Both the position numbers and the translations under genes were made by a program. Source: an uncultured Clostridia bacterium (lineage in GTDB: Bacteria > Bacillota > Clostridia > Oscillospirales > CAG-272). From it: a DNA stretch of 64,000 nt. The stretch covers positions 1,563-65,562 of the forward strand of contig CALWTY010000004.1 in NCBI GenBank assembly GCA_944384585.1. Direction: 5' to 3'. Below are positions 1-64,000 of the stretch, in pieces. The number at the start of each line of letters is the position of its first letter. Within the stretch, counting starts at the first letter, position 1. A model generated the notes under the pieces. The model saw nothing but the letters and a program-made list of their open reading frames with translations, searched no databases and was not told the origin of the DNA.

Positions 1-240
1 TGATATTGAAAATATATACTTTTCAAGGCAAGACAATCCTGATTATCCGTATGAAAAATCGCGTCCCTACGGGGAAGCGGAGATTTTTACAAGCAAATCA
101 AGTCATTCCATGTTTTTTGCGCGTCAAGAGATGAAAACTTAGTTAACGATTGGCTATCAACTATATGCTGTCCCATCGTCAGAGTAGATGGAACGTTGCC
201 GGTATGTGATAATGTGAATCTGATTGTCAAGAAGTTGTAA
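1..240 (+). pseudogene. Remnant of a nucleoside-monophosphate-kinase-like AAA (AAA_17/AAA_18-type) gene, internally deleted and frameshifted, 5' part outside the window
   Basis: Frame 2 reads DIENIYFSRQDNPDYPYEKSR. Frame 1 from about nt 55 reads ..GDFYKQIKSFHVFCASRDENLVNDWLSTICCPIVRVDGTLPVCDNVNLIVKKL* (TAA 238-240). From memory these match the N-proximal and C-terminal parts of this Clostridial family. 92 of 240 nt are G/C (38%). Confidence 0.5.
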
Positions 241-324
241 ATCAATACCAATCAATCGAACAGAGAAGGGCGCACTTCTATACACCTCGGTGCAGTGCAT
301 AACGCACGATATCGCACCGCACCA

Positions 325-350
325 AAGCCTCCCTCATCAGAGGGAGGCTT
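325..350. terminator. Perfect 11-bp hairpin (terminator or REP-like palindrome)
   Basis: AAGCCTCCCTC-ATCA-GAGGGAGGCTT. Confidence 0.55.
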
Positions 351-395
351 GAATAATCCAGCCCCAACACACGAAAATAAAATCCGACCTGTGAT

Positions 396-461
396 TGATG
401 TGCCCCCTTTCCGTAGTCTTGAAAACTTTTTTTCGAGTGTCTACTCTAAGGGACTATATCA
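396..461. mobile_element. Putative 66-bp IS3/IS150-family remnant (two ends fused, MITE-like)
   Basis: Bounded by TG...CA. Left end TGATGTGCCCCCTTTCCGTAGTC matches the reverse complement of the right end (TGATATAGTCCCTTAGAGTAGAC) at 15 of 23 positions. No transposase and no clear target-site duplication. Confidence 0.4.
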
Positions 462-675
462 GCCATAGGTCGGATTCACTGTTTTATGAGCACCCCGCAA
501 GTGCCGCGGGTCTTCTTTCCGCTTTCAAAGGGGCAAGCCGTTGCCCGGCAGGAGGGGCAGTGCGCCTGAAGAGCGCGGCTTGTGCCGGGCGTCAGCCGGG
601 GCTTGAATATGAATTATTTGTAAACAAAAGACGTTTCCGCTTGACATTCTCGATAATCGGAGGGGAGGAATCGGC

Positions 676-999
676 ATGGCGAGGATCAGATTTCAAACGT
701 TGACGGAGCAGATGTTTTATACGCTTCTATGCCTTCGGGAAGAGTGCTGCGGAATGGATATCCTCGACCGCATTCCCGCCATGACGGGGAAGCGGGTCAG
801 GATCGGATCGGGGACGCTGTATATGCTGCTCGAGCAGTTTTGCGATGCGGGCATGATCAGGGAGACGAAGGTGGAGGGACGCCGCCGCAGTTATCTTCTG
901 ACCGAAAAGGGCAGAGAAATGCTGAAGGAGGAGTGCTTGCGCCTCAGCGCGCAGCTTCAGGATTACCGAAAGGCTTTCGGGGAGGATGAAACGGAATGA
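676..999 (+). CDS. PadR family transcriptional regulator
   Basis: 107 aa; IGSGTLYMLL and RRRSYLLTEKGREML winged-helix motifs; GGAGG RBS; ATGA overlap with the next gene. Confidence 0.9.
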   Translation: MARIRFQTLTEQMFYTLLCLREECCGMDILDRIPAMTGKRVRIGSGTLYMLLEQFCDAGMIRETKVEGRRRSYLLTEKGREMLKEECLRLSAQLQDYRKAFGEDETE

Positions 1000-2343
1000 A
1001 ATACAGACTTGAGCTATTATCGTACTATGATCGGAGCGGGATCGTGCGGCATCTGGAAGGGATGGCGAAAAAGGGATGGATGCTTGAAAAGCGCATCGGG
1101 CTTCTGTGGTGCTACCGCCGCATCGAGCCGTCGGAGATCCGCTTTGCCGTCAGCTATTATCCGAAAAACTCCGACTATGCGCCGCAGCAAAGTGCAGCCG
1201 GGGAGGAATTCGACGAGCTGTGTGCCGCATCCGGCTGGGAGGCGGTCTGCCGGATCGGATCGATGCATTTTTCTGCAGCCGGAAGGAGGAGGTTCTTCCG
1301 CTGGAAACCGATCCGCAGACAGAGCTTTCCTCCCTCCATGCCGCGATGAAGCGGGGATTCCTGCCGCTCTATCGGATTCTCCTTCTCCTCTCCGCCTTCT
1401 TTTTTCTGCTATGGGTTTCCAATCTGCTCGGCGATCCCATCGATCTCCTTTCCTCATCCGGCGACTTCTTTTCCGGACTTCTCTGGGGGCTGCTCGGGAT
1501 CTATTGCGCGGAAGAGCTGCTTCGTTATTCGGGATGGTATCGAAGGTCGATGGAGGTGGTGAAGCGGGGGGAACTGCCGGAAACGCCCGATACCCGTCCC
1601 TTTCAGCGGGTCATGCTGATCCTGATACTGCTTTGCTTCCTGATCTGGGGAGCGGAATTTATCCTGAATTCCGACGGACCGCAGCGTCTGATCGGCGTGA
1701 CGATTATGGTATGGCTTCCGCTGCTATCGCTGATTCTGTACGGCGTGAGGGAAGGGCTGAAGCGCATCCGTCTGCCGGGGGCGCTCAACCGCGTGATGAC
1801 GACGGCGGTTTGCTTTCTTACGACGCTCGGCATACTGGCGCTGCTCACGGGCGGGGTTTTTGCCGGCTATTCCTCCGGCTTTTTTGAGAACAAAGACGAG
1901 GAGGGAAGTATCATCCGCATGATCCGAAAAGCGGAGCTGCCGCTGACGGCGGAGACGCTCGGATTGGGGGCGGGGATAGACATCAAGGAGTTCACCGGCA
2001 CACTGTCCTCCCTGCTCGGGCGCTTAAGCCTTCGTCAATATCCCCGCGACGGGACCTCCGACCGCCCGACGTTGACCTATACGATCGTGCCGGTCCGGCA
2101 GCAGTCGCTGTATGACCTCTGGAAAGACTGCCTCCTCGGGGATCGCGGGGCGGGTGAGGCCGATCCGACGGAATGGGGGCGCTGGAGGCGTTCCGCCTTG
2201 ATGACGGGGAGAATGGGCGGATCCCGTATCTGCTCTGTTACGAGAGACTGCTGGTTCTGATCTCCTTTTCCTCCGAGCCGACGGAGGAACAGCGTCAGCA
2301 GGCGGGGCGGCTGCTTGCGGACGTCGATTCGTCAAGCAGATGA
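996..2343 (+). pseudogene. DUF2812-domain membrane protein split by two single-base homopolymer frameshifts
   Basis: N-terminal part in ORF 996..1349 (LEGMAKKGWML, SGWE), middle in ORF 1106..2260 (PLETDP, TM helices), tail ..WGALEAFRL..YLLCYERLL..EPTEEQ* ending at TGA 2341-2343. Adding one T at T5 1268-1272 and one G at G5 2175-2179 gives a single 449-aa ORF. PadR-DUF2812 pairing is common. Confidence 0.8.
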
Positions 2344-2415
2344 TGAAATATGACGGATGAGAGGCGGATACGGGTGGAATTTTCTCATAAATTACCTAAA
2401 TTAAACCGCCGTATA

Positions 2416-2444
2416 TTGACTTCATAAATCAAATGTGCTATACT
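2416..2444 (+). promoter_or_regulatory. Sigma-A type promoter of the Dlt-like operon
   Basis: TTGACT-N17-TATACT with extended TG. Confidence 0.7.
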
Positions 2445-2547
2445 GTACCTATTAATTGTAACCGATGTCGGATTCCGCCCGGAAGCAGCGAAACGGGAGG
2501 AGAATCATCATCGGTTCAGCTCGAAACAAGTCAGGTTAGTAATAGAT

Positions 2548-4068
2548 ATGATGCAAAATAGACTGTCACTTAAGAAAATCCTGTTCGGCACGACGCCTGT
2601 CGCGGCGGTGTTTCTTCTGATTATGCTTCATACCCTGGGAAGGGGAACACCGCTCGGTTCAGAGCCCTCCATGACGGAACAGACGGAAATGATCCTGTCC
2701 ATGACAGCGGTCCGCGATGTCAGTATTTTCAGCGGTGCGCCGCTGAACGCCGAGGACTTTTTCGCGGAGGGACGTCCTGACGGAGTGAAGATTTCCTTTG
2801 AGACGATTCCCCCGACCGATCGGGCAGGTCGCTACCCCGTGGTCCTGATCCTGAGCCTCGACGGACAGAGTCAGAAGCGGGAAGCGGTCCTGACGGTGAG
2901 CGAATGTCTTTCGCTGCTTCGTCTCCCCATCGGGAGCGACCGTGTGATCTCGGTGGCTGATTTTGTCGGGAATAATGCGACCGATGCGGAATTTGTAGAC
3001 TTCTATCCCAATTCCTTCTCCCGCTCCGAGCCGGGGCTTTACCGCGGCAAGATCCGCATCGACGGACAGCTCTATGAAATCGCGCTGGAGATTGCAGACC
3101 TGACGCCTCCCACCGGCGATCCCGTGACGGGCGTCACCGTCTTTCTGAATCAGACCGTCGATCCGTCGCTTCTGGTGACAAACCTGTCGGATTACGGAAA
3201 GATTACCGTCGGTTATGCGGAAGAGCCCGATTTTTCCCGCGAAGGGGAGATCCCGGTCTCGGTGCTTCTGACCGACGATAGCGGAAATCGGGCGACCGTG
3301 GATACGGTCGTGACGGTGATCCGCGATACCGAGCCGCCGGTGTTTTCCGGCATATCGGATAAGACCATTACGGTCGGTGACGGCATTTCCTATAAAAAGG
3401 GCGTGACGGTGACCGACAACAGCGGAGAGGTGCCGGATTTCACGGTGGACAGCTCCGCCGTCAATCGCAACAAGCCCGGCGTGTATTCCGTCGTGTATAC
3501 CGCGACCGATTCGTCGGGAAATACGGCCAGGGAAACGATGACCGTCACCGTCGTCAGGGTTTCGACCGAGCAGGTCAATCGGAAGCTGGAGCAGATTGCC
3601 GCAAGGATTATTTCCGACGGCATGACGCGGGACGAAAAGATCCTGGCGGTATGGAAATACACCCGCAAGGCGATCACCTACACCGGACGGTCGGACAAAA
3701 CCGATCTCTATTCCGCTGCCTATGAGGGGCTGGTGACCGGCGGGGGAGACTGCTATACCTACTATGCGCTGAATGCGCTGCTCTTTGATTTTCTCGGAAT
3801 CGAAAACGTCGAGGTCCGGCGCGTCGACGGGCAGTCAAGACACTGGTGGAGTCTTGTGCTGTTCGAGGACGGTCTGTGGTATTTTGTCGATTCCTGCCCG
3901 CTGCCCGCCAAGATGGGACAGCACGCGGGAATGACCGGCAGGATGACCAAAAGCGATCTTGCCTATCTGACCTCGCTGTCCGATCAGATCGCCGGCGAAG
4001 AGGGCGTTTATTCCGGCTACTATGAATACGACACGGCGCTGGACGCGCTCTATGCCGTCGCGCCTTGA
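2548..4068 (+). CDS. Membrane-anchored protein with Ig-like (DUF5011-type) repeats and a C-terminal transglutaminase-like domain
   Basis: N-terminal hydrophobic segment; DTEPPVF..VVYTATDSSGNTA Ig-like unit plus earlier similar units; triad motifs GDCYTYY, RHWWSLV, YFVDSC. Confidence 0.8.
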   Translation: MMQNRLSLKKILFGTTPVAAVFLLIMLHTLGRGTPLGSEPSMTEQTEMILSMTAVRDVSIFSGAPLNAEDFFAEGRPDGVKISFETIPPTDRAGRYPVVLILSLDGQSQKREAVLTVSECLSLLRLPIGSDRVISVADFVGNNATDAEFVDFYPNSFSRSEPGLYRGKIRIDGQLYEIALEIADLTPPTGDPVTGVTVFLNQTVDPSLLVTNLSDYGKITVGYAEEPDFSREGEIPVSVLLTDDSGNRATVDTVVTVIRDTEPPVFSGISDKTITVGDGISYKKGVTVTDNSGEVPDFTVDSSAVNRNKPGVYSVVYTATDSSGNTARETMTVTVVRVSTEQVNRKLEQIAARIISDGMTRDEKILAVWKYTRKAITYTGRSDKTDLYSAAYEGLVTGGGDCYTYYALNALLFDFLGIENVEVRRVDGQSRHWWSLVLFEDGLWYFVDSCPLPAKMGQHAGMTGRMTKSDLAYLTSLSDQIAGEEGVYSGYYEYDTALDALYAVAP

Positions 4069-4116
4069 CCTTTCCCGATTTCCCGAAGACCGGCTTCCGT
4101 CCGGCATGAGGTTGAT

Positions 4117-5661
4117 ATGACGAATGTTCTTGAGTACCTTGAAAACGCGGTCCGCCTGACCCCCGATAAGATCTGCTATCTGGACGACGACTGCCGGATG
4201 ACCTTCCGCCGTGTGGCGGAGGAGGCGCGGGCGATCGGAAGCCTGCTTGCCCGCCGCGGCGTGTGCCGGAGGCCGGTCGCCGTCTTTATGAAAAAAGGCC
4301 CGCGCGCCGTCACCGCGTTCCTCGGCGCACTTTACGGGGGCTGCTTCTATGTTCCGCTCGACATTGAAATGCCGATGTTCCGGATCGAGCTGATTCTCGG
4401 GCTGCTCGGAGATTGCCCGATCCTCTGCGACGACGCTTCCCTCCCCGTGCTGAAAAAGCTCGGAAGGGAGGAGGACGCGGTCCTCTATGAGACCGCCGCG
4501 GCGGAGGAGACGGACGAGGAGGCGCTTGATGAGGTGAGACGGCACGGAATCGATACCGATCCCGTATATGTGCTGTTCACCTCCGGCTCGACCGGTATTC
4601 CCAAGGGAGTCATCACCTCGCATCGCGCCCTGATCGACTATGTCGATCACCTGTCGCAGATCCTGCGGGTCGATTCCGAATCGGTCTTCGGAAATCAGAC
4701 CCCGCTCTATACCGACGCCTGTCTCAAGGATCTCTATCCCACGCTGAAATGCGGCGCGACGACGGTTTTTATTCCGAAATCCCTCTTTTCCTTTCCGGTC
4801 AGGCTTCTGGAGTATCTCAATCGCCATCGGATCAATACCGTTTGCTGGGTCGCCTCGGCGCTCTCGATCGTTTCCTCGCTCGGCGCTCTTGATTCGGTGA
4901 AGCCCCGTGAGCTTCGCACCGTCGCCTTCGGCTCGGAGGTCTTTCCCGTGCGGCAGCTCCTGCTTTGGCAGAAGGCTCTTCCCGAGGCGCGGTTCATCAA
5001 TCTCTACGGCCCGACGGAATGCACTGGCTGCTGTTGCTTCTATGAGCTTGACCGCCCCTTTGAGACGGAGGAGGTCATTCCCATCGGCAAGCCCTTTCCG
5101 AACGCCGGCGTCTTTCTCCTTTCGGAGGAGGATCGCCCCGTCCCGCAGGGAGAGCTCGGCGAGATCTGCATCAAAGGAACGGGCCTTGCCTACGGCTATT
5201 ATAAGAATCCTCAGAGAACGGCGGAGGTCTTCGTTCAGAATCCTCTCAACGACGCCTACCCGGAGCGCATCTATCGGACGGGAGACCTCGGTCGCTTCAA
5301 CGAGCGGGGAGAGCTGATCTATGTGACCCGCAAGGATTTTCAGATCAAGCATATGGGGTATCGGATCGAACTGGGAGAGATCGAGGTGGTTTGCGCCGCC
5401 TGCGAGGGCGTATCGCTCTGCTGCGCGGTCTATGATCGTGAGAAAAAGCGCATCCTCCTCTACTATACCGGCGAAACGGAAAAAGGAACGCTGCTCGGTT
5501 ATCTCAAGGGAAAGCTGCCGCGGTATATGCTGCCGGCAGAGCTGATCCGGCTGCGCCAAATGCCGCTGACGCTCAATCGGAAGATCGACAGGAAGCGGCT
5601 GGAAACGGAGGGCGCGCCGGAGGAAGCGGCGGAGGAGAGCCGCCGACTGATTTCAGACTGA
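4117..5661 (+). CDS. Stand-alone amino-acid adenylation enzyme (DltA-like)
   Basis: LFTSGSTGIPKG, NLYGPTE, YRTGDLG, KHMGYRIELGEIE, NRKIDR core motifs. Confidence 0.9.
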   Translation: MTNVLEYLENAVRLTPDKICYLDDDCRMTFRRVAEEARAIGSLLARRGVCRRPVAVFMKKGPRAVTAFLGALYGGCFYVPLDIEMPMFRIELILGLLGDCPILCDDASLPVLKKLGREEDAVLYETAAAEETDEEALDEVRRHGIDTDPVYVLFTSGSTGIPKGVITSHRALIDYVDHLSQILRVDSESVFGNQTPLYTDACLKDLYPTLKCGATTVFIPKSLFSFPVRLLEYLNRHRINTVCWVASALSIVSSLGALDSVKPRELRTVAFGSEVFPVRQLLLWQKALPEARFINLYGPTECTGCCCFYELDRPFETEEVIPIGKPFPNAGVFLLSEEDRPVPQGELGEICIKGTGLAYGYYKNPQRTAEVFVQNPLNDAYPERIYRTGDLGRFNERGELIYVTRKDFQIKHMGYRIELGEIEVVCAACEGVSLCCAVYDREKKRILLYYTGETEKGTLLGYLKGKLPRYMLPAELIRLRQMPLTLNRKIDRKRLETEGAPEEAAEESRRLISD

Positions 5662-5693
5662 TACCGCGGCTGCGGGGAAGGGAATATAACAAT

Positions 5694-5921
5694 ATGGATA
5701 AGATCATTTCGATGCTCAGGGAGCTTCATCCCGATATCGACTTCGAGACGGCGGAGGCGCTGGTGGACGACGGGATTCTCGATTCGATGGATATCGTATC
5801 ACTGGTGACGGCGATTTACGACGAGTTTGACGTGCGGATCCCCGCCGACAGAATTCTGCCGGAGAATTTCAATTCCGCCGCGGCGCTCGGAAAACTGGTC
5901 AATGAACTGATCGACGAATGA
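5694..5921 (+). CDS. Acyl/aminoacyl carrier protein (DltC-like)
   Basis: 75 aa, acidic; GILDSMDIV phosphopantetheine site. Confidence 0.9.
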   Translation: MDKIISMLRELHPDIDFETAEALVDDGILDSMDIVSLVTAIYDEFDVRIPADRILPENFNSAAALGKLVNELIDE

Positions 5922-7510
5922 GCTTTACCTCCTTTTCGTTTGCGCTGTTTTTTCTCGTCCTTACGCTGCTCTACTATACCGTGGCCGGGAAAAAGCAGTG
6001 GCAGCTTTTGCTGATTGCCGGCTATTTCTTTTATGCCTGCGCCGATCCCCGCTATCTGATCTTCATTCTGGTCACGACTGCCTCCGCATATCTTGTCACG
6101 ATGCGCTTTACGGCGCTCCGACGGGAGCTTGGACGATGGTTTGACGAGCATCCCGAACTGACCCGCGAGGAGAGAAAGAGATACAAGGAAAAAACGGCGT
6201 CCCGCTGTCGGAAATGGCTGCTGCTTGCCGTTTTGCTGAACTTCGGGATTCTGTTCACCTTCAAATACCTGAACTTTTTCCTTGTCAATCTCGATTCGCT
6301 GTTCGGCCTTTTCGGAGGGGGACTGCCGGTCACATCGGTCAGGCTGCTGCTTCCGCTGGGACTTTCGTTTTATATTTTTCAAACGATCGGCTATGTGGCG
6401 GATATTTATTTCGGAAAATACGAAGCCGAACGGAATCCCTTTCGGCTGGCTTTGTTTGTCTCCTTCTTTCCCCAGCTTCTGCAAGGGCCGATCGGGCGCT
6501 ATAATCTGATGGCGCCCACCCTCTTTGCTTCTCATGCCTATGATTCCAAAGCCGTGCGCTTCGGACTTCAGCGGATGCTTTGGGGGTATTTCAAGAAAAT
6601 CGTGATCGCTGACCGACTGATCAAGCCGGTCTCGACGATCGGCGGCGCTCCCGAGGAATACGGCGGCGTCTTTGTGCTGCTTGGGATGCTGCTCTATGCG
6701 GCGCAGCTCTACTGCGACTTTACCGGAGGGATCGATATCACCATCGGCTCAGCGGAGGTGCTGGGCGTCCGGTTGAGCGAGAACTTCAATCGCCCCTTCT
6801 TCTCCAAGAGCGTTGCGGAGTATTGGCGTCGCTGGCATATTACCCTCGGCACCTGGTTCAAGGATTATACCTTCTATCCCCTGTCGACGAGCAAAGCGAT
6901 GATGAAGCTTTCGAAATGGACCAAGGGCAGATTCGGCCCTGCCGTCGCGCGGCGCGTCCCCGTCTATCTCTCCACCGTGATCCTGTGGCTTGCGACCGGC
7001 GCGTGGCACGGCGCGAAATGGAACTTTATCGTCTGGGGACTCGGAAACTGTCTTGTCATCCTGATTTCACAGGAGCTGACGCCCCTATACCGCCGCTTTT
7101 ACGAGCGCTTTCCGAAGCTGCATCGCTCCCGCTTCTGGGACGGAGTGCAGGTGCTTCGCACCAACGGCATCATGTGCCTGCTTCGCACCCTTGACTGCTA
7201 CGCTTCCCCCGGGGCGGCGTTCTTTGCGATCGGAACGATCTTTACCCGCATGAACGGCGGCGCGCTGACGACGGATGCGCTGCTTGAGCTTGGACTGAAG
7301 CCGGCGGATATTGCGGTGACGGCGGTCGGGGTGCTGATCGTCTTTGCCGTCAGCATGGCGGGACGGAGCGGATCGGTCAGAGAAAAGCTCGCCCGGCTTC
7401 CCGCAGGCGTCCGGGTCCTGCTTTTCGGCGCGCTGTTCTTCTCGATTCTGGTGTTCGGCGCTTACGGCATCGGATACGACGCGGGACAGTTTATCTATAC
7501 GCAGTTTTAA
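5918..7510 (+). CDS. MBOAT family O-acyltransferase (DltB/AlgI-like) with C-terminal DltX-like motif
   Basis: LPLGLSFYIFQ, SFFPQLLQGPI, EYWRRWHITLGTWF, TGAWHG (catalytic His); ends in FIYTQF. Confidence 0.92.
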   Translation: MSFTSFSFALFFLVLTLLYYTVAGKKQWQLLLIAGYFFYACADPRYLIFILVTTASAYLVTMRFTALRRELGRWFDEHPELTREERKRYKEKTASRCRKWLLLAVLLNFGILFTFKYLNFFLVNLDSLFGLFGGGLPVTSVRLLLPLGLSFYIFQTIGYVADIYFGKYEAERNPFRLALFVSFFPQLLQGPIGRYNLMAPTLFASHAYDSKAVRFGLQRMLWGYFKKIVIADRLIKPVSTIGGAPEEYGGVFVLLGMLLYAAQLYCDFTGGIDITIGSAEVLGVRLSENFNRPFFSKSVAEYWRRWHITLGTWFKDYTFYPLSTSKAMMKLSKWTKGRFGPAVARRVPVYLSTVILWLATGAWHGAKWNFIVWGLGNCLVILISQELTPLYRRFYERFPKLHRSRFWDGVQVLRTNGIMCLLRTLDCYASPGAAFFAIGTIFTRMNGGALTTDALLELGLKPADIAVTAVGVLIVFAVSMAGRSGSVREKLARLPAGVRVLLFGALFFSILVFGAYGIGYDAGQFIYTQF

Positions 7511-7522
7511 GGCGGTGGCGAA

Positions 7523-8590
7523 ATGAAAAAACGGCTTGCGGCTGTTGCGGTCTGCCTGTCGGCGGTGCTGATCTTCTTCGCATTGCAGGCGCTGCTCACG
7601 CCGAAATACATCACCGAGGCGCAGGAGGGCAATCTCCTTGCGGAATATTACGATTCCGGGAAAAATCACGACGTGATCTTTATCGGGGATTGCGAGGTCT
7701 ATGAAAACATCGACCCGGTTGTGCTGTGGAGAGAATACGGAATTTCCTCCTATGTCAGAGGCTCGCCCCAGCAGCTGATCTGGATGTCCTATTATCTCAT
7801 GGAGGAGACCCTGCGGTACGAGAAGCCCGATGTCTTCGTCTTCAACGTGCTGGCAATGAAATACGGGGAGCCTCAGAGCGAGGCCTATAACCGGCTGGCG
7901 CATGACGGAATGAGACTGTCAGGGAGCAAGCTGCGCTCCGTCCGGGCATCGATGACCGAGGAGGAGAGCTTCCTCTCCTATCTTTTTCCGCTCCTACGCT
8001 ATCATTCCCGCTGGTCGGAGCTGGATAAGAACGATCTGAAATATTGGTTCAAACCCGCCCCTCAGATTTCCTGTGCCGGCTATCTGATGCGGGTGGATAC
8101 CAAAGGGATCGATTTCATCCCGCCGGGACAGGAGCTGCCCGACTATCGGTTTTCCGGGCTCTGCTATGAATATCTCGATAAAATGACGGCGCTCTGCCGC
8201 GAAAACGGGATCGAGCTTGTGCTGATCAAGGCGCCCTCCCTCAGCCCCTATTGGTATGATCAGTGGGATGAGCAGATCGAGGAATATGCCGAGAAAAACG
8301 ACCTTTTGTATTACAACTTCCTTGAAATGTCGGAGCAGACCGGCATTGATTATATGACCGATACCTACGACGCGGGCCTTCATCTGAATCTCGCGGGGGC
8401 GGAGAAGCTCACCCGCCTGATGGGGGAGCTTTTGATGCGGGAATACGATCTGACCGATCACCGCGGCGACGCGGCGTATCGGGAGGAATGGGATCGGATC
8501 GCGGCGTTCCACGACAGGGTCAAGGCGCATCAGGAGAAAGAGCTTGCCGAGAATGGCTACTTGTCGGGCTTTACCTATTTTGAAGATTGA
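7523..8590 (+). CDS. SGNH-like / DltD-like extracytoplasmic acyltransferase
   Basis: N-terminal signal anchor; block I VIFIGDCEVY; block V YDAGLHLNLAGA. Confidence 0.75.
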   Translation: MKKRLAAVAVCLSAVLIFFALQALLTPKYITEAQEGNLLAEYYDSGKNHDVIFIGDCEVYENIDPVVLWREYGISSYVRGSPQQLIWMSYYLMEETLRYEKPDVFVFNVLAMKYGEPQSEAYNRLAHDGMRLSGSKLRSVRASMTEEESFLSYLFPLLRYHSRWSELDKNDLKYWFKPAPQISCAGYLMRVDTKGIDFIPPGQELPDYRFSGLCYEYLDKMTALCRENGIELVLIKAPSLSPYWYDQWDEQIEEYAEKNDLLYYNFLEMSEQTGIDYMTDTYDAGLHLNLAGAEKLTRLMGELLMREYDLTDHRGDAAYREEWDRIAAFHDRVKAHQEKELAENGYLSGFTYFED

Positions 8591-8604
8591 GAAAGGATGG
8601 AATC

Positions 8605-9162
8605 ATGAAAAAACGGATTTGTGTATGGCTGTCTGCGCTTTTGCTGACAGCGTTGCTTGCCGGCTGCGGAGAGCCCTCCGGCGAGAGAGAGGAGAGCGGG
8701 TCTGCGGGGGATCAGACGACGGCATCCGTCACGGCTTCTGCCCCGGCGTCGGAAAAGAAGGGCTATCTCTTCCGGTTTGACGGCAAGGATGTATACTGCA
8801 ATCAGGACGGCGAGGAGGCGCTCTCGATTCTCGGAGAATTCGAACATAAGCTGGAATCTCCCTCCTGTGCCTTTGACGGCGTGGATACCACCTATTATTA
8901 CGCTTCGGTGCAGCTGATCACCTACACCGACGGATCGTCTCCTTCGAAGGTGCTGTCGATCTATCTGCAGGATGATACCGTCGAAACGGCGGAAGGAATC
9001 TCAGTGGGAGACAGCAAGGAGGACGTGGAGGCCGCCTACGGCGAGCCGGCAGAGCGGGGGGAGAACAGTCTGATTTTCGAAAAGGACGGAATGAGGCTGA
9101 CCTTTGTCTTCAACGAGGACGGCGTTTCGTCGGTTCTCTATTCTCTGATCACGGAGGAATAA
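8605..9162 (+). CDS. Lipoprotein of unknown function
   Basis: ATG 8605 after GAAAGGA; MKKR + hydrophobic stretch + lipobox LAGC (Cys21); Ser/Thr/Ala linker; GISVGDSKEDVEAAYGEP domain. Confidence 0.8.
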   Translation: MKKRICVWLSALLLTALLAGCGEPSGEREESGSAGDQTTASVTASAPASEKKGYLFRFDGKDVYCNQDGEEALSILGEFEHKLESPSCAFDGVDTTYYYASVQLITYTDGSSPSKVLSIYLQDDTVETAEGISVGDSKEDVEAAYGEPAERGENSLIFEKDGMRLTFVFNEDGVSSVLYSLITEE

Positions 9163-9167
9163 GGTTG

Positions 9168-9199
9168 CCGCCGTCACCCGAACGGGTGACGGCGGTTTT
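9168..9199 (+). terminator. Rho-independent terminator of the Dlt-like operon
   Basis: CCGCCGTCACCC-GAAC-GGGTGACGGCGG-TTTT. Confidence 0.8.
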
Positions 9200-9273
9200 A
9201 TCGATGGCGGGAAGCGGGGATCGGCGGGCGGGAAGGCATCAGGGCATCGGGGCTGTAAGCCTGTCTGCGTCCC

Positions 9274-9376
9274 GCCGCCCGTTCGGAAGCAATCTCTACG
9301 ACGTTTTGCCGCCGGTCGGAAGCAAATCCTTACGACGTTCCGCCGCCCGGCCGGAAGCAAATCCTTACGACGTTTC
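9274..9376. repeat. Three tandem copies of a 34-35-bp unit
   Basis: GCCGCC..CGGAAGCAA(A)TC(C)TTACGACGTT units start at 9274, 9308 and 9342 with no spacers. Confidence 0.85.
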
Positions 9377-10213
9377 GCCTCCTCCGCCGGTTGAGGACTT
9401 ACCCGCCCTTGCTTCAACGGGTGTCAGCCCGAAGGCCTTTCGGTATACCTTGGAGAAATATCCCGCGTCGCGGAAGCCGCAGTCGAAGGCAATGCTTTTG
9501 ACGGGGCGGTTTGTCCCGGTTATCAGCTTCTCCGCCTCCGCAAGGCGCAGCTCGTTCAGCTTATCGGACACCGAACAGCCGTATTTCTTTTTGAAGGAGG
9601 AGAGGAGGTGTGTACGGCTGCAGAGAAACTCCCCGCATAGCCGTTCCAGCGTAATTCTCTCGCGATAATGCTCCGACAGATACGACAAAACCGTCTCCGG
9701 CAGATCGCGGGTTTTCGGTCGGAGAATGTTTGACAGCGTGATATAGCCGGCGAAGACCGACATGATGTTGGCATAGGTGCGAAGCATCGGCTCCCCCACC
9801 CGCGGAATCTGCCCGACGGCGGCGGAGAGGGAGCTGTCGGATTGCCCGAGAAGAACGGATGCCGCCTCAAGCGCCGCATGAAGCTCGGCCTCGGTCTCCC
9901 CCAGCACCTGCCCCATCATCAGATAGCCGATCGGTACGTCATAGCGGCAGATCGGGCAGACCGCCTCCCACAGCCCGAAAGGGCATCGGTAGACGACAAG
10001 CCCCCGCTCCCGATCGGCGGCGCGGAAGGCCGCGTCATCGCTCATGCGGCAGCGCTCCTCCGCCTCCGCCGAGGCGTGAAGAAGACGGCAGAACCGGAGA
10101 GGCTCCTCCGGGCAGGAGGCAAGCTCCTTTCCGTCGCGGTCGTGGATCGAGATTCTGAAGCCGGTGGCGCGGTGCAGCTCCCGCAGCAGCGAGGAGAGAT
10201 CCGGTTGCTTCAT
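9365..10213 (-). CDS. AraC family regulator with N-terminal PocR-type sensor domain
   Basis: FCRLLH, YRCPFGLWEAVCPI (PocR); C-terminal double HTH ..IAFDCGFRDAGYFSKVYRKAFGLTP. Confidence 0.9.
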   Translation of the reverse strand: MKQPDLSSLLRELHRATGFRISIHDRDGKELASCPEEPLRFCRLLHASAEAEERCRMSDDAAFRAADRERGLVVYRCPFGLWEAVCPICRYDVPIGYLMMGQVLGETEAELHAALEAASVLLGQSDSSLSAAVGQIPRVGEPMLRTYANIMSVFAGYITLSNILRPKTRDLPETVLSYLSEHYRERITLERLCGEFLCSRTHLLSSFKKKYGCSVSDKLNELRLAEAEKLITGTNRPVKSIAFDCGFRDAGYFSKVYRKAFGLTPVEARAGKSSTGGGGETS

Positions 10214-10259
10214 GGCAGTCCTCCTGTCGGATTATCATTTGTGTACGATTTTACTATAC

Positions 10260-10304
10260 ATTATACTATTTTTTATTGAAATGTCAAGCGCGTCGGTGTA
10301 TAAT
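10260..10304. promoter_or_regulatory. Overlapping divergent sigma-A promoters
   Basis: Plus strand TTGAAA(10276)-N17-TATAAT(10299); minus strand TTGACA(10287)-N16-TATAAT. Confidence 0.65.
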
Positions 10305-10379
10305 GATAGCGTCAGAACAAGAGAAGAGGTCCGCCACCCGACCGAGGGACCGGCGGTCCCGAAAGGATTGGTGAGCAAT

Positions 10380-11204
10380 ATGGCAAAGGCAACGCTGGTG
10401 GTAATGGCCGCCGGGATGGGAAGCCGCTTCGGCGGCCTGAAGCAGCTTGAGCCTGTCGGGTTGAACGGCGAGGTGCTGCTGGACTATTCTGTCTACGATG
10501 CAAGGCGCGCAGGCTTTGACAAGGTCGTTTTCATCATCAAGGAGAGCATTGAAAAGGAGTTCCGCGCGCTGGCGGGAGACCGCATCTCCGCCAATATCGA
10601 GACGGAGTATGTGTTCCAGCAGATTCCCGCGCATCGGAAGAAGCCCTACGGGACGGGAGAGGCGATCCTTTGCGCGGCGGATGCCGTGGATTCCCCGTTT
10701 TCCGTGATCAACGCCGATGATTTCTACGGCGAGGACGCCTTCCGCAGGATTCGGAGGGGGCTTGAGGATCGCCGGGATTACTGCATGGTGGGATATCGTC
10801 TTGAGAATACCCTTTCCGACAACGGCGCGGTCTCGCGAGGGGTCTGTGAGATCGAAAACGGATTTCTGACCGATATCAAGGAGCATACGGCGCTGACGAG
10901 GGAGTCCGGGCTTCCCGCATCGACCGTCGTTTCGATGAATATGTGGGGGCTTCAGCCCGACATCTTCCCGGAGCTGAAGAAGCAGTTTTCGGAATTCCTT
11001 GAGACCGCCGACATCACAAAAGACGAATTTCAGATCCCGAAGGTGATCGCCCGCGTCATTGAGAGCGGTATGCATCGGGTTCGGGTCTACAACACCGACG
11101 AGGTCTGGTACGGCATGACCTATCGGGAGGATAAGGAGAAGGTCGCGGAGGCTGTCAGACGGATGACCGCGGAGGGGCGATATCCCGAGGAGCTGTGGCG
11201 ATGA
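10380..11204 (+). CDS. Sugar-phosphate nucleotidyltransferase (MurU/GlmU-like GT-A fold)
   Basis: VMAAGMGSRFGGLKQ, PYGTG, VINADDFYG; start placed at ATG 10380. Confidence 0.88.
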   Translation: MAKATLVVMAAGMGSRFGGLKQLEPVGLNGEVLLDYSVYDARRAGFDKVVFIIKESIEKEFRALAGDRISANIETEYVFQQIPAHRKKPYGTGEAILCAADAVDSPFSVINADDFYGEDAFRRIRRGLEDRRDYCMVGYRLENTLSDNGAVSRGVCEIENGFLTDIKEHTALTRESGLPASTVVSMNMWGLQPDIFPELKKQFSEFLETADITKDEFQIPKVIARVIESGMHRVRVYNTDEVWYGMTYREDKEKVAEAVRRMTAEGRYPEELWR

Positions 11205-12301
11205 AAGAGATGGAAGCGATCTGCCGGCTTTTTGCCTTTGAGGGCAGACTGATCCACGCAGAGCCCTACGGATGCGGCCATATCAACGATACCTACTGCC
11301 TGTGGTTCGATCGGGGCGGCCGTCCGCCGAGGCGTTATATTCTGCAGCGCATCAATACCGATATCTTCCGTGACGTCGACGGTCTGATGCGGAATATTGC
11401 AGCTGTGACCGAGCATATCCGCGCCGGCCTGAGAGCGGAGGGGCGGGACGACAGCCGCGGGACGCTGACGGTGATCCCGACGGTCGACGGCGGGCTGTAT
11501 GCCCGCACCGATGACGGCTGCTATCGTGCGTATGTCTTTCTGGAAAATACCGTCTCCCTCCAGACAGTCGAAAACCGCGACCGGTTTGCCGCACTCGGCA
11601 GAGCCTTCGGGCGGTTTCAGAAGCAGCTTGCGGATTTTGACGCTTCCTCGCTGGTTGAGACGATTCCCGACTTTCATAATACCGTCCGGCGCTGTATCGC
11701 CCTTGAGGCGGCGGTGAAGCGGGATGCGGTGGGGCGCGCCGCCTCGGTTGCGGCGGAAATCGCATTTGCCGATGCCAAAAAGGGGGAGGCAGGGGTTCTG
11801 ATCGAAGGAGCGGAGCGGGGAGAGCTTCCCGTTCGGGTCACGCATAACGACACCAAGCTCAACAACGTGCTGTTTGACATCGACAGCGGGGAGACGGCGG
11901 TGATCGATCTGGATACCGTGATGCCGGGGCTGGTGCTTTATGATTTCGGAGACAGCATCCGCTTCGGTGCAAGCACCGCCGCCGAGGATGAAAAGGACCT
12001 CAGTCGGGTCGGGATGGATCTGACGCTCTTCGAGGCGTATGCCGAGGGCTTTCTTGAGACCTGCGGCGATATGCTGACAAGCGCGGAGCGGGAGCTTCTC
12101 CCGTTTTCCGCCCGTCTGATGACCTATGAATGCGGCGTGCGCTTTTTGACAGATTACCTGGAGGGCGACGTCTATTTCAAAACCCACTATCCCGGGCAGA
12201 ATCTTGATCGCTGCCGCACGCAGTTCAGGCTCGTTGCCGATATGGAAGGAAAGCAGGAGCAGATGCGGCGGATCATCAATCGCATTACGGCGCGCCTTTG
12301 A
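11201..12301 (+). CDS. N-acetylhexosamine 1-kinase / AmgK-like phosphotransferase (APH fold)
   Basis: GHINDTY, YILQRIN, THNDTKLNNVLF, VIDLDTVMPG, YDFGDSIR; ATGA overlap with the upstream gene. Confidence 0.85.
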   Translation: MKEMEAICRLFAFEGRLIHAEPYGCGHINDTYCLWFDRGGRPPRRYILQRINTDIFRDVDGLMRNIAAVTEHIRAGLRAEGRDDSRGTLTVIPTVDGGLYARTDDGCYRAYVFLENTVSLQTVENRDRFAALGRAFGRFQKQLADFDASSLVETIPDFHNTVRRCIALEAAVKRDAVGRAASVAAEIAFADAKKGEAGVLIEGAERGELPVRVTHNDTKLNNVLFDIDSGETAVIDLDTVMPGLVLYDFGDSIRFGASTAAEDEKDLSRVGMDLTLFEAYAEGFLETCGDMLTSAERELLPFSARLMTYECGVRFLTDYLEGDVYFKTHYPGQNLDRCRTQFRLVADMEGKQEQMRRIINRITARL

Positions 12302-12318
12302 AGCGCGGGAGCGGGGAA

Positions 12319-12786
12319 ATGGGAATGTATCGGTACGAAAGAAAGGTTCAGTATCACGAAACCGACAAGATGGGGATCACCCATCACGCCAACTATGTCA
12401 AATGGATGGAGGAGGCGCGGGTGGCCTATCTGGAAGCGGTCGGCCTTCCCTTTGAGAAAATCGAGGCGGAGGGGATCGTCTCTCCCGTCGTGCGGCTGAC
12501 GATCGATTACAAGCTCCCCTCCACCTTCGGGGATACCGTGACGGTTCTGGTGAGCGTGGAGCGGTATAACGGCTTCCTCTTTGAAATCTCCTACCGGATG
12601 ATCGGGCGTGACGGGGAGGAAACGATCGCGGAGGCGCACTCTTCGCATTGCTTCATGAAAAACGGCAGGATCGTATCCCTCAAGCGATCCGATCCGTCGA
12701 TGCATGAGCTTCTGGAAAACGCCTTTTCCGGCGATCGGAGAGAGGAGCGGGACGGGGCTTCGGCGGAAGAGAAGCCGGGCACATAA
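12319..12786 (+). CDS. Acyl-CoA thioesterase (YbgC/4HBT hot-dog family)
   Basis: YHETDKMGITHHANYVKWMEEAR. Confidence 0.9.
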   Translation: MGMYRYERKVQYHETDKMGITHHANYVKWMEEARVAYLEAVGLPFEKIEAEGIVSPVVRLTIDYKLPSTFGDTVTVLVSVERYNGFLFEISYRMIGRDGEETIAEAHSSHCFMKNGRIVSLKRSDPSMHELLENAFSGDRREERDGASAEEKPGT

Positions 12787-12798
12787 ATACGCAGCAAA

Positions 12799-12830
12799 AG
12801 CCTCCCGCAGAATCGGTTCCGCGGGAGGCT
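12799..12830. terminator. Hairpin between convergent genes (probably bidirectional terminator)
   Basis: AGCCTCCCGC...GCGGGAGGCT. Confidence 0.6.
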
Positions 12831-12855
12831 GATCGTTTTGTAAGAGGCGCTGTTA

Positions 12856-14454
12856 TCAATCGGAATGGTTGATGATCAGAACGTCGTCCTCCCGCAGGAC
12901 GGTTTTGCCCTCCGGGATGACAATGTTGTTTTTGCGTTTGATCATGATGACGAGCATATCGGAGCCGAGGTCGATCTCGGAGAGCGATTTGCCGAGCCAC
13001 TCGTTATCCTGTGTGATCCGCATCTCGGTCAGAGAGCCGAGATATTCTCCTCCGATGGAGGGGGCGCTGATGACGGCGATGTCGTCAGGCAGCAGCACCG
13101 TGTTGCCCTTCGGGACGATGTGAGTTCCGTCCCGCACCAGCAGCGCGATCAGGGTCTGCGGAAGCAGCCGAACCTCCTTGATCTTCCGATTAGCCCAGGG
13201 ATGCCCCGCGTGGATCTGAAGCTTGATGAATTCCACGGGAATCTCCTCGGAATAGTCGCTGAAGGTCTTCATAACGTCGCTGTTCTCATCGGTCATGCCG
13301 AGCTTTTTCGCAGCGAAGGGGATCAGCGTTCCCTGCAGTGAGATCGAGAAGAGAACGATGAAGAACACGATATGGAAGATATCGTTTCCGAGATGGGCGG
13401 CGCTGACCTGGGCGACGATGGCGAACACGATGGAGGCCGCTCCTCTCAACCCGGCGAGGGAGATGAGGAGCTGCTGTCTGATCGGGCAGCGAAAGGGCGT
13501 CAGAATGGTAAAGACCGCAAGAGGCCGGGCGACAAAGGTCAGAAACAGCGCAATGGCGAGGGCGGTCAGCGCGATGGCGGGGAGCTGCGAGGGGAAGGAG
13601 AGCAGGCCGAGCAGGAAGAAGATGGCGATCTGCATCAGTCCGTTCAGACCGTCAAAAAAGCCGACCATTGTCTTCTTGTTCCGAATGGGCTTGTTTCCGA
13701 GGAGGATGCCGGTGATATAGGTGCTGAGATATCCGTTTCCGCCGAGCAGCGCCGCCCCGGAATAGGAGAGCAGTGCCACGCTGAATACGAAGAGGGAATC
13801 GGAGCCGTCGGCGGTGAGGCGGACGCGCTTCAGCACGAAAAGCGCGAGAAAGGCGGTGAGAACCCCGACCAGCGCGCCGACAGCGATCTGGGCAAGGATC
13901 ATGAGGAGCATCTGTCCGATGCTGAATTCTCCCTTCATCAGCGAAAGAAGAATGATGGTCATCATATAGGCAAACGGATCGTTGCTCCCGCTCTCCACCT
14001 CAAGCAGCGAGGCGGTATTGTACTTCAGATTGAGCTTTTTGGAGCGGAGGATGGCGAAAACGGAGGCGGCGTCGGTCGATCCGATGACCGCGCCGATGAG
14101 AAAGCTCTCCAGCAGCGGGATGTCGAGAACAAAACAGCAGAACAGCCCGGTGAAGGCAGCGGTCAGAATCACTCCGAAGGAGGAGAGCAGCACCGCCTTG
14201 ACGGCGACGGGCTTTGCCTTTCTGATATTCGTGCCGAAGCCGCCGTAGAACATAATGAAGATCAGCGCCGTCGAGCAGATCTGCTCGGCAAAGGGATAAT
14301 CGTCAAATCCGATCTTGATGATGCCGTCCGATCCGAAGAGCATTCCCAGCACGATGAAGGCAAGCAGCGTGGGGATCCCGTACCGGAAGGAGAGCTTCCC
14401 TGCGGAAAGACAGATAATGATGATGACGGCGGCGACAAAGATAAAGAGATTCAT
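12856..14454 (-). CDS. K+/H+ antiporter (CPA1, CvrA/NhaP2-like) with two TrkA-C domains
   Basis: GSTDAASVF, LEVESGSNDP, GLRGAASIVFA; C-terminal RCK-C repeats. Confidence 0.92.
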   Translation of the reverse strand: MNLFIFVAAVIIIICLSAGKLSFRYGIPTLLAFIVLGMLFGSDGIIKIGFDDYPFAEQICSTALIFIMFYGGFGTNIRKAKPVAVKAVLLSSFGVILTAAFTGLFCCFVLDIPLLESFLIGAVIGSTDAASVFAILRSKKLNLKYNTASLLEVESGSNDPFAYMMTIILLSLMKGEFSIGQMLLMILAQIAVGALVGVLTAFLALFVLKRVRLTADGSDSLFVFSVALLSYSGAALLGGNGYLSTYITGILLGNKPIRNKKTMVGFFDGLNGLMQIAIFFLLGLLSFPSQLPAIALTALAIALFLTFVARPLAVFTILTPFRCPIRQQLLISLAGLRGAASIVFAIVAQVSAAHLGNDIFHIVFFIVLFSISLQGTLIPFAAKKLGMTDENSDVMKTFSDYSEEIPVEFIKLQIHAGHPWANRKIKEVRLLPQTLIALLVRDGTHIVPKGNTVLLPDDIAVISAPSIGGEYLGSLTEMRITQDNEWLGKSLSEIDLGSDMLVIMIKRKNNIVIPEGKTVLREDDVLIINHSD

Positions 14455-14481
14455 GCTTCCTCCCGGGATGACGGTAGTGGT

Positions 14482-15477
14482 TCAGACGGGAAACAGCTTG
14501 ACGTCGAGACAGAGTCGATCGGTGCAGGCGGGACTTCCGTCCCGGATCGCTTTCATCAGCAGCTCGGCGGCTGCCTCACTCATGCGGGTATCGGCCGCAC
14601 CGACGGAATCGAGGGGCGGCATATAAAAAAGACGTTTGCGCAGATGGTCGATCCCGACCACCGGGATATCCTCCGGCACTTTTTTGCCTCGCTCCGACAG
14701 CAGATTGATCGCGGCATAGGCAAACAGATCGGAAAAGGCGAAGATTGCGTCGTATTCGATCCCCCGTCCGGCAAGTTCGTCAAAGACCCGGCCGATCGTC
14801 CCCGCCTTGGTCGGAATGGTGAAGACCATCTCCTCCCGATAGGGAAGCCCGCAGTCGGAAAGGGCGCTGCGATAACCGGTGAGCCGATCCGCCGCACAGG
14901 AAATGGAGAGCAGACCGTTGATGAAGACGATACGGCTGCGGCGGTAATGCTCCGCCAGATAGCTGGTGGCGAGATAGCCGCTCTTCACGTCGTCGAGAAT
15001 GACGGAGGGATGCTCTCCGACCCGACGCCCCAGGAGAATATAGGGCTTCCCGGTCTTTTTGAGAAATTCGAGGTTGTCGTGGCATTCGGGACAGGGGCAG
15101 AGGATAAAGCCGTCGACCTTTTTCCCGAGGGCGCTTTTGATCGCCCGCCGTTCCAGCTCGCGATCCTCGTTGGTGTTGAGAATCAGGACCGAATAGCCGT
15201 AGGCTGAGACCAGCTGCTCGGTCTCCCGCACCAGGATGGCGAAGAGCGGGTTTGTGATATCCGCGAGGATGACGGCGATGGTGCCGGTCCTGCCCGTCCG
15301 CATGGAGCTTGCGATGTTGTCGTTGATGTAACCCATTTCGTCAGCCACGGCGTTGATATATGCGACGGTTTTCTGCGAGATGTCGGGCTTGTGATGCAGG
15401 GCGCGGGATACGGTATTGACGGTATAGCCGGTCTTTTCCGCGATATCCCGAAGCGTGACGCGGTTGTTTTTGATCAT
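14482..15477 (-). CDS. LacI family transcriptional regulator
   Basis: TLRDIAEKTGYTVNTVSRAL HTH; periplasmic-binding-fold core, VPEDIPVVGID. Confidence 0.93.
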   Translation of the reverse strand: MIKNNRVTLRDIAEKTGYTVNTVSRALHHKPDISQKTVAYINAVADEMGYINDNIASSMRTGRTGTIAVILADITNPLFAILVRETEQLVSAYGYSVLILNTNEDRELERRAIKSALGKKVDGFILCPCPECHDNLEFLKKTGKPYILLGRRVGEHPSVILDDVKSGYLATSYLAEHYRRSRIVFINGLLSISCAADRLTGYRSALSDCGLPYREEMVFTIPTKAGTIGRVFDELAGRGIEYDAIFAFSDLFAYAAINLLSERGKKVPEDIPVVGIDHLRKRLFYMPPLDSVGAADTRMSEAAAELLMKAIRDGSPACTDRLCLDVKLFPV

Positions 15478-15567
15478 GTTGGTTCAGCCTTTGTTCCGGA
15501 TTGATGGATATGCGTTACGGGGCGGCGCTGGCTCTCATGCCTTGTAAAATGACGGCATATCAACAAT

Positions 15568-15596
15568 ATTATACCGTTTTTCCGAAGGGATGTCAA
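15568..15596 (-). promoter_or_regulatory. Consensus sigma-A promoter for the LacI gene
   Basis: TTGACA-N17-TATAAT on the minus strand. Confidence 0.8.
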
Positions 15597-15666
15597 TAGC
15601 AGCGGGGCGCTGACAGAAAAAAAGCAGCAGGCACCGGGGGCGCGCTGCTGCCGTCAGGACCGGGGC

Positions 15667-16251
15667 TCAGTCGGTCTTTTCGACCGGACCGAGGAATTTG
15701 GTGAACCGCTTTCCCTTGACGCCCATGATATAGGCGGCCATACAGGTCAGCATGGCGGGGAGGGTGATGACGATGAAGATCCAGGGGGAATTGGGGAACC
15801 AGAAGTTGATTACGCCGGAATACATTCCCTCAAGCAGGGTGGCGATCGTTTTGGCAGTGCCGAAGAGGTTGACGGCACTCTGGGGGGCGACAGGGAAGAT
15901 CACGCCCGCTTCGTTGGGAGCGCCGAGGACGGAGGTATAATAGCTGACCGTGATCAGAATGCCGAGGACAAGGTTGAGAAGATTGGCGCAGAAGGAGATG
16001 AGCAGCCCCTTCATCGGCCGGTATTTCAGCCGTTTGCCGTCGATCCTGATTTTTTCGGCGTAGCCGATCTCCCAGGTCATGGTGTAGAGAAGCACCATAT
16101 AAAACACGATTGAGAAGATGCTGGAGATGAGAAAGAGGATTTCGTTCTGGCTCGTCGCCATTGACAGAACCAGGCCGAACATGGTCATTCCGATCTGATT
16201 TACGATCATTTTGAAAATCAGATAGGAGTTATCCTTCAAAAAATTGATCAT
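15667..16251 (-). CDS. Hypothetical membrane protein (about four TM helices)
   Basis: Start placed at MINFLKDNSY; several hydrophobic helices; host-like codon style. Confidence 0.75.
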   Translation of the reverse strand: MINFLKDNSYLIFKMIVNQIGMTMFGLVLSMATSQNEILFLISSIFSIVFYMVLLYTMTWEIGYAEKIRIDGKRLKYRPMKGLLISFCANLLNLVLGILITVSYYTSVLGAPNEAGVIFPVAPQSAVNLFGTAKTIATLLEGMYSGVINFWFPNSPWIFIVITLPAMLTCMAAYIMGVKGKRFTKFLGPVEKTD

Positions 16252-16541
16252 GAAGTGAGCCGCGATCCTTTCACAAAGGGTAGTGCAAGCCGTTAAAAAG
16301 CCGCTGTCCGATCCGGGCGGCGGATGGTTTGCCGTCAGGCTGTGCATCGGCGTCGGGAGCTGCCCGATCCGCCACTTTTTATTTTAATCGCTTATTATTA
16401 ACAAAACAAGCGGATTGTAGAAAATTTACACTTTCGAAAAGATTTTTCCGATTCGGATATAAAGATATCTGTTATGCTTTTCTTGCAGGGGAATTCCGCA
16501 TTGACCGGCGGAATCCCGAATTCATCATAAGGAGTGGTGGC

Positions 16542-17546
16542 ATGACGCAGCTTCCCGAGCCGATTACCGAATTTTCGCAGTATATGCTGGTGGTTAAGGG
16601 GCGATCCCGCCGAACGGTGGAGCAATATGAGATCGACCTGATGCTGTTCTTTAAATTCCTGAAGGCCAAGCGGAACGGTCTGCCCACCTCGGGGGAGGAG
16701 TTCGATACCCTCCCCATTGCCGAGCTGGATCATGCCTTCGCCGGCTCGGTGACGAGAACGGAGGTGCTGGAGTTCTTGAATTTTGCCGCGATCGGACGGG
16801 AGAACCACGCAAGAACCCGGGCAAGGAAGCTCTCCTCCCTCAAGTCCTTCTACCGCTATTACTGCGGCACGATGATGCGGTTTCCGCAGAATCCGACCGA
16901 TCACATCGATTCCCCGAAGCTCCCGAAAAACCTGCCGAAGCATCTGACGGCGGAGGAGAGCATTGAGCTGCTCCGTACCGTCGGATCTGACGCGGAAAAT
17001 CGTTTCCGCACGCGGGATTATTGCATGATCACGCTGTTTCTCAACTGCGGGCTGCGGCTCTCCGAGCTGGTCGGGATCAATCTCGGGGACATTGACCGCG
17101 ATATGGTCTCGCTCCGGGTGACGGGGAAGGGGGCGAAGGAGCGGGTGATCTACCTCAACGACGCCTGCCGCGCAGCGCTGACCGCCTATCTGCGCGACCG
17201 GGACAAAGAGCCGGAGCCGGGGCACAAGAATGCCCTGTTCCTCAGCGCGAGGCACCGTCGCATCAGCAAGCAAATGGTGCAGACCGTGGTCTATCGCAGT
17301 CTGGACGCCGCAGGATTTCACAATCGCGGGCTGTCGGTGCATAAGCTGAGGCATACTGCCGCGACGCTGATGTATCAGACCGGCAAGGTCGATATCCGGG
17401 TTTTAAAGGACATTCTCGGGCACGAGCAGCTCAATACCACACAAATCTATACCCATGTCAGCGACGAGGAGATGCGCCGCGCCATGTCGCAGAACCCGCT
17501 TGCGAATCTGACGGAGGGGCGGCTTCCGAAGGATAAGAAGGAATAA
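16542..17546 (+). CDS. Tyrosine recombinase, XerC/XerD family
   Basis: AAGGAG RBS; GLRLSEL, GKGAKER, HKLRH, LGHEQLNTTQIY (complete R-K-H-R-H-Y set). Confidence 0.92.
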   Translation: MTQLPEPITEFSQYMLVVKGRSRRTVEQYEIDLMLFFKFLKAKRNGLPTSGEEFDTLPIAELDHAFAGSVTRTEVLEFLNFAAIGRENHARTRARKLSSLKSFYRYYCGTMMRFPQNPTDHIDSPKLPKNLPKHLTAEESIELLRTVGSDAENRFRTRDYCMITLFLNCGLRLSELVGINLGDIDRDMVSLRVTGKGAKERVIYLNDACRAALTAYLRDRDKEPEPGHKNALFLSARHRRISKQMVQTVVYRSLDAAGFHNRGLSVHKLRHTAATLMYQTGKVDIRVLKDILGHEQLNTTQIYTHVSDEEMRRAMSQNPLANLTEGRLPKDKKE

Positions 17547-17860
17547 CTCCGCCCGGGCGGCGAAGGGAAGCCTTCTGCTGCGGGGGCGGGATGAGCCGTC
17601 TTTTTCAGAGCTTTTCGGATCAGCGCCCCGTCAGACCGGCAGCGGAAAAACGCGAGGAAATGAGCCCGGTTCCGAAATCGGAGGCAGCTGAAGCCGGGAT
17701 TTCCGCGTTTGCGCCGGGGAGAAGACGGGCCGACAACGGACGTTTGCATATCCCGGATCGGTCGGAAGGTCGATTCATGGGGGATCCGTTCCCGATGAGC
17801 GGGAAGCGCACCCGGATCCCGGCGAGGAGATCCTCTCGGCGCCTCAAGCGAAGGAAATGC

Positions 17861-18064
17861 TTATTTCTTCCGACCGAGCCTGACCCGACGTCCGTCGGGG
17901 TATTCGATCTCGGTGTTGTCGAGGGTGGCGGTGAGGTTCTGACGGACTGCGAGGAGATATTCTTCCCGCAGTCTGCGCTGCTCCTCCTGCTCATCGGGGG
18001 TGAGCCCCGACTGCTTCTTTTTCCTTGCCAGCTCGTTTATCCGTTCGATTTTATTCCGTTCCAT
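17861..18064 (-). CDS. DUF896 (UPF0291, YnzC-like) protein
   Basis: IERINELARKKKQSGLTPDEQEEQRRLREEYL. Confidence 0.9.
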   Translation of the reverse strand: MERNKIERINELARKKKQSGLTPDEQEEQRRLREEYLLAVRQNLTATLDNTEIEYPDGRRVRLGRKK

Positions 18065-18653
18065 CGGTCAAACCGCCTTTCTGAAGCAGAATCAGCCGCC
18101 CGAAGCATTCGGGACGGTGGAAATCGGGCGTTTCGGAGGCGACCGGCGACCACATTCCATAGTGGGGGAAGGGGGTCTCGTCGCCGCACTTGAAGAAGTT
18201 TCCCATCAGGCACTGCAGCTCGGCAAAGCCGTAGAGCGCCCGCAGCTTGGCAAGGGAGATTTCCGCGTCGATCTGCCAGCCCTCCGCGCCGATGACGGCA
18301 CGGGGATGGGAGTAGAGAAGATCCGCGTCGATCCTGTCGCGGCGGGAGCGCCCGATCCGACAGACATAGCAGCCGTTGGCGTTGATCTCAAGATTGCAGT
18401 AGCGATCCTCGCCGTTCGGCGCGAAGAAAAATTCCATACAGCTGTCAAGGTGGACGGGAGAGCCGTCCTCCGTGAAGCGGGCAAGGGGCTCTTTTTCCGT
18501 GCAGGTCATACGGAGGGAGAGCTTTTCGTCGTCAAGGGCAAGGCGTGCCGTCGTGCGGGGAGCGTAGCCGTTTTGCTCCCACAGGAAGCAGTCAAGGGCG
18601 GCCTCCGGACTGTGAAGGGCGTCGCTTCCTATAGGAACGAGATACGTTTTCAT
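18051..18653 (-). CDS. Carbohydrate-binding family 9-like (DOMON-like) protein, no signal peptide
   Basis: DSCMEFF, YCNLEINANG, GNFFKCGD, PDFHRPECFG. Confidence 0.75.
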   Translation of the reverse strand: MKTYLVPIGSDALHSPEAALDCFLWEQNGYAPRTTARLALDDEKLSLRMTCTEKEPLARFTEDGSPVHLDSCMEFFFAPNGEDRYCNLEINANGCYVCRIGRSRRDRIDADLLYSHPRAVIGAEGWQIDAEISLAKLRALYGFAELQCLMGNFFKCGDETPFPHYGMWSPVASETPDFHRPECFGRLILLQKGGLTDGTE

Positions 18654-18656
18654 GCG

Positions 18657-21299
18657 TTACGCCTTCCCGACGGGGAGCTGCGCGATGGCGGCCTCGATTC
18701 CCGAAAGGGTTTCCCGACAGCGGGCGAGCTTGGTCCGCTCGGCCTCCACCACGGCAGCGGGCGCTTTGGACAGGAAGCCGGGATTCTCCAGCTTCTTGCC
18801 GAGGCGGTCGATTTCCTTCTCAATCCCCTTCTTCTCACGGGTCAGACGGGTCAGCTCCTTTTCGGTGTCGATCATCTCGGAAAGCGGGATATAGACCGTT
18901 GCGGAATCGGTGACGATCGTAACGGCGTTCTCCCCGCGGTATTCGGAGGGATAGACGGCATCGGAGGCGGAGGCGAGGCGGGTAAAGAAGGGTGTGATGC
19001 TTTCGTTGAAGGTGTCGTGGTAGGCGGAGACGATGTGGAGCGTTGCCTTTTTGGAGGGGGGAACGTTCATCTCGGCGCGGCGGTTGCGCACCGCCTTGAT
19101 GACGGCGATGATACGCTCCATCGCCAGCTCCTCCTCCGGGAAGGTCAGACTGTCGTCGCTGACGGGGAAGGGCGATATCATGATGCTCTCGCCCTCATGC
19201 GGCAGAGCCAGCCATATTTCCTCGGTGATAAAGGGAAGGAAGGGATGCAGCAGCTTCATGGTATTGGACAGCACCCATGCGATGACCTGCTGCGCCGCGG
19301 CATTGTCCTCCGTCCCCTTGGCGTTGAGTCTCGGCTTGAGCAGCTCGATATACCAATCGCAGAAGATGTCCCAGATGAAATCGTAGAGCTTCGAGAGGGC
19401 GATTCCAAGCTCGTATCCGTCGAGATTGGCTCTGACCTCTCCGACAAGACGGTTGAAGAGGGAGAGGATCCACTTGTCCTCCGTCTTGAGAAGGCTGCGG
19501 TCGGGGAGGGCGATCGTGTCGATCGTAAGATTCATCCGGACGAAGCGCGCCGCGTTCCAGATCTTGTTGTTGAAGTTCCGCGCCGCCTCGATCTTCTCGT
19601 CGGAGAAGCGCATATCGTTTCCGGGGGCGTTTCCGGTGGCCAGCGCGAAGCGGAGCGCGTCGGCGCCGTAGCGATCGATGATCTCCAGCGGATCGATGCC
19701 GTTGCCAAGCGATTTTGACATTTTCCTTCCCTTCGCGTCCCGCACCAGCCCGTGAATGAAGACATCGGGGAAGGGAATGTCGTCGGTGTTTTCAAGGCCC
19801 ATGAAGATCATCTTGGAGACCCAGAAGGGGATGATGTCGTAGGCGGTGACAAGAACGTTTGTGGGATAAAAGACGGAGAGATCCTCGGTGCGGTCCGGCC
19901 AGCCCAGCGTCGAGAAGGGCCAGAGCGCGGAGGAGAACCAGGTATCAAGAACGTCGCTGTCCTGCGTGATCGCAGTGCTTCCGCACTTCGGGCAGACGGC
20001 GATGTCCTCCTCCGCGACGGTCATCTCGCCGCAGTCGGCGCAATAGAAGGCGGGGATGCGGTGTCCCCACCAGAGCTGACGGGAGACGCACCAGTCATGA
20101 ATATTCTCCATCCAATTGAGGTAGATCTTGCTGAAGCGGTCGGGGATAAAGCGGATCCTGCCCTCCTTCACGACCTTGATGGCTGGCTCTGCCAGCGGCT
20201 GCATTTTGACAAACCACTGAAGGGAGGCCATCGGCTCGATGACCGTGCCGCAGCGATAGCAGTGCGCAACGTTGTGGCTGATCTCCTCCTTTTTGACCAG
20301 AAGGCCGAGCGCCTCCAGGTCGGCAAGGATCTTCTTTCTCGCCTCATACCGCTCCATTCCGCAGTAGGGGCCGCCGTTTGCATTGACGCAGCCCTTTTCG
20401 TCCAGAATGAGAATCTGAGGCAGATCGTGACGAAGCCCCATCTCGAAGTCGTTGGGGTCGTGGCAGGGGGTGATCTTGACGCAGCCTGTGCCGAATTCCT
20501 GCTCGACATATTCGTCTGCAATGACGGGGATCTGCCTTCCGACCAGCGGCAGCTCCAGCATTTTCCCGATCAGGTGAGCATAGCGCCCGTCGTTCGGGTT
20601 GACGGCGACGGCGGTATCTCCGAGCATCGTTTCGGGACGGGTGGTGGCAATGGTGACGAATTCCTCCGAACCGACCACGGGGTACCGGATATACCAGAAG
20701 CCGCCGTTCAGCTCTTTATGCTCCGCCTCCGCGTCGGAGAGGGCGGTATTGCAGTGGGGACACCAGTTGGTGATCCGAAGGCCGCGGTAGATCAGCCCCT
20801 TGCGGTAAAGCGAGACAAAGGTCTTTCTGACCGCCGCAGAAAGGGTCTGATCCATCGTGAAGGCCTCATGCTCCCAATCGCAGGAGGCGCCGATCTTCTT
20901 GAGCTGACCGATGATCCGGTTCCCGTAGCGGTTCTTCCAATCCCAGACGAGTTTGAGGAACTCCTCCCGTCCGATATCGTGGCGGGTGAGGCCCTTTTCC
21001 TTGCGGAGCATCTCCTCGACCTTGATCTGGGTAGCGATGCCGGCGTGATCCGTCCCCGGGACCCAAAGGGTGTTATAGCCCTGCATCCGCTTGGCGCGGA
21101 CGATGATATCCTGAAGCGTGTCGTTCAGGGCGTGTCCCATATGGAGCTGACCCGTTACGTTGGGGGGCGGGATCACGACGGAGAAGGGCGGGGCACTGCG
21201 ATCGCCGGAGGGCTTGAAATACCCGCTTTCCTCCCATTTCCGATAGAGCCTGTCCTCGAATTCCGAGGGGTTATAGGTTTTTGACAGTTCGTTTTGCAT
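18657..21299 (-). CDS. valS: Valine--tRNA ligase
   Basis: [38 protein letters not shown]; start MQNELSKTY at 21299. Confidence 0.98.
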
Positions 21300-21354
21300 G
21301 GCTGGCTTCTCCTTATCTCCGGAATTTGTCGGGGCATCCGCTGTCGGACGAGCC

Positions 21355-21610
21355 GAAAAAAACTGCGCCCTGTCGACACAGGACGCAGTATTGCGCGGTA
21401 CCACCTGATTTCGCGCCGAAGCGCGCACTCTTTTCGCGTTGCCGCACGCGGGGGCGGCGGATTCTACTGACAGCGGGCGGCCGACTGACGGCGGGCTGCG
21501 TTCTTTCCGCGGCGCGGAGGGCGACTTCATCGGACATTCGCCGCGGCGCTTTCAGCAGGGTGTGCCGCTCTCTGTGGACGTGTTTCCGATTACTCCTCGA
21601 TCCGATCGCC
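21355..21610 (-). promoter_or_regulatory. T-box riboswitch leader of valS
   Basis: Minus strand: AGTA/GAA loop-E motif, AGAGAGC and GCTGAAAGC distal motifs, candidate specifier GUC (21523-21525), T-box CAGGTGGTACCGCG (21394-21407), terminator CTGCGTCCTG..CAGGGCGCAG-T7. Confidence 0.9.
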
Positions 21611-21623
21611 TGAATACCCTTTC

Positions 21624-21652
21624 ATTATAGCTTGAATTCAACCTTTTGTCAA
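21624..21652 (-). promoter_or_regulatory. Consensus sigma-A promoter for valS
   Basis: TTGACA-N17-TATAAT. Confidence 0.85.
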
Positions 21653-21921
21653 GAGTGTTTTTTTCAAACCGTGGCGGAATTGCGGCGGGAAAGTCCTCCG
21701 TACCGCGCATGATTTACGGTGTTTACCCATAATGCAGCCGATGCTCCGGGGTGGGGCTTGTGACGGCCGAAGGGGAGGCGGCCTGAAACGGAAGCCGATA
21801 TGAAAACGATGCACAGCAGCGTGCGGCAGCCGAAGAGCGGTACGCGGGAGGCGGCACGCGGGACGGTTTTTGGACGTACCGTTAAATAATTATGAAAAAC
21901 GCCGAAATTGCAGAAATCGTG

Positions 21922-21950
21922 TTTACAAATTCACAAAAGAGTGGTATGAT
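21922..21950 (+). promoter_or_regulatory. Sigma-A promoter for pyrH
   Basis: TTTACA-N17-TATGAT with extended TG. Confidence 0.7.
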
Positions 21951-22040
21951 AGGTATAGATTTTTTATGCGATAATGGAGCGGGGCTTCCGCCATGCCTCG
22001 TATCGGGAGGAACGTCGTTCTGCAGGAAAACGGAGGGTTT

Positions 22041-22760
22041 ATGGAACAGACAACACGGTATAAAAGAGTGCTGATCAAATTGTCGGGAGAAGCGCTGGCG
22101 ACCGGGATCACCGGAGGGATTCTCAACTACGATTTCGTGAGGGACATCTGCCTCGCCATCAAGGAATGCGGCGAGATGGGCGTCCAGACGGCGCTGGTGG
22201 TCGGCGCGGGCAACATCTGGAGAGGACGGCAGGGCGAAAAAATGGATCGCACCAGAGCCGACCATATGGGGATGCTCGCCACCGCGATCAACGCTCTGGC
22301 CCTTCAGGATGCCTTCGTGCAGATCGGGGTGGACTGCCGCGTGATGACGGCGATCGCCATGCATGAGGTGGCGGAGCCTTATATCCGCAACAAGGCGGTC
22401 GCGCATCTGGAGAAGGGACGCACCGTGATCTTCGGCTGCGGGATCGGAAGCCCCTTCTTCTCCACCGACACCACCGCCGTTCTCCGTGCCGCCGAGATCA
22501 ACGCAGACGTTGTGATGATGGCAAAGAACATCGACGGTGTCTATACCGCCGATCCCCGCCTCGACGCAGGGGCCGTCAAGCTTGACGAGTTGAGTTATAT
22601 GGATATTCTGAGCCGCGAGCTGCGGGTGATTGACAGCACCGCCGCCTCCTTCGGAAAGGATAATCACATCCCGCTGCATATCTTCGGCATCAACGATCCT
22701 TACAATATCGTCCGGGCGGTCAGGGGCGAAAAGATCGGCACGATCGTCACGGGCGCATAA
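22041..22760 (+). CDS. pyrH: UMP kinase
   Basis: KRVLIKLSGEALA, GAGNIWRG, DHMGMLAT, FSTDT. Confidence 0.97.
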   Translation: MEQTTRYKRVLIKLSGEALATGITGGILNYDFVRDICLAIKECGEMGVQTALVVGAGNIWRGRQGEKMDRTRADHMGMLATAINALALQDAFVQIGVDCRVMTAIAMHEVAEPYIRNKAVAHLEKGRTVIFGCGIGSPFFSTDTTAVLRAAEINADVVMMAKNIDGVYTADPRLDAGAVKLDELSYMDILSRELRVIDSTAASFGKDNHIPLHIFGINDPYNIVRAVRGEKIGTIVTGA

Positions 22761-22798
22761 GAGAAAAACAATCCTATCTGAGAAAGGAATTGCATAGT

Positions 22799-23353
22799 AT
22801 GAAGCTGGATACGAAAGAATTCGAAGAAAAAATGAAAAAGAGCGCGGCGGTTTACGAGTCCGAGTTGGGAACGATCCGGGTCGGCAGAGCCAACGCCTCG
22901 GTGCTTGACAAGATCACCGTCGATTACTACGGCACGCCGACGCAGATCAACGCGATGGCGCAGATTTCGATCCCCGACGCGCGCACGATGGTCATTCAGC
23001 CCTGGGACGCCTCGACGCTGAAGTCGATCGAAAAGGCGATTCTGGCTTCCGATCTCGGTCTCAATCCCCAGAACGACGGCAAGGTGCTTCGCCTGATGTT
23101 CCCGATGCTGACGGAGGATCGGCGCAAGGAGCTGTCCAAGCAGGTTTCGAAGATGGGGGAGGAGGCGAAGGTCGCCATCCGCAACATCCGCCACGCCGCC
23201 AACGACAAGTGCAAGGAGCTGCAGAAGAAATCGGAAATGACCGAGGACGAGCAGAAGATTTCGGAAAAGGCGGTGCAGGAGCTTACCGATAAATACATCA
23301 AGGAAATCGACGCCATCACGGCGAAGAAGACCAAGGATATCATGGCGATCTGA
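22799..23353 (+). CDS. frr: Ribosome recycling factor
   Basis: IRVGRAN, YYGTPT, LTEDRRKEL, AKVAIRNIR. Confidence 0.97.
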   Translation: MKLDTKEFEEKMKKSAAVYESELGTIRVGRANASVLDKITVDYYGTPTQINAMAQISIPDARTMVIQPWDASTLKSIEKAILASDLGLNPQNDGKVLRLMFPMLTEDRRKELSKQVSKMGEEAKVAIRNIRHAANDKCKELQKKSEMTEDEQKISEKAVQELTDKYIKEIDAITAKKTKDIMAI

Positions 23354-23396
23354 ACGCCTGTCCCGCTCCGGCGGAAGCGCGTTCCGATTGAAAACG

Positions 23397-23430
23397 GGGG
23401 CTGTTTCGCTCGGTGAAAACAGCCCCTTTT
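23397..23430 (+). terminator. Terminator-like hairpin after frr
   Basis: GGGGCTGTTT...AAACAGCCCC-TTTT. Confidence 0.55.
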
Positions 23431-23450
23431 GCAGAATGAAGGGAAACGGG

Positions 23451-24179
23451 ATGATCACACGGCTTTTGGGAAAACGCGGCGCGGGACGGAAGGTGAATGC
23501 CGAGGGGAAGCTCCGGCATATCGCGTTTATCATGGACGGCAACGGCCGATGGGCAAAAAAACGGGGGATGCCCCGTACATACGGTCACGCGGCGGGAGCC
23601 GCCGTTTTTAAAAGGATCATCGAATACTGCGGAAAGATCGGGATCGGCGCGGTCACGGTCTACGCGTTCTCGACGGAAAACTGGAAGAGGCCGAAGGAAG
23701 AGGTCGACGCGATCATGAAAATCTTCCGCGATTATCTGGACGAGGCGGAGCGCAGCTTTTCTCAAAAGGATATTCAACTCCACTTCCTCGGAAGCAAGTC
23801 GGTCTTCCCGGAGGAGACGGCCAAACGGATGACGGCGCTGGAAAAGGCCTCCGCCGGCAGGCGGCTGATCCTCAATATCGCCGTCAATTACGGCGGACGG
23901 GACGAGATCGTCCACGCCGTGAACGAGCTGATCCGGGAGGGACGCACCGAGATATGCGAGGAGGATATCACCTCCCATCTCTACACCAAGGACAGCCCGC
24001 CCCCCGATCTGATCGTCAGAACCGGGGCGGAGAAGCGGATCTCCAATTTTCTGCTCTGGGAGGCGGCTTACGCCGAACTGTATTTTACTGACGTGCTGTG
24101 GCCCGATTTTGACGAGCGGCAGGTCGATCTCTGCGTCGCGGATTTCTATGCGCGGAAGCGCCGGTTCGGCGGGATCTGA
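23451..24179 (+). CDS. uppS: Undecaprenyl diphosphate synthase (cis-isoprenyl transferase); start uncertain
   Basis: HIAFIMDGNGRWA, YAFSTENWKRP, IVRTGAEKRISNFLLW. Confidence 0.95.
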   Translation: MITRLLGKRGAGRKVNAEGKLRHIAFIMDGNGRWAKKRGMPRTYGHAAGAAVFKRIIEYCGKIGIGAVTVYAFSTENWKRPKEEVDAIMKIFRDYLDEAERSFSQKDIQLHFLGSKSVFPEETAKRMTALEKASAGRRLILNIAVNYGGRDEIVHAVNELIREGRTEICEEDITSHLYTKDSPPPDLIVRTGAEKRISNFLLWEAAYAELYFTDVLWPDFDERQVDLCVADFYARKRRFGGI

Positions 24180-24242
24180 CGCGCCGCTTCTTTGTCCCGC
24201 GCTTCCCGTCGGGAACCTCTCATGTTTCGGAAAGGAATTGAT

Positions 24243-25070
24243 ATGAAAACTCGGGTTTTGACGGCTGTGGTGATGGTTGCAGTGATGGTTCCGTTCTTTG
24301 TCTTTTCGGATACCGTCGCTTTTACCCTGCTGATCGCGTGTCTGGCTGCCGTCGGTGTGTTTGAGATGCAGCGCTGCATCGGAGCGGAGCGTTTTTATCC
24401 GACGCTGCTCCCGCTTTTGGCCGTGTCGCCGGGAATGCCGTTTCTGCTGCGTCAGCTTGGGGAGGGAGCGCTCGGTTGGGCATTTCTGCTCTCCTTTTCC
24501 CTGATTACCTATACCTTCGCGGCGGCGGTTTTTTCCAAATCCCGCCTGTCGGTGGAGCAGGCAGGTCTTTCCTCCGTCACGACGATTTATATCGCCTTCG
24601 GCTTTTCCTCGATCCTGCTCCTGCGCGATCTTCCGCACGGTGAGTATATCTATTTTCTCGCCTTCATCATTCCGTGGGTTACCGATACCTTCGCCTATTT
24701 CTGCGGATGTGCCTTCGGAAAACATAAGCTGATCCCGGATGTAAGCCCCAAAAAGACGGTGGAGGGCTCGGTGGGGGGCACGGTCTCTGCCGTCGGCGTG
24801 ACGCTGCTCTACGGTCTTTTGATCGGCTCTTTGACGGAATCTCAACCGAATTGGCTCGGTATTGCCGTTGTCGCGGGGGTGGTCAGCCTTCTTTCGCAGT
24901 GCGGCGATCTGATCATGTCGCTGATCAAGCGGAAATTCGGAATCAAGGACTACGGACGCATATTCCCGGGTCACGGAGGCGTGCTTGACCGCTTTGACAG
25001 TATCCTCTGCACAGCGCCCTTCCTCTATTTTCTGACCTCCTGCGTCCCGGCCCTCCGGTTGTTTACATGA
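24243..25070 (+). CDS. cdsA: Phosphatidate cytidylyltransferase
   Basis: DTFAYF, SPKKTVEG, GDLIMSLIKR..IKDYG..PGHGGVLDRFDS. Confidence 0.96.
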   Translation: MKTRVLTAVVMVAVMVPFFVFSDTVAFTLLIACLAAVGVFEMQRCIGAERFYPTLLPLLAVSPGMPFLLRQLGEGALGWAFLLSFSLITYTFAAAVFSKSRLSVEQAGLSSVTTIYIAFGFSSILLLRDLPHGEYIYFLAFIIPWVTDTFAYFCGCAFGKHKLIPDVSPKKTVEGSVGGTVSAVGVTLLYGLLIGSLTESQPNWLGIAVVAGVVSLLSQCGDLIMSLIKRKFGIKDYGRIFPGHGGVLDRFDSILCTAPFLYFLTSCVPALRLFT

Positions 25071-25083
25071 AGGGGTCAGAGAC

Positions 25084-26250
25084 ATGACGGAACGATTGGC
25101 GGTGCTGGGCTCGACGGGGTCTGTCGGAAGGCAGGCGCTTGATGTCTGCCGGCACGGAAAAATCAAGGTGACTGCCCTCGCGGCAGGGAGGGATATTGAT
25201 TCCCTCGAACAACAGATCCGGGAATTCGCTCCGGAATATTGCGGCGTTTCCGACGAGGAGGCTGCCGCTGTGCTGCGGGTGCGCGTTGCCGATACCGCGA
25301 CCGAGGTGCTGGGCGGGGCTTTTGCCGCCGAGCGGGTCGCGGCGCTCTGCTCCGCCGATACGATTCTCAATGCCGTCTCGGGGATCGCGGGGCTTCGTCC
25401 CACGCTGGCTGCGGCGAAAAGCGGAAAGCATATCGCCCTTGCCAACAAGGAGTCGCTGGTTACCTACGGGGAGCGGGTGACTGCTCTGATCAAAGAGAAG
25501 GGTGTCAGGCTGCTGCCGGTCGACAGCGAGCATTCCGCAATCCTTCAGTGTCTGACGGGACAGCAGATCAAGCGGCTGATCCTGACCGCCTCCGGCGGAC
25601 CGTTTTACGGAAGATCGGGGGAGGAGCTTGCCGCCGTCACCGCGGAGGAGGCACTCTCACATCCGACCTGGCGCATGGGAAGCCGCATCACCGTCGATTC
25701 CGCCACCATGATGAACAAGGGCTTCGAGGTGATCGAGGCGATCTGGCTTTTCGGCGTGCGTCCGGAGCAGGTCGAGGTCGTCGTCCACCGGGAGAGTATA
25801 ATCCATTCGATGGTGGAATATATTGATAACGCCGTCATCGCGCAGATGGGACTGCCCGACATGAGACTCTGCGTGCAGTATGCGCTCACCTGCCCGCAAC
25901 GACTTGAAAGCCCCGTCGGTTCGCTGGATTTCGGCAGGCTTTGCACCCTGACCTTCGGCCAGCCGGACGGGGTGAATTTCCCGCTGCTTCCCCTGGCATA
26001 TCGGGCGGTTTCGCGGGGCGGCGTGACGCCGGCCGCCATGAACGGCGCTGACGAGGAGGCCGTCCGTCTGTTTCTGTCCGGGAAGATCTCCTTCCCGGCG
26101 ATTTCCGCGCTGGTTGCCGAGGCAACCGAGCGCGCGCCGACGGTAATGTCACCGTGTCTTGAGGAAATCGAGGCTGCCGATGCCGAGGCAAGGCGGCTTG
26201 TCCGGGAGCTGGCCAAGAGACGGGAGTACGCGCCCCGTCCCCGCATTTGA
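25084..26250 (+). CDS. dxr: 1-deoxy-D-xylulose-5-phosphate reductoisomerase
   Basis: LGSTGSVG, LANKES, PVDSEHSA, HPTWRMG, NKGFEVIEA. Confidence 0.97.
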   Translation: MTERLAVLGSTGSVGRQALDVCRHGKIKVTALAAGRDIDSLEQQIREFAPEYCGVSDEEAAAVLRVRVADTATEVLGGAFAAERVAALCSADTILNAVSGIAGLRPTLAAAKSGKHIALANKESLVTYGERVTALIKEKGVRLLPVDSEHSAILQCLTGQQIKRLILTASGGPFYGRSGEELAAVTAEEALSHPTWRMGSRITVDSATMMNKGFEVIEAIWLFGVRPEQVEVVVHRESIIHSMVEYIDNAVIAQMGLPDMRLCVQYALTCPQRLESPVGSLDFGRLCTLTFGQPDGVNFPLLPLAYRAVSRGGVTPAAMNGADEEAVRLFLSGKISFPAISALVAEATERAPTVMSPCLEEIEAADAEARRLVRELAKRREYAPRPRI

Positions 26251-26273
26251 GATTATAGCAAGGAGCTCTAACG

Positions 26274-27305
26274 ATGTTGAATATACTGATCGCAATCCTG
26301 ATCTTCGGCTTTATGATCCTGATCCACGAGCTCGGTCACTTCGTCGTGGCGCGGCTCTGCAAGGTGAAGGTCAACGAGTTTTCCATCGGCATGGGACCGA
26401 AGCTGGTGCAGAAAAAATCCGGAAAAACCGGCATCGCCTATACCCTCCGTCTTCTTCCGATCGGCGGCTACGTCAGTATGGAGGGGGAAGAGGAGGATTC
26501 CGAGTGTGAGAATTCCTACAGCAAAAAACCGATCTGGCAGCGATTTCTGATTACGGTGGCGGGTGCGGTGATGAATCTGCTTGTCGGCATCATCATCACC
26601 TGCGTGATCGCCGGACGTCTCTCTGCGTATGCGTCGACCGAGATTGCCGGCTTTGCCGAGAATTCCGTTTCCCAGGCCTCCGGGCTTCAGGAGGGCGACG
26701 TGATCGTCAAGATCGGCGGGACGCGGATTCATACCTATTACGATTTGTCCTATACCATCTCCCACGATGCGGTGGAGAAGATCGACGTGACCGTCATCCG
26801 CGACGGAGAGCGCGTGGTGGTTCCCGATGTCGGGTTTCCCACCGAGACGGTGGCGGGGGTGACCCTTGCCCGCTGGGATTTTTCCCTCTGCCGGGAGGAC
26901 AAAACCTTCGGAAATACCATCAAGCACGCCTTCTGGCAGTCGGTGACCTCGGTCCGGATGATCTGGGATTCCCTGATCGATCTTGTGACGGGGCGCTACG
27001 GAGTCGAGGCGATGTCAGGGCCGATCGGGATCACCTCCGAGATCGGCGCGGCGGTGGAGGCCGACGACGGCGGGGCATATCTTCTGTCACTGACGGCGCT
27101 GATCGCCCTGAACCTCGGCGTCTTTAACCTCCTCCCGATCCCGGTGCTGGACGGCGGCAACATTCTCTTCATGCTGATTGAGCTGATCCGCCGCAAGCCC
27201 CTGAAGCGGGAGACCGAGGGGATGCTTAAGTTCATTACCTTCGCGCTGTTGATGCTGCTGATGCTGTTTGTCACCTTCCAGGATATTTCAAAGCTGGTCA
27301 AATAA
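26274..27305 (+). CDS. rseP: Site-2 (M50) zinc metalloprotease with PDZ domain
   Basis: IHELGH, NLLPIPVLDGG. Confidence 0.95.
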   Translation: MLNILIAILIFGFMILIHELGHFVVARLCKVKVNEFSIGMGPKLVQKKSGKTGIAYTLRLLPIGGYVSMEGEEEDSECENSYSKKPIWQRFLITVAGAVMNLLVGIIITCVIAGRLSAYASTEIAGFAENSVSQASGLQEGDVIVKIGGTRIHTYYDLSYTISHDAVEKIDVTVIRDGERVVVPDVGFPTETVAGVTLARWDFSLCREDKTFGNTIKHAFWQSVTSVRMIWDSLIDLVTGRYGVEAMSGPIGITSEIGAAVEADDGGAYLLSLTALIALNLGVFNLLPIPVLDGGNILFMLIELIRRKPLKRETEGMLKFITFALLMLLMLFVTFQDISKLVK

Positions 27306-27306
27306 G

Positions 27307-28386
27307 ATGGAATACAACCGATACAGAAGAAATTCACGTCAGATCAGGGTCGGAAGCCGCAGCGTCGGCGGCGACGCGCCGATTACGGTGCAGTCGATGA
27401 CCAACGTTTCAAGCGGCGATTTCGACGCGCTCTGCCGTCAGATCAAGGCGCTGGAGGCAGAGGGCTGCGACATCGTGCGGATGACCGTCCCCGACGACGA
27501 AGCGGTGCGGAATCTTGCGCGGCTGAAGGAAGCGGGGCTTTCGATCCCGATCGTGGCCGATATCCATTTCAACTTCCGTCTCGCCGTCGAAAGCGCGGCG
27601 GCAGGCGCCGATAAGATCCGCATCAACCCCGGTAATATCGGCGGTGAGGATCGGGTCAGGGCGGTGGTCGCCGCCTGTCGGCGCGCCGGCATTCCGATCC
27701 GCATCGGGGTAAACGGCGGATCTCTTGAAAAAGAGCTGCTCGCAAAATACGGCGCGCCCCTTCCGGAGGCGCTGGCGGAAAGCGCAATGGGGCATATCCG
27801 CCTGCTTGAAAAATACGATTTTTACGATACGATCGTCGCCGTCAAGTCCTCTGACGTCAGGACAATGATCGCCGCCAACCGCCTCCTTGCCGAGCGCTGC
27901 GATTATCCGCTCCATCTCGGTGTGACGGAGGCGGGGACGCACCGGCTCGGTACGCTCCGCTCCGCCGCCGGGATCGGCTCGCTGCTCTGCGATGGCATCG
28001 GGGATACGATACGGGTTTCCCTGACCGACGATCCCGTCAAGGAGGTCAGGGAGGGGAAGGCAATCCTCCGCTCGCTCGGACTCGATCCGCAGTCCGCGAT
28101 CCGGGTCGTCTCCTGCCCCACCTGCGGCAGAACCAAGATCGACATGATTGCCATTGCCACCGAACTGGAGGAGAAGCTGTCGCGGATTGAGACGCGCCGC
28201 CCCCTGACGGTGGCGGTCATGGGCTGTGCCGTCAACGGTCCGGGCGAGGCGCGGGAGGCCGATATCGGCATCGCGGGGGGAGACGGGGAGGCGCTCCTCT
28301 TCCGCCGCGGGGAGATCCTCGGCAAGCTGCCGGAGGAAGAGTTGATAAAACGGCTGATTGAGGAGGTCAGGCGGCTTGCCGAATGA
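27307..28386 (+). CDS. ispG: HMBPP synthase (flavodoxin-dependent)
   Basis: VQSMTN, IVADIHF, RINPGN, LHLGVTEAG, CPTCGRT, MGCAVNGPGE. Confidence 0.97.
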   Translation: MEYNRYRRNSRQIRVGSRSVGGDAPITVQSMTNVSSGDFDALCRQIKALEAEGCDIVRMTVPDDEAVRNLARLKEAGLSIPIVADIHFNFRLAVESAAAGADKIRINPGNIGGEDRVRAVVAACRRAGIPIRIGVNGGSLEKELLAKYGAPLPEALAESAMGHIRLLEKYDFYDTIVAVKSSDVRTMIAANRLLAERCDYPLHLGVTEAGTHRLGTLRSAAGIGSLLCDGIGDTIRVSLTDDPVKEVREGKAILRSLGLDPQSAIRVVSCPTCGRTKIDMIAIATELEEKLSRIETRRPLTVAVMGCAVNGPGEAREADIGIAGGDGEALLFRRGEILGKLPEEELIKRLIEEVRRLAE

Positions 28387-28403
28387 CCACCCTCCGGGGC
28401 CGC

Positions 28404-28515
28404 GGAACCGAATTCTGCGCCCCGATCGACAGACAGGACAGCGGCGGGAGCAGGAACCGGAGTCTGCGCCCCGATCGGCAGACAGGACAGCGACGGGAGC
28501 GGGAACCGGCTTCTC
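28404..28515. repeat. Two tandem 49-bp copies plus a partial third, between ispG and polC
   Basis: GGAACCG..TCTGCGCCCCGATCG.CAGACAGGACAGCG.CGGGAGC units at 28404 and 28453; partial copy at 28502. Confidence 0.85.
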
Positions 28516-28604
28516 CCCCCGGACGTCGGGTGACAGCCGATCCGATGTGCGGCCGCTCCCCGCAGGGAAGGTTCTGACATTTTTGCGACAAAGGAGCGAG
28601 ATCG

Positions 28605-31600
28605 ATGGACAGACAGGTCCCCTTTCTTGAAAAATTCAAAAAATATGCTCCCGGCGCGGAACATCAAAGCATTTTGCAGAAAGTCTCGGACTACCGTATC
28701 CGAACCGATAAGGAGCGGAAAATGATCGAGGCTTTTGCCTCTTTTCCGGAGATTGTCGAAAAAAGCGTTTTATACGCGATCGAGGAGGAAATCACCGAGG
28801 CGTATCAGATCAATTCCGTCAGGATTTTCCCAAGCTATCCGCCCGCGCTCTTTTCCGAGGCATATCTTCCGCAGCTTGTCATCGAGCTGCAGCGCATCGG
28901 CGCGGTCTCAAAAGGCTTTTTTGAGCATTATACCGCAAGGCTTGACGGCAATAAGATCGTGATAGAGATCGGCTTCCCCGATGGCGGGATCGAGCTGCTC
29001 TACAAAGCCGAGACCCCTCAGATCCTCTCCGCGATCGTCAAATCGGAATTCGGATTGAGTTTTGAAACCGAAATCCGACAGACCGAGGGCTACAGCTTCG
29101 ATTACGCGGGCTATGAGAAGGAGCAGGCCAAGGCGCTGCTCGACCTTCCCGCCGAGCCCTCCTTCCGCAGGCAGGATAAGGTGACCGTGGAGGTCAAGGA
29201 GCCGGAACCAATCAGAAAGATGCTTCCGCTGCTCGGGAGCGAGCTGACCGAGGCGCAGCAAACGGAGGAGGGCTTCTATCGGGTCGGGAACGCTGTTTTC
29301 GATGTCTCCGCCCCGCAGCCCCTGTTCGGGGGGGAGTTTCCGATCGAGGATCCGATCCCGCTTCGCAATATCGAGCTGCTGCACACCTCGATGCGGCGTG
29401 CCTGTCTGCTCGGAACGGTGGTCTCGGTTGAAACCAAGGACACCCGAAAGGGTGACAAGACGATCATCAATTTTGCCCTGACCGACGACGATTATTCTAT
29501 CTACTGTAAGACCGTTCTGTCGGGGGAGGAGGCTTCGGACCTTTGCGCGGCGCTCAAGGAAGGGAAGTCCTGTGCCGTTCTGGGATCGGTACGGACGGAT
29601 AAGTTCGACGGTGAGCTTTTCCTTTCCCCCACGGCTGTCGCGGAGATCAGACGGGTCAATCGGGCGGACAATGCGCCTCGGAAGCGGGTGGAGCTGCATC
29701 TGCATACCCAGATGTCTGCCATGGACGGGCTGATCCCGCCCGACGTCGCCGTCAGAACCGCCTATGAATGGGGACATCCCGCCGTGGCGATCACCGATCA
29801 CGGAAATGTTCAGGGCTATCAGGACGCGATGCTGGTGGCGGACAAGACCGGCATGAAGGTCATCTACGGCATGGAGGCCTATTTTGTCGACGATGCCGCC
29901 CGCTCTGTCTACGGTGAAAGCGACGCAGATCTGATCACCGATGAGTTTGTCGTGTTCGATATCGAGACGACCGGTCTGTCGGCGCTGAAGGACGGCATTA
30001 CGGAGATCGGCGCTGTACTTGTCAGGAACGGGGAGGTGCTGGATGTATTCAATACCTTCTCCGATCCCGGGATGCCGATCCCGCCGAACATCACCGAGCT
30101 GACCGGCATCACCGACGATATGGTCAAGGGAGCGCCCTCCCAGGAGGCGGCGGTGCGCGCCTTTCTCGGATTTGCGGGAGGTCGGACGCTGATTGCCCAC
30201 AACGCGGGCTTTGACACCAGCTTTATCCGCAAGGTATGCGACGACTTTGGCATCCCCTTTCCCAACGCCTATCTCGATACCGTTGCGCTCTCCAGGTATG
30301 TCAATCCCGATCTGAAAAAGCATAAGCTCGATACGCTTGCCGCTTATTTCGGGCTTGGGGATTTCAATCATCACCGCGCCTCCGACGACGCGAAGATGCT
30401 GGCGCTCATTTTCTTCCGGATGGCGGAAAAGCTGACCGAGGAGGGCATCAGAACCCTGTCGGGGATGAACGCCGTGATGTCGGATAAGGTCGATTGTCTG
30501 AAACTCAAGCCCTACCATATGATCATCCTCGTCAAGAACAAGACAGGTCTTAAGAACCTCTACAAGCTGGTCTCCTTCAGCTATCTTAACTACTTCAAGA
30601 AGCATCCCCGCATTCCGAGAACGGTGCTGGACGAATATCGGGAGGGGCTGATCATCGGATCTGCCTGCTCGGAGGGAGAGCTGTTCAGCGCCCTGCTCGA
30701 AAACCGCTCGAAGGCCGATCTGATCGAGATCGCTTCCTATTACGACTATATCGAAATTCAGCCGATCTGCAACAACCGCTACCTGATCGCAAACGGCAGA
30801 GCGTCCTCCGACGAGGATCTGCGCGAACTGAACCGCCGGCTGATTGCGCTGGCGGATGAGCTGGGGAAGCCGGTCGTTGCCACCTGCGACGCGCATTTTC
30901 TCAATCGGTATGATGAAATCTACCGCAAGATTCTGCTCAAGGGCATGAAGTTTTCCGACGCCGACAAGGATACCGGCATCTACTTCAGAACCACCGAGGA
31001 GATGCTCAAGGAGTTTTCCTATCTCGGTGAGGAACGGGCGGAGGAGGTGGTGATCACCAATACCAACCGCATTGCCGATATGATCGACGCCGATATCCGC
31101 CCCTTCCCCAAGGGAACCTTCACGCCGCACATGGAGGGCGCGGAGGAGGATCTGCAGCGGATCTGCTACGAAAACGCGACGAAGAAATACGGCGATCCGC
31201 TGCCGGAGCTGGTCAAAACCCGACTTGACAAGGAATTGACCTCGATCATCAAGCACGGCTTTGCGGTGCTGTACATGATCGCACAGAAGCTCGTGTGGTT
31301 CAGCGAAAGTCAGGGATATCTGGTCGGCTCAAGAGGCTCGGTGGGATCCTCCTTTGTCGCGTCGATGGCGGGCATTTCGGAGGTCAATCCGCTGCCGCCG
31401 CATTACTACTGTCCGAACTGCCGGTACAGCGATTTCTCAAATCCCGACCATGTCGGCTCCGGCTTTGACCTTCCTGACGCGACCTGCCCGGTCTGCGGCG
31501 GAAAACTCTGCGGGGACGGTCACGACATTCCCTTCGAGACCTTCCTCGGCTTCTACGGAGACAAGTCCCCCGATATCGATCTGAATTTCTCGGGGGAGGT

Positions 31601-32990
31601 GCAGGGAAGGGTTCACAAATATACCGAAGAGCTGTTCGGCGCAGAGAACGTTTTCCGCGCCGGTACGATCGGCGCGCTGGCAGATAAGACCGTCTACGGC
31701 TATGTGATGAAGTACCTGGAGGAAAAGGGGACGATGGTGAACAAGGCCGAGATTCAACGGCTGGTCAACCATTGCGTCGGCGTCAAGCGGACGACGGGAC
31801 AGCATCCCGGCGGGATTGTCGTCGTGCCGCGGGAATACGAAATCTATGATTTCTGTCCTGTTCAGCATCCGGCAGACGATCCCGATTCCGACATCGTCAC
31901 CACACACTTCACCTTTTCCTATCTTCACGATACGCTGCTGAAGCTTGACGAGCTGGGTCACGATATTCCGACCAAGTATAAATGGCTTGAGACTTACAGC
32001 GGGACCGGCGTGATGGATGTGCCGATGAACGACCCCGCCGTCTACGAGCTGTTCAATTCCACCGATTCCCTCGGCATCCGCAAGGGGGAGATCGACGCCA
32101 ATCTCGGAACATACGGCCTGCCGGAATTCGGGACGAAATTCGTCATGAAGATGGTGGAGGAGGCCAAGCCGAAGAGCTTTGCCGACCTGCTGCAGATCTC
32201 GGGGCTTTCCCACGGCACCGACGTCTGGACCGGCAACGCCCAGGAGCTGATCCACAGTGGGATCTGCGATATCTCCCGCGTCATCGGCTGCCGCGACAAC
32301 ATTATGAATGACCTTATCCGCTACGGTGTGGAGAACGCCCATGCCTTCAAGATCATGGAATCGGTGCGGAAGGGAAAGGGTCTGACCCCCGAATGGGAGG
32401 CGGAGATGCGGGAGCATAACGTTCCCGATTGGTACATCGGCTCCTGCAAGAAGATCAAGTATATGTTCCCGAAGGCGCACGCCGCCGCCTATGTCATGTC
32501 CGCCATCCGCCTCGGCTGGTTTAAGGTGCATATGCCCCTGGTTTTCTACGCCGCCTTCTTCACGGCAGCCCCCGGCGGCTTTGATGCGGAGATCGCCATG
32601 AGCGGCAAGGCGGGGGTGATGCGGACGATGAAGGAGATCGAGGACAAGGGAAATGATGCGACCCAGAAGGAGGCGGCGATGATGTCGACGCTGAAGCTCG
32701 TCAACGAATGCTATGCCAGAGGCATTCGCTTCCTCCCCGTCAACTTCTTCCATTCCAGCGCGTTTGCCTATGTCCCGGAGGACGGCAGAATCCGTCTCCC
32801 CTTCAACTCGCTGGCGGGAGTGGGGGAAAGCGCCGCACAGGCGATCCAGGACGCCCGCGACCGGGAAAACGTTTTGTCGGTCGAAGATCTCCGCCTGAAG
32901 GCCAAGCTAACCAAGTCGGTCATCGACGTGCTGCAGAAGAACGGCGCACTTGACGGCCTCAGCGATACCAATCAGATCACCTTCTTCTGA
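28605..32990 (+). CDS. polC: DNA polymerase III PolC-type alpha subunit
   Basis: ELHLHT..S.MD PHP domain, VFDIETTG exonuclease, GSRGSVGSS, PDIDLNF, FPKAHAAAY. Confidence 0.98.
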   Translation: MDRQVPFLEKFKKYAPGAEHQSILQKVSDYRIRTDKERKMIEAFASFPEIVEKSVLYAIEEEITEAYQINSVRIFPSYPPALFSEAYLPQLVIELQRIGAVSKGFFEHYTARLDGNKIVIEIGFPDGGIELLYKAETPQILSAIVKSEFGLSFETEIRQTEGYSFDYAGYEKEQAKALLDLPAEPSFRRQDKVTVEVKEPEPIRKMLPLLGSELTEAQQTEEGFYRVGNAVFDVSAPQPLFGGEFPIEDPIPLRNIELLHTSMRRACLLGTVVSVETKDTRKGDKTIINFALTDDDYSIYCKTVLSGEEASDLCAALKEGKSCAVLGSVRTDKFDGELFLSPTAVAEIRRVNRADNAPRKRVELHLHTQMSAMDGLIPPDVAVRTAYEWGHPAVAITDHGNVQGYQDAMLVADKTGMKVIYGMEAYFVDDAARSVYGESDADLITDEFVVFDIETTGLSALKDGITEIGAVLVRNGEVLDVFNTFSDPGMPIPPNITELTGITDDMVKGAPSQEAAVRAFLGFAGGRTLIAHNAGFDTSFIRKVCDDFGIPFPNAYLDTVALSRYVNPDLKKHKLDTLAAYFGLGDFNHHRASDDAKMLALIFFRMAEKLTEEGIRTLSGMNAVMSDKVDCLKLKPYHMIILVKNKTGLKNLYKLVSFSYLNYFKKHPRIPRTVLDEYREGLIIGSACSEGELFSALLENRSKADLIEIASYYDYIEIQPICNNRYLIANGRASSDEDLRELNRRLIALADELGKPVVATCDAHFLNRYDEIYRKILLKGMKFSDADKDTGIYFRTTEEMLKEFSYLGEERAEEVVITNTNRIADMIDADIRPFPKGTFTPHMEGAEEDLQRICYENATKKYGDPLPELVKTRLDKELTSIIKHGFAVLYMIAQKLVWFSESQGYLVGSRGSVGSSFVASMAGISEVNPLPPHYYCPNCRYSDFSNPDHVGSGFDLPDATCPVCGGKLCGDGHDIPFETFLGFYGDKSPDIDLNFSGEVQGRVHKYTEELFGAENVFRAGTIGALADKTVYGYVMKYLEEKGTMVNKAEIQRLVNHCVGVKRTTGQHPGGIVVVPREYEIYDFCPVQHPADDPDSDIVTTHFTFSYLHDTLLKLDELGHDIPTKYKWLETYSGTGVMDVPMNDPAVYELFNSTDSLGIRKGEIDANLGTYGLPEFGTKFVMKMVEEAKPKSFADLLQISGLSHGTDVWTGNAQELIHSGICDISRVIGCRDNIMNDLIRYGVENAHAFKIMESVRKGKGLTPEWEAEMREHNVPDWYIGSCKKIKYMFPKAHAAAYVMSAIRLGWFKVHMPLVFYAAFFTAAPGGFDAEIAMSGKAGVMRTMKEIEDKGNDATQKEAAMMSTLKLVNECYARGIRFLPVNFFHSSAFAYVPEDGRIRLPFNSLAGVGESAAQAIQDARDRENVLSVEDLRLKAKLTKSVIDVLQKNGALDGLSDTNQITFF

Positions 32991-33014
32991 AAAGGGGATC
33001 GATCGGACAGAAAT

Positions 33015-33048
33015 ACCGGCAGAAGACCGTGATCGGTCTTCTGCCGGT
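33015..33048. terminator. Perfect 15-bp hairpin after polC
   Basis: ACCGGCAGAAGACCG-TGAT-CGGTCTTCTGCCGGT. Confidence 0.8.
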
Positions 33049-33060
33049 TTGCTGTATAAC

Positions 33061-33159
33061 GCGCAGGGAAGATCCTCCTGCCCGCCGTGAAAAGCCTGTG
33101 GGGGATGCTGCGCTGGGAAGATCCTCCTGCTCCGCCGCAAAAAACCTGTGAGGTATGCC
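33061..33159. repeat. Two tandem copies of about 49-50 bp between polC and fucO
   Basis: GCGC.GGGAAGATCCTCCTGC..CGCCG..AAA..CCTGTG.GG.ATGC at 33061 and 33110. Confidence 0.75.
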
Positions 33160-33175
33160 GTATGCCGGTGAAAAA

Positions 33176-34324
33176 TCAGAGGAGGGAACGGTAGAGCGCT
33201 TTGATCTCTTCGACGGAGGTGTCGCGGGGATTTCCGGGGCGGCAGGCGTCGTCATATGCCGACTGCGCGAGAAAATCGAGATCCTCCTCCTTGACGATCT
33301 GCTTCAGATCTGCGGGGATGCCGACGTCGGAGGAGAGCGCCCGGACCGCGTCGATTGCGGCGGTGCGCGCTTCTTCAATCGTCATTTCGTCGGTCTTCGG
33401 CACGCCCATTGCAGCGGCAACGGCGCGGTATTTGTCTCCCGTTGCCGGTGCGTTATACTCCATGACGGTCGGCAGGATGATGGCGTTTGCAATGCCGTGA
33501 GGGGTGTCGTAGAGCGCGCCGAGGGGGTGCGCCATGGAATGAACGATTCCAAGCCCGACATTGGAGAAGCCCATGCCGGCGATATACTGTCCGAGCGCCA
33601 TGCCCTCGCGGCCTTCCGGCGTGTTGGCTACCGCGCCGCGGAGATGGCGGGAAATCAGCTCGATCGCCTTGAGGTGGAACATATCGCTCATTTCCCACGC
33701 TCCCTTGGTGATATAGCCCTCGATGGCGTGAGTCAGCGCATCCATGCCGGTGGCGGCGGTCAGTCCCTTCGGCATCGATGCCATCATGTCGGGATCGACG
33801 ACGGCGACGACCGGAATATCATGCACGTCAACGCAGACCATCTTGCGGTTTTTCTCGGCGTCGGTAATGACATAGTTGATCGTGACCTCGGCGGCGGTTC
33901 CTGCGGTGGTGGGGACGGCGAGGATCGGGACGCATTTGTTTTTCGTCGGCGCCACGCCCTCAAGCGATCTTACGTCGGCAAAATCGGGATTGTTCACAAT
34001 GATGCCGATGGCCTTGGCGGTGTCCATGGAAGAGCCGCCTCCGATGGCGACGAGGCAGTCCGCGCCGCTTGCCCGAAAGGCTTCAACGCCGGTTTTGACG
34101 TTTTCGATGGTGGGATTGGCTTTGATCTGACTGTAGATTTCGTAGGGGATGGCGGCGTCATCAAGAAGTCCGGTGACCTTTTGCGTTACGCCGAAGCGGA
34201 TCAGATCGGGGTCGGAGCAGACAAAGGCTTTGGTAAAGCCTCTTCCTTTGATCTCCTCCGGAATCGACGCGATCGCGCCCTTGCCGTGATAGCTGGTTTC
34301 ATTGAGTACGAATCGGTTTGCCAT
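33176..34324 (-). CDS. fucO: Lactaldehyde reductase (iron-containing alcohol dehydrogenase)
   Basis: MANRFVLNETSYHG, GGGSSMDTAK, PTTAGTAAEVT, GMDALTHAIE, HSMAH, HGIANA. Confidence 0.92.
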   Translation of the reverse strand: MANRFVLNETSYHGKGAIASIPEEIKGRGFTKAFVCSDPDLIRFGVTQKVTGLLDDAAIPYEIYSQIKANPTIENVKTGVEAFRASGADCLVAIGGGSSMDTAKAIGIIVNNPDFADVRSLEGVAPTKNKCVPILAVPTTAGTAAEVTINYVITDAEKNRKMVCVDVHDIPVVAVVDPDMMASMPKGLTAATGMDALTHAIEGYITKGAWEMSDMFHLKAIELISRHLRGAVANTPEGREGMALGQYIAGMGFSNVGLGIVHSMAHPLGALYDTPHGIANAIILPTVMEYNAPATGDKYRAVAAAMGVPKTDEMTIEEARTAAIDAVRALSSDVGIPADLKQIVKEEDLDFLAQSAYDDACRPGNPRDTSVEEIKALYRSLL

Positions 34325-34527
34325 GATACGATACCTCCTTTGAAATAACAGAATTAATATGCGTCACCGTCGGAATTCTATGCCGATCGGGGCATTGTTG
34401 TATTTGTCTTCCGCGACGCGGCAAGGCGCGGGGCGGTGATCGGCCGCGTATCACGAAAGATGCTCGGTCAAAAAGGGAAATGCGGGGAATCCGGGATGAG
34501 ACGGGTGGAGCCGCTCCGCAGGTGCGT

Positions 34528-35262
34528 TCAGATCGCGCAGCCGCCGTCGACCTGCAGGACCTGCCCCGTTGTAAAGGAGGAGGCGCTGTCCGCGAGGAAA
34601 AGCACCGCCGCCGCGACCTCCTGCACCGTTCCGGGGCGCTCGATGGGACATTCCGAGCAAAACGCGCGCAGCTCCTCCTCGGTCAGGGAGGCATTCATTT
34701 CGGTATCGATCAGTCCCGGGGCGACGCAGTTCACCCGAATGCCGGAGGGACCGAGTTCCTTGGCAAGCGCCTTGGTAAACCCGATGACGGCCGCCTTGGA
34801 AGCGGAATAGAGCGCCTCGCAGGACGCGCCGCAGATCCCCCAGACCGACGCGATGTTGATAATCGAGCCGGAATGGGTCTTCAGCATATAGGGAATGACC
34901 TCACGGCAGCAGCGGAAGACCCCGCCGAAGTTGACGGACATCAGCTCCTCATAATCACGGTCGGTCGCGTCGGTCAGCACCTGACGCTTTGAGATGCCGG
35001 CGTTATTGACCAGAAGATCGACAGAGCCGAAGGTCTTTTCCGCGGTGCGGAAGAGCCGGCGGACGTCTTCCGTGCGGCTGACGTCGGCGGGAACGGCAAT
35101 CGCCTGTCCGCCCGCGGAAATCAGTTCTGTTTCCAAGGCCCTGGCGGCATCCGGGGAACGGTTATAATTGATGATGACGCGATAGCCCCGTTGCGCGAGG
35201 AGGCGGCAGACGGCCGCTCCGATCCCGCGGGAGCCGCCCGTGACAACAGCGGTAGGATTCAT
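34528..35262 (-). CDS. SDR oxidoreductase, YmfI-like (FabG family)
   Basis: TGGSRGIG, NNAG, SVWGICGASCEALYSASK. Confidence 0.88.
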   Translation of the reverse strand: MNPTAVVTGGSRGIGAAVCRLLAQRGYRVIINYNRSPDAARALETELISAGGQAIAVPADVSRTEDVRRLFRTAEKTFGSVDLLVNNAGISKRQVLTDATDRDYEELMSVNFGGVFRCCREVIPYMLKTHSGSIINIASVWGICGASCEALYSASKAAVIGFTKALAKELGPSGIRVNCVAPGLIDTEMNASLTEEELRAFCSECPIERPGTVQEVAAAVLFLADSASSFTTGQVLQVDGGCAI

Positions 35263-35357
35263 GGATCTGCTTCCTTTGCATGATTCGGAGGGGTACTCAC
35301 GATTTCTGCTCTTATTATATCATGATATCACGTCTTTTTCAATAAATATTTTACAAA

Positions 35358-35391
35358 TCATCATAATGCTGTCACAATATGGTTCTATACT
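35358..35391 (+). promoter_or_regulatory. htrA promoter with Pho-box-like direct repeat replacing -35
   Basis: TCATCAT-AATG-CTGTCAC, then 10 bp, then TATACT (35386-35391). Confidence 0.5.
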
Positions 35392-35465
35392 ATATTACAA
35401 GATCCAAGATACGGCATCATCGTATGATAACGATTCCGATAGAACGAACCGAAGGAGATCATCAT

Positions 35466-37064
35466 ATGGAAAACGAATATGACAACAACAGACAGCAAAC
35501 GCCGGATGGCAGCGGCAGAGACAATCCCGATCCCAGAAACGGCTGGTATCGGGTAGACGGCACAGCCGAAAGCAGGGAAGGACAGAGCGGGGCGTCATTT
35601 GCCTCCGACGAATCCTCCCGCGTGTCCGCCTCGGAGGGCTCGTCCCGCGGGGAGAATGCCTCGCAGGACGGGAAGACCGCAGGAGACGGGGAAAGTTTCG
35701 GCGGAGTATACAGCTCACAGCAGCAGTATTATAACCGTCAGAATTCCTATTCCCCTTACGGAACGGGCGGGTATCAGCAGAATTACGGATCCCGCAGCTC
35801 CTATGAGGGAAACGGCTACGGGCAATATAACGGCGGAGGCTTCGGACAGAACGGAGGCTTCGGGCAGAACGGAGGCTTCGGACAGAACGGAGGCTTCGGC
35901 GGGCAGCAGAACACGCAGGTGAAAAAGGAGAAACGCGGCGCTTCCAAGGGCTTTGTCGTCGGCATGACGGCGCTGGGCATGGTGATCTGCCTGCTGATCG
36001 GCACGTTTGCCGGCTCCGCGCTCTATGCGTCGCTCGCTGACGGCGATCATGTGGTTCACTCGGGAAACGTGAACGTTCAGTATGAGCAGATCGGCGAAAA
36101 GCCGACGGTCACCGATAAGGGAGACGCCGCCTATGTCGCGTCGATCGCCTCCGCCACGGTGGTGGAGGTCACGACCGAGACTGTTTCGACCGATTCGATT
36201 TTCGGTCAGTATGTCACGCAGGGAGCAGGAAGCGGCGTGATTATTTCCTCCGGCGAAGCCGGCAGCTATATCCTCACCTGCGCGCACGTCATTGAGGGCG
36301 CGTCAAAGGTCAAGGTCACCCTGAAGGACGGAACGGAGTACGAGGCCTCCTTCAGCGCGGGCGATGCGCAGACCGATATCGGAATCATCAAGATCGATGT
36401 TGAGGGTCTTCCCGTCGCCACCATTGCCGACTTTTCCACGGTGGTCGTCGGGGAGGAGGTCGTCGCTATCGGAAATCCTCTCGGAGAGCTCGGCGGCTCC
36501 GTCACAAACGGCATCGTCAGCGCGCTCGACCGCGATATCATAATCGACGGCACTTCCTACCATCTGCTCCAGACCAACGCCGAAATCAATCCCGGAAACT
36601 CCGGCGGCGGCTTGTTCAACATGGAGGGCAAGCTGATCGGGATCGTCAACGCGAAATCGGCGGGGGAAAACGTCGAGGGGCTCGGCTTTGCCATCCCGAT
36701 TGACGACGCGATGGAGATCGCCGGCGCTCTGATCGAAAACGGCTATGTCACCGGGCGCGTCAAGCTGGGCTTCACGCTGATCCAGATCAGCTCCAAGGCC
36801 GACATCTACAACTTCTGGCAGTACAGCAAATACTTCACCGATTACGGGGTGTATATCATCAAGTCGGAAAGCCCCGATTTCCACACCGGAGACCGGATCG
36901 TCGCACTGAATTCCTTCACGGTAAGCAGTACCTCCGATATCAAACGGGAGCTTCAGAAATACGAGGTGGGGGATGTCATCACGGTCACCGTCTCCCGTCT
37001 GAACGCGGAAAATCAGAGCGAAATACTGAATATCGAGCTGACGCTGAAGGAAATGACGAACTGA
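35466..37064 (+). CDS. htrA: HtrA/DegP-family (S1C) serine protease with long low-complexity N-terminus, TM helix and PDZ domain
   Basis: LTCAHV, DIGIIK, INPGNSGGGL triad motifs; C-terminal PDZ. Confidence 0.92.
   Translation: MENEYDNNRQQTPDGSGRDNPDPRNGWYRVDGTAESREGQSGASFASDESSRVSASEGSSRGENASQDGKTAGDGESFGGVYSSQQQYYNRQNSYSPYGTGGYQQNYGSRSSYEGNGYGQYNGGGFGQNGGFGQNGGFGQNGGFGGQQNTQVKKEKRGASKGFVVGMTALGMVICLLIGTFAGSALYASLADGDHVVHSGNVNVQYEQIGEKPTVTDKGDAAYVASIASATVVEVTTETVSTDSIFGQYVTQGAGSGVIISSGEAGSYILTCAHVIEGASKVKVTLKDGTEYEASFSAGDAQTDIGIIKIDVEGLPVATIADFSTVVVGEEVVAIGNPLGELGGSVTNGIVSALDRDIIIDGTSYHLLQTNAEINPGNSGGGLFNMEGKLIGIVNAKSAGENVEGLGFAIPIDDAMEIAGALIENGYVTGRVKLGFTLIQISSKADIYNFWQYSKYFTDYGVYIIKSESPDFHTGDRIVALNSFTVSSTSDIKRELQKYEVGDVITVTVSRLNAENQSEILNIELTLKEMTN
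35835..35899 (+). repeat. In-frame 18-bp tandem repeat (GGFGQN, 3 copies plus a partial) in htrA
   Basis: GGAGGCTTCGG(A/G)CAGAAC at 35835, 35853 and 35871; partial at 35889. Confidence 0.9.
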
Positions 37065-37075
37065 ACGGATTATAC

Positions 37076-37104
37076 TTGCATTATTCTCGGATTTGAGATA
37101 TAAT
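37076..37104 (+). promoter_or_regulatory. Sigma-A promoter for the two-component system
   Basis: TTGCAT-N17-TATAAT. Confidence 0.7.
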
Positions 37105-37185
37105 GAAGGCAGGGAAGGAAGCGTGAGCCCTCCCTGCCTTCGGCTTTAACGAACAAATTGCTGCGGAAAAGGTGGTTGATTCGGT

Positions 37186-37872
37186 ATGTACAGGATTCTT
37201 GTTGTCGACGATGAGGAAAAAATACGCGCCCTGATCCGTAAATACGCGGAGTTTGAAGGGCATCAGGTGGTGGAGGCCGCCAACGGGATGGAGGCGGTCA
37301 CGCTCTGCCTCGGACAGAGCTTTGATATCATCATCATGGATGTCATGATGCCGGAGCTGGACGGCTTTTCTGCCAGCCGCCAGATCCGAAGACATACCGA
37401 TACCCCGATTCTGATGCTTTCGGCCAGGGGAGAGGAGTACGACAGGATCAGCGGCTTCGAATTCGGCGCCGACGACTATGTGGTCAAGCCCTTCTCCCCG
37501 AAGGAGCTGATGCTCAGGATCGATGCGATTATGAAGCGCTTTTCCAAGGGTCAGCCGGAGGAGACGGTCAAAAAGGAGATTTTCCGCTATGAAGGACTGA
37601 CCGTCGATTTCACGGCGAGGCTGGTTTACATCGACGGCAGTCGGGTCGAAATGTCCCCGAAGGAGTATGATCTCTTCTTCTACCTCTGTCGGAACCGCAA
37701 CATCGCCCTGTCCAGGGAGAAGCTGATCACCGAGGTCTGGGGCTACGATTTTTACGGCGACGACAGGACGCTTGACACCCATATCAAGCTGCTCAGGAAG
37801 AGCCTCGGTCCGTACAGCTCCCTGATTGTGACGCTGAGAGGGGTCGGATACCGCTTTGAGACCGAAAAATAA
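37186..37872 (+). CDS. OmpR family response regulator
   Basis: VVDDE, MDVMMPELDG, GADDYVVKPF, TLRGVGYRF. Confidence 0.96.
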   Translation: MYRILVVDDEEKIRALIRKYAEFEGHQVVEAANGMEAVTLCLGQSFDIIIMDVMMPELDGFSASRQIRRHTDTPILMLSARGEEYDRISGFEFGADDYVVKPFSPKELMLRIDAIMKRFSKGQPEETVKKEIFRYEGLTVDFTARLVYIDGSRVEMSPKEYDLFFYLCRNRNIALSREKLITEVWGYDFYGDDRTLDTHIKLLRKSLGPYSSLIVTLRGVGYRFETEK

Positions 37873-39382
37873 GCCCGCCGTACCCGCAATCGGCATCAAA
37901 TGGAAGCTGTTTGCCTATCTTGCCGCCTTTGCCGCCGTGATCTTTGTGATCCTGTGGCTATGTCAGGTGGTGTTTCTCGGTGACATCTATCGGACGATCA
38001 AGACCGCAGAGATCAAGAAGGCCGCCTCCGAGCTGTCCCGCGCCGTTGACGACGCAGAAGGGCTTTCGGTAGCGGCGGAGCGGGTATCGGTCAAAAATGA
38101 CGTCTGTATTCTGGTGCTTCGGATGCTCAGCGATGAGACAGCCTTCCGGCTTGCCTCCTGCGACGCCGTCAAAAACTGCGCCATTCACAATATGTCGATG
38201 TCGGGAATCTTTACGCTCTATGATGCGGCGGCGGAAAACGGCGGAAGATCGCTGCAGCATTTCCGATATGACGCGGGCTCGCATCTCTATGTGGCCATCA
38301 ACGCGGGGGAGAGCAACGGCGACCCGGAAAGCATCATCTACTCGGTGATCGTCAGCGATCACACCGGGCATGACGTGCTGTTCATCCTCAATTCCGTCGT
38401 TTCGCCTGTCGATGCGACGGTCAAGACCCTCAATGCCCTGCTTGTGGCGGTGAGTATTGTCATGATCTGCCTCGCGCTGCTGCTCGCCGTCGTGATCTCC
38501 GGGAAAATCTCAAAGCCGATCATCGATATCAACAATTCCGCCAAGGCGCTCGGCGTCGGGCTCTATGACACCCGTTTCACGGGCGGGTCTTATCGGGAGA
38601 TCTCGGAGCTGAGCGACACCCTCAATCATGTGGCGGCGGAGCTTTCGAAGGTGGATTCCTTGCGGCGGGAGCTGATTGCCAACACCTCTCACGATCTGCG
38701 GACGCCCCTCACCATGATTACAGGCTATGCTGAGGTGATGCGGGATATTCCGGGGGAGAACAACGCCGAAAATGCGCAGGTGATCATCGACGAATCGGAG
38801 CGGCTGACTTCTCTGGTCAACGATATGCTCGATATCTCCAAGCTGGAGAGCGGCAACCAGACGGTCAACTCCGAGTTGTTCGATCTGACCGATACCCTGA
38901 AGCAGGGGATGGAGCGCTATAATCGCTTCCGTACCCGCGACGGCTATCACATCGATTTCCGCGCGGAGGAGTCGGTTTTCGTCTTTACCGATAAATCCAA
39001 GCTGCTGCAGGCCTTCTACAATATCGTCAACAATGCCATCACCTACACGGGGGAGGATAAGCTGGTGACGGTCGAGCAGACGACCTATGACGATCCCTCC
39101 GACGGCAGGAGATGGGTGAGGATCTCGGTCACCGATACCGGGGAGGGGATCCCGGAGGATAAGTTGACGCTGATCTGGGATCGCTACTATAAGATCGATT
39201 CGGCGCACCGACGCGCCGCACAGGGAACAGGACTCGGCCTATCGATCGTCAATAAGATCATGAGACTGCTCGGCGGACGCTGCGGCGTCAGGAGTCAGAT
39301 CGGAGTCGGCAGTACCTTCATGATCGAGATCCCGGCGGCAGAGGAGCAGTCTCCCTCTCCGACGGAGGATCGTCCGGCATGA
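37856..39382 (+). CDS. Sensor histidine kinase (two TM, HAMP, HisKA, HATPase); start uncertain
   Basis: SHDLRTPLT, NIVNNAI, DTGEGI, GTGLGLSIV. Confidence 0.95.
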   Translation: MRPKNKPAVPAIGIKWKLFAYLAAFAAVIFVILWLCQVVFLGDIYRTIKTAEIKKAASELSRAVDDAEGLSVAAERVSVKNDVCILVLRMLSDETAFRLASCDAVKNCAIHNMSMSGIFTLYDAAAENGGRSLQHFRYDAGSHLYVAINAGESNGDPESIIYSVIVSDHTGHDVLFILNSVVSPVDATVKTLNALLVAVSIVMICLALLLAVVISGKISKPIIDINNSAKALGVGLYDTRFTGGSYREISELSDTLNHVAAELSKVDSLRRELIANTSHDLRTPLTMITGYAEVMRDIPGENNAENAQVIIDESERLTSLVNDMLDISKLESGNQTVNSELFDLTDTLKQGMERYNRFRTRDGYHIDFRAEESVFVFTDKSKLLQAFYNIVNNAITYTGEDKLVTVEQTTYDDPSDGRRWVRISVTDTGEGIPEDKLTLIWDRYYKIDSAHRRAAQGTGLGLSIVNKIMRLLGGRCGVRSQIGVGSTFMIEIPAAEEQSPSPTEDRPA

Positions 39383-39396
39383 GAGCGAAATAAAAG

Positions 39397-39432
39397 AACC
39401 GGAAGCGGAGCAAAGCGCCGCTTCCGGTTTTT
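39397..39432. terminator. Bidirectional terminator
   Basis: AACCGGAAGCGG...CCGCTTCCGGTT-TTT with an A-tract upstream. Confidence 0.75.
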
Positions 39433-39475
39433 CGCGTTCCGACAGACCGATGAGCCGGACAGGTCAGAGACGATC

Positions 39476-40048
39476 TTATTTGACGATCTCGCCGTAGCAC
39501 TTTCCGAAGGCGCAGGTTGCGTTGGCTTCGTCGGTATCGATGTGCATGGCGGTGGAGAATTTCGGGCTGACACGGATGACGACGTCGCCCAGCAGCGCGC
39601 TTCTTTCGGACGCGATCCTGACCGAGACGATCTCCTTGTCCTTCACACCGGCCGCTTCGGCGTCCTCGGGGGTCATGTGGATGTGGCGCTTGGCAACAAT
39701 CACGCCGCTGTCAAGATCGACCTCGCCGCAAGGGCCGACCAGCTTGCAGCCGGGGGTCCCGGTAAGATCTCCGCTTTCGCGGACGGGCGCGGAGATGCCG
39801 AGGGTGCGGGCGTCGGTGAAGGATACCTCCACCTGGGAGGCGGGACGGGCAGGGCCGAGGATGATGACGTTCGGGATGGACTTCTTCGGGCCGACGATGG
39901 TGGCACGCTCTTCGCAGGCGTACTGTCCGGGCTGGCTCAGATCCTTTTTCTTCGTCAGAGTCGCTCCTTTTCCATAGAGGGCTTCGATATGGGCTTCGGT
40001 CAGGTGAATATGCCTTGCCGAGGTTTCGACCAGAACTTTTGCTGACAT
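39476..40048 (-). CDS. pduL: Phosphate propanoyltransferase / phosphotransacylase
   Basis: SARHIHL, DLSQPGQY, QVEVSFTDA, AKRHIHM, MHIDTDEANA. Confidence 0.93.
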   Translation of the reverse strand: MSAKVLVETSARHIHLTEAHIEALYGKGATLTKKKDLSQPGQYACEERATIVGPKKSIPNVIILGPARPASQVEVSFTDARTLGISAPVRESGDLTGTPGCKLVGPCGEVDLDSGVIVAKRHIHMTPEDAEAAGVKDKEIVSVRIASERSALLGDVVIRVSPKFSTAMHIDTDEANATCAFGKCYGEIVK

Positions 40049-40086
40049 TGTGGTTCTCCTTGTCAATAATATTTTCAACAAAAAGT

Positions 40087-40115
40087 ATTATACTATACCG
40101 TGAAGAAAAAGTAAA
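40087..40115 (-). promoter_or_regulatory. Sigma-A promoter for pduL
   Basis: TTTACT-N17-TATAAT on the minus strand. Confidence 0.65.
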
Positions 40116-40191
40116 GCCTGTTTTTGAAAAAAACGGCTGTACAACTATAAAACGACGCAGTGTGCGTCTGAGAAACGGAAAGGAGCGGCAA

Positions 40192-40920
40192 ATGGAGGAG
40201 AGCATCCGGAATCGGGGAGAAAAGGCGGCGGAGGAGGAAATCGAAAAGGACGGCGCGGTTACCGCAGAGCGTGAGGGGCTGCGCTTTCGCTGCATGACGG
40301 TGATCGGTCAGATCGAGGGGCATTATTATCTGCCGGAAAACCAGAAGGCGACGAAATACGAGCATATGATCCCCGCGCTGACCGAGGCGGAGCAGAGCGA
40401 GGAGATCGAGGGGCTTCTCATTCTGCTGAATACCGTCGGCGGGGATGTGGAGGCGGGGCTTGCGCTGGCGGAGCTGATAGCCGGTATGTCGAAGCCGACC
40501 GTTTCGCTGGTGCTGGGCGGCGGACATTCCATCGGCGTGCCGCTGGCGGTCGCGGCGAGGCGCTCCTTTATCGTTCCCTCCGCGACCATGACGCTGCACC
40601 CCGTCCGGATCAACGGGCTGGTGTTGGGGGTGCCGCAGAGCTTCCTGTATCTGCGGCGGATGCAGGATCGGATCGTCGACTTCGTCGTCCGTCATTCCCG
40701 CGTGCGGGAGGAGGAGCTTCGGCGGCTGATCCTGCAGACCGATGAGCTGGCGAACGACACCGGTACGATCATCGACGGCAGGGAAGCGGTGAAAATCGGC
40801 CTGATCGACGGTATCGGAGGCTTGAGCGACGCGCTGGCAGTGCTGAAGGAGCTTGCGGCTCGGGAGCGCAGGGAGAAAAAGGGAAGGAAGCTCAACGCGC
40901 CGGGACGGCGGCGTCAATGA
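40192..40920 (+). CDS. tepA: ClpP-like protein TepA
   Basis: TKYEH, LNTVGGDVEAGLA, GGGHSIGVP, TLHPVR. Confidence 0.88.
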   Translation: MEESIRNRGEKAAEEEIEKDGAVTAEREGLRFRCMTVIGQIEGHYYLPENQKATKYEHMIPALTEAEQSEEIEGLLILLNTVGGDVEAGLALAELIAGMSKPTVSLVLGGGHSIGVPLAVAARRSFIVPSATMTLHPVRINGLVLGVPQSFLYLRRMQDRIVDFVVRHSRVREEELRRLILQTDELANDTGTIIDGREAVKIGLIDGIGGLSDALAVLKELAARERREKKGRKLNAPGRRRQ

Positions 40921-41929
40921 TCCCGCCGAACAGCAGGTCGCTGTTCCGATAGAAGACGGCGCTCTGCCCCGGCGTGACGGCGCGGAGAGGTTCCCGAAAG
41001 CGGACGATCGCGCAATCGTGGGAGAGGGTCACCTCGCAGGGGACGGGACGAGCCGAGTAGCGAACCCGGACATCGGCGGTCAGAATGCCCTGCGTTTCGG
41101 GGGGAAGCTTTTGAAAATTCAGCTCACGCACCGACATCTCCGAGCAGAATTCCCCGCCGGCCGGCACCAGCGTCACGGTGTTGGCGTCGGGATCGAGGGA
41201 GGCGACGAACATCGGCTCTCCGAAGGAGATCCCCAGCCCCTTCCGCTGTCCGACGGTATAGCGGATCAGCCCCTTGTGCCTTCCGAGAATTCTGCCGTCC
41301 CGGTCGATAAAATTCCCCTCGGGGAAGTGCTTGCCGAGGGCGCGTTCGATATACCCGACATAGTCGTGATCGGGGATGAAGCAGTTCTCCTGGCTTTCCG
41401 GGGCTTCTGCGGCGCGGTAGCCGAGGGCCTTTGCCTTTTCGCGGATATCTTCCTTTTTCATGCCGGAAAGGGGCAGACGGAGCATGGAGAGCTGACGCTG
41501 GCTGAGACGCCAGAGGACATAGCTCTGATCCTTTTTTCCGTCCTCGGCACATCGGATGAAATATCGTCCCCCTTCTGTCAGCACGGAGGCATAATGCCCG
41601 GTCGATACCGCATCAAAGCCCCGCTCCTCCGCATAGCGGCAGAGCGCGCCGAATTTGACGTGCGGATTGCATTCGACGCAGGGATTGGGGGTCCTGCCGC
41701 GGCTGTATTCCGCGATGAAGCGGGAGATCACGGCGGACTCGAAGTCCTTTCTTGCGTCAAGGATAATATGAGGAATGCCGACGGCCGAAGCCGCCTCCTC
41801 CGCAGAGGCGGTATCGGTATGCTCGTGCATGATAACGGAGGCGGCAACGACCTCGTGCCCCTCCTCCTTCAGCAGATGAGCGGCATAGGTGCTGTCAAGA
41901 CCGCCGCTCATTCCCAGTAAGATCTTCAT
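40892..41929 (-). CDS. mnmA: tRNA 2-thiouridine(34) synthase
   Basis: SGGLDS, TPNPCVECN, TGHYA, KDQSYVL, YTVGQRKGL, VTPGQSAV. Confidence 0.97.
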   Translation of the reverse strand: MKILLGMSGGLDSTYAAHLLKEEGHEVVAASVIMHEHTDTASAEEAASAVGIPHIILDARKDFESAVISRFIAEYSRGRTPNPCVECNPHVKFGALCRYAEERGFDAVSTGHYASVLTEGGRYFIRCAEDGKKDQSYVLWRLSQRQLSMLRLPLSGMKKEDIREKAKALGYRAAEAPESQENCFIPDHDYVGYIERALGKHFPEGNFIDRDGRILGRHKGLIRYTVGQRKGLGISFGEPMFVASLDPDANTVTLVPAGGEFCSEMSVRELNFQKLPPETQGILTADVRVRYSARPVPCEVTLSHDCAIVRFREPLRAVTPGQSAVFYRNSDLLFGGIIDAAVPAR

Positions 41930-42000
41930 ATGAGCCTGCCTTTCGCATGGATCGCGGAATGCGTCCGACGCGCCGAAGGGCGCGGACAACCGGAAACAGC

Positions 42001-42032
42001 AAAGGCGGCGCCCCGTGTTCGGAAGCGCCGCC
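42001..42032 (-). terminator. Terminator after nifU
   Basis: GGCGGCGC...GCGCCGCC hairpin with a minus-strand T-tract. Confidence 0.5.
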
Positions 42033-42039
42033 GTTTCGT

Positions 42040-42477
42040 TCAGTGACCGCTGCAGGCGGCACAGTTGCCGTGACAGGCTGTACCGTGGAGCGGCACCTCC
42101 TTGTCGATTCCGTTCCGCTTGTAGTAGTCTGCGACGGCAGCCTTGACCGCCTCCTCCGCCAGCACCGAACAGTGGATCTTGGCGGGGGGAAGTCCGTCCA
42201 GCGCCTCAACGACGGCCTTGTTGGTCAGCGTGAGCGCCTCGTCGACCGACTTGCCCTTGATCATTTCTGTCGCCATAGAAGAGGTGGCGACGGCGGCGCC
42301 GCAGCCGAAGGTTTTGAATTTGACATCGGTGATGATATCGTTTTCGATTTTCAGGTAGATCTTCATGATGTCGCCGCAGACGGCATTTCCGACCTCGCCG
42401 ACCGCCGAAGCGTCCGCGATCTCACCGACATTGCGGGGATTTGAAAAATGGTCCATGACCTTTTCGCTGTAGTTCAT
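42040..42477 (-). CDS. nifU: Fe-S cluster scaffold, NifU/IscU type
   Basis: HFSNPRNVG, CGD, FGCGAA, HCSVLAE. Confidence 0.95.
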   Translation of the reverse strand: MNYSEKVMDHFSNPRNVGEIADASAVGEVGNAVCGDIMKIYLKIENDIITDVKFKTFGCGAAVATSSMATEMIKGKSVDEALTLTNKAVVEALDGLPPAKIHCSVLAEEAVKAAVADYYKRNGIDKEVPLHGTACHGNCAACSGH

Positions 42478-42502
42478 AGCAATTCCTTTCTGCGCAGAGA
42501 TA

Positions 42503-43675
42503 TCAGTTCTTTCCGACCTGCTCGTAGAGCGGGCTCATATCGCGGAGCCGCTGTACGATCGGCGGGAGCTTTTCGAGAATGTAATCAACGTCCTCTTCGG
42601 TATTTTCGTGAGAGAGCGTGAGACGGAGGGAGCCGTGCGCCTTTTCGGGAGGAAGCCCGATGGAGAGCAGGACGTGGGAGGGCTCAAGAGAGGCGGTCGA
42701 GCAGGCGGAGCCGGTCGAGGCACAGATCCCCGCCATATCCAACAGCAGGATCAGGCTTTCCCCTTCGATAAATTCAAAGGCGACATTGAGGTTTCCGGGC
42801 AGACGATGCTCCATCCCGCCGTTGATGCGGGAGTAGGGGATGCGGGAGACAATCTCCCGGGCAAGACGGTCGCGCATGGCGGCGATCCGTTCCATGTCGG
42901 GAAGCCCCTCCACGGCAAGCTCAAGCGCCTTGGCAAGACCGACGATATAAGCGACGTTTTCCGTCCCGCCGCGCTTGCCGCGCTCCTGTCCGCCGCCGTC
43001 GATGAGGTTGGCGATGCGCACGCCTGTTCTGACATAGAGTACGCCGATCCCCTTGGGGGCGTGGATTTTGTGACCGGAGAGGGCGAGCATATCGACTCCC
43101 AGCTCGGCGACGTTGACGGGAAGATTGCCGATTGCCTGGACGGCATCGGTGAAGAAGGTGATCTTGTGAGCCTTGGCGATTGCCGCCATCTCCCGGATGG
43201 GAAGCACCGAGCCGATCTCATTGTTGGCGTACATCATGGCGATCAGAACGGTATCGGGCCGAATGGCGGCCTCCAGCGCCTCCGGCGCGATCTGTCCGTC
43301 TGCGTCGACCTTGAGGTAGGTGATCTCGAAGCCTTCCTTTTTCAGAGAATCCATCGCGTGCAGCACGGCGTGATGCTCGTAGACTGTCGTGATGATGTGC
43401 CGGCCCTTTGCGGCGTTGGCGCGGGCGGCTCCCTTGATGGCCCAGTTGTCAGACTCCGAGCCGCAGGAGGTGAAGTATATCTCATTGGGCTTTGCCCCGA
43501 TCAGGGAAGCGATTTTCTCCCGTGCGGCGGCAATCGCCAGCGAGGAAGCGCGTCCGATCGAATAGAGGCTGGAGGGGTTTCCGTACTCCGACGAGAGATA
43601 CGGAAGCATTTCTTCCAGAACCTCCGGCGCGACCCGCGTGGTGGCGGCGTGATCGGCATATACGAATTTGGACAT
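42503..43675 (-). CDS. nifS: Cysteine desulfurase, NifS/IscS type
   Basis: DHAATT, TDAVQ, SGHKIHAPKG, STGSACST. Confidence 0.96.
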   Translation of the reverse strand: MSKFVYADHAATTRVAPEVLEEMLPYLSSEYGNPSSLYSIGRASSLAIAAAREKIASLIGAKPNEIYFTSCGSESDNWAIKGAARANAAKGRHIITTVYEHHAVLHAMDSLKKEGFEITYLKVDADGQIAPEALEAAIRPDTVLIAMMYANNEIGSVLPIREMAAIAKAHKITFFTDAVQAIGNLPVNVAELGVDMLALSGHKIHAPKGIGVLYVRTGVRIANLIDGGGQERGKRGGTENVAYIVGLAKALELAVEGLPDMERIAAMRDRLAREIVSRIPYSRINGGMEHRLPGNLNVAFEFIEGESLILLLDMAGICASTGSACSTASLEPSHVLLSIGLPPEKAHGSLRLTLSHENTEEDVDYILEKLPPIVQRLRDMSPLYEQVGKN

Positions 43676-43716
43676 ATGTGAACTCCTTTCGGAATAATCT
43701 TAATTGGTACGATTCT

Positions 43717-43745
43717 ATTGTATACCATTTTAGTGTACTTTTCAA
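43717..43745 (-). promoter_or_regulatory. Sigma-A promoter for nifS-nifU-mnmA
   Basis: TTGAAA-N17-TACAAT on the minus strand. Confidence 0.65.
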
Positions 43746-43945
43746 GAGCTTTGCGAAAAAAAACTGACTAAATTTCGGGCAAACGCGGCAGAATTTTTTG
43801 CCGCATTCCGAAAATAAGCCTCCGACCGCGGCGAACCCGTCGTTTTGCGACCCGGACAAACCGGGAAGGGGCTGCCTCTCTGCGGCGCACGGCGGCTTCG
43901 GATTTCTGCGGACGCCGCGCAAGTTTTCAGAAAATTCAAAGTCGA

Positions 43946-43999
43946 GGAACGCTTTTGGAACAGAAAAGGAACAGGACGGGAACGCCGGTTTGGTATAAT
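43946..43999 (+). promoter_or_regulatory. fab operon promoter with four phased heptamer direct repeats (SARP-type activator geometry)
   Basis: GGAACGC(43946)-TTTT-GGAACAG(43957)-AAAA-GGAACAG(43968)-GACG-GGAACGC(43979)-8 bp-TATAAT(43994); extended TG; no consensus -35. Confidence 0.75.
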
Positions 44000-44036
44000 T
44001 AGGGTAAATATTTTTTTGATGATACGGAGGCACATT

Positions 44037-44261
44037 ATGTTACTCGAAACGATTGCAAAGATTATTGCGGAGCGCACCGACTGCGACCCGGCGGAGGTAA
44101 AGCCGGAAAGCACCTTTGTTGAGCTGGGGATCGATTCTCTCGATACCGTGGAGCTGCTGATGAGTCTGGAGGATGAGCTCGGCATGGAGATCGAGCTGGA
44201 CCAGAAGGTTGAGACGGTGGGCGAGCTGATCGCCTTCATCGAGAAGAAGCAGCAGGCGTAA
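44037..44261 (+). CDS. acpP: Acyl carrier protein
   Basis: LGIDSLDTVELLM; GGAGG RBS. Confidence 0.93.
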   Translation: MLLETIAKIIAERTDCDPAEVKPESTFVELGIDSLDTVELLMSLEDELGMEIELDQKVETVGELIAFIEKKQQA

Positions 44262-44263
44262 TC

Positions 44264-45208
44264 ATGATTCGTTCCGAAATCTGTCGTTTGCTGGGGATCC
44301 GCTACCCGGTGTTTCAGGGCGGAATGGCTTGGGTGGCCGACGGCCGCCTGGCTGCCGCCGTCTCGGAGGGAGGCGGACTCGGCATTATCGCGGCCGGGAA
44401 CGCGCCCGGAGACTATGTGCGGGAGCAGATCCGCATTGCCAAATCCCTGACCGATAAGCCCTTCGGCGTCAATATCATGCTCCTCAGCCCGCATGCCGAC
44501 GAGGTGGCACAGGTCACGGCGGAGGAGAAGGTGGCGGTAGTGACCACCGGCGCCGGAAATCCTTCCAAATATATGGAGCTTTGGACCTCAAACGGAATCA
44601 AGGTGATCCCGGTGGTCGCTTCCGTTGCGATGGCAAAGCTCGTGACCAAGGCGGGCGCTTCCGCTGTCATCGCGGAGGGGGGAGAAAGCGGCGGTCATGT
44701 GGGGGAACTGACCACGATGGTGCTGGTCCCGCAGATCTGCGACGCGGCGCCTCTTCCCGTAATCGCGGCGGGCGGAATTGCCGACGGACGCGGCGTGGCC
44801 GCGGCCTTTATGCTCGGCGCCTGCGCGGTTCAGATGGGAACGCGCTTCCTGTCGGCGGAGGAGTGCAATATTCATCCCGTCTATAAGGAAAAAATCGTGA
44901 AAGCCACCGATCTCTGCACGATGGTGACGGGAAAGCGCCTCGGGCATCCCGTCCGAAGCCTCCGCACCCCCTTCGCCCGGAATTATCTGAAGGCGGAATA
45001 CGGCGGAGCGTCGGATGAGGAACTCGAGGAAATGGGCGTAGGCTCCGTTCGGCTTGCGGTTCAGGAGGGCGATCTGGAAAAGGGAACCTTCCTTGCCGGT
45101 CAGGCTGCCGCGATGGTGAAACGGATTCAGCCTGCTGCCGAAATCGTGAAGGAAGTGATGGAGGAGGCAGAGCCTCTTCTGATGAGGGCTTCGCAATGGG
45201 TAGAATAG
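44264..45208 (+). CDS. fabK: Enoyl-ACP reductase II
   Basis: QGGMAWVA, EGGESGGHVG, AAGGIADGRG, QMGTRF. Confidence 0.95.
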   Translation: MIRSEICRLLGIRYPVFQGGMAWVADGRLAAAVSEGGGLGIIAAGNAPGDYVREQIRIAKSLTDKPFGVNIMLLSPHADEVAQVTAEEKVAVVTTGAGNPSKYMELWTSNGIKVIPVVASVAMAKLVTKAGASAVIAEGGESGGHVGELTTMVLVPQICDAAPLPVIAAGGIADGRGVAAAFMLGACAVQMGTRFLSAEECNIHPVYKEKIVKATDLCTMVTGKRLGHPVRSLRTPFARNYLKAEYGGASDEELEEMGVGSVRLAVQEGDLEKGTFLAGQAAAMVKRIQPAAEIVKEVMEEAEPLLMRASQWVE

Positions 45209-46104
45209 CGTTTTTGTTTTCCGGACAGGGCGATCAGCACGCCGGAATGGGAAAGGAAATTGCCGATCGGTATCCTGCCGCCGCGGAGGTATTTTCTCTC
45301 TGCGACGGGATCCGCCCCGGCACCTCGACGCAATGCTTTGAGGGAAGCGAGGAGGAACTGAAGGAAACCGTGAATACACAGCCCTGCCTGTTTGCCGTCG
45401 AGACGGCGATGGCGGCGGTGCTGAAGGCGGAGGGGATTGCCCCGGAGGCCGTGGCGGGCTTTTCGCTCGGAGAGCTTGCGGCCTGCACCTGTGCCGGCAT
45501 TTTCGACTGCGCAGACGGCTTCCGCGCGGTCTGTCGCCGCGGCGAGCTGATGCAGCACGCCTCCGAGCAGACCGAGACGGCGATGGCGGCGGTCGTCAAG
45601 CTGTCAGAAGAGGCGGTGACCGCTCTGTGCGGCGGCTTTGAAGGGGTGTATCCCGTCAATTTCAACTGCCCGGGTCAGATCACCGTGGCGGGGCTTGCGA
45701 GCCGCATGGCGGACTTTACGGCGGCGGTCAGAGCGGCGGGCGGCAGAGCCATTCCGCTCAAGGTACGGGGAGGCTTCCATTCCCCCTTTATGCAGGAAGC
45801 GTCGGAGGGCTTTGCTGAGGTGCTGGACGGCATGAAGATCGGGCAGCCGAGTCTCTCGGTTTACTCGAATCTGACGGCAGAGCCGTATACCGGGGACGTA
45901 AAGGGACTGCTGTCCGCACAGATCTGTAACCCCGTCCGCTGGGAGCGGACGATCCGCAATATGATCGCGTCGGGGATCGATACCTTTATCGAAATCGGTC
46001 CCGGCAAGACGCTGACCAACATGATGGGCAAAATCGACGCGGGGGTCAGAGCCTGTTCTGCCTCCGAGCTGTCGGTCGTCCTTTCGGAGGTGGAAAAATG
46101 CTGA
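45196..46104 (+). CDS. fabD: Malonyl-CoA:ACP transacylase
   Basis: FSGQG, NTQP, GFSLGE, GGFHSP, EIGPG. Confidence 0.95.
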   Translation: MGRIAFLFSGQGDQHAGMGKEIADRYPAAAEVFSLCDGIRPGTSTQCFEGSEEELKETVNTQPCLFAVETAMAAVLKAEGIAPEAVAGFSLGELAACTCAGIFDCADGFRAVCRRGELMQHASEQTETAMAAVVKLSEEAVTALCGGFEGVYPVNFNCPGQITVAGLASRMADFTAAVRAAGGRAIPLKVRGGFHSPFMQEASEGFAEVLDGMKIGQPSLSVYSNLTAEPYTGDVKGLLSAQICNPVRWERTIRNMIASGIDTFIEIGPGKTLTNMMGKIDAGVRACSASELSVVLSEVEKC

Positions 46105-46826
46105 ACGGGAAGACAGCCGTCGTGACAGGCGGCAGCCGCGGCATCGGCAAGGCGATCGTTCTGAAGCTCGCTTCGCTGGGGGCGGACGTCGCGGTGCTTT
46201 GCGCCGGACGGCTTGACGCGGCGGAGGCGGTCTGCGCCGAATGCGTCGAGCGCTGCGGAGTGAAGGCAAAGGCATACTGCTGCGACGTTTCTGATTTTGA
46301 AAAGGCCAAGCAGACGGTCCTTGCCATCAAAGCGGAGTTCGGGACGGTGCATATCCTGGTGAACAATGCCGGCATCACGCGTGACGGCCTTGCCGCCATG
46401 ATGAAGGAAGAGGATTTCGACGCGGTCCTGGATACCAACCTCAAGGGCGCGTTCAATATGATCCGCCACTGCGTCGGAATGCTGATCCGCAACCGAAGCG
46501 GCTGCATCATCAATATCACCTCGGTCGCAGGGCTGACCGGCAACGCCGGGCAGTGCAACTATGCCGCCTCCAAGGCGGGGCTGATCGGGCTGACCAAATC
46601 GATCGCAAAGGAGCTTGCTCCGAGAGGAATCCGCTGCAATGCCGTCGCGCCCGGCTTTATCGACACCGAGATGACGGAATCCCAGACAGATAATCCTCTT
46701 CTTGCCGCCATTCCGCTCGGACGGATGGGGACGACCGAAGAGGTGGCGGAGGCGGTGGCGTATCTGGCCGAGGCCTCTTATGTGACCGGCGAGGTCCTCC
46801 GCGTTGACGGCGGGATCGCCATGTAA
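46098..46826 (+). CDS. fabG: 3-oxoacyl-ACP reductase
   Basis: TGGSRGIG, NNAGITRDG, NYAASKAG. Confidence 0.95.
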   Translation: MLNGKTAVVTGGSRGIGKAIVLKLASLGADVAVLCAGRLDAAEAVCAECVERCGVKAKAYCCDVSDFEKAKQTVLAIKAEFGTVHILVNNAGITRDGLAAMMKEEDFDAVLDTNLKGAFNMIRHCVGMLIRNRSGCIINITSVAGLTGNAGQCNYAASKAGLIGLTKSIAKELAPRGIRCNAVAPGFIDTEMTESQTDNPLLAAIPLGRMGTTEEVAEAVAYLAEASYVTGEVLRVDGGIAM

Positions 46827-46838
46827 GGAGAAACGATT

Positions 46839-48086
46839 ATGAATGAAACGAACAGACGTGTGGTGGTGACGGGGCTTGGCGCAGTGACGCCGGTCGGCAA
46901 TACCGTCGCGGAGAGCTGGGAGAGCCTGATCACCGGCAAAAACGGCATCGCTCCGATTACACGCTTTGATACGACCGATTCCAAAGCCAAGCTCGGCGCG
47001 GAGGTCAAGAACTTCAACCCTCTCGATTATATGGAAAAATCCGAGATGCTGCGCAGCGACCGCTATACCCATCTGGCGGTGGCGGCGGCGGAACAGGCCA
47101 TGAAGGACAGCGGGGTCGCCGGCAGCGTTGCGCCGGAGCGCTTTTCTGTCTATATCGGCGTCGGCATCGGCGGGATCAGCACGCTGGAAGCGGAGCATAC
47201 CAAGCTGCTGCAGAAGGGCGCGCGCCGCGTCTCCCCGCTCTTCGTTCCGATGATGATTCCGAATATGGCGGCGGGGACAATCGCCATCCGCTATCAATGC
47301 AAGGGAACGGCGATGCCGATCGTAACAGCCTGCGCCTCCGGCTCCAATGCCATCGGTGAGGCGGTTCGTCTGATCCGCCACGGCTATGCCGACGCGGTTA
47401 TTTCGGGAGGCAGCGAGGCTGCCGTGACCCCTCTTTCCATCGCGGGCTTCGTCAATATGCAGGCGCTTTCGGTTTCGGAGGATCCCGATGCCGCCTCGCT
47501 CCCCTTCGACCGTCGCAGAGGCGGCTTCGTGATCGGGGAGGGCTCTGTGGTGCTGGTGCTGGAGGAATATGAGCATGCGGTGTCGCGGGGCGCCCGGATC
47601 TACGGGGAAATCTGCGGCTACGGCTCTACCTGTGACGCGCATCATATCACCGCGCCCGATCCCGACGCAATCGGCGGCTCGGAGGCGATGAAAGCGGCAA
47701 TGCGGGAGGCGGGCTATACCGAGGCCGACCGCGTCTATATCAATGCCCACGGCACCGGAACTCCGATGAACGACCTGACCGAGACGGTCACCATCAAAAA
47801 GGCAATGGGAGAAGAGGCGGCGCGCAGGGCGCTCGTCAGCTCGACGAAATCGATGACGGGGCATATGCTCGGCGCAGCCGGCGCGGTCGAGGCGATGGCT
47901 TGTCTGTTGGCGCTCCGCGACGGGATCATCCCGCCGACGATCAATCTGCTCGAGCCAGATCCCGATTGCGATCTGAATTACACGCCCAACAAGGCGGTCA
48001 AGACGGAGATCGATCTTGCACTTTCCAACTCCCTCGGCTTCGGCGGACATAACGCATGTCTTGCCTTCCGTGCGGTCAGAGGCTGA
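46839..48086 (+). CDS. fabF: 3-oxoacyl-ACP synthase II
   Basis: TACASG, NAHGTGT, KSMTGHMLGAAG, NSLGFGGHN. Confidence 0.97.
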   Translation: MNETNRRVVVTGLGAVTPVGNTVAESWESLITGKNGIAPITRFDTTDSKAKLGAEVKNFNPLDYMEKSEMLRSDRYTHLAVAAAEQAMKDSGVAGSVAPERFSVYIGVGIGGISTLEAEHTKLLQKGARRVSPLFVPMMIPNMAAGTIAIRYQCKGTAMPIVTACASGSNAIGEAVRLIRHGYADAVISGGSEAAVTPLSIAGFVNMQALSVSEDPDAASLPFDRRRGGFVIGEGSVVLVLEEYEHAVSRGARIYGEICGYGSTCDAHHITAPDPDAIGGSEAMKAAMREAGYTEADRVYINAHGTGTPMNDLTETVTIKKAMGEEAARRALVSSTKSMTGHMLGAAGAVEAMACLLALRDGIIPPTINLLEPDPDCDLNYTPNKAVKTEIDLALSNSLGFGGHNACLAFRAVRG

Positions 48087-48098
48087 AAGGATCATGCT

Positions 48099-48536
48099 AT
48101 GAACGAATCTGAAATCAGAAAATATGCCGAGCTGATGAAGGAACTCGGCCTCACAAGGCTGGAGTTCAACGACGACAAGAAGGTCGTCCGGCTCGAGCGT
48201 GCGATTCCCCCTGCCGCCGCGCCGGTGAGCGCCGCTCCCGTTCCGCTGCAGCAGACCGTTCCTGCGGCGTCCACACCGGAGCAGCGCGATTATACAAGCG
48301 TCAGAGCCCCGATGGTCGGTGTCTTTTATTCCGCTCCCGCCGCCAATGCCGAGCCTTTTGTCTCGCCCGGCGACCGCGTGGAGAAGGGAAAGACCCTCTG
48401 CATCATCGAGGCCATGAAGCTGATGAACGAAATCTGCGCGGAGGAAAGCGGCGTGATCACCGAGGTCTGCGTCACCAACGGGCAGGTTGTGGAGTACGGA
48501 ACGGAGCTGTTTCGCTTCAGGAGGGAAAACGCATGA
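48099..48536 (+). CDS. accB: Biotin carboxyl carrier protein
   Basis: APMVGVFY, IEAMKLMNEI. Confidence 0.96.
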   Translation: MNESEIRKYAELMKELGLTRLEFNDDKKVVRLERAIPPAAAPVSAAPVPLQQTVPAASTPEQRDYTSVRAPMVGVFYSAPAANAEPFVSPGDRVEKGKTLCIIEAMKLMNEICAEESGVITEVCVTNGQVVEYGTELFRFRRENA

Positions 48537-48949
48537 ACAAAGAGGAGATCATGAAGCTCCTGCCTCACCGCGAGGATATGCTGCTTCTGGACGACGCCGG
48601 GCGGGATGGCGAGGAGGCGGTCGGGCACTACACCGTGCGGGGAGACGAATTCTTCCTGCGGGGGCATTTCCCCGGCAATCCGATCGTGCCCGGCGTGATC
48701 CTCTGCGAGATCCTGGCACAGTCGGCCTGCGTGCTGCTGGAAGGCGCGCTGACCGAGGGGCAGACGCCGGTTTATACCGGGCTTGATAAGGTTCGCTTCC
48801 GCAGCCCCGTCCGCCCCGGCGATACCATACAGACCCGCTGTCGGATCAAGCGGGCAAAGCATCCGTTCTACTTCGCGGAGGGGACGGCCTCGGTCGGAGA
48901 TCGGGTTTGCGTGACGGCGGAATTTTCCTTTGCCGTTACGGGGAGCTGA
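48533..48949 (+). CDS. fabZ: 3-hydroxyacyl-ACP dehydratase
   Basis: LPHR, GHFPGNPIVPGVILCEILAQ. Confidence 0.93.
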   Translation: MNKEEIMKLLPHREDMLLLDDAGRDGEEAVGHYTVRGDEFFLRGHFPGNPIVPGVILCEILAQSACVLLEGALTEGQTPVYTGLDKVRFRSPVRPGDTIQTRCRIKRAKHPFYFAEGTASVGDRVCVTAEFSFAVTGS

Positions 48950-48952
48950 ACG

Positions 48953-50260
48953 ATGTTTTCCAAAATTCTGATCGCCAATCGCGGAGAGATCGCCGTCCGG
49001 ATCATCCGTGCCTGCAAGGAAATGGGGATTGCCACCGTCGCCGTCTGCTCCGAGGCCGACCGCAATGCGCTGCACGCGGCGCTTGCCGACGAATGCTACT
49101 GCATCGGCCCTGCCGAGGCGCAGGAGAGCTATCTGAACGAAAACCGGATCATTGCAACGGCGCTTCTGGCCGGTGCGCAGGCGATCCATCCCGGATACGG
49201 CTTTCTCTCGGAGAATGCCCATTTTGCAAGGCTCTGCCGCAAGAACGGAATCGTCTTCATCGGCCCTGCGCCCGAGAGCATGGAGCGCCTGAGCGACAAA
49301 GCGGTTCTGAAAAAGCTGATTGAGAAGACGGGACTGACGGTTATTCCCGGTACGGAGGCGGTCTCCTCCGTTGCAGAGGCGACGGAGGCGGCGCGCGCCA
49401 TCGGGTATCCCGTGATGCTCAAGGCCTGCTCCGGCGGCGGCGGACGGGGAATTCGCCTGATCCGATCGGAGGAAGAGCTTGAGCCCGCCTATCTTCAGGC
49501 GACGGCGGAGGCACAGACCTCCTTCGGAGACGGCTCCGTTTATCTTGAAAAATACATTTATCCCGCAAGGCACGTCGAGTTTCAGATCATGGCCGACGAG
49601 CAGGGCAACGTCGTCTGCCTCGGAGAGCGGGACTGCTCACTGCAGAGACGGAATCAGAAACTGCTGGAGGAGACGCCGTCGCCGGCGGTCTCCGGGCAGA
49701 TGCGGCAGCGGATGACGGAGCTGGTGATCGAGGCGGTGAAGACGATCGGATATGTCGGCCTCGGCACGCTGGAATTCCTCCTCGACCGGGAGGGCAATTT
49801 CTGGTTTATGGAGATGAATGTCAGGCTTCAGGTGGAGCATTGCGTGACGGAAATGCTCACCGGCATCGATCTTGTCAAGTGGCAGATCCGCATTGCGGCG
49901 GGGATCGGGATCGGATTCAGTCAGCAGAGCATCCGCTTCTCCGGCTCTGCCATCGAATGCCGCATCAACGCGCAGAACTGCGGGACGCTTCGGATGCTAC
50001 ATGTCCCGGGCGGACCCTTCGTCCGCTTTGATACCTGTCTCATCGAGGGAACGACCGTTACCCCCTACTACGACCCGCTGCTCGGGAAGCTGATCGTTCA
50101 CGCCGCGACAAGGGAGGAGGCGCTTCGGAAGATGCGCGCCGCACTCTGTGAGCTGGTGATCGACGGGATTTCCACGAATATCGAGGAGCAGCTTCGCTTT
50201 GTCGATGACGAGCGCTTTATCCTCGGAAACTATGATCTGACCTTTATGGGAAGCCGATGA
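48953..50260 (+). CDS. accC: Biotin carboxylase
   Basis: LIANRGEIA, HPGYGFLSEN, ERDCSLQRRNQK, EMNVRLQVEH. Confidence 0.97.
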   Translation: MFSKILIANRGEIAVRIIRACKEMGIATVAVCSEADRNALHAALADECYCIGPAEAQESYLNENRIIATALLAGAQAIHPGYGFLSENAHFARLCRKNGIVFIGPAPESMERLSDKAVLKKLIEKTGLTVIPGTEAVSSVAEATEAARAIGYPVMLKACSGGGGRGIRLIRSEEELEPAYLQATAEAQTSFGDGSVYLEKYIYPARHVEFQIMADEQGNVVCLGERDCSLQRRNQKLLEETPSPAVSGQMRQRMTELVIEAVKTIGYVGLGTLEFLLDREGNFWFMEMNVRLQVEHCVTEMLTGIDLVKWQIRIAAGIGIGFSQQSIRFSGSAIECRINAQNCGTLRMLHVPGGPFVRFDTCLIEGTTVTPYYDPLLGKLIVHAATREEALRKMRAALCELVIDGISTNIEEQLRFVDDERFILGNYDLTFMGSR

Positions 50261-50324
50261 CGGCGGGCGGCGTACCGGAAGGACGATTCCGCATTCCCCG
50301 ACGGGGTGCCGATAGGGAGGCAAT

Positions 50325-51188
50325 ATGCCACTGTTTAATTTTTTGAAACCGAAAAATCAGCTTGAGGAAGGGGGACGCAGCGCAGCGCCCGTCCAGCAGG
50401 ACGAGGGCGAGCCGGTCAGAACCTGTCCCAACTGCCGCAAGGAAATTCCCATCAGTCGTCTGCAGAACAATCGCCTCGTCTGCTCCTGCGGCCATCATTT
50501 CAGAATGCGGGCAAGACAGCGCATTCTGATGATTACCGACAAAAACACCTTTTCGGAGCTGTTTGCCGAGGTGCAGTCAAGGGACAGCATCGGCTTCCCC
50601 GGATATCCCGAAAAGCTCGAAACCGTCCGCGCCGCCAGCGGCGAGGAGGAGGCGGTCATCTGCGGAACGGCGATGATCGGAAAGCAGAAATGCTGCCTCT
50701 TCGTGATGGAGCCGACCTTTATGATGGGAAGCATGGGGAGCGCCGTCGGTGAAAGGATCACACGCCTTTTTGAGTACGCGCTGGAAAATCGCCTGCCGGT
50801 CATCGGTTTTACCGTTTCGGGAGGAGCGCGGATGCAGGAGGGGCTTGTTTCCCTGATGCAGATGGCCAAGACCAGTGCCGCCGTAAGGCGCCATTCCGAT
50901 GCGGGACTGCTTTATATCGCGGTGCTGACCGATCCCACAACGGGAGGGGTCACCGCCAGCTTTGCCATGGAGGGCGATATTACATTGGCCGAGCCCGGCG
51001 CAACCGTCGGCTTCGCCGGTGCCCGGGTGATTGAGCAGACGACAAGAAAGCAGCTGCCGAAGGGCTTCCAAACGGCGGAATTCCTTCTGGAGCATGGCTT
51101 TGTCGACGCCATTGCGGACCGGAAGGAGCAGAAAAAGCTCCTGACCGAGCTGCTGAAGCTGCATAACGGAGGTGTCGGGAATGAGTGA
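50325..51188 (+). CDS. accD: Carboxyltransferase beta subunit
   Basis: CPNC..CSC Zn finger, MGSMG, SGGARMQEG, PTTGGVTASFA. Confidence 0.96.
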   Translation: MPLFNFLKPKNQLEEGGRSAAPVQQDEGEPVRTCPNCRKEIPISRLQNNRLVCSCGHHFRMRARQRILMITDKNTFSELFAEVQSRDSIGFPGYPEKLETVRAASGEEEAVICGTAMIGKQKCCLFVMEPTFMMGSMGSAVGERITRLFEYALENRLPVIGFTVSGGARMQEGLVSLMQMAKTSAAVRRHSDAGLLYIAVLTDPTTGGVTASFAMEGDITLAEPGATVGFAGARVIEQTTRKQLPKGFQTAEFLLEHGFVDAIADRKEQKKLLTELLKLHNGGVGNE

Positions 51189-51987
51189 AACGGCCTATGA
51201 CAAGGTAAAACTTGCAAGAAAAAACGACCGGCCGACCGGTCTTGACTATATCCGAGGGATTTTCAAGGGATTCATCGAGCTGCACGGAGACCGTCGCTTC
51301 GGTGATGATCCCGCCGTGGTCGGCGGCCTTGCCTGCATCAGCGGCATCCCGGTGACGGTGATTGCCATTGAAAAGGGTCATACGGCGCGGGAGCGCGCCA
51401 TGCGGAATTTCGGCGCACCGAATCCGGAGGGATATCGGAAGGCGCTTCGCCTGATGAAGCAGGCCGAAAAATTCGGACGCCCCGTCGTTTGCCTGATCGA
51501 TACCTCCGGCGCATTCTGCGGAATCGGCGCGGAGGAACGGGGACAGGGGCAGGCGATTGCCGAAAATCTCACGGAGATGTCGGCGCTGCGCGTTCCGATC
51601 CTGTCGATCCTCGTCGGAGAGGGCGGCAGCGGCGGCGCTCTGGCGCTGGCGGCGGCAGACCGCGTCTTTATGCTGGAGAACGCCGTTTATTCCGTGATTT
51701 CCCCCGAGGGCTGCGCCAGCATCCTCTGGAAGGACGCGACCAAGGCGGAGGAAGCGTCGGAGCATCTCCGACTGACGGCGCAGGATGCGCTTTCGCTCGG
51801 TATCATCGAGAGGATCATCCCCGAAGCCGACATCGGCACCAAGGTCTTTTACGATCGTCTTCGGACCCTCATCGGTGAGGAAATCAAGGCGCTGATAAAG
51901 ACTCCCGGGCTTGTCTCGCAGCGGTATGCCCGCTTCCGCGGCATTGGCTCGGACGAAGCCGCCAAACTTACTGCGAATGAAGGATAA
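51181..51987 (+). CDS. accA: Carboxyltransferase alpha subunit
   Basis: ELHGDR, PEGYRKALR, IDTSGA, GEGGSGGAL, SVISPEGCASILW. Confidence 0.96.
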   Translation: MSETAYDKVKLARKNDRPTGLDYIRGIFKGFIELHGDRRFGDDPAVVGGLACISGIPVTVIAIEKGHTARERAMRNFGAPNPEGYRKALRLMKQAEKFGRPVVCLIDTSGAFCGIGAEERGQGQAIAENLTEMSALRVPILSILVGEGGSGGALALAAADRVFMLENAVYSVISPEGCASILWKDATKAEEASEHLRLTAQDALSLGIIERIIPEADIGTKVFYDRLRTLIGEEIKALIKTPGLVSQRYARFRGIGSDEAAKLTANEG

Positions 51988-51990
51988 ACC

Positions 51991-53637
51991 ATGAGTATAT
52001 ACCAAAAATTTTGCCGCGAGACGGTCGACGACGCGGGACGGCTCGTTCACTTCGAGCTTGACTTTCCGGAGCATTTCAATTTCGGATATGACGTGGTCGA
52101 TGCGATCGCGGAGCAGACCCCCGACAAACGGGCGCTGGTCTGGTGCAATACCGAGAACGAGGAGCGCTTCTTCAGCTTCGGAGAGCTGCGCGACCTCAGC
52201 AATCGGGCAGCCAACGTACTCCGTGCGGCGGGTCTGAAGCGGGGGGACAGAGTCCTGCTCATCCTCAAGCGTCATTATGAGTATTGGATCGCCGTCCTCG
52301 CGCTGCATAAGCTGGGCATCACCGCCATCCCCGCGACCCATATGCTGACCGAAAGCGATTTTGAATACCGCCTGAAGGCATCCGGAGCGGCCGGCGCGAT
52401 CTGCACCCCGCAGAACGGCGTCCCGGAAAAGCTGGCGGCGGCGGTCAGGAAGACGGGGGTTTCCTGTAAGCTGTGGTGCGTGCAGCAAAAGATCGAGGGC
52501 TTTTCCGATTTCACAGAAGAACTGAAAAACGCCTCTCCCTTCCTTCCCCGAATCGCAACCGACGTCTCCGATCCGATGCTTCTCTACTTTACCTCCGGAA
52601 CGACAGGATATCCCAAGGGGGTCATTCATGACTTCTCCTATCCTCTTGCCCATATCGTCACGGCGAAATACTGGCAGCAGGCGGAGGAGGGAGGCCTTCA
52701 TTTTACCGTGGCGGAAACCGGCTGGGGCAAGGCGTCCTGGGGCAAGATCTACGGACAGTGGCTGGTCGGGAGCGCCGTCATGGTCTTTGATTTCGATAAT
52801 TTCGATCCGCGTCAGCTTACGGCGGTGATCAATCGCTACGGTGTGACCTCCTTCTGCGCCCCTCCTACCGTATACCGTTATCTCGTCAGAAAGGAGCTTC
52901 CTCCGATGCCTACCCTCCGCCATGCCTCGACGGCTGGGGAGATGCTGGCGCCCCGTGTTTTCCGTCTCTTTACCGAGAAGACCGGGATTCCGCTCTGCGA
53001 GGGCTACGGGCAGACCGAGACCGCCATGCTTCTCGGCAATCTCAAAGGGGAAGTGCCGGTCGACGGTTCGATGGGGCGGGAATCCCCGCTGTATCATGTC
53101 GAGCTGCGCAACGACGACGGCAGTCCGACACCGAGAGGCGAGGTGGGAGAGCTTGTCGTCGTGCCGCCGGCGGGCGGCCGTCAGCCCGGCCTCTTCAGCG
53201 CCTATCTCGATAATGAGGAGCAGTACCGCTATGTCTGGCGCGGCGGAGTTTATCATACCGGAGACGTTGCCTGGCAGGATGAGGAGGGAGTCTATTGGTT
53301 TCACGGCCGCTTTGACGATATCATCAAGACGGGCGGCTTCCGCGTCGGTCCGTATGAGATCGAAAACGTGCTGATGAAGCATCCCTCCGTGGTGGAATGC
53401 AGCGTGGTCGGAATTCCCGATCCTCTGCGCGGGCAGGCCATTAAAGCCGTGATCGTCCTTTCTCCCGAATATGCCCCCTCAAGGGAGCTTGAAAAGGAGA
53501 TCCGCGACTTCTGCAACGCAAGGCTTGCCGAGTATAAATGGATCCGCTCCATCGATTTTGCCGCCGAGCTTCCCAAAACCATCAGCGGGAAGATCAGGAA
53601 AAACGTTCTTCGCGGCACTGCCGACGAGGAAACGTGA
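51991..53637 (+). CDS. AMP-forming short/medium-chain acyl-CoA synthetase (ACSM/AAE-like)
   Basis: YFTSGTTGYPKGV, AETGWGKASWGKIYGQW, EGYGQTET, YHTGD, PKTISGKI. Confidence 0.9.
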   Translation: MSIYQKFCRETVDDAGRLVHFELDFPEHFNFGYDVVDAIAEQTPDKRALVWCNTENEERFFSFGELRDLSNRAANVLRAAGLKRGDRVLLILKRHYEYWIAVLALHKLGITAIPATHMLTESDFEYRLKASGAAGAICTPQNGVPEKLAAAVRKTGVSCKLWCVQQKIEGFSDFTEELKNASPFLPRIATDVSDPMLLYFTSGTTGYPKGVIHDFSYPLAHIVTAKYWQQAEEGGLHFTVAETGWGKASWGKIYGQWLVGSAVMVFDFDNFDPRQLTAVINRYGVTSFCAPPTVYRYLVRKELPPMPTLRHASTAGEMLAPRVFRLFTEKTGIPLCEGYGQTETAMLLGNLKGEVPVDGSMGRESPLYHVELRNDDGSPTPRGEVGELVVVPPAGGRQPGLFSAYLDNEEQYRYVWRGGVYHTGDVAWQDEEGVYWFHGRFDDIIKTGGFRVGPYEIENVLMKHPSVVECSVVGIPDPLRGQAIKAVIVLSPEYAPSRELEKEIRDFCNARLAEYKWIRSIDFAAELPKTISGKIRKNVLRGTADEET

Positions 53638-53643
53638 AAAATT

Positions 53644-53682
53644 ACCGCTTTTCCCGGAAAAGGGAAAGGCGGTGCTTTTTTT
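53644..53682 (+). terminator. Terminator of the fab operon
   Basis: ACCGC-TTTTCCC..GGGAAA-GGCGGT followed by T7. Confidence 0.7.
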
Positions 53683-53718
53683 GTCGGAGGATTCGGGGGG
53701 AAAACCTTTCGGGAATGA

Positions 53719-53745
53719 TTGACATTTTCGGGGAATATGATATAA
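53719..53745 (+). promoter_or_regulatory. Promoter of the PAS-SARP regulator
   Basis: TTGACA-N15-TATAAT with extended TG; TTTCGGGAAT direct repeats at 53707 and 53726 flank the -35. Confidence 0.55.
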
Positions 53746-53829
53746 TGGTATCCGTAACGGGGAAAATTCCCCGCAAGAGTCCTCCCGCAGCACGGGAAAC
53801 CGCGCTGCTGCCGTAGACCTGGAGATATC

Positions 53830-54684
53830 ATGGATCATTTTCTGACGAATGCCGAAGAGGTTTTCAGCCGCCATATCAGCGGCTTTCATCTGTATATTCT
53901 GAAGCCGTCGATACGGCTGTCCTATGTCAGCGAAAGTCTTTGCCGTCTGACCGGCTACACAAGAGAGGAGCTTCTCGATCGGGATACCGATATCTACTCC
54001 GCGCTGCTGCATCCCTCCGATGCGCCGCTGTTTTCGGAATTCTTAAGAAGGCTGGCCTCGGAAGAGAAGATGCAGACTGCGCAGTATCGGCTGGTACGGA
54101 AGGACGGATCGCTGATCCATGTCAGCGAAACCGCCTCCTGCGGGCGTCTTTCCGACGGTACGCCGGTCGCGTATTGCGTACTGGTGGAGCTTACCCCGAT
54201 GAAAGGCGGCGCGGAGCAGAGTCAGAAGCCGCCGCTGCCTTCCGGTCCCTTGCCGCTGCCGACGGCAAAAAAGGTCTACGTCCGCACCTTCGGCTATTTC
54301 GACGTCTTCATCAATGAGATTCCCATCGCGTTCCGCAATCAGAAATCGAAGGAACTGCTGGCGCTCCTGATCGATCGCCGCGGCGGCTATGTCTCCTCGG
54401 AGGAGGCGATCAGCTATCTCTGGGAGAACGAGCCCATCAATCAGGTCACGATGGCGCGCTACCGAAAGGTCGCAATGCGTCTGAAGCTGATTCTGGAGGA
54501 ATATGGGATTTCCGATATTGTCAGAACCGTCAACGGCAAGCGCTGCATCGTGCCGGGAAAGGTGCGCTGCGATCTCTACAATTATTTGTCGGGAGAGGAA
54601 AAATATTCCCAGCTCTTCAAGGGAAGCTACCTGACCAATTACAGCTGGGGCGAGGTGACGCTCGCCGAGTTGTCGGGGGTGTGA
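53830..54684 (+). CDS. One-component regulator: N-terminal PAS domain + SARP-type (OmpR-like) winged helix with short BTAD-like tail
   Basis: YVSESLCRLTGYTREEL..LLHPSD..YRLVRKDGSLIHV (PAS); VRTFGYFDVF..KSKELLALLIDRRGGYVSSEEAISYLWE..FKGSYLTNYSW; no receiver domain. Confidence 0.8.
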   Translation: MDHFLTNAEEVFSRHISGFHLYILKPSIRLSYVSESLCRLTGYTREELLDRDTDIYSALLHPSDAPLFSEFLRRLASEEKMQTAQYRLVRKDGSLIHVSETASCGRLSDGTPVAYCVLVELTPMKGGAEQSQKPPLPSGPLPLPTAKKVYVRTFGYFDVFINEIPIAFRNQKSKELLALLIDRRGGYVSSEEAISYLWENEPINQVTMARYRKVAMRLKLILEEYGISDIVRTVNGKRCIVPGKVRCDLYNYLSGEEKYSQLFKGSYLTNYSWGEVTLAELSGV

Positions 54685-54727
54685 ATTGCTTCTCGATCCT
54701 CCCCAAAGCATACTTTTCACAAGCATA

Positions 54728-54778
54728 CTCCCCCCGATGCGAACGATTGATCTCGTCCGTATCGGGGGGAGCTTTTTT
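54728..54778. terminator. Terminator between convergent genes
   Basis: CTCCCCCCGATGCG...CGTATCGGGGGGAG followed by a T-tract. Confidence 0.7.
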
Positions 54779-54797
54779 GATTCAAAAATGAAACGGA

Positions 54798-56243
54798 TCA
54801 GTCGCGGCGCTCGCGGAGATGGATATGGCTGAGGCGCTCGTATTCGTCAAAGTCGAGGGCTCTTACGATATCTTCCAGCTCCATGTCGCCCATGGCGGTG
54901 TTGCGTCCGTCTGCATACTGACGGTCGACCTCCTCCTTGATCATGGCGACGAGGGGACTGCGCTTGTCGATGGCGTCCTCTCCCGTCAGACGGAAATAGC
55001 CGTTGATCCAGAAGGCGATGCCGGCAAGGCCGCTGTGCGAGTCGACGGCAACGGTGGCGGGGCGGCCGAGAATCTTCTCGGTGTCGAAGATATTGTAGAT
55101 CTCCTGATCCTTGAGCAGACCGTCGGCATGGATGCCGGCGCGGGTGACGTTGAAGTTCCGTCCGACAAAGGGCGTCCGCGGCGGGATCTCATATCCGATC
55201 TCCTGCTCGAAGTAGTTGGCGATTTCGGTGATGACCGAGAGATCCATTCCGTCGGTCGTGCCGCGGAGGGAGGCATATTCGATCGCCATCGCTTCCAGGG
55301 GGCAGTTTCCCGTCCGTTCTCCGATGCCGAGGAGGGAACAGTTGACGCCGGAGCAGCCGTAGAGCCAGGCGGTGGAGGCATTGGTCACGACCTTATAGAA
55401 ATCGTTGTGGCCGTGCCATTCGATCATGCTGCTGGGGAAGCCCGCATAATGCTGTAACCCGTAGACGATGCCGGGCACGCTTCTCGGCAGGGCTGCGCCG
55501 GGATAGGAGACGCCGAAGCCCATCGTATCGCAGGCGCGGATGCGGATCGGGATGCCGGATTCCTCTGACAGGCCGGCCAGCGCCTCGGCAAAGGGAACGA
55601 CAAAGCCGTAATAATCGGCGCGGGTGATGTCCTCGAAATGGCAGCGCGGACGGATTCCCTTGTCCAGCACGCTTTTGACGATGCCGAGATACTTGTCCAT
55701 CGCTTTGGCGCGGGTCAGTCCCATTTTATTGTAGATGTGATAATCGGAGCAGGAGACAAGCACGCCGGTCTCCTTCAGACCGAGCGACTTGACAAGGTCG
55801 AAATCCTTCTCGTTGGCGCGGATCCAGCTTGTGACCTCCGGGAACTCATATCCGAGGGCGAGGCATTCCTCCACGGCGCGGCGATCCTTCTCGGAATAGA
55901 CGAAGAATTCGCTCTGACGGATCAGTCCGTTCGGTCCGCCGAGCTTGTGGAGCAGTTTGAAGAGGTCGGTGATCTGCCTGACCGTGAAGGGGGAGGTGGA
56001 TTGCTGACCGTCGCGGAAGGTGGTGTCGGTAATCCAGATTTCCTCCGGCATATTGACAGGGACGTAGCGATGATTGAAGGAAATCTTCGGGATCGATTCA
56101 TAATCGAAGAGCTGACGGTAGAGATTCGGGCTCTGACGATCCTGAAGCTGATATTTATAGGCGGATTGCTCAAGCAGGTTGGTGGCGCGTGAGAATTCAA
56201 GCTCCTGACCCTGTTGAATCGGTCGATTGGGGTGTTTCTGCAT
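54798..56243 (-). CDS. Re-citrate synthase (DRE-TIM family, often annotated as isopropylmalate synthase-like)
   Basis: IWITDTTFRDGQQ, EFPEVTSWIRA, SCSDYHI, RCHFEDITRAD, HGHNDF, GIGERTGN; no LeuA regulatory domain; resembles Clostridium kluyveri Re-citrate synthase from memory. Confidence 0.85.
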   Translation of the reverse strand: MQKHPNRPIQQGQELEFSRATNLLEQSAYKYQLQDRQSPNLYRQLFDYESIPKISFNHRYVPVNMPEEIWITDTTFRDGQQSTSPFTVRQITDLFKLLHKLGGPNGLIRQSEFFVYSEKDRRAVEECLALGYEFPEVTSWIRANEKDFDLVKSLGLKETGVLVSCSDYHIYNKMGLTRAKAMDKYLGIVKSVLDKGIRPRCHFEDITRADYYGFVVPFAEALAGLSEESGIPIRIRACDTMGFGVSYPGAALPRSVPGIVYGLQHYAGFPSSMIEWHGHNDFYKVVTNASTAWLYGCSGVNCSLLGIGERTGNCPLEAMAIEYASLRGTTDGMDLSVITEIANYFEQEIGYEIPPRTPFVGRNFNVTRAGIHADGLLKDQEIYNIFDTEKILGRPATVAVDSHSGLAGIAFWINGYFRLTGEDAIDKRSPLVAMIKEEVDRQYADGRNTAMGDMELEDIVRALDFDEYERLSHIHLRERRD

Positions 56244-56295
56244 TTTTTCCTCCCTGATTCGTCATGACAGTCCGTCGGACTGGAGATATACGAAG

Positions 56296-56324
56296 ATTAT
56301 AACATGTTGTATGAAATTTTGCAA
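56296..56324 (-). promoter_or_regulatory. Sigma-A promoter for Re-citrate synthase
   Basis: TTGCAA-N17-TATAAT. Confidence 0.7.
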
Positions 56325-56353
56325 TAGGGTTCTTGCAATTTTTTGAAATATTT

Positions 56354-57310
56354 TTAAACAACTCCCGCCTTGATCGCGACGGCGGCGAAAAGGGCGGCAA
56401 GGAGGGAGGAAAGAAGCCTTGAAAGCAGGAAGCGGCGAAGGCGAAGCTCTCCACCCGTGACGAGCGCCGTTTGAGCCAGCACCGAAAGCCCCGACCAGCC
56501 GGAAGCGGCGGCGATGGCAATCAGCGCGGCGGCGTCTGGCAGCAGGCGTGCGGAGAGGGAGGCGCCGGAGGTCAGCTCAAGGAAGCAGGCAAGGGCGCAC
56601 TGCAGAATCGGCGGCAGAATGGACAGGGAGGAGAGATAGCCGGTCAGCACCGAAAAGAAGAGAACGGCGCCGCAGATCCCGAGGGTCGTGTCTGCGCTCA
56701 CCCGGATCGATTCGGCAAGGGCGGCAAGAGGGGCGTGTCGCTTGCGCGGGAAGCAAATCGGATCGGACGGCACTGCCGCGCGCTCCGTCCCGTTCATCAG
56801 CAAGCCGGCGCAGAGGGTGGCCGCGGCCTGCACCAGCCAGAGAAAAAGCCCCAGCCGAGCGCTGCCGAGCATTCCGCTCCCGACCCCTGCGATCATAAAG
56901 GCAGGGGAGGCAAAGGCGCTCATACACAGCGTCCTTTCGCAGTCACGGTCGGTGCAGAGCCCCCTGCTCCGGATGCCGAAAGCGACGGCAGCACCCGTCG
57001 GAAAGCCGCAGAGAAGCCCCGCGGGGACCGCCGCGACAGAGGAAGGGCTGATTCCGAGAATGCGGCCGACCGGCCGTCCGACCGCGGCGGCCAGCCATTC
57101 GGGAAACCCGACCCGCAGCAGCAGTCCGCACAGCACAAGGCAGGGGAACAGCGAAGGAATCAGCGATTTTCCGCACAGCTCAAGTCCCCGCAAAGCTGCG
57201 CGCGCGGCAAGATCCGAGGTGGCGAGAAAGAGAAAGAGGGCGGCGAGCGCCGCTGTCGGGAGAAGCAGAGCGGCAGGCCTGCGTTTGCCCGTATTCGGAA
57301 TATTGTCCAT
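56354..57310 (-). CDS. ylbJ: YlbJ-like sporulation integral membrane protein
   Basis: LCGKSLIPSLFP, GLLCGFPTGA, SPAFMI, LELTSG, GWSGLSVLAQ. Confidence 0.8.
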   Translation of the reverse strand: MDNIPNTGKRRPAALLLPTAALAALFLFLATSDLAARAALRGLELCGKSLIPSLFPCLVLCGLLLRVGFPEWLAAAVGRPVGRILGISPSSVAAVPAGLLCGFPTGAAVAFGIRSRGLCTDRDCERTLCMSAFASPAFMIAGVGSGMLGSARLGLFLWLVQAAATLCAGLLMNGTERAAVPSDPICFPRKRHAPLAALAESIRVSADTTLGICGAVLFFSVLTGYLSSLSILPPILQCALACFLELTSGASLSARLLPDAAALIAIAAASGWSGLSVLAQTALVTGGELRLRRFLLSRLLSSLLAALFAAVAIKAGVV

Positions 57311-57417
57311 GAATGTATCCCGTCCGTGATGCATATGATTTCAGCGGATAGCGCCCCGAGGGGCATATCCTCTGTTTTACTATATTTACGGTTCGGGGGA
57401 GATATGCGTTGAGAAAA

Positions 57418-57681
57418 ATGAAAAAGAAAATTGCCGAAGCGCTGGAGCTGCCGCTTTCCGCCTTCGGTCGATGCCCCGGGATTGCAATTGAGGGAAATCA
57501 TGCCGTCCGCATCGATGAGTGTGTGGAGATTCTGACCTATGACGAGGAGGAGACGGTGCTGCTGGTCAGGGGCATGACCGTTACCGTGCGGGGGCGGGAG
57601 CTGACCATGCGCTCCTACGGCGGCGGCACGATCCGCCTGACGGGGATCGTCAGCGGAGTTCTGCTGTCGGACGGGCAGTAA
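57418..57681 (+). CDS. yqfC: YabP/YqfC family sporulation protein
   Basis: Small beta-rich ORF directly upstream of yqfD; ILTYDEEE..VTVRGRELT..IRLTGIVSGV. Confidence 0.75.
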   Translation: MKKKIAEALELPLSAFGRCPGIAIEGNHAVRIDECVEILTYDEEETVLLVRGMTVTVRGRELTMRSYGGGTIRLTGIVSGVLLSDGQ

Positions 57682-57696
57682 GAGGGAGGTGGGTGA

Positions 57697-58932
57697 ATGC
57701 TGCTCTTCAGAATTCTGAATTATCTATCGGGCTATCGGGAGCTGTCCTGTTCCCCGGAGCGGGTGAGGATCGTGATCAATCGGATCGCGTCAAATCAACT
57801 GGATTATTGGGGGATGCGACGGGAGAAAGGCGGGGAGCTTCGCTTTTCGATGCTCAACCGCGAATACCGGAGATTCCGGTCGCTTGCGGAGGAGGGGGAG
57901 GGGGAGCTGCTTCGCGTCGAGCGGGAGGCGGGGCTGCCCCGTCTGATCCGACGATATCGAAAGCGGCTCGGAATCCCGATCGGACTGCTTCTCTTTCTGA
58001 TGCTCGCGAAGCTCTCGACGATGTATGTCTGGGAGGTGACGGTTTCGGGAAACGATCGCATCAGCGACGGAGAGGTGATCGAATCGCTCGGGGAACTCGG
58101 CTGCTCGGTGGGGAGCTATATTCCTTCCATCGATTTCTATTCGATCTGTCATGAATTTATCCTGTCAAACGACGAGGTGTCCTGGATCTCGGTCAATATG
58201 ATCGGCACAACGGCGCAGGTCGAGATCATCGAGCGGCGGGGGAAGGACGGGATGGAGGAGGAAGGCAACGGGACGCCGACCAATCTGATCGCGGCGCGGG
58301 AGGGCGTGGTGGTACGGGTGGAGACGGCGAGCGGGGAGACTCTTGTGAGCGCGGGAGAGACAGTCGGCAAGGGACAGCTTCTGATCAACGGCGTGGTGGG
58401 GGTAGGTCCGGAGGAGGAGGGACGCTTTGTTCTGGTGCGCTCCCGCGGGAAGGTCTATGCCGAGACGGAACGTACCCTTCAGATCGCCGTTCCGCTGAAA
58501 AGCGTCAAAAAGACCTATTCCGGCAGAGATGAACGGTACAAGTATGTAAAATTCTTCGGAAAAATCATAAAACTTAAAGAAAACAGTAGCATTTTACCCG
58601 AAGGTTGTGATATAATAGAAGATAAAAAAAGGCTTATTCTGTTTGAAGGAGATCGGATCACCGGAGGGATCGCCCTTCCCGTCAGCGTGATCACGGGATA
58701 CTGCGAGCGATACGATGAGACCGAGGTGACCCTGACGCCTGAGGAGGCGCTGGCAGAGGCGCAGCTGCGGATGGCACAGCTCTTTGCGGAACAGCTCCCC
58801 GATGCCGAGGTCCTGACAAGACGGGTCTCTTCCCGAATCCGGGAGGGGGAGGACGGCCGGGTGCTTCTTTTGGAATGGCAGCTCCGCTGTATTGAGAATA
58901 TTGCGGAGGAGGTGCCGATCGGAATAAGCTGA
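57697..58932 (+). CDS. yqfD: Sporulation protein YqfD
   Basis: GLP..RYRKR, TM segment, WISVNMIGT, NLIAAREGVV, GQLLING; followed by phoH. Confidence 0.88.
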   Translation: MLLFRILNYLSGYRELSCSPERVRIVINRIASNQLDYWGMRREKGGELRFSMLNREYRRFRSLAEEGEGELLRVEREAGLPRLIRRYRKRLGIPIGLLLFLMLAKLSTMYVWEVTVSGNDRISDGEVIESLGELGCSVGSYIPSIDFYSICHEFILSNDEVSWISVNMIGTTAQVEIIERRGKDGMEEEGNGTPTNLIAAREGVVVRVETASGETLVSAGETVGKGQLLINGVVGVGPEEEGRFVLVRSRGKVYAETERTLQIAVPLKSVKKTYSGRDERYKYVKFFGKIIKLKENSSILPEGCDIIEDKKRLILFEGDRITGGIALPVSVITGYCERYDETEVTLTPEEALAEAQLRMAQLFAEQLPDAEVLTRRVSSRIREGEDGRVLLLEWQLRCIENIAEEVPIGIS

Positions 58933-58953
58933 CAATAGCGAAAGGCATATTCT

Positions 58954-59982
58954 ATGACTGAAAAAGTGATCCTTACCGATAGCATCGAGCAGACGGCGAT
59001 CCTGTTCGGCGGCTACGACGCCAACATCCGTCTGATCGAGGAGGCGTTCGGCGTAACCGCCGCGACGAAGGACAGCGAGAGCGCCGGCGGCAACGCCGTT
59101 TCGGTGAGCGGACCCGATTCCGATCGGGTGGAGCAGGCAGCGGAGGCGCTGCTTTATCTTAAGCGCATCGCCGCCCTCAACGGCAGACTGACGGAGCGCG
59201 ACGTCGATTATGTCATCGGCATGGTGCGGGACGGAAAGAGCGCAGAGCTTGAGGGAATTGACGGCGACTGCATCTGCATCACCACCCGCGGCAAGCCGAT
59301 CAAGGCCAAGACCGTCGGACAGAAGCGCTATGTCTCGCTGATCCGCGACAATACCGTCGTGATGGGAGTCGGTCCTGCCGGAACGGGAAAAACCTTCCTT
59401 GCCGTCGCGATGGCGGTCAAGGCGCTCCGCGCCAAGCAGGTCAGCCGTATCATCCTCACACGGCCCGCCGTCGAAGCGGGAGAGAAGCTCGGCTATCTGC
59501 CCGGCGATTTGCAGAACAAGATCGATCCCTACCTGCGCCCCCTATATGACGCGCTTTTTGAGATGCTCGGCAGCGATACCTATCAGAAAAATATCGAGCG
59601 GGGGGTCATCGAGATCGCGCCGCTTGCCTATATGAGAGGACGGACGCTGGATGATTCCTTTATCATTCTCGACGAGGCGCAGAACACGACGCCGGAGCAG
59701 ATGAAGATGTTCCTCACCCGCCTCGGCTCCGGCTCCAAGGCGGTCGTCACCGGCGACATTACCCAGACCGACCTGCCGCGCGGCACAAGGAGCGGGCTTG
59801 TCGAAGCGATCAAGGTGCTTGACGGGATCGAGGATATCGCCGTACATCGCTTCACCGAGCGCGATGTTGTCCGCCACAGGCTGGTGCAGCGGATCATCAC
59901 AGCCTACGAAAAATACGACAGGGAACGGGCGGAGAAAGAGAAGAACAATGAAGGCAAAAGCTACCGTTTTCATAAAAAATGA
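58954..59982 (+). CDS. phoH: PhoH family protein
   Basis: [43 protein letters not shown]. Confidence 0.95.
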
Positions 59983-60439
59983 TCAGAAGCGCAGGACGGT
60001 ATCCCCGTCAATGCGCGCCCTGATCCGAAAGGCGGTCGCCGCCGCACTGACTGCGGAGGCGTTCAGGCGCCCGGCGGAGGTGTCGGTCACCCTGACCGAC
60101 AATGCCTCGATCCATGCGCTCAACAAGGCCTACCGAGGGGTGGATCGCCCGACCGACGTGCTTTCCTTCCCGCTGTCGGAGGATGGGGAATATGATACCG
60201 ACGGGGAGGCGGCGCTGCTCGGCGATATCGTCATTTCTCTCGAAAAGACGGAGGAGCAGGCGGCGGAATACGGTCATTCCTTTGAACGGGAGCTGGCGTT
60301 TCTGACGGTCCATTCGATGCTGCATCTGCTCGGCTACGATCACGAGACCTCCCGGGAGGAGGAAAAAGAGATGTTCCGCAGGCAGGAGGAGATCCTGATC
60401 TCCCTCGGCCTCGGCAGGGAACCCGATACCACAGAATAA
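59948..60439 (+). CDS. ybeY: rRNA maturation endoribonuclease YbeY
   Basis: PTDVLSFP, LGDIVIS, HSMLHLLGYDH. Confidence 0.95.
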   Translation: MKAKATVFIKNDQKRRTVSPSMRALIRKAVAAALTAEAFRRPAEVSVTLTDNASIHALNKAYRGVDRPTDVLSFPLSEDGEYDTDGEAALLGDIVISLEKTEEQAAEYGHSFERELAFLTVHSMLHLLGYDHETSREEEKEMFRRQEEILISLGLGREPDTTE

Positions 60440-60450
60440 AGGACGGAAAC

Positions 60451-61338
60451 ATGAAAACAGGATTCATTGCCATACTCGGAAGACCGAACGTGGGGAAATC
60501 CACGCTTCTCAACGCCATGCTCGGCGAGAAGATTGCCATTGTCTCAAACAAGCCCCAGACCACAAGAACAAGGATCACCGGCGTACTCACCCAAGGGGAG
60601 GATCAGTTCGTCTTCCTCGATACGCCCGGTCTGATCCGTGCCCGCAACAAGCTGGGGGATTTCATGGTGAAAACGATCTCCAATACCATCGGAGAGGTGG
60701 ACGCCTGCCTTGTCGTCGTGGAGGCGGGGGTAAAGCCCGGCGCCACCGATCTCAATATTATCAAAAGGATCGCCGCAAAGCAGCTTCCCGCGATCCTTGT
60801 GATCAATAAGATCGACCGTGTCGGCGGGGAGTCGGTCGGACAAACCATCCTCGACTACAAGGATCTCTATGATTTTGCCGCGGTCGTGCCGATCGCCGCC
60901 GTCAACGGCAGGGGAGTGCCCGACGTGATCGCAGAGGCGGGACAGTTTTTAAAGGAAGGAACATGGTTTTTCTCGGAGGACGACATTACCGATCAGCCGG
61001 AGCGTCAGATCGCTGCCGAGATCATCCGGGAAAAGCTGCTCCGCACCCTCGACGACGAGATTCCGCACGGAACGGCCGTCGTGATCGAAGATTTCAGCGA
61101 GACGGAACGCCTGCTCTCGATCCGTGCCGAGATCTTCTGCGAGCGGGAATCGCACAAGCGGATCATCATCGGCAAGCACGGCGAGCAGCTCAAGAAGATC
61201 GGTACTTACGCACGGGAGGATATGGAGTCTTTCTTCGGAATGAAGGTCTATCTGAACCTTTGGGTGAAGGTCAAGGAAAATTGGCGTGACGACACCGTTT
61301 ATCTGAACAATTTCGGCTTCAATAAGGACAGGCTCTGA
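60451..61338 (+). CDS. era: GTPase Era
   Basis: GRPNVGKST, PQTTR, DTPG, NKID, KH domain. Confidence 0.97.
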   Translation: MKTGFIAILGRPNVGKSTLLNAMLGEKIAIVSNKPQTTRTRITGVLTQGEDQFVFLDTPGLIRARNKLGDFMVKTISNTIGEVDACLVVVEAGVKPGATDLNIIKRIAAKQLPAILVINKIDRVGGESVGQTILDYKDLYDFAAVVPIAAVNGRGVPDVIAEAGQFLKEGTWFFSEDDITDQPERQIAAEIIREKLLRTLDDEIPHGTAVVIEDFSETERLLSIRAEIFCERESHKRIIIGKHGEQLKKIGTYAREDMESFFGMKVYLNLWVKVKENWRDDTVYLNNFGFNKDRL

Positions 61339-61359
61339 GCCGGCTGCGGAGGTGGCGCG

Positions 61360-62148
61360 ATGACGATGCTGACTTTCCCGGCGCTTGTGATCCGGGAATG
61401 TGACTATGCCGAGAACGATAAGCTGATCACCCTTCTGACTGCGGAACGGGGCAAGATCACCGTCTGCGCCAAGGGCGCGAAGAGTCTCCGCAACAAGGAT
61501 ATGGCCTGCTCCCAGCTCCTCTGCTACAGCGAATTCACCGTCAGGGAGCGAGGGGGCTACTACACGCTTTCGGAGGCCTCGCTGATCCGACAGTTTTTCG
61601 GGTTGGGGCGGAGTCTTGAGCGAAACGCCGTCGGCTCGTATGTGGCGGAGGTGACGGCAGAGGTCTGCGTGGAAAACAGCGACGAGAGCGAGATGCTGTC
61701 CCTTGCCCTCAACACCCTGCATATGCTCTCCGAGACCGATCGGGAGCCCGATCTGATCAAGGCGGTCTTCGAGCTTCGCTGCGCGGCCGTTACGGGCTTC
61801 TGCCCCGAGCTTTCCGGCTGCGCGATCTGCGGCAAAGAGGACGGAAGGAGCTATCTTGACGTGATGAACGGGCGGCTGGTCTGCAGCGCGTGCTTCAACC
61901 CCGAACCGGGGGAGGCGGGCGCGGAGGAGCTGGCGACGGCAAGGATCATACTCCCGCTCACGGAGGGGCTGCTCAACGCCATGCGATATGTTGTCTCCTG
62001 TCCGCCGAAGCGCATCTTCTCCTTTTCGGTTGCGGAGGAGGAGCGGGAGGATTTTAGCCGGGTCTGCGAGAAATATCTGATCAATCAGCTTGAGAGAAGC
62101 TTCCCGACCCTGGAATTTTATCACAGGATCAAGGCCATGTCGCTCTGA
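61360..62148 (+). CDS. recO: DNA repair protein RecO
   Basis: YAENDKLITLLT..GKI..AKGAK; Zn finger CAICG..CSAC; after era. Confidence 0.93.
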   Translation: MTMLTFPALVIRECDYAENDKLITLLTAERGKITVCAKGAKSLRNKDMACSQLLCYSEFTVRERGGYYTLSEASLIRQFFGLGRSLERNAVGSYVAEVTAEVCVENSDESEMLSLALNTLHMLSETDREPDLIKAVFELRCAAVTGFCPELSGCAICGKEDGRSYLDVMNGRLVCSACFNPEPGEAGAEELATARIILPLTEGLLNAMRYVVSCPPKRIFSFSVAEEEREDFSRVCEKYLINQLERSFPTLEFYHRIKAMSL

Positions 62149-62197
62149 ACGGATGCGTTCGGCAGCCGCGGGAGGCGACGGACAGAAAGGATATAAC

Positions 62198-64000
62198 GTG
62201 AATACAACCTATTTCGGAAAGGCAATCCGGACGCTGGAATTCGATAAGATCGCCGCGCTGCTGGCCGACTGCGCCCCGACGGAGGGCGGAAAGGCGCTGG
62301 CGCTGCGCATTGTGCCGGACTGCGATATTCCGACGATACGCAAAAAACTGATGCAGACGGGGGAGGCGAGGCGGCTGCTGACCGCCAAGGGAATGCCGTC
62401 CTTCGGGCAGGTCAAGGATATCACCGAATCCGTCGATCGGGCGGAGAAGGGGGCTTCGATGACCCCCGCAGAGCTGCTTGCGGTCGCGTCGCTGCTCTGT
62501 TCGACAAGGCGGGTCTCCGATTATTTCTTCGGAGACCGACGGGAGGGCGACGTGGGAGAGGGACTGAGGGAGCTGTTTTCCCGACTGATCCCCGACCGCC
62601 CGCTTGAGATGAGGATCACCCGCGCCATCCCGGCGGAGGATATGATCGCCGATGAGGCGAGCCCCGCGCTCGCTGATATCCGCAGGCGGATCAGAGCAGA
62701 GAATAACCGCATCAAGGACAGCCTGCAGCGGTATCTCGGCGGCGCATATGCCAAATACCTGCAGGAAAATATCGTAACGCTGCGGAACGGGCGCTATGTC
62801 GTGCCGGTCAAGGCGGAATACAAAAACGAGATCAAAGGGCTTGTCCATGATACCTCGGCTTCCGGCGCGACCTTCTTTATCGAGCCGCTGGCGGTTGTCG
62901 ATGCGAACAACGAGCTGAAGGCGCTGGAAAAACGGGAGCAGCAGGAGATCGAGCGAATTCTTGCCGAGCTTTCGGCGGAGTGCGCGGCCTGCGGCAGCTC
63001 CCTGATCGCGAATTATCACAACCTCACCGAGCTGTCGTTCCTTTTCGCCAAGGGGGAATTTTCCTGCCGCATCGAGGGAACTGAACCGATGATCAATGAG
63101 GAGCGCCGCCTTCTGCTGAAGAAGGCGCGGCATCCGCTGATTGATCGGAAGAAGGTTGTCCCGGTGACGATCGCGCTGGGAGAAAGCTACGATACGATGG
63201 TCATCACCGGCCCGAATACCGGCGGCAAAACGGTCACGCTGAAGACGCTGGGACTGATGGCGATGATGGCGCAGGCGGGACTTCATGTACCCTGCGCCGA
63301 GGGCTCTGAACTATGTGTCTTCGATTCGGTCCTTGCCGATATCGGAGACGAGCAGAGTATCGAGCAGTCGCTTTCGACTTTTTCCGCCCATATGGTGAAT
63401 ATCGTCGGGATTTTGTCGAGACTGACCGACAGAAGCCTTGTGCTGTTTGACGAGCTGGGAGCGGGAACCGATCCGACCGAGGGGGCGGCGCTGGCGATGG
63501 CGATCATCGAAAAGGTGCGTACCTACGGGGCGCTCTGCGCGGCAACCACACACTATGCCGAGATCAAGGAATACGCACTTCAGACCGAGGGCGTGATCAA
63601 CGCCTCCTGCGAATTCGATGTCAGCACGCTGAAGCCCACCTATCGGCTGATCATCGGCGCGCCGGGCAAATCCAACGCCTTTGCCATTTCCGCCAAGCTG
63701 GGGCTCGGGCAGGACGTCATCGAGGCGGCCAAGGCACGCATCTCCTCCGAAAGCCGCCGCTTCGAGCAGGTCATCGAGGAGCTTGAGAAAAACCGCCTTG
63801 AAGCGGAACGGGAGCGCGACCGGGCGCTGAAGGAGAGACGGGACTACGAGGCCTTCCGCAATGCCGAGGAGCAGAAGCTGCGGAGGCGGGCGGAGCAGGC
63901 CGAAAGGGAGCTGGAGAAGGCGCAGGAACGGGCGAATCAGATCGTGGTAAGCGCCAAGGCGACGAGCGATTATGTGCTGCAGCAGCTTGAGGAGCTGAAA
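62198..64000 (+). CDS. mutS2: Endonuclease MutS2, 3' end outside the window (absent from the ORF track)
   Basis: GTG start after AGAAAGGA; TLEFDKI, GPNTGGKTVTLKT, DIGDEQSIEQSLSTFSAHM, DELGAGTDPTEG, TTHY, NASCEFD. Confidence 0.95.
   Translation, partial: MNTTYFGKAIRTLEFDKIAALLADCAPTEGGKALALRIVPDCDIPTIRKKLMQTGEARRLLTAKGMPSFGQVKDITESVDRAEKGASMTPAELLAVASLLCSTRRVSDYFFGDRREGDVGEGLRELFSRLIPDRPLEMRITRAIPAEDMIADEASPALADIRRRIRAENNRIKDSLQRYLGGAYAKYLQENIVTLRNGRYVVPVKAEYKNEIKGLVHDTSASGATFFIEPLAVVDANNELKALEKREQQEIERILAELSAECAACGSSLIANYHNLTELSFLFAKGEFSCRIEGTEPMINEERRLLLKKARHPLIDRKKVVPVTIALGESYDTMVITGPNTGGKTVTLKTLGLMAMMAQAGLHVPCAEGSELCVFDSVLADIGDEQSIEQSLSTFSAHMVNIVGILSRLTDRSLVLFDELGAGTDPTEGAALAMAIIEKVRTYGALCAATTHYAEIKEYALQTEGVINASCEFDVSTLKPTYRLIIGAPGKSNAFAISAKLGLGQDVIEAAKARISSESRRFEQVIEELEKNRLEAERERDRALKERRDYEAFRNAEEQKLRRRAEQAERELEKAQERANQIVVSAKATSDYVLQQLEELK

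Follow-up and report, generated by a model that had tools for sequence, protein, structure and literature searches.

Organization and conservation of the cassette

The window analyzed here is a stretch of 64,000 nucleotides from a chicken-gut, Clostridia-type bacterium. Six closely spaced genes (g1 to g6), with all six open reading frames present, occupy positions 2548-9162 of its + strand, and are flanked by the following features:

2416..2444, + strand: promoter-like site, sigma-70-type (TTGACT, 17 nt, TG-n-TATACT; consensus match only)
2457..2518, + strand: hairpin in the 5' leader (-25.4 kcal/mol, z = -1.8; significance doubtful)
2548..4068, + strand: g1, 506 aa, N-terminal transmembrane (TM) segment, Ig-like domain (PF16403) and Transglut_core (PF01841)
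4117..5661, + strand: g2, 514 aa, stand-alone amino-acid adenylation enzyme (AMP-binding)
5694..5921, + strand: g3, 75-aa carrier protein (PP-binding), its stop overlapping the g4 start
5918..7510, + strand: g4, 530 aa, MBOAT (PF03062)
7523..8590, + strand: g5, 355 aa, membrane-anchored SGNH-fold protein in the position of DltD
8605..9162 (or from 8587), + strand: g6, small lipoprotein, lipobox LLAGC with its Cys at 8665-8667
9166..9199, + strand: intrinsic terminator, 13-bp perfect GC-rich stem, 4-nt loop, UUUUAU

The successive intergenic gaps from g1 to g6 are 48, 32, -4, 12 and 14 nt, the last of which assumes that g6 starts at ATG 8605; the TTG at 8587 given in the list of open reading frames would create an overlap of 4. 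The ATG, which lies behind an AAGGA, is the likelier start from its sequence context. As no gap exceeds 48 nt, the cassette has no space for a dltX open reading frame. The promoter-like site agrees with the consensus at 10 of 12 positions and carries the TG extension. Because four such sites are seen in the whole window against 2.9 expected by chance, it is weak evidence on its own. The 5' leader of about 100 nt that contains the hairpin yielded no family match in an Rfam search. The terminator hairpin folds at -29.3 kcal/mol (z = -5.7), and none of 200 shuffled sequences was as stable. In sparse contigs from chicken gut metatranscriptomes, g1 and g2 are covered and the g3/g4 and g4/g5 junctions are spanned; carry-over of DNA is possible, so that this support is weak and the evidence for expression thin.

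The architecture of six genes, one promoter and one terminator that the initial annotation described is thus borne out by the reading frames, the consensus-level promoter match and the hairpin terminator. Synteny among relatives, the loss of which had been named beforehand as refuting, is retained: the order and strand of all six genes are kept in 53 of 80 fetched loci, each from a different species, and the remaining loci are mostly cut contigs. Given this colinearity, the six-gene arrangement is beyond chance. Hundreds of species from gut and rumen carry the cassette, and no paper describing it was found in the literature.

The adenylation enzyme and its carrier protein

The g2 protein passes the NRPS-type model TIGR01733 (330.5 bits, cut-off 317.4) and scores best against NRPS adenylation domains. 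Against the DltA models TIGR01734 and NF003417 it reaches 255.4 bits (cut-off 559.85) and 256.6 bits (cut-off 476), respectively, and DltA is among its good PDB matches (3e7w, 184 bits). Its specificity code reads DAKSAGLGCK, in which Lys204 (4726-4728) occupies Stachelhaus position 239. Across 64 sequences the pocket follows the pattern D-A-[K59/R5]-[S/P]-A-[G/V]-L-G-x-K, with a Lys or an Arg at position 239 in every case. Both anchors, D200 (Asp235) and K489 (Lys517), are conserved, and retention of the former indicates that an alpha-amino group is bound. Canonical DltA codes (DLLSLCTVAK, DLMSLCTVCK and DLTSVVGVAK in L097-L099) differ from that of g2 at 6 of 10 positions, including the equivalents of Cys269 and Val301. 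A lysine at position 239 is classically of the Glu type, as in the SrfA-A1 code DAKDLGVVDK, while known L-Asp codes put the lysine at position 278.

The g3 protein is a small carrier (PF00550, 22.2 bits, cut-off 20.8) whose phosphopantetheine-attachment residue, Ser31 (5784-5786) within L-D-S-M-D, is invariant in 65/65 sequences. It scores below the cut-offs of both DltC models, NF003464 (30.3 bits, cut-off 68) and TIGR01688 (20.4 bits, cut-off 52.35).

The MBOAT and the SGNH-fold protein

The g4 protein aligns with the DltB structure 6bug, including a conserved WHG, and scores 133.6 bits against the DltB model TIGR04091 (cut-off 375). Two histidines, His307 (6836-6838) and His364 (7007-7009), are invariant in all 68 orthologues. 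At the C-terminus, g4 has two additional TM helices followed by F-I-Y-T-Q-F (7490-7507), with Tyr527 at 7496-7498; F-I-Y-x-x-F is likewise invariant (68/68). The FxYxxF motif of DltX and PatA is an acyl-Tyr shuttle (PMC12148441). By this motif comparison, g4 bears a DltX-type tyrosine motif fused to its own C-terminus. From the adjacency and co-conservation of the adenylation enzyme, carrier and MBOAT genes, together with the g3/g4 overlap, we infer that the carrier would serve as acyl donor for the MBOAT.

By sequence, g5 has only a weak GDSL_2 match. Its AF2 model (pLDDT 85.5) retrieves SGNH hydrolases in Foldseek (E 3e-5) and resembles the DltD structures 6o93/6pfx at the level of the fold only (E 3-5e-4, TM-score about 0.4). 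The DltD family PF04914 is absent from g5 and from the rest of the genome. Block I of g5 is G-D-C-E, with Cys57 (7691-7693) in place of the expected serine, and block V is D283-x-G-x-H287-L-N. All 81 orthologues keep the GDCE motif as well as D283, H287 and N289. In the wider family, the position with which this cysteine aligns holds a serine in 93 of 123 representatives.

The extracytoplasmic accessory proteins

Both Pfam domains of g1 are over their cut-offs (PF01841 with 29.1 bits against 23). The AF2 model (pLDDT 86.7) consists of a TM helix followed by beta domains, and its Foldseek matches include Rib, cadherin and SraP stalks. These predictions describe g1 as a membrane-anchored extracytoplasmic protein with an Ig-like/Rib-like beta stalk and a C-terminal transglutaminase-like core. 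The predicted papain-fold triad, Cys402 (3751-3753), His432 (3841-3843) and Asp448 (3889-3891), is invariant in 61/61 orthologues. Profile searches with g6 gave no informative family match. Its lipobox cysteine is present in 60 of 65 orthologues, and a second, near-invariant cysteine, Cys94 in S-C-A-F-x-G (8866-8868), in 63 of 65. Judged from their TM-anchor or lipobox topologies, g1, g5 and g6 are all predicted to sit outside the membrane, and the invariant or near-invariant cysteine in each of these three proteins suggests thioester hand-offs. The roles considered below for g1 and g6 are drawn solely from their co-conservation and conserved cysteines.

An aspartate-type racemase linked to the cassette in most relatives

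An aspartate-type racemase, assigned with the asp_race model TIGR00035, lies inside the cassette in 45 of 59 relatives; 42 of these have it in the interval from g1 to g2, and 3 at another place in the locus. The operon in the window has none, its g1/g2 gap being the 48 nt given above. The host carries an unlinked asp_race homologue (contig C14:23045-23818), which shares 39-47% identity with the cassette-linked racemases and keeps both catalytic Cys motifs. No ATP-grasp gene adjoins either the cassette or this unlinked racemase. Among solved structures, the one nearest to the racemase is 1jfl, an aspartate racemase from Pyrococcus horikoshii (E 9e-37). The pocket code of g2 is the same with or without a linked racemase.

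In a class-wide sample, asp_race was found in 30 of 42 genomes with the cassette and in 74 of the 357 without it (odds ratio 9.6, p = 7e-11). The other 12 of the 42 lack any asp_race gene, so that this route of D-Asp supply does not hold for every carrier. By a narrow margin, at 195-201 bits against a cut-off of 190, the racemases of the cassette pass the NCBIfam model for cysteate racemase (CuyB) as well; TIGR00035 outscores CuyB in four of five full-length racemases (four cassette-linked plus the host homologue). CuyB itself falls within the PLP-independent Asp-racemase family (PMC11193023). The neighborhood of the cassette contains no sulfonate-metabolism genes.

Proposed mechanism and alternatives

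In our view the cassette probably encodes an MBOAT-SGNH relay fed by a carrier protein, through which an acidic D-amino acid, with D-Asp the likeliest, would be exported. The PLP-independent, aspartate-family racemase would make the acidic D-amino acid, most likely D-aspartate. The acidic amino acid would then be activated by g2 and loaded onto the g3 carrier as a thioester. At the cytoplasmic face, g4 would take the aminoacyl group from the carrier and hand it on, by way of a funnel containing His, to Tyr527 in the F-I-Y-T-Q-F at its C-terminus, a fused motif that would replace the separate DltX microprotein. Cys57 of g5 could attack the acyl-Tyr to form a thioester, as opposed to the oxyester of DltD, after which the group would reach an extracytoplasmic acceptor with the involvement of g6 (Cys94) and g1 (Cys-His-Asp). 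The earlier proposal that an aminoacyl group different from that of dlt is exported gains strength from the in-cassette racemase and the invariant basic residue at position 239; what the cargo is, its chirality, the order of the transfers and the acceptor are all points that we infer.

Glu in its L- or D-form, D-cysteate or some further polar or acidic amino acid could instead be carried by the same machinery; we consider this unlikely, though deserving of some weight. The lysine at 239 and the small, open pocket resemble Glu-type codes, the racemases exceed the cut-off of CuyB, a member of the same family, by a few bits, and more than a quarter of the cassette-bearing genomes in the class-wide sample do without any asp_race gene. 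D-Glu as cargo is opposed by the separate MurI of the host, which already supplies D-Glu and would make a dedicated additional racemase needless. The closest solved relative being an aspartate racemase, and the generally higher TIGR00035 scores, argue against other cargoes as a whole, and the lack of a sulfonate-metabolism context argues against cysteate. The acceptor, too, could be of another kind. MBOATs acylate lipids in other kingdoms, and the best scores of g2 are with NRPS adenylation domains, so that a membrane lipid, a glycolipid or a small secreted molecule might be modified in an aminoacyl-lipid or natural-product pathway. This is improbable, given that tailoring genes, including those for condensation and thioesterase functions, are absent from the 53 conserved loci, and that an external enzyme on a stalk, together with a lipoprotein, suggests a target at the level of the wall. 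An MBOAT with FxYxxF and a membrane-anchored SGNH partner is moreover the architecture of envelope polymer acylation (PMC12148441).

Least probable is that the cassette is a very divergent and functionally ordinary Dlt system, with D-Ala as the substrate of g2 and (lipo)teichoic acid as the polymer that becomes D-alanylated. A model search of the 95%-complete genome found no DltD, DltB or DltA above cut-off, yet the genome has six LtaS-like genes and one weak TagF-like match, and teichoic-type acceptors thus probably exist in the host. In addition, DltA is among the good structural matches of g2, and IMG annotates the orthologous MBOATs as 'DltB'. Against this stand the g2 pocket, with its six differing positions and its invariant Lys/Arg, the linkage of an aspartate-type racemase and not an alanine racemase, the Cys nucleophile, the fused DltX motif and the two extra conserved genes, as well as scores far below the cut-offs of all Dlt equivalog models.

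Within the favored reading of an exported acidic D-amino acid, the thiols might form a relay that ends in an amide, not an ester, amounting to an N-aminoacylation of the wall with D-Asp that takes place after export and independently of ATP. This elaboration is speculative, and we hold it to be rather unlikely. The group would move from the Tyr ester of the MBOAT to Cys57 of g5, possibly to Cys94 of g6, and then to the Cys-His-Asp site of g1. Held out in the wall by its Ig-like stalk, g1 would transfer it to an amine, for instance the epsilon-amino group of the diamino acid in the peptidoglycan stem or a lysine of a surface protein. If true, g5 would be the first SGNH enzyme to act via a thioester, and g4 the first MBOAT that combines a fused shuttle with feeding by a carrier.

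Comparison with known envelope modification systems

By sequence comparison, with all Dlt models far below cut-off and no DltD in the genome, the cassette is not a dlt operon, and it is predicted to work like the Dlt pathway. Shared with Dlt are a stand-alone adenylation enzyme with a small carrier protein, an MBOAT with conserved His residues, the tyrosine of FxYxxF, and a membrane-anchored SGNH-fold protein encoded downstream. The initial annotation had located the departures from dlt in the A-domain pocket, the SGNH nucleophile and the two accessory genes, and each of these holds. The pocket is not of the D-Ala type (DAKSAGLGCK vs. DL[LMT]S[LV][CV][TG]V[AC]K), and the linked racemase is aspartate-type. 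The nucleophile is a cysteine in every g5 orthologue, in contrast to the serine of DltD, and g5 lies outside the DltD Pfam family. The transglutaminase-like enzyme on its Ig-like stalk and the lipoprotein with a conserved cysteine are both conserved members of the cassette that Dlt does not have. Furthermore, the tyrosine motif is borne by the two extra TM helices of the MBOAT, whereas that of Dlt is on the separate DltX.

The fused C-terminal FxYxxF shuttle and the separate SGNH partner are features shared with PatA/PatB and AlgI/AlgJ/AlgX. PatA/PatB-type MBOAT-SGNH systems use acetyl-CoA as donor and do without an adenylation enzyme and a carrier protein (PMC12148441), both of which are encoded in the cassette. 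The SGNH partner in those systems uses serine, and they lack the racemase, the transglutaminase-like protein and the Cys-lipoprotein. The host has a second MBOAT-SGNH pair, on contig C83 and grouped with these acyl-CoA-fed systems, the MBOAT of which ends in FLYFNF.

Recruitment of a DltA-like ligase and a DltC-like carrier for placing an amino acid other than D-Ala on the envelope has a parallel in AlmEFG of Vibrio cholerae, which adds glycine or diglycine to lipid A. Its transferase, AlmG, is an LpxL-type acyltransferase of the cytoplasmic face, and AlmEFG differs from the cassette in having no MBOAT-SGNH relay and no known racemase or thiol enzymes. A dedicated aspartate racemase that would supply D-Asp for the cell envelope recalls RacD, which together with the D-aspartate ligase Asl, an ATP-grasp enzyme, provides the D-Asp cross-bridge of peptidoglycan in Lactococcus and Enterococcus faecium. 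In those organisms the reaction is cytoplasmic and takes place on UDP-MurNAc-pentapeptide, whereas the cassette would export the activated amino acid.

The cassette very probably encodes a carrier-fed MBOAT-SGNH envelope acylation pathway that is distinct from Dlt. This reading draws on the layout and conservation of its six genes, on the architecture of the acyltransferase, on the nucleophile of its SGNH-fold partner, and on the pocket of its adenylation enzyme.

Organization and Surroundings of the Cassette

The open reading frames of g1-g6 lie on the + strand at 2548-9162 of the window, with gaps of 48, 32, -4, 12, and 14 nt between successive genes.

Features of the cassette
2416-2444: promoter-like site, TTGACT-17-TG-n-TATACT
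g1, + strand: 506 aa; N-terminal TM segment, Ig-like domain (PF16403), transglutaminase-like core (PF01841)
g2, + strand: 514 aa; amino-acid adenylation domain (TIGR01733, 330.5 bits vs. cut-off 317.4)
g3, + strand: 75 aa; PP-binding carrier
g4, + strand: 530 aa; MBOAT
g5, + strand: 355 aa; by sequence, weak GDSL_2 match only
g6, + strand: lipoprotein with lipobox LLAGC; likelier start ATG at 8605, preceded by AAGGA
9166-9199: 13-bp GC hairpin followed by UUUUAU (-29.3 kcal/mol, z = -5.7)

The neighboring genes are unrelated to the cassette: upstream are a PadR regulator and a gene of no known kind, and downstream is a PocR/AraC regulator in convergent orientation. In the 5' leader, the hairpin does not reach significance, and no Rfam family is matched. 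The window sequence derives from chicken-gut metagenomes. g1, g2, and the g3/g4 and g4/g5 junctions are represented in a few metatranscriptome contigs; these are too sparse to set the limits of a transcription unit and provide weak evidence of co-transcription.

The stretch separating the operon terminator from the 3' end of the PocR/AraC gene holds 3.1 tandem copies of a 35-bp unit (CGCCGCCCGGTCGGAAGCAAATCCTTACGACGTTT; 9273-9379), whose core 23-mer has no further copy in the window. Further downstream (10164-12786, + strand) are genes for a nucleotidyltransferase (PF00483), an APH-type kinase (PF01636), and a 4HBT thioesterase, which could be a small activation module; this trio is not conserved beside the cassette in Anaerocolumna.

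Distribution and Synteny

A g5 profile was run on pattern matches in a one-genome-per-species collection and confirmed a g5 relative at a minimum of 596 sites (596 of 600 among the matches listed). Among the carriers are Oscillospiraceae, Lachnospiraceae, Caldicoprobacterales, Anaerocolumna, Anaerotaenia, and Roseburia; cultured ones are Anaerocolumna sp. AGMB13025 (g2 orthologue WP_278272669.1) and Anaerotaenia torta DSM 100431. When the class was sampled evenly, cassette-type g5 was found in 42 of 399 genomes (about 10%) and 18 of 217 genera, many of them from gut or rumen. The initial annotation had made its interpretation depend on synteny in relatives, and this synteny is kept: the order g1-g2-g3-g4-g5-g6 occurs on one strand in 53 of the 80 loci fetched, the rest being mostly truncated contigs and a few permuted arrangements. 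Since the flanking genes vary between species, the cassette is a self-contained unit. Horizontal arrival in the present genome is a possibility, because cassette-type g5 is found in none of the 13 other genomes of the same order in the class sample; the GC profile has no break.

The closest cassette relative (locus L038; 77, 71, and 75% identical in g5, g2, and g4, respectively) lies on a contig labeled "Selenomonadaceae bacterium" and likewise has no racemase gene. This label is at odds with the Clostridia-wide distribution; it reflects a mistake in binning or labeling, or else is a sign of horizontal transfer.

A Hybrid MBOAT

The claim that the operon is not a canonical dlt holds. The cassette proteins score 255 (DltA), 30 (DltC), and 134 bits (DltB) against equivalog cut-offs of 560, 68, and 375, and the genome, which is 95% complete, contains no DltD (PF04914) and no protein above the DltA or DltB cut-offs. 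Canonical DltA is also absent from four further cassette-bearing genomes, including a complete Anaerocolumna genome.

When aligned to the DltB structure 6bug, g4 spans the catalytic region and keeps both His residues; compared to DltB, it is ~110 residues longer, has two additional TM helices, and ends in F-I-Y-T-Q-F. The motif F-I-Y-x-x-F is present in 68/68 g4 orthologues. FxYxxF is described as an acyl-Tyr shuttle, which in Dlt is carried on the DltX microprotein and in PatA and other acyl-CoA-fed MBOATs forms part of the C-terminus of the enzyme itself; non-Dlt MBOAT-SGNH pathways are stated to lack a carrier protein (PMC12148441). In the cassette, the fused motif co-occurs with adjoining A-domain and carrier genes, and the stop codon of g3 overlaps the start of g4. 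In sequence, g4 is a hybrid MBOAT, with a DltB-like catalytic region and a PatA-type fused shuttle motif.

The same genome encodes a second MBOAT of 470 aa, which ends in FLYFNF (contig C83, 1296-4460, minus strand). Its partner is an ordinary 570-aa GDSL_2 protein with a Pro-rich linker, and there is no carrier protein at this locus; the two are probably an acetyl-CoA-fed polymer O-acetylation pair.

Conserved Cysteines in the Extracytoplasmic Proteins

By sequence, g5 has no match in the PDB; informative results came only from the search by fold. Its AF2 model (pLDDT 85.5) places a TM helix ahead of an SGNH fold, for which Foldseek returns SGNH hydrolases (E 3e-5) and DltD structures (E 3-5e-4, TM about 0.4). 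Many g5 homologues carry the precomputed Pfam accession PF27429. Block I reads G-D-C-E in 81/81 cassette-clade sequences, in which D283, H287, and N289 are also invariant; thus the SGNH nucleophile, as the initial annotation proposed, differs from that of dlt, being Cys rather than Ser. The wider g5 family comprises 6685 clusters at E <= 1e-3. Among the 123 representatives compared, the nucleophile column holds Ser in 93 and Cys in 30, and the latter take in every full-length representative scoring >=260 bits (roughly >=42% identity) that covers this column.

A paralogous second carrier-fed cluster is present in Anaerocolumna sp. AGMB13025 (chromosome 2650000-2668000, at about 5147-10762 of this segment, minus strand). 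Its A-domain has the code DVKSLSLCNK, its MBOAT ends in LIYAGF, and the 321-aa partner protein has GDSE, with Ser; the cluster also encodes a carrier and a PLP-dependent enzyme of the Orn/DAP-decarboxylase/alanine-racemase fold, and has neither the transglutaminase-like protein nor the lipoprotein. Therefore, the Cys variant travels with these two proteins. This cluster also suggests that Dlt-like systems form a modular family in which the cargo-supply enzymes differ.

In the AF2 model of g1 (pLDDT 86.7), a TM anchor is followed by a series of Ig/Rib-like domains and, at the C-terminus, an alpha/beta core; the triad Cys402-His432-Asp448 of g1 is invariant (61/61). A fold search with full-length g1 is dominated by Ig, Rib, and cadherin stalk matches and does not inform on the catalytic domain, and residues 338-506, the transglutaminase-like region, have no meaningful match in the PDB by sequence. 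In addition to its lipobox Cys, g6 has a near-invariant Cys in S-C-A-F-x-G (63/65). The presence of a conserved Cys in all three extracytoplasmic proteins suggests thioester hand-offs, and the final transfer would possibly be to an amine. An amide formed through such a thiol relay is an unlikely end product. A teichoic-type acceptor is also possible, as the 2.3-Mb genome has six LtaS-like genes (sulfatase-domain, roughly 700-aa frame; contigs C37, C16, C1, C46, C43, and C29) and one weak TagF-like match, which adjoins an LtaS-like gene on C29.

Adenylation Pocket, Racemase, and Cargo

The pocket code of g2 was anchored on motifs A4, A5, and A10 and checked by alignment of three canonical DltA sequences, of which two exceed the equivalog cut-off and the third (locus L099, 547.6 bits) falls just short of it. 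The Cys and Val of the aligned DltA sequences fall at the positions known as Cys269 and Val301. The code is DAKSAGLGCK in g2, vs. DL[LMT]S[LV][CV][TG]V[AC]K in DltA, which bears out the difference from the dlt pocket noted initially. Across 64 orthologues the consensus is D-A-[K59/R5]-[S/P]-A-[G/V]-L-G-x-K, and the code is unchanged with or without a linked racemase gene. Retention of Asp235 implies that the substrate has an alpha-amino group, and an invariant basic residue at position 239 implies that its side chain is acidic.

In most relatives, g1 and g2 stand ~900 bp apart, and the gap codes for a PLP-independent racemase of the aspartate family (PF01177; TIGR00035, 177-218 bits). Among solved structures, its nearest relative is the aspartate racemase of P. 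horikoshii, 1jfl (E 9e-37). Of 59 loci, 42 have this gene between g1 and g2, and 3 have it at another place in the locus. In the complete Anaerocolumna genome, the in-cassette racemase (L071, 4418-5077) starts ~20 residues late, without the N-terminal GGLGP motif of other loci, and may be truncated or have an unusual start. The window cassette has no racemase gene; a homologue 39-47% identical to the cassette-linked enzymes is encoded at C14:23045-23818 of the same genome, with both catalytic Cys motifs kept, and the genome has a separate MurI. Assignment of the C14 gene to a D-Asp ligase locus was rejected, its neighbors being a GH43 and a YetF-like gene. Class-wide, 30 of the 42 genomes with the cassette have an aspartate-type racemase, compared to 74 of the 357 without it (odds ratio 9.6, p = 7e-11); such a gene is absent from the other 12 cassette genomes, which makes this route of supply common and not universal.

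Taken together, the cargo is somewhat more probably an acidic D-amino acid than not. D-Asp is the leading single candidate, given the pocket, the type of racemase, and a MurI that already supplies D-Glu, and is itself a tentative assignment. D-Glu, D-cysteate, or an L-acid is possible. The racemases (of loci L013, L059, L026, and L067, and of C14) score 195-201 bits with the CuyB "cysteate racemase" equivalog of NCBIfam, only a few bits above its cut-off of 190; CuyB belongs to the PLP-independent Asp-racemase family (PMC11193023). Owing to this narrow pass, automatic annotation may name these enzymes cysteate racemases, a name from which their genetic context differs entirely.

Comparison with Known Systems

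Dlt-type D-alanylation affects surface charge, cationic-peptide resistance, and host signaling in Gram-positive bacteria. If the cassette exports an acidic D-amino acid, an unrecognized surface modification would be present in many gut Clostridia, with possible effects on charge, on sensitivity to phages and antimicrobial peptides, and on immune recognition. The public names of the parts are generic ("amino acid adenylation domain-containing protein," "acyl carrier protein," "MBOAT family O-acyltransferase," "hypothetical protein," "transglutaminase domain-containing protein"). No description of the cassette was found in the full-text literature, much subscription literature being outside the searchable range.

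The cassette follows a logic like that of Dlt, but differs from it in its probable cargo, fused shuttle, Cys nucleophile, and two added extracytoplasmic proteins. With PatA-type pathways it has the fused shuttle in common, whereas the carrier-fed donor sets it apart from them. By combining a carrier-fed donor and a PatA-type MBOAT with fused shuttle, the cassette breaks the division between Dlt and carrier-less MBOAT-SGNH systems; it also replaces the catalytic Ser with Cys and has recruited two further surface proteins that bear Cys, as well as an aspartate-type racemase.

Follow-up and report, generated by a model that had tools for sequence, protein, structure and literature searches.

A clostridial MBOAT protein with a fused C-terminal tyrosine motif is encoded next to an adenylation enzyme and a carrier protein and is probably carrier-fed

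The stretch of DNA analyzed here (64,000 nucleotides of an uncultured Clostridia bacterium, hereafter the window) encodes an MBOAT protein that ends in a DltX-like FIYTQF motif and whose gene lies directly downstream of genes for an amino-acid adenylation enzyme and a carrier protein. We estimate a probability of roughly two in three that this MBOAT performs the trans-membrane step in an envelope-aminoacylation cassette of six genes, in which it would be fed by the carrier protein and would use a tyrosine of its own as acyl shuttle. Gene content, synteny, invariance of the motif, the fold, a basic insert and the absence of DltX are observed; on this background, we infer the chemical steps, which way the group is transferred, and which amino acid and acceptor are involved, as follows. 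The adenylation enzyme would activate an α-amino acid other than d-alanine and load it onto the phosphopantetheine at Ser31 of the 75-amino acid carrier protein, which would then dock onto a cytoplasmic insert of the MBOAT that is rich in Lys and Arg (around residues 326 to 348), as DltC docks onto DltB. With His364 as the catalytic residue, the aminoacyl group would travel through the tunnel of the MBOAT and be transferred to Tyr527 of the protein's own C-terminal FIYTQF motif, which is predicted to lie outside the membrane, beyond two extra transmembrane helices. The flexible tail would subsequently hand the aminoacyl-tyrosine ester to a membrane-anchored SGNH-fold protein, in which Cys57, rather than a serine, would accept the group and pass it on to an acceptor in the envelope.

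The MBOAT gene (positions 5918 to 7510 of the window; all features described here are located on the forward strand) encodes a protein of 530 amino acids, whose assignment is based on the open reading frame, Pfam (PF03062, 65.5 bits), NCBIfam, an AF2 model and a fold match. Its C-terminal end reads GYDAGQFIYTQF-stop. A sequence-only reading of the window had given the last six residues as FIYTQF, which is borne out by the codons at 7490 to 7510, TTT ATC TAT ACG CAG TTT TAA, encoding F525, I526, Y527, T528, Q529 and F530 followed by a stop codon (7508-7510). The hexapeptide itself spans positions 7490 to 7507, with Tyr527 at 7496 to 7498. DltX is described as ending in FXYXXF, with the tyrosine carrying the acyl group, and in other bacterial MBOATs this motif is fused to the protein after two extra transmembrane helices (PMC12148441); the background on DltX and fused motifs from which the sequence-only reading had argued agrees with this account. 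Only three of the 54,670 stop-to-stop frames of at least 20 amino acids in the 2.29-Mb genome end in F.Y..F, namely the window MBOAT, a second MBOAT encoded on contig C83 and one frame of 23 amino acids. Since two of the three are the MBOATs of this genome, the motif is not a product of chance.

Conservation of the tyrosine had been proposed as a check of the motif, and Tyr527 is indeed retained in every related sequence inspected: all 121 database homologs (50-72% identity, 525-544 amino acids) and all 80 orthologs from species-representative genomes end in FIYxxF. The most common tail in the family is FIYNQF, found in 69 of the 80 orthologs. In an alignment of 22 sequences, F525, I526, Y527 and F530 are invariant, while the mean column identity is 66%. 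One could argue that the hexapeptide has a structural or sorting role and that its tyrosine does not carry an acyl group in this family, all the more so as the tail is modeled at low confidence. However, the tyrosine is invariant and strictly C-terminal in about 200 sequences, and the same motif is the experimentally shown acyl-tyrosine site of PatA (Y445F) (PMC12148441) and, according to a citation in that paper, also of DltX, which makes a purely structural role most improbable.

The AF2 model of the MBOAT (pLDDT 82.5, pTM 0.81) has DltB (6bug_C) as its top match in the PDB, with a Z-score of 26.0 and an rmsd of 3.1 Å over 381 aligned residues, covering residues 1 to 436 of the model and 11 to 412 of the chain. 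In HMMER alignments, His364 (7007-7009), the MBOAT catalytic histidine, corresponds to DltB His336, and His307 (6836-6838) to the active-site residue 289 of DltB in 6bug_C; the active-site residues of DltB are those named in PMC11035591, and both histidines are invariant in the 22-sequence alignment. Because the match to DltB ends at residue 436, residues 437 to 530 are extra to the DltB fold. In the model, this part consists of a transmembrane helix (residues 462-482; 7301-7363), a short helix (487-492), a last transmembrane helix (496-514; 7403-7459) and the tail (517-530), which has a pLDDT below 50. Arg483, Arg488 and Arg499, located around the last transmembrane helix, are invariant and would fit a cytoplasmic loop by the positive-inside rule. 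The same layout is known from PatA, in which a transmembrane helix is followed by a peripheral cytoplasmic helix and a second transmembrane helix that returns the motif to the outer face of the membrane (PMC12148441).

The last helix is DltX-like according to the model, its conservation and a profile comparison. In a profile-profile comparison, the final 50 residues of the family aligned end-to-end with DltX (hhalign probability of 91.7%, E-value of 7.7e-7, 32 columns); the DltX profile was built from eight DltX or DltX-like microproteins of the phylum of the window genome ending in FIYNEF, FIYNQF, FTYAEF, FAYAEF, FIYNNF or FIYNGF; part of this score is due to the composition of the transmembrane helix and to the common hexapeptide. 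A separate dltX gene, which the sequence-only reading had reported to be missing, was not found at the level of the genome either: the DltX model PF12459 yielded no match above the cut-off in the genome, which is 95% complete, producing a single spurious match of 16.9 bits and leaving the MBOAT tail undetected, and a relaxed motif scan of the genome revealed no small open reading frame resembling DltX. A phmmer search of the PDB sequences with the 59-residue tail yielded chance matches to GPCRs and no DltX chain.

The MBOAT gene is the fourth gene of the cassette. A promoter-like site, TTGACT-17-TATACT with a TG element (2416-2444), was recognized upstream of the operon by consensus match only. 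The first gene (2548-4068) encodes a secreted or anchored protein with an Ig-like domain and a transglutaminase core (PF16403, PF01841) and is followed by a gene for a stand-alone, DltA-like amino-acid adenylation enzyme (4117-5661), which was assigned by TIGR01733 and by comparison of its pocket and is not a DltA equivalog. The carrier protein of 75 amino acids (5694-5921; PF00550) contains the phosphopantetheine attachment site Ser31 in an LDS motif (5784-5786), of which D30 and S31 are conserved, and its stop codon overlaps the start codon of the MBOAT gene in the sequence ATGA. The gene for the membrane-anchored SGNH-fold partner (7523-8590; 355 amino acids), identified by fold match and an N-terminal transmembrane helix, begins 13 nucleotides 3' of the MBOAT gene, and the last conserved gene of the cassette (8587-9162) encodes a lipoprotein with an LLAGC lipobox, whose translation may actually begin with the ATG at 8605. 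This gene content recurs widely. Among 80 related loci, 79 have a gene for an SGNH-like protein beside the MBOAT gene, 76 one for an adenylation enzyme and 75 one for a carrier protein; a transglutaminase/Ig-like protein is encoded at 68 of the loci and a lipoprotein at 65. In at least 74, the genes for the adenylation enzyme, the carrier protein, the MBOAT and the SGNH protein follow one another in this order. The 80 loci stem from Lachnospiraceae, Oscillospiraceae and other Clostridia, and also from Cohnella lupini, an Anaerolineaceae MAG and a Gastranaerophilales MAG.

Relatives of the MBOAT are found in at least 579 species-representative genomes, and the cassette, present in at least about 580 species-level genomes including several cultured strains, occurs mostly in Lachnospiraceae and Oscillospiraceae of the gut and rumen. 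Cultured carriers include Pseudobutyrivibrio ruminis, P. xylanivorans, Anaerotaenia torta DSM 100431, Cohnella lupini CECT 8236 and Mobilitalea sibirica. A relative was detected in 12 of 18 congeners of the window genome, in one of six genomes representing other genera of its family and in none of 16 representing other families of its order. Most copies of the congeners are only around 50% identical and hence no closer than those of Lachnospiraceae, which suggests a patchy history. When 400 genomes were sampled evenly across the phylum, no ortholog except that of the window itself was found; family-balanced sampling appears to be too sparse for a cassette distributed in this way, so that the distribution given here is based on the species-representative genomes and on the congeners and neighboring taxa.

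The adenylation enzyme scores 330.5 bits with TIGR01733 (cut-off 317.4) and possesses the pocket and core residues Asp200, Ala201, Lys204, Gly272 and Lys489. The A4, "FCGE" and A10 positions were compared, rather than the full Stachelhaus code, and at these positions the pocket reads DACLK...FGSE in the window enzyme and DLSVM...FCGE in true DltAs of the same phylum; more broadly, xDACLK(D/E) and F(G/A)SE are found in the window family, and mostly FDLSV(M/L)D and FCGE in six true DltAs. Since Asp200, which binds the α-amino group, and the A10 residue Lys489 are retained and the pocket is otherwise unlike that of DltA, the substrate is probably an α-amino acid other than d-alanine. Going by NRPS codes, the pocket residue Lys204 may hint at an acidic side chain of the substrate. 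The SGNH partner resembles TesA (1ivn, Z-score 12.3) and PatB (7tjb, Z-score 11.0) in fold, with matches in the range of Z 11 to 13. It has Cys57 (7691-7693), within a GDC motif, at the position of the nucleophile and His287 in DAGLHLN. GDC instead of GDS is found in 77 of 78 orthologs, and the histidine is part of the motif D(A/G)GLH(L/M)N across them.

These data also bear on another view, namely that the locus is a canonical system for d-alanylation of teichoic acids, in which DltX has merely been fused to DltB. Indeed, DltB is the sole NCBIfam match of the MBOAT, the adenylation enzyme and the carrier protein match the DltA and DltC models, and the tail is equal to DltX tails. However, all three proteins score far below the equivalog cut-offs, with 133.6 versus 375 bits for DltB (residues 142-420 of the MBOAT), 255 versus 560 bits for DltA and 30.3 versus 68 bits for DltC. 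The SGNH partner has no match to the DltD family (PF04914) at E≤0.01, its only match being a weak one to Lipase_GDSL_2, and carries a cysteine instead of a serine. The pocket of the adenylation enzyme differs from that of DltA, true DltBs form a separate clade, and the transglutaminase-like and lipoprotein genes are additional to a Dlt system. Judged by its sequence, the locus is not a canonical dlt operon, because of the equivalog scores below cut-off, the differing pocket and the cysteine of the SGNH partner, and a mere fusion of DltX to DltB is thus very unlikely.

The type of donor can be approached through a segment between the RWH and WHG motifs, which was aligned in 43 MBOATs. A compact loop, (I/F)P(L/M)GG(S/N)(R/K/C), is present in all 25 MBOATs without a nearby carrier gene, irrespective of whether their shuttle motif is fused or split, and the PLGG(S/N)R loop is found in none of the 12 ACP-linked fused MBOATs and none of the six DltBs. 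In its place, the latter two groups possess a Lys/Arg-rich insert of 10 to 17 residues, which none of the 25 carrier-less MBOATs contains. In the window MBOAT, the insert comprises residues 321 to 348 (6878-6961) with K333, K336, R338, R345 and R346, and it aligns with the tip of helix HC and the start of TMH8 of DltB. In Streptococcus thermophilus DltB, these elements, of which HC is a horizontal helix, make up the DltC-contact region: M302, V305, I306 and M309 pack on DltC, and both Lys312 and Arg317 are salt-bridged to its residue Glu40 (PMC11035591). DltB K312 and R317 correspond to K333 and R338 of the window MBOAT in the HMMER alignment; K333 is nearly invariant in the window family, and R338 is variable. 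Furthermore, the window family has lost two basic positions that carrier-less MBOATs conserve, at P348 and Q385, and DltB has mostly lost them as well. The cytoplasmic face of the window MBOAT can therefore be read as DltB-like and its C-terminal end as AlgI/PatA-like. The insert may serve to dock the carrier protein, and the MBOAT most likely receives its amino acid from a carrier similar to DltC. In the unconstrained tree, the family is nested within fused carrier-less MBOATs, far from DltB, so that the basic insert could also be convergent or unconnected with docking of the ACP.

This nesting is also what would be expected of an ordinary AlgI/PatA-type O-acetyltransferase that uses acetyl-CoA, with the adenylation enzyme and the ACP serving another step, for instance one that supplies the transglutaminase-like protein or leads to a cytoplasmic product. 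The nearest relatives (loci L098, L099 and L118), which lack an adenylation enzyme or ACP gene within about 6 kb, and the fused motif, which is typical of acyl-CoA users, point in the same direction. However, such an enzyme would not be expected to have an ACP gene directly upstream in 75 of 80 loci, with overlapping stop and start codons in the window, and the cassette encodes no other enzyme that would be able to use an aminoacyl-ACP. The replacement of the loop shared by all carrier-less MBOATs with a DltB-like basic insert and the loss of their basic residues at the two positions that are mostly changed in DltB as well argue against the use of acetyl-CoA, too, and we regard it as unlikely. 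A carrier-fed MBOAT with a self-borne shuttle, the hybrid that the sequence-only reading had put forward, is favored by the conserved gene order and the overlap of the ACP and MBOAT genes, by the basic insert at the DltC-docking position and by the end-to-end alignment of the tail with DltX profiles.

A fused shuttle motif is common among other MBOATs. In the GTDB phylum of the window genome, 22 of 25 sampled non-DltB MBOATs end in F.Y..F; the fused motif alone is thus the norm for this group, and the unusual part is the pairing with a carrier protein. Canonical DltBs (388-404 amino acids, above cut-off) lack the motif, and a DltX open reading frame was located near each of the six examined; canonical DltX proteins of the phylum end in FIYNQF or FIYNEF. 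The second MBOAT of the window genome serves as an internal control, as it belongs to an ordinary carrier-less pair. Like the window MBOAT, it possesses a fused C-terminal motif and is followed directly by an SGNH gene; unlike the window MBOAT, it consists of 470 amino acids, ends in FLYFNF, contains the PLGGSR loop and is paired with an SGNH protein carrying GDS and DGVHL, with no adenylation or carrier gene adjoining.

In quick IQ-TREE trees, calculated either from the full alignment or from its core columns, the window family groups with a second ACP-linked fused MBOAT (SH-aLRT 100 in both trees). The locus of the latter, G048, encodes an adenylation enzyme, a 391-amino acid protein, an ACP, an MBOAT ending in FIYAQF and an SGNH protein with GTSH; the 391-amino acid protein looks like a PLP-dependent decarboxylase by eye. 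This distant subfamily thus repeats the layout of adenylation enzyme, ACP, fused MBOAT and SGNH protein, in line with a link to the carrier. The clade formed by the window family and this MBOAT has fused MBOATs that lack carrier genes as its sister group (SH-aLRT 99), and DltB is placed on a separate long branch in both trees. Forcing all carrier-linked MBOATs into one clade lowered the log-likelihood by 14.1 units, a constraint that was not rejected by the AU test (p-value of 0.102), which is compatible with either a single or a double origin. A further arrangement was found in three loci (L128 to L130), in which an SGNH gene and a gene for a tail-less MBOAT are directly followed by a small open reading frame of 40 to 54 amino acids ending in FIYGGF or FIYTDF, with no adenylation enzyme gene within about 7 kb. 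These loci represent the fourth combination of donor type and shuttle architecture.

According to Anderson et al. 2025 (PMC12148441), the Dlt pathway uses a carrier-protein donor and a separate shuttle microprotein, and all other MBOAT-SGNH pathways use an acyl-CoA donor, no carrier protein and a fused shuttle. A carrier donor and a fused shuttle are treated as mutually exclusive in the literature searched, a limited set of full texts in which no description of a carrier-fed MBOAT with a fused shuttle was found. The window cassette would break this two-way division and would offer a single-polypeptide model for the crossing of a carrier-delivered acyl group through the membrane onto a tyrosine. 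It further points to an uncharacterized aminoacyl decoration of the cell surface of Clostridia, and the PLGG(S/N)R loop and the basic insert could be used as sequence markers to predict the donor type of bacterial MBOATs. It is tempting to speculate, albeit tentatively, that donor type and shuttle architecture are independent modules of MBOAT-SGNH systems, which exist in all four combinations. The window family would then be the unsplit carrier-fed form, either as a relic of an ancestor whose fission gave rise to DltB and DltX or as the result of an independent recruitment of an aminoacyl carrier, and would attach an amino acid other than d-alanine to the envelope in several hundred species of Clostridia via a relay from a tyrosine ester to a cysteine thioester.

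The window system thus shares features with both known types of pathway. With PatA/PatB and AlgI-type pairs, it has in common the MBOAT core with its catalytic histidine, two extra C-terminal transmembrane helices, a strictly C-terminal FxYxxF motif with an invariant tyrosine and an adjoining membrane-anchored SGNH-fold partner. It differs from them by the adenylation enzyme and carrier protein encoded directly upstream, the DltB-like basic insert in place of the PLGG(S/N)R loop, the cysteine at the nucleophile position of the SGNH partner and the conserved transglutaminase-like and lipoprotein genes of the cassette; judged from context alone, it also departs from the acyl-CoA donor without a carrier, which is a trait of AlgI and PatA. 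With the DltX-DltA-DltB-DltC-DltD pathway, it shares a donor made up of an adenylation enzyme and a carrier protein, an MBOAT and a tyrosine shuttle motif, whose most common version in the window family, FIYNQF, is identical to that of DltX, and a basic cytoplasmic segment lies at the place of the DltC-binding site (K312/R317) of DltB. In contrast to the Dlt pathway, however, it lacks a DltX microprotein and contains the shuttle helix and motif within the MBOAT, which falls outside the DltB clade; none of the components reaches its Dlt equivalog cut-off, the pocket of the adenylation enzyme is of the type DAxxK with a glycine instead of DLxxM with a cysteine, and the SGNH partner lies outside the DltD Pfam family and carries a cysteine.

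The cassette around the window's MBOAT comprises six genes, since the lipoprotein gene (8587-9162; LLAGC lipobox, family not clear), which lies directly 3' of the gene for the SGNH-like protein, is conserved there in 65 of the 80 related loci. None of these 80 loci has a counterpart of the ORF at 9165-9668, which is unlikely to be a gene. A candidate sigma-70-like promoter with a perfect 12/12 match is located on the reverse strand (10287-10260).

The SGNH-fold partner, encoded by the ORF at 7523-8590, carries a cysteine at the nucleophile position (Cys57, 7691-7693). The resulting GDC motif replaces GDS in 77 of 78 orthologues, and the nearest carrier-less relatives possess GSSH. A putative Cys thioester following the Tyr ester would suit the passing of the group to an amine acceptor. 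The MBOAT contains a Lys/Arg-rich insert (REERKRYKEK...; residues 83-90, 6164-6187) inside a basic stretch of around residues 65 to 100. This insert is confined to the ACP-linked fused clade, is missing from DltB and carrier-less MBOATs, and could constitute a second carrier-docking surface.

A distant ACP-linked subfamily is represented by locus L124 (G048:C18, 5310-10786, reverse strand), which encodes an A-domain protein scoring 462 bits against that of the window, a 391-amino acid protein, which by eye looks like a PLP-dependent decarboxylase, an ACP, a 514-amino acid MBOAT ending in FIYAQF, and an SGNH-like protein whose GTSH motif has serine rather than cysteine. The window's own genome also harbors an ordinary second MBOAT-SGNH pair on contig C83, near which no carrier genes lie. 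Both genes lie on the reverse strand; the MBOAT (1126-2538; 470 amino acids, tail FLYFNF, PLGGSR loop) is followed by the SGNH protein (1-1086) with GDS, DGVHL and a Pro/Thr/Glu-rich tail.

Most copies from the same genus (G401-G417) are only about 50% identical to the window MBOAT, the congener G412 reaching 72%. Since identity is likewise about 50% for copies from Lachnospiraceae, from Cohnella and from two MAGs, one of Anaerolineaceae and one of Gastranaerophilales, sequence comparison suggests that the family may have spread horizontally or may comprise two paralogous lineages.

Three genomes (loci L128, L129 and L130) encode a tail-less MBOAT, which scores about 212 bits against the DltB model, under the cut-off of this model, with an SGNH gene upstream. 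Directly 3' of each MBOAT lies a separate forward-strand ORF of 40 to 54 amino acids ending in FIYGGF or FIYTDF (L128, 8862-9023; L129, 8358-8477; L130, 8172-8291). As no A-domain was found within about 7 kb of these MBOATs, the three loci are split-shuttle systems without a carrier protein, whose arrangement is collinear with the fused form.

Follow-up and report, generated by a model that had tools for sequence, protein, structure and literature searches.

The stretch of DNA analysed here (the window) comprises 64,000 nucleotides of contig CALWTY010000004.1 from an uncultured Clostridia bacterium. The gene under study is the fifth of six tightly packed genes in the window, which encode, in this order, an Ig-like/transglutaminase-core protein, an adenylation enzyme, a carrier protein, an MBOAT protein, an SGNH protein with cysteine at the nucleophile position, and a lipoprotein (Table 1).

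Table 1. Genes of the operon in the window and features of the SGNH protein
Feature	Position	Strand	Remarks
Ig-like and transglutaminase-core protein	2548..4068	+	Membrane-anchored; identified with Pfam; Cys402-His432-Asp448 triad intact
Amino-acid adenylation enzyme	4117..5661	+	DltA-like; pocket code D-A-K-C-A-G-L-G-C-K
Carrier protein, 75 aa	5694..5921	+	Phosphopantetheine site Ser31 (5784-5786); PP-binding and DltC-like matches
MBOAT protein (DltB/PatA-like)	5918..7510	+	Conserved His307 (WHITL); C-terminal F-I-Y-T-Q-F at 7490-7507, with Tyr at 7496-7498
Cys-SGNH protein	7523..8590	+	355 aa; DltD-like SGNH fold; PF27429/LB_356-type
N-terminal membrane anchor	7526..7597	+	Residues 2-25, preceded by KKR; single helix in the AF2 model; matches the DltD anchor helix
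Block I, G55-D56-C57-E58	7685..7696	+	Cys at the nucleophile position
Block V, D283-A-G-L-H287-L-N289	8369..8389	+	Acid, base and conserved Asn
Lipoprotein	8587..9162	+	Lipobox Cys27; likely true start M7 (8605); Cys94 (8866-8868) in S-C-A-F-x-G

The adenylation enzyme matched TIGR01733 with 330.5 bits (cut-off 317.4), and the DltA models remained below their cut-off. The residues of its pocket code, including K239, were placed by what we take to be the correspondence with PheA positions; throughout the clade of Cys-type proteins described below, the code reads DAKCAGLG[MC]K, and other codes are found in the Ser clades. Ser31 of the carrier protein is invariant (68/68), and so is the Cys402-His432-Asp448 triad of the transglutaminase-core protein (61/61). 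The MBOAT protein was recognised by the Pfam MBOAT model (E 6.7e-18) and by the DltB model at E 1e-38, which lies below the cut-off of that model. All 83 full-length MBOATs of related operons end in F/L-[IV]-Y-x-x-F, and the window protein ends in FIYTQF. Experiments on PatA have shown that a C-terminal F-x-Y-x-x-F motif acts as an acyl-Tyr shuttle, and DltX is described as having one too (PMC12148441). The adjacent MBOAT on which an MBOAT-SGNH acyl relay depends is present at this locus, together with its conserved His and terminal acyl-Tyr motif.

The SGNH peptide contains NHDVIFIGDCEVYENIDP and TDTYDAGLHLNLAGAEK, with the motifs VIFIGDCEVY (block I) and TDTYDAGLHLN (block V). The codons of block I are GGG for G55 (7685-7687), GAT for D56 (7688-7690), TGC for C57 (7691-7693) and GAG for E58 (7694-7696), and those of the two block V residues are GAC for D283 (8369-8371) and CAT for H287 (8381-8383). 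When we modelled the protein with AF2 using 120 homologues (pLDDT 93.2, pTM 0.92), an N-terminal helix of residues 2-25 was followed by an α/β domain, in which the strand 51-55 runs into the helix 57-60; in the model, this arrangement is that of block I in SGNH enzymes. The prediction places the catalytic domain on the extracellular side. Foldseek searches against the PDB returned GDSL/SGNH structures at probability 1.00 (best E 3.4e-5), including the GDSL acylhydrolases 4iyj, 4rsh and 3p94 (E about 1e-4 to 1e-5), DltD of two species (6pfx and 3bma, with 374-386 aligned columns), TesA and PatB. By model and structural matches alike, the protein has the three-layer α/β/α SGNH fold. The serine expected at the nucleophile site of block I (Gly-Asp/Ser-Ser) is absent, and Cys57 stands there in a motif that is correctly placed after the strand.

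Scans of the Pfam and NCBIfam collections gave nothing above cut-off (GDSL was sub-threshold, E 0.003), Pfam DltD (PF04914) gave no match at E <= 0.1, and a PDB sequence search returned nothing with the single protein and marginal GDSL matches only with the family profile. Precomputed PF27429 assignments exist for many 58-69% identical homologues and for Ser-type relatives, and not for the window protein itself. With hhalign, we then aligned a family profile (119 sequences) to one made from ten DltD proteins of Bacillota genomes. The two profiles aligned with a probability of 95.5% (E 1.4e-8); the 296 aligned columns begin at the membrane anchor and extend as far as the last helix, and G55-D56-C57-E58 fell on the invariant G69-S70-S71-E72 of DltD and H287 on the invariant H373. 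The triad of L. plantarum DltD is Ser74, Asp373 and His376 in the crystal-structure paper (PMC13653941). At the Q-W motif, at the Asp and at the His, residue numbers in our DltD profile run 3 behind those of L. plantarum, which makes S71 the counterpart of the catalytic Ser74. By this alignment, C57 occupies the position of the DltD nucleophile and H287 that of the catalytic His, and topology and alignments are what supports the putative proximity of Cys57 and His287. The preliminary description had called the protein SGNH/DltD-like and had located VIFIGDCEVY, its TGC codon at 7691-7693 and D-x-x-x-H at 8369-8383; the motifs and coordinates proved exact when the open reading frame was checked, and the identity is borne out by the Foldseek and hhalign results.

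Other catalytic elements were compared in the same way. The oxyanion candidates are G80, invariant in the Cys clade, and Q84, conserved family-wide, both aligned with the G-x-x-Q region of DltD, and N108, a block III candidate, is conserved among close homologues only. One feature speaks against a catalytic cysteine: Asp stands at -4 from His in the window protein (D-x-x-x-H), one residue farther than in canonical SGNH enzymes and DltD, and the canonical D-x-x-H spacing is also present in many Ser-type relatives.

The best structural matches, GDSL acylhydrolases and the TesA thioesterase, would also suit a hydrolase, that is, a thiol esterase or thioesterase that acts on the modification or on the acyl-Tyr intermediate by trimming or proofreading, and a dedicated esterase, DltE, can be part of Dlt systems (PMC13653941). 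However, the gene sits in the DltD slot right after the MBOAT gene, and the protein has a DltD-type membrane anchor and full-length homology to DltD. Moreover, our searches of the host genome (95% complete) found neither a canonical DltD (PF04914) nor a second member of the window protein's family, and the operon holds no other SGNH partner. We consider a hydrolase very improbable.

We next turn to the conservation of the cysteine. G-D-C is present in all 120 closest homologues (58-77% identical). An unbiased HMMER search against 1.84 billion cluster representatives yielded 6,685 relatives; we counted the C57 column in the best 150, and in the 143 that cover it the residue is in every case either Ser (93) or Cys (50). 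Across the family, G55, H287, N289 and G292 are invariant or nearly so. Because the column is restricted to Ser and Cys and these residues are conserved, the block I and block V match is not a chance motif. A tree of 119 full-length representatives, calculated with the motif columns taken out, places the G-D-C-E proteins in a single clade (SH-aLRT 99) whose sister is a five-member Ser clade with G-S-S-T; it requires 4 Ser/Cys changes, compared with 23.7 when the labels were shuffled. A motif scan of one genome per species gave at least 597 matches. At least 590 of them proved to be relatives, and the hits are spread over Oscillospiraceae, Lachnospiraceae, Clostridiaceae, Acetivibrionales, Caldicoprobacterales, Erysipelotrichaceae and others. 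The cysteine is encoded by both TGC (40 times) and TGT (30 times). An alignment of homologues had been proposed in the preliminary description as the check on a singleton substitution, and by these counts the cysteine is no singleton and is clade-conserved.

The GDCE clade retains G55, H287, D283 and N289 at 90-100%, and G292 and K295 are likewise conserved; H287 is kept in 22/22 Cys-clade proteins and 87/87 Ser relatives, and D283 in more than 90%. The residues that switch along with the cysteine are G36, Y42, H49, D56, E58, R79, E100, Y122 and N265, and the position of E100 is Gln in 84 of 87 Ser relatives. The fixed changes at H49, E58 and E100 may reflect a re-tuning of the active site for a thiolate. 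We also considered a disulfide role for C57 and rejected it, as the protein contains no clade-specific partner cysteine and C225 is family-wide.

Two further small Cys groups of independent origin occur in the family tree. P0166, P0204, P0213 and P0265 belong to such independent small groups with Cys at the nucleophile position (G-S-C-N), and two of the three members of the G-S-C-N group (P0166 and P0213) carry Arg in place of the catalytic His; judged by sequence, these two may be inactive or work differently. Since they have lost the catalytic His, cysteine at the nucleophile site alone does not guarantee catalysis. The only Ser within the Cys clade belongs to P0168, a divergent fusion of SGNH, Ig and transglutaminase parts, and this exception counts against Cys57 as the nucleophile. 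The possibility that it represents a revertant clade was rejected, because it is a single divergent protein whose nearest relatives (<=39% identity) are all GDCE.

To compare gene neighbourhoods, we used 80 related loci found with a close alignment. One of the search patterns includes GDCEVY, and these loci were therefore not used for counting the conservation of the cysteine. In nearly all of the 80 loci with enough flanking sequence, a colinear operon of six or seven genes was observed in the order transglutaminase-like protein, (Asp/Glu racemase), adenylation enzyme, carrier, MBOAT, Cys-SGNH protein and lipoprotein. In 42 of 59 complete operons, a gene for an Asp/Glu-family racemase lies ahead of the adenylation gene. 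The operon of the window is without a racemase gene, but a 44%-identical Asp/Glu-family racemase is encoded at another site of the same genome (contig C14, 23117-23791; L115). In some Oscillospiraceae MAGs (L001-L004) the operon is split, with the genes for the transglutaminase-like protein, the Cys-SGNH protein and the lipoprotein together and no MBOAT gene upstream. We rejected MBOAT-independent Cys-SGNH proteins as an explanation for L001, L003 and L004, since an orthologous, full-length MBOAT (~50% identity) lies on another contig (L106-L108); for L002, the search gave only a weaker, partial MBOAT match (39%, residues 135-530).

The lipoprotein gene follows the Cys-SGNH gene in 77 of the 80 loci. 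Its Cys94 is invariant in 77/77 and is the sole invariant cysteine outside the lipobox, and G137 is invariant as well (77/77). The model of the lipoprotein (pLDDT 85) gave weak DUF4309/BLIP-like matches only in a fold search, and no known enzyme was matched. We saw the S-C-A-F-x-G lipoprotein only alongside Cys-type SGNH proteins, to which it is sometimes fused; it could take part in a thiol relay, protect Cys57 or be the acceptor. Fusions of the SGNH protein with a lipoprotein domain were found in P0121, P0123, P0126, P0129 and P0132 (all Cys-type), and fusions of SGNH, Ig and transglutaminase parts in P0124 and P0342 (Cys) and P0168 (Ser), with locus L114 (918-2750) as an example. In sequence terms, the fusions tie together the SGNH, Ig-transglutaminase and lipoprotein parts. 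Because such natural single-chain fusions are Rosetta-stone evidence, we suggest that the SGNH and transglutaminase-core domains act jointly outside the cell.

With two more invariant extracellular cysteines in the same operon, and with a small independent Cys group that lacks the catalytic His, one may ask whether Cys57 is redox-active or regulatory, or whether the SGNH protein is a non-catalytic scaffold and another component performs the transfer, for example the transglutaminase-like enzyme or Cys94 of the lipoprotein taking the acyl group directly from the MBOAT Tyr. We regard this as improbable: the GDCE clade keeps the rest of the catalytic set at 90-100%, the C57 column holds nucleophilic Ser or Cys exclusively among the best 150 of the 6,685 relatives, and a clade-specific disulfide partner is lacking.

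Detailed comparison with the Ser-type relatives revealed which features accompany the cysteine. Ser-type members of PF27429 ('LB_356') are 36-38% identical to the window protein, are of equal length, have the anchor, and have MBOAT, carrier and adenylation neighbours, for example in the sister clade; they likewise adjoin an MBOAT with the same terminal motif. They differ in the Ser nucleophile, in a radical-SAM aminomutase or a PLP fold-III enzyme instead of the racemase, and in the adenylation code. The operon of the G-S-S-T sister clade encodes an adenylation enzyme (code DAIRIGIGVK), a carrier, an MBOAT, the Ser-type SGNH protein and a radical-SAM lysine-aminomutase-like enzyme, while other Ser clades carry a PLP fold-III (Orn/DAP decarboxylase-like) gene and the code D[IV]KI[ML]SLCNK, and still others are without any adenylation or carrier genes. 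The transglutaminase-like protein and the lipoprotein were absent at 12 of 12 Ser-type examples examined. As the Ser-type operons differ in these ways, the cysteine goes with one pathway, the one that has the racemase, an adenylation pocket with K239 and two additional Cys proteins, and it does not simply track carrier-protein dependence. This association reflects one evolutionary event and is not a statistical correlation, since the Cys-type proteins concerned form a single clade. The wider PF27429 family, as seen at L104 (5623-11294), L105 (5528-11269), L085 (3496-9016) and L088 (8013-13486), is a set of Dlt-like operons in which both the amino-acid supply enzyme and the adenylation pocket code differ from one type of operon to the next; this suggests several different undescribed envelope aminoacylations.

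MBOAT-SGNH relays such as Dlt, Pat, Alg and Wss are described as proceeding through an acyl-Tyr and then an acyl-Ser intermediate. DltD of teichoic-acid D-alanylation (DltX-A-B-C-D) shares with the window protein the anchor and extracellular SGNH domain, full-length profile homology, MBOAT, carrier and adenylation neighbours, and an aligned G-x-Nuc-E block I and catalytic His. In contrast, the window protein has Cys for Ser, no Pfam DltD match and the D-x-x-x-H spacing. At the operon level, the window is without DltX, the shuttle motif being fused to the MBOAT, and the adenylation pocket is not DltA-like; Cys-type operons add the transglutaminase-like protein and the Cys-lipoprotein, and their racemase is of the Asp/Glu family and not an alanine racemase. 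TviD, the O-acetyltransferase of the Vi antigen, is a cytoplasmic enzyme that uses acetyl-CoA, and to our knowledge it is the only characterised Cys-bearing SGNH transferase. It has an SGNH-type fold with G-S-C in block I, its Cys and block V His are essential, and it carries a TPR domain at its C-terminus and acts together with the glycosyltransferase TviE (PMC8760489). By this description, TviD is a precedent for a functional block I cysteine, and it performs O-acetylation. In PatA/PatB, AlgI/AlgJ/AlgX and WssH/WssI, an MBOAT with a C-terminal F-x-Y-x-x-F likewise passes the acyl group to a separate SGNH protein (PMC12148441); PatA/PatB-type pairs use acetyl-CoA and a Ser nucleophile, whereas the window system has a carrier-protein donor and Cys. 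Two reviews of SGNH enzymes make no mention of Cys nucleophiles, and in our literature searches we found no paper on this operon, on a cysteine in SGNH proteins that partner an MBOAT, or on aspartate racemase together with MBOAT. The preliminary description had spoken of new chemistry for MBOAT-SGNH pathways, which for the thioester step is a fair statement, as the searchable literature yielded no description of it.

Based on these observations, we suggest that the SGNH protein of the window probably acts as the final enzyme in a Dlt-like relay that aminoacylates the envelope, with Cys57 instead of Ser as the catalytic nucleophile. The adenylation enzyme would load an amino acid other than D-Ala, probably an acidic D-amino acid, via an acyl-adenylate onto the phosphopantetheine of carrier Ser31 as a thioester, and the MBOAT would bring the aminoacyl group to the other side of the membrane, where the Tyr in the MBOAT's own C-terminal F-I-Y-T-Q-F would receive it. 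Cys57 and His287, possibly with Asp283, of the anchored SGNH domain would then accept the group as a thioester and hand it to an acceptor in the envelope, and the transglutaminase-like Cys enzyme and the Cys94 lipoprotein would be obligate extracellular partners of the Cys variant. The steps up to the acyl-Tyr are proposed by homology with Dlt and Pat. The thioester on Cys57 would follow from where the cysteine lies, from the fact that it alternates with Ser only and from the otherwise retained catalytic set, and we consider it well supported on these grounds. The fold, the homology to DltD, the equivalent positions of Cys and His, the conservation of the cysteine in its clade and of the operon, and the acyl-Tyr motif are observations; every chemical step is inferred, as are the amino acid and the acceptor involved.

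Here, we need to consider what a thioester would serve. Cys acyl-enzymes that work outside the cytoplasm, among them sortases, L,D-transpeptidases and Lnt, pass acyl groups to amines, and D-Asp is an amide-linked peptidoglycan bridge in some Bacillota. Together with the transglutaminase-fold Cys-His-Asp enzyme of the operon, a fold associated with amide chemistry, and with the Asp/Glu-family racemase of most full operons (42/59), this background would fit an amide-forming step, in line with the N-acylation raised in the preliminary description, in which an amine (for instance a free Lys or DAP side chain or a deacetylated sugar in peptidoglycan, or a protein or lipid amine) and not a hydroxyl is aminoacylated. 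On the contrary, the Cys-bearing SGNH enzyme TviD O-acetylates (PMC8760489), and a thioester would be equally competent for O-acyl transfer. Since transfer from a thioester is downhill to hydroxyl and amine alike, N-acylation is possible and is indicated by none of our results; we hold it as a tentative option, on the unlikely side.

The ready oxidation of a free thiol in an extracellular domain also speaks against a catalytic Cys57, although the 80 locus records name as hosts Clostridia and other Bacillota sampled from the gut, the rumen and digesters. A more elaborate and rather doubtful scheme would be an extracellular thiol relay unique to anaerobic Clostridia, in which an acidic D-amino acid passes from the acyl-Tyr to a Cys57 thioester and, possibly via Cys94 of the lipoprotein, to an amide on an envelope amine, for example on a peptidoglycan stem-peptide side chain, and the transglutaminase-like enzyme cross-links or edits the product. 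If this scheme were true, it would amount to an ATP-independent, extracellular construction of peptide branches on the wall.

Returning to the aminoacylation relay with a catalytic Cys57, the comparisons above appear to mark the Cys clade as an undescribed, thiol-based version of Dlt-type surface decoration with new partners. This clade, found in at least about 590 species genomes of Clostridia from the gut, the rumen and digesters, has exchanged the serine for cysteine and recruited two further Cys proteins. If Cys57 is catalytic, the last step would proceed via a thioester, which would make the transfer effectively irreversible and open up amine acceptors. The natural Ser and Cys sister clades provide a built-in comparison for the benefit of the nucleophile swap, and the operon, which is widespread in gut microbiota and has no described product, is a target for finding a new envelope modification.

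Follow-up and report, generated by a model that had tools for sequence, protein, structure and literature searches.

Phased GGAAC repeats at a -35-less fatty-acid synthesis promoter of a gut Clostridia bacterium and a candidate PAS/SARP-like regulator

Two repressors, FabT (MarR family) and FapR, account for what is understood of membrane fatty-acid synthesis control in Firmicutes; their targets are palindromes or inverted repeats, and their signals are acyl-ACP or malonyl-CoA. To our knowledge, all characterised Firmicute fab regulators are repressors and many gut Clostridia have neither FabT nor FapR. How, then, is a fatty-acid synthesis operon transcribed when its promoter has direct repeats and no -35 element? 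This question is raised by a locus in a chicken-gut Clostridia genome (GenBank assembly GCA_944384585.1), which we analyzed within a stretch of 64,000 nucleotides (contig CALWTY010000004.1, positions 1,563 to 65,562), hereafter the window. The operon is of the same type as those controlled by FabT and FapR, i.e., acp-fabK-fabD-fabG-fabF-acc. In contrast to FabT and FapR systems, however, the promoter carries direct repeats in an activator geometry, and no MarR or FapR domain was matched by Pfam or NCBIfam among the operon or flanking open reading frames. The features of the locus are collected in Table 1.

Table 1. Features of the acpP promoter, the operon and its surroundings (positions in the window).
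Feature	Coordinates	Strand	Basis or remark
NifS-like class-V aminotransferase gene, divergent, upstream of acpP	42503-43675	-	Pfam/NCBIfam
Promoter-like TTGAAA-17-TACAAT of the NifS-like aminotransferase gene	43717-43745	-	sigma-70 scan
A/T-rich stretch ttttcagaaaattcaaagtcga 5' of repeat 1	43924-43945	+	maybe UP-element-like, function inferred
Repeat 1, GGAACGC	43946-43952	+	family consensus GGAACGC; G at position 6 in 49/53, C at position 7 in 42/53
Repeat 2, GGAACAG	43957-43963	+	consensus GGAACnC (53 non-redundant sites)
Repeat 3, GGAACAG	43968-43974	+	over the -35 position; degenerate in many relatives (GGAAy-like)
Repeat 4, GGAACGC	43979-43985	+	consensus GGAAC[A/G]G; -10 begins 8 nt downstream
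Extended -10, TGgTATAAT	43991-43999	+	TG at 43991-43992, TATAAT at 43994-43999
Predicted transcription start, near 44006	44005-44007	+	inferred from the -10 alone
Ribosome-binding site of acpP, GGAGG	44026-44030	+	read from sequence
Start codon of acpP, ATG	44037	+	read from sequence
acpP-fabK-fabD-fabG-fabF-accB-fabZ-accC-accD-accA-acyl-CoA synthetase (MbcS-like) operon	44037-53637	+	Pfam and NCBIfam matches
Intrinsic terminator-like hairpin with T-run, operon end	53643-53684	+	follows the operon
Own promoter of the regulator gene, TTGACA-16-TGaTATAAT	53719-53746	+	12/12 matches, TG present
Candidate repeat-binding regulator, 284 residues	53830-54684	+	PAS 22-119, Pro-rich linker, SARP-like winged helix about 147-247, short helical tail

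The acpP promoter (43946-43999) consists of the heptamers GGAACGC, GGAACAG, GGAACAG and GGAACGC, separated by the spacers tttt, aaaa and gacg and followed by cggtttgg (8 nt) and TATAAT. The sequence confirms the four GGAAC(G/A)(C/G) heptamers with 4-nt spacers that the preliminary description had placed at 43946, 43957, 43968 and 43979. Its statement that there is no usable -35 also holds: a -35 hexamer 16-18 bp from the -10 is missing, the best match is 1/6 and, because the -35 is absent, a sigma-70 consensus scan called no promoter at the TATAAT. The promoter of the candidate regulator gene provides an internal contrast. Its perfect -35 and -10 indicate that the host sigma factor uses canonical promoters, and the combination of a perfect consensus with insulation by a terminator suggests constitutive synthesis of the sensor.

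The repeated arrangement rather than the GGAAC core sets the site apart. In the window, GGAAC on its own shows no enrichment (126 occurrences versus about 140 expected). The phased triple GGAAC-N6-GGAAC-N6-GGAAC with at most one mismatch occurs only at the acpP promoter, both in the window and across the whole 2.29-Mb genome, and 100 dinucleotide shuffles gave no match. Elsewhere in the genome, the double GGAAC-N6-GGAAC was found in one place only, within coding sequence, and genome-wide phased-repeat scans revealed no further regulon members in the source genome. Since GGAAC-containing 11-bp tandem repeats are common across bacteria, the repeats might have arisen by chance or local tandem duplication and have no regulatory role. 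However, this reading sits badly with the empty shuffles, with spacers that differ and so do not form a simple tandem array, and with the conservation of the heptamers, but not the spacers, at the equal promoter position in dozens of taxa. As far as sequence comparison can decide, the conservation data effectively refute it already, and we give it next to no weight.

An RNA element was also considered and rejected, as Rfam returned no match in 43600-44100 and the CTTTT...AAAAG palindrome spanning spacers 1 and 2 is specific to the source genome and not kept in a congener. Immediately 5' of repeat 1, 22 nt are A/T-rich in the window and in its relatives (53 non-redundant sites). TTyA recurs there at about -22 and -11, separated by A-runs and sharing the 11-bp phase of the repeats. 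This stretch could be an UP-like element, bent DNA or a set of extra weak sites.

The geometry had been likened to that of Streptomyces antibiotic regulatory proteins (SARPs), and it does agree with the published rule for SARP sites, in which direct repeats follow one another at 11 or 22 bp and the most 3' one stands 8 bp from the -10 (PMC10936776). As at acpP, the direct repeats of AfsR, ActII-ORF4 and DnrI lie on one DNA face, over a poor or absent -35 (PMC10936776). There are also clear differences: the heptamer is GGAAC(G/A)(C/G) rather than of the TCGAG type, there are four repeats instead of two or three, and the host is a Firmicute with the site serving FASII primary metabolism, whereas SARPs act in actinobacterial antibiotic gene clusters. 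A second likeness is to class-II sites of the OmpR/PhoB family (the pho boxes of PhoB and the sites of Bacillus subtilis PhoP), where head-to-tail winged-helix protomers on direct repeats of about 11 bp replace the -35. In B. subtilis, PhoP replaces it with four TT(A/T/C)ACA repeats, and four repeats standing in for a -35 recall both PhoP and the pho boxes of PhoB.

Lack of conservation in relatives would have refuted the earlier account; instead, the site is conserved. In an alignment of 19 acpP-fabK promoters from different genera, the heptamers are retained while the spacers have drifted, and the -10 is TATAAT or TAAAAT in all 19. Among congeners, only G012 encodes a regulator ortholog (73% identical); there, the regulator gene and the site lie on different contigs. 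The acpP-fabK promoter of G012 comprises GGAACGC, GGAACAG, GGAACAG and GGAACGG, with spacers aagt, aatg and ctaa, followed by acttttgg and TATAAT; compared to the window, the heptamers and the 8-nt gap are retained and the spacers altered. Equal architecture is found before acpP in an ENA scaffold (L023), in which the operon ends with a ligase, a PAS protein and the regulator, and the repeats also precede acpP in two GTDB genomes (L044 and L105). The latter two, together with L082, were the informative ones among the matches listed in a contig scan for four exact GGAAC repeats, which otherwise returned mostly 11-bp tandem repeats of unrelated phyla.

We used 53 non-redundant orthologous sites for motif statistics, and these both extend and correct the initial picture. 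The four-repeat architecture stands for the window; in many lineages, however, repeat 3 is degenerate, and the conserved core is formed by repeats 1, 2 and 4. Repeat 3 was not demanded by the search pattern and nevertheless has G at position 1 in 48/53 sites and at position 2 in 42/53; with A-rich positions 3 and 4, it appears as a weak fourth in-phase site. The spacers between heptamers are unconserved. A gap of exactly 8 nt between the last heptamer and the -10 is found in the window and in 39/53 sites, but it is 9 nt in the other 14/53. Similarly, the extended -10 claimed for this promoter is present in the window and is not a family feature, with the TGn extension occurring in only 7/53 sites. 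The best -35 match reaches no more than 2/6 in 40/53 sites and never 5/6 or above, which is below random expectation. Judging from these sequences, most of the orthologous promoters should be weak without an activator.

A search for the phased repeat upstream of acp-fabK in genomes carrying an ortholog of the protein encoded at 53830 had been named as a check. We surveyed 401 genomes evenly drawn from the order of the source, of which 24 encode the DNA-binding domain at 55% identity or above. A strict pattern (four GGAAC, N10, TATAAT, at most 3 mismatches) matched 10 genomes, all within these 24, compared to one genome for its reversed control; eight of the ten sites are directly 5' of acp-fabK. 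This pattern was dropped, as it missed seven true sites in further regulator-positive genomes that deviate by a degenerate repeat 3, by a gap of 9 nt, or in both respects. The relaxed pattern R1-N6-R2-N17-R4-N10/11-TAWAAT, applied without mismatches, matched 17/401 genomes at one site each: 17 of the 24 regulator-positive genomes carry it and none of the 377 others (Fisher p = 1e-24). The reversed control of the relaxed pattern gave no match in the 401 genomes.

Site and regulator gene lie on one contig in 16 of the 17 genomes; in the exception (G332) they are on separate contigs because that of the regulator ends first. Three arrangements were observed. The regulator gene is either about 11 kb 3' of the site on the same strand, after the operon as in the window, or divergent from acpP (G062, G194 and G308), or itself directly downstream of the site (G355). 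In a metagenome scan with the relaxed pattern, we found at least 120 loci; among the matches listed, 104 of 115 assessable loci immediately precede acp/fabK and 11 do not, while five were too short. In G355 (C34:23690-23744) and in the metagenome loci L250 and L284, the relaxed site stands before a PAS-rich regulator gene with no acp nearby, which suggests autoregulation in this lineage.

Co-occurrence and linkage are merely correlative, and the cassette looks mobile or patchy, with FabK in just three of 19 congeners: the source (G000), G012 (91% identical) and G008 (61%). The repeats could therefore be a real operator of some other DNA-binding protein, e.g., an OmpR-family response regulator, with the PAS/SARP-like gene only sharing the FASII cassette. 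We consider this quite improbable. No DNA-binding gene other than the PAS/SARP-like one shows consistent linkage to the site, and this linkage holds across three gene arrangements; similar repeats precede paralogous regulator genes without fab genes (in G355, and in L082 before birA and a paralog); and in G012 the site and the regulator are both kept despite being unlinked. As a separate observation, the L082 repeats (4383-4420; four to five phased copies of GGAAC) lie 5' of a biotin protein ligase gene (BirA-like, PF03099) that is followed by the regulator paralog gene, apparently split over frames. This hints that the regulator family also controls biotinylation of AccB.

The C-terminal region of the protein itself gives weak sequence matches to Trans_reg_C, AfsR and EmbR; the Pfam Trans_reg_C score (16.8 bits) is below the cut-off of 26.2. 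A profile of this domain ranked AfsR first by sequence, with the recognition helix within the alignment. Foldseek searches with a model of the full-length protein returned PAS/LOV matches only, so the C-terminal 140 residues (145-284) were modelled alone with AF2 (pLDDT 80). The top match of this domain in the PDB was AfsR in a transcription initiation complex (8hvr_I, E = 2e-5), along with 8k60 and EmbR of Mycobacterium tuberculosis; superposition on EmbR (2ff4) gave a TM score of 0.65 and an rmsd of 2.5 over 111 columns. The next-best matches were the effector domains of PhoB, ArlR and SaeR, with E values of about 1e-3. The DNA-binding fold is thus closest to AfsR (8hvr, 8k60) and EmbR, in common with SARPs.

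The resemblance to SARPs does not extend to the rest of the protein. No bacterial transcriptional activation domain (BTAD) was matched by Pfam at E values up to 10, and the chain continues for only about 40 residues past the winged helix, a tail modelled as two or three short helices with low pLDDT. Because the full BTA domain is missing, the protein is SARP-like but not a complete SARP. Where SARPs have a C-terminal NOD/TPR region, this protein has an N-terminal PAS sensor. Unlike OmpR/PhoB regulators, it has no receiver domain with a phospho-acceptor Asp (Pfam and NCBIfam give only PAS 22-119 N-terminally, and the model is of a PAS fold), and no partner kinase was found in the domain annotation of the window; with PAS as its input, it forms a one-component system. 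More than 400 matches define the family, in which the PAS-like modules are variable and number one to four, whereas a C-terminal module spanning about 135 residues is highly conserved (70-79% identity across genera). Some entries in the protein database (P0074, P0103 and P0045) fuse a biotin carboxylase fragment to this C-terminal module; although probably artefacts of gene calling or assembly, they still place the regulator gene beside acc genes.

These findings are best accommodated by a model in which the repeats are the operator of the one-component PAS/SARP-like regulator, acting as an activator. We regard this model in full as probable, while binding, the sign of regulation, stoichiometry and ligand remain inferred. 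With transcription starting near 44006, the repeats would extend from about -60 to -21 in a promoter whose -10 is good but which lacks a -35. Protomers arranged head-to-tail on one helix face may make up for the contact that the absent -35 cannot provide, recruiting or positioning RNA polymerase in a class-II activation of the kind shown for the SARP domain of AfsR and for PhoB. Repeats 3 and 4 would then adjoin sigma region 4, while repeats 1 and 2, with the upstream A/T-rich stretch, could promote cooperativity in binding or an interaction with the alpha C-terminal domain. Binding would be modulated through the PAS domain by a ligand that is unknown, a lipid-pathway metabolite being the most plausible candidate, and the regulator would be made from its own consensus promoter. 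The details of polymerase contact cannot equal those of AfsR, because the BTA domain, missing here, supplies much of the contact in AfsR.

The same site permits the opposite sign of regulation. The regulator might repress, covering the -35 region and the spacer and thereby blocking polymerase at a promoter driven by its -10 (here an extended one) until a ligand releases it, in the manner of FabT/FapR feedback with another fold. The site overlaps the core promoter, and occupancy of the stretch between -60 and -21 might just as well shut polymerase out; TGgTATAAT in the source genome can work without a -35 and might support basal, activator-independent transcription; the BTA activation domain is missing; and repression would be in keeping with every characterised Firmicute fab regulator that we know of. 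It would also be unusual for an essential housekeeping operon to rely on an activator. However, the TGn extension is present in only 7/53 orthologous promoters and a usable -35 in none, which leaves little activity to repress, and head-to-tail repeats ending a conserved 8-9 nt before the -10 represent the geometry of SARP activators. As most orthologous promoters lack both a -35 and an extended -10, we favour activator dependence over repression of a self-sufficient promoter and regard the latter as unlikely, though not to be dismissed.

Neither experiments nor transcripts lend the activator model support. In four RNA runs of chicken-gut metatranscriptomes, fragments of the locus amount to a few short contigs, which are too sparse for placing the transcription start of acpP. 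One contig spans 43843-43993, and we count it against the activator model. The dependence on a winged-helix activator that the preliminary description inferred is supported by comparative evidence, with the corrections given above, and all checks made here are in agreement with it. What the data show is that the site exists and is conserved, that it co-occurs exclusively with the regulator and is linked to it, and that the DNA-binding domain has an AfsR/EmbR-like fold; direct binding, and activation as opposed to repression, are inferences only.

Fatty-acid synthesis genes that need an activator have precedents in FasR (TetR family) of Mycobacterium and Streptomyces and in FadR (GntR family), which acts on fabA and fabB in Escherichia coli. 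Their folds and operator types are unrelated to those described here. Long-chain acyl-CoA relieves the DNA binding of FasR and FadR, whereas no ligand is known for the protein encoded at 53830. We tentatively propose, without claiming that the balance of evidence yet tips in its favour, that this protein, a PAS/SARP-like one-component activator without a receiver, responds to some metabolite of the lipid pathway (acyl-ACP, acyl-CoA, malonyl-CoA or free fatty acid) by turning on a self-contained FASII cassette devoid of FabH. It would do so through a four-repeat operator that replaces the -35. If true, this would be the first SARP-type activation outside actinomycetes and the first to control primary metabolism, and would add a third, activator-based logic of fab control in Firmicutes to those of FabT and FapR. 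A literature search, which left most subscription journals outside its coverage, found no published description of the regulator or the operator.

The FASII cassette is distinctive in its content and distribution. FabH (TIGR00747) was not matched anywhere in the 95%-complete source genome, although control genomes do match; the operon of this genome ends with a gene for an MbcS-like short/branched-chain acyl-CoA synthetase (51991-53637). Composition gave no sign of horizontal transfer, as there is no GC shift over 36-62 kb of the window. In G008, FabK lies in a different FASII cluster, with a MarR-family gene just upstream of acp. The patchiness of FASII within the genus could reflect either gain of the cassette or widespread lipid auxotrophy. 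Operon, primer-activating ligase, promoter and regulator move as a set with a patchy distribution, and the cassette is therefore relevant to the question of which gut Clostridia synthesize their own lipids and which rely on scavenging. More broadly, the locus defines both a cis element and a candidate trans factor for an activator-based circuit of another kind, in a geometry that is precise and can be tested. It also widens the range of SARP/OmpR-type -35 replacement, adding anaerobic gut bacteria and a one-component protein coupled to PAS, and may offer a compact, ligand-controlled promoter/regulator pair for genetic tools in Clostridia.

Two further groups of sites lie outside the fab context. 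Five metagenome contigs (L195, L239, L243, L279 and L286) share an identical site, GGAACAATCAC GGAACAATACC GTACCATTCAC GGAACAATCAGTGCT TATAAT, which is followed not by acp but by small unannotated open reading frames of mobile-element- or phage-like character. In two surveyed genomes (G131:C1:35649-35702 and G196:C11:839839-839892; L149 and L148), a gene for a 1110-residue paralog with a DNA-binding domain 55% identical to that of the regulator is directly followed by a variant site, GGyAC/GGAAC/GGAAC/GGAAT and then TATACT. This variant precedes genes for a coiled-coil protein and a signal-peptidase-I-like protein rather than fab genes.
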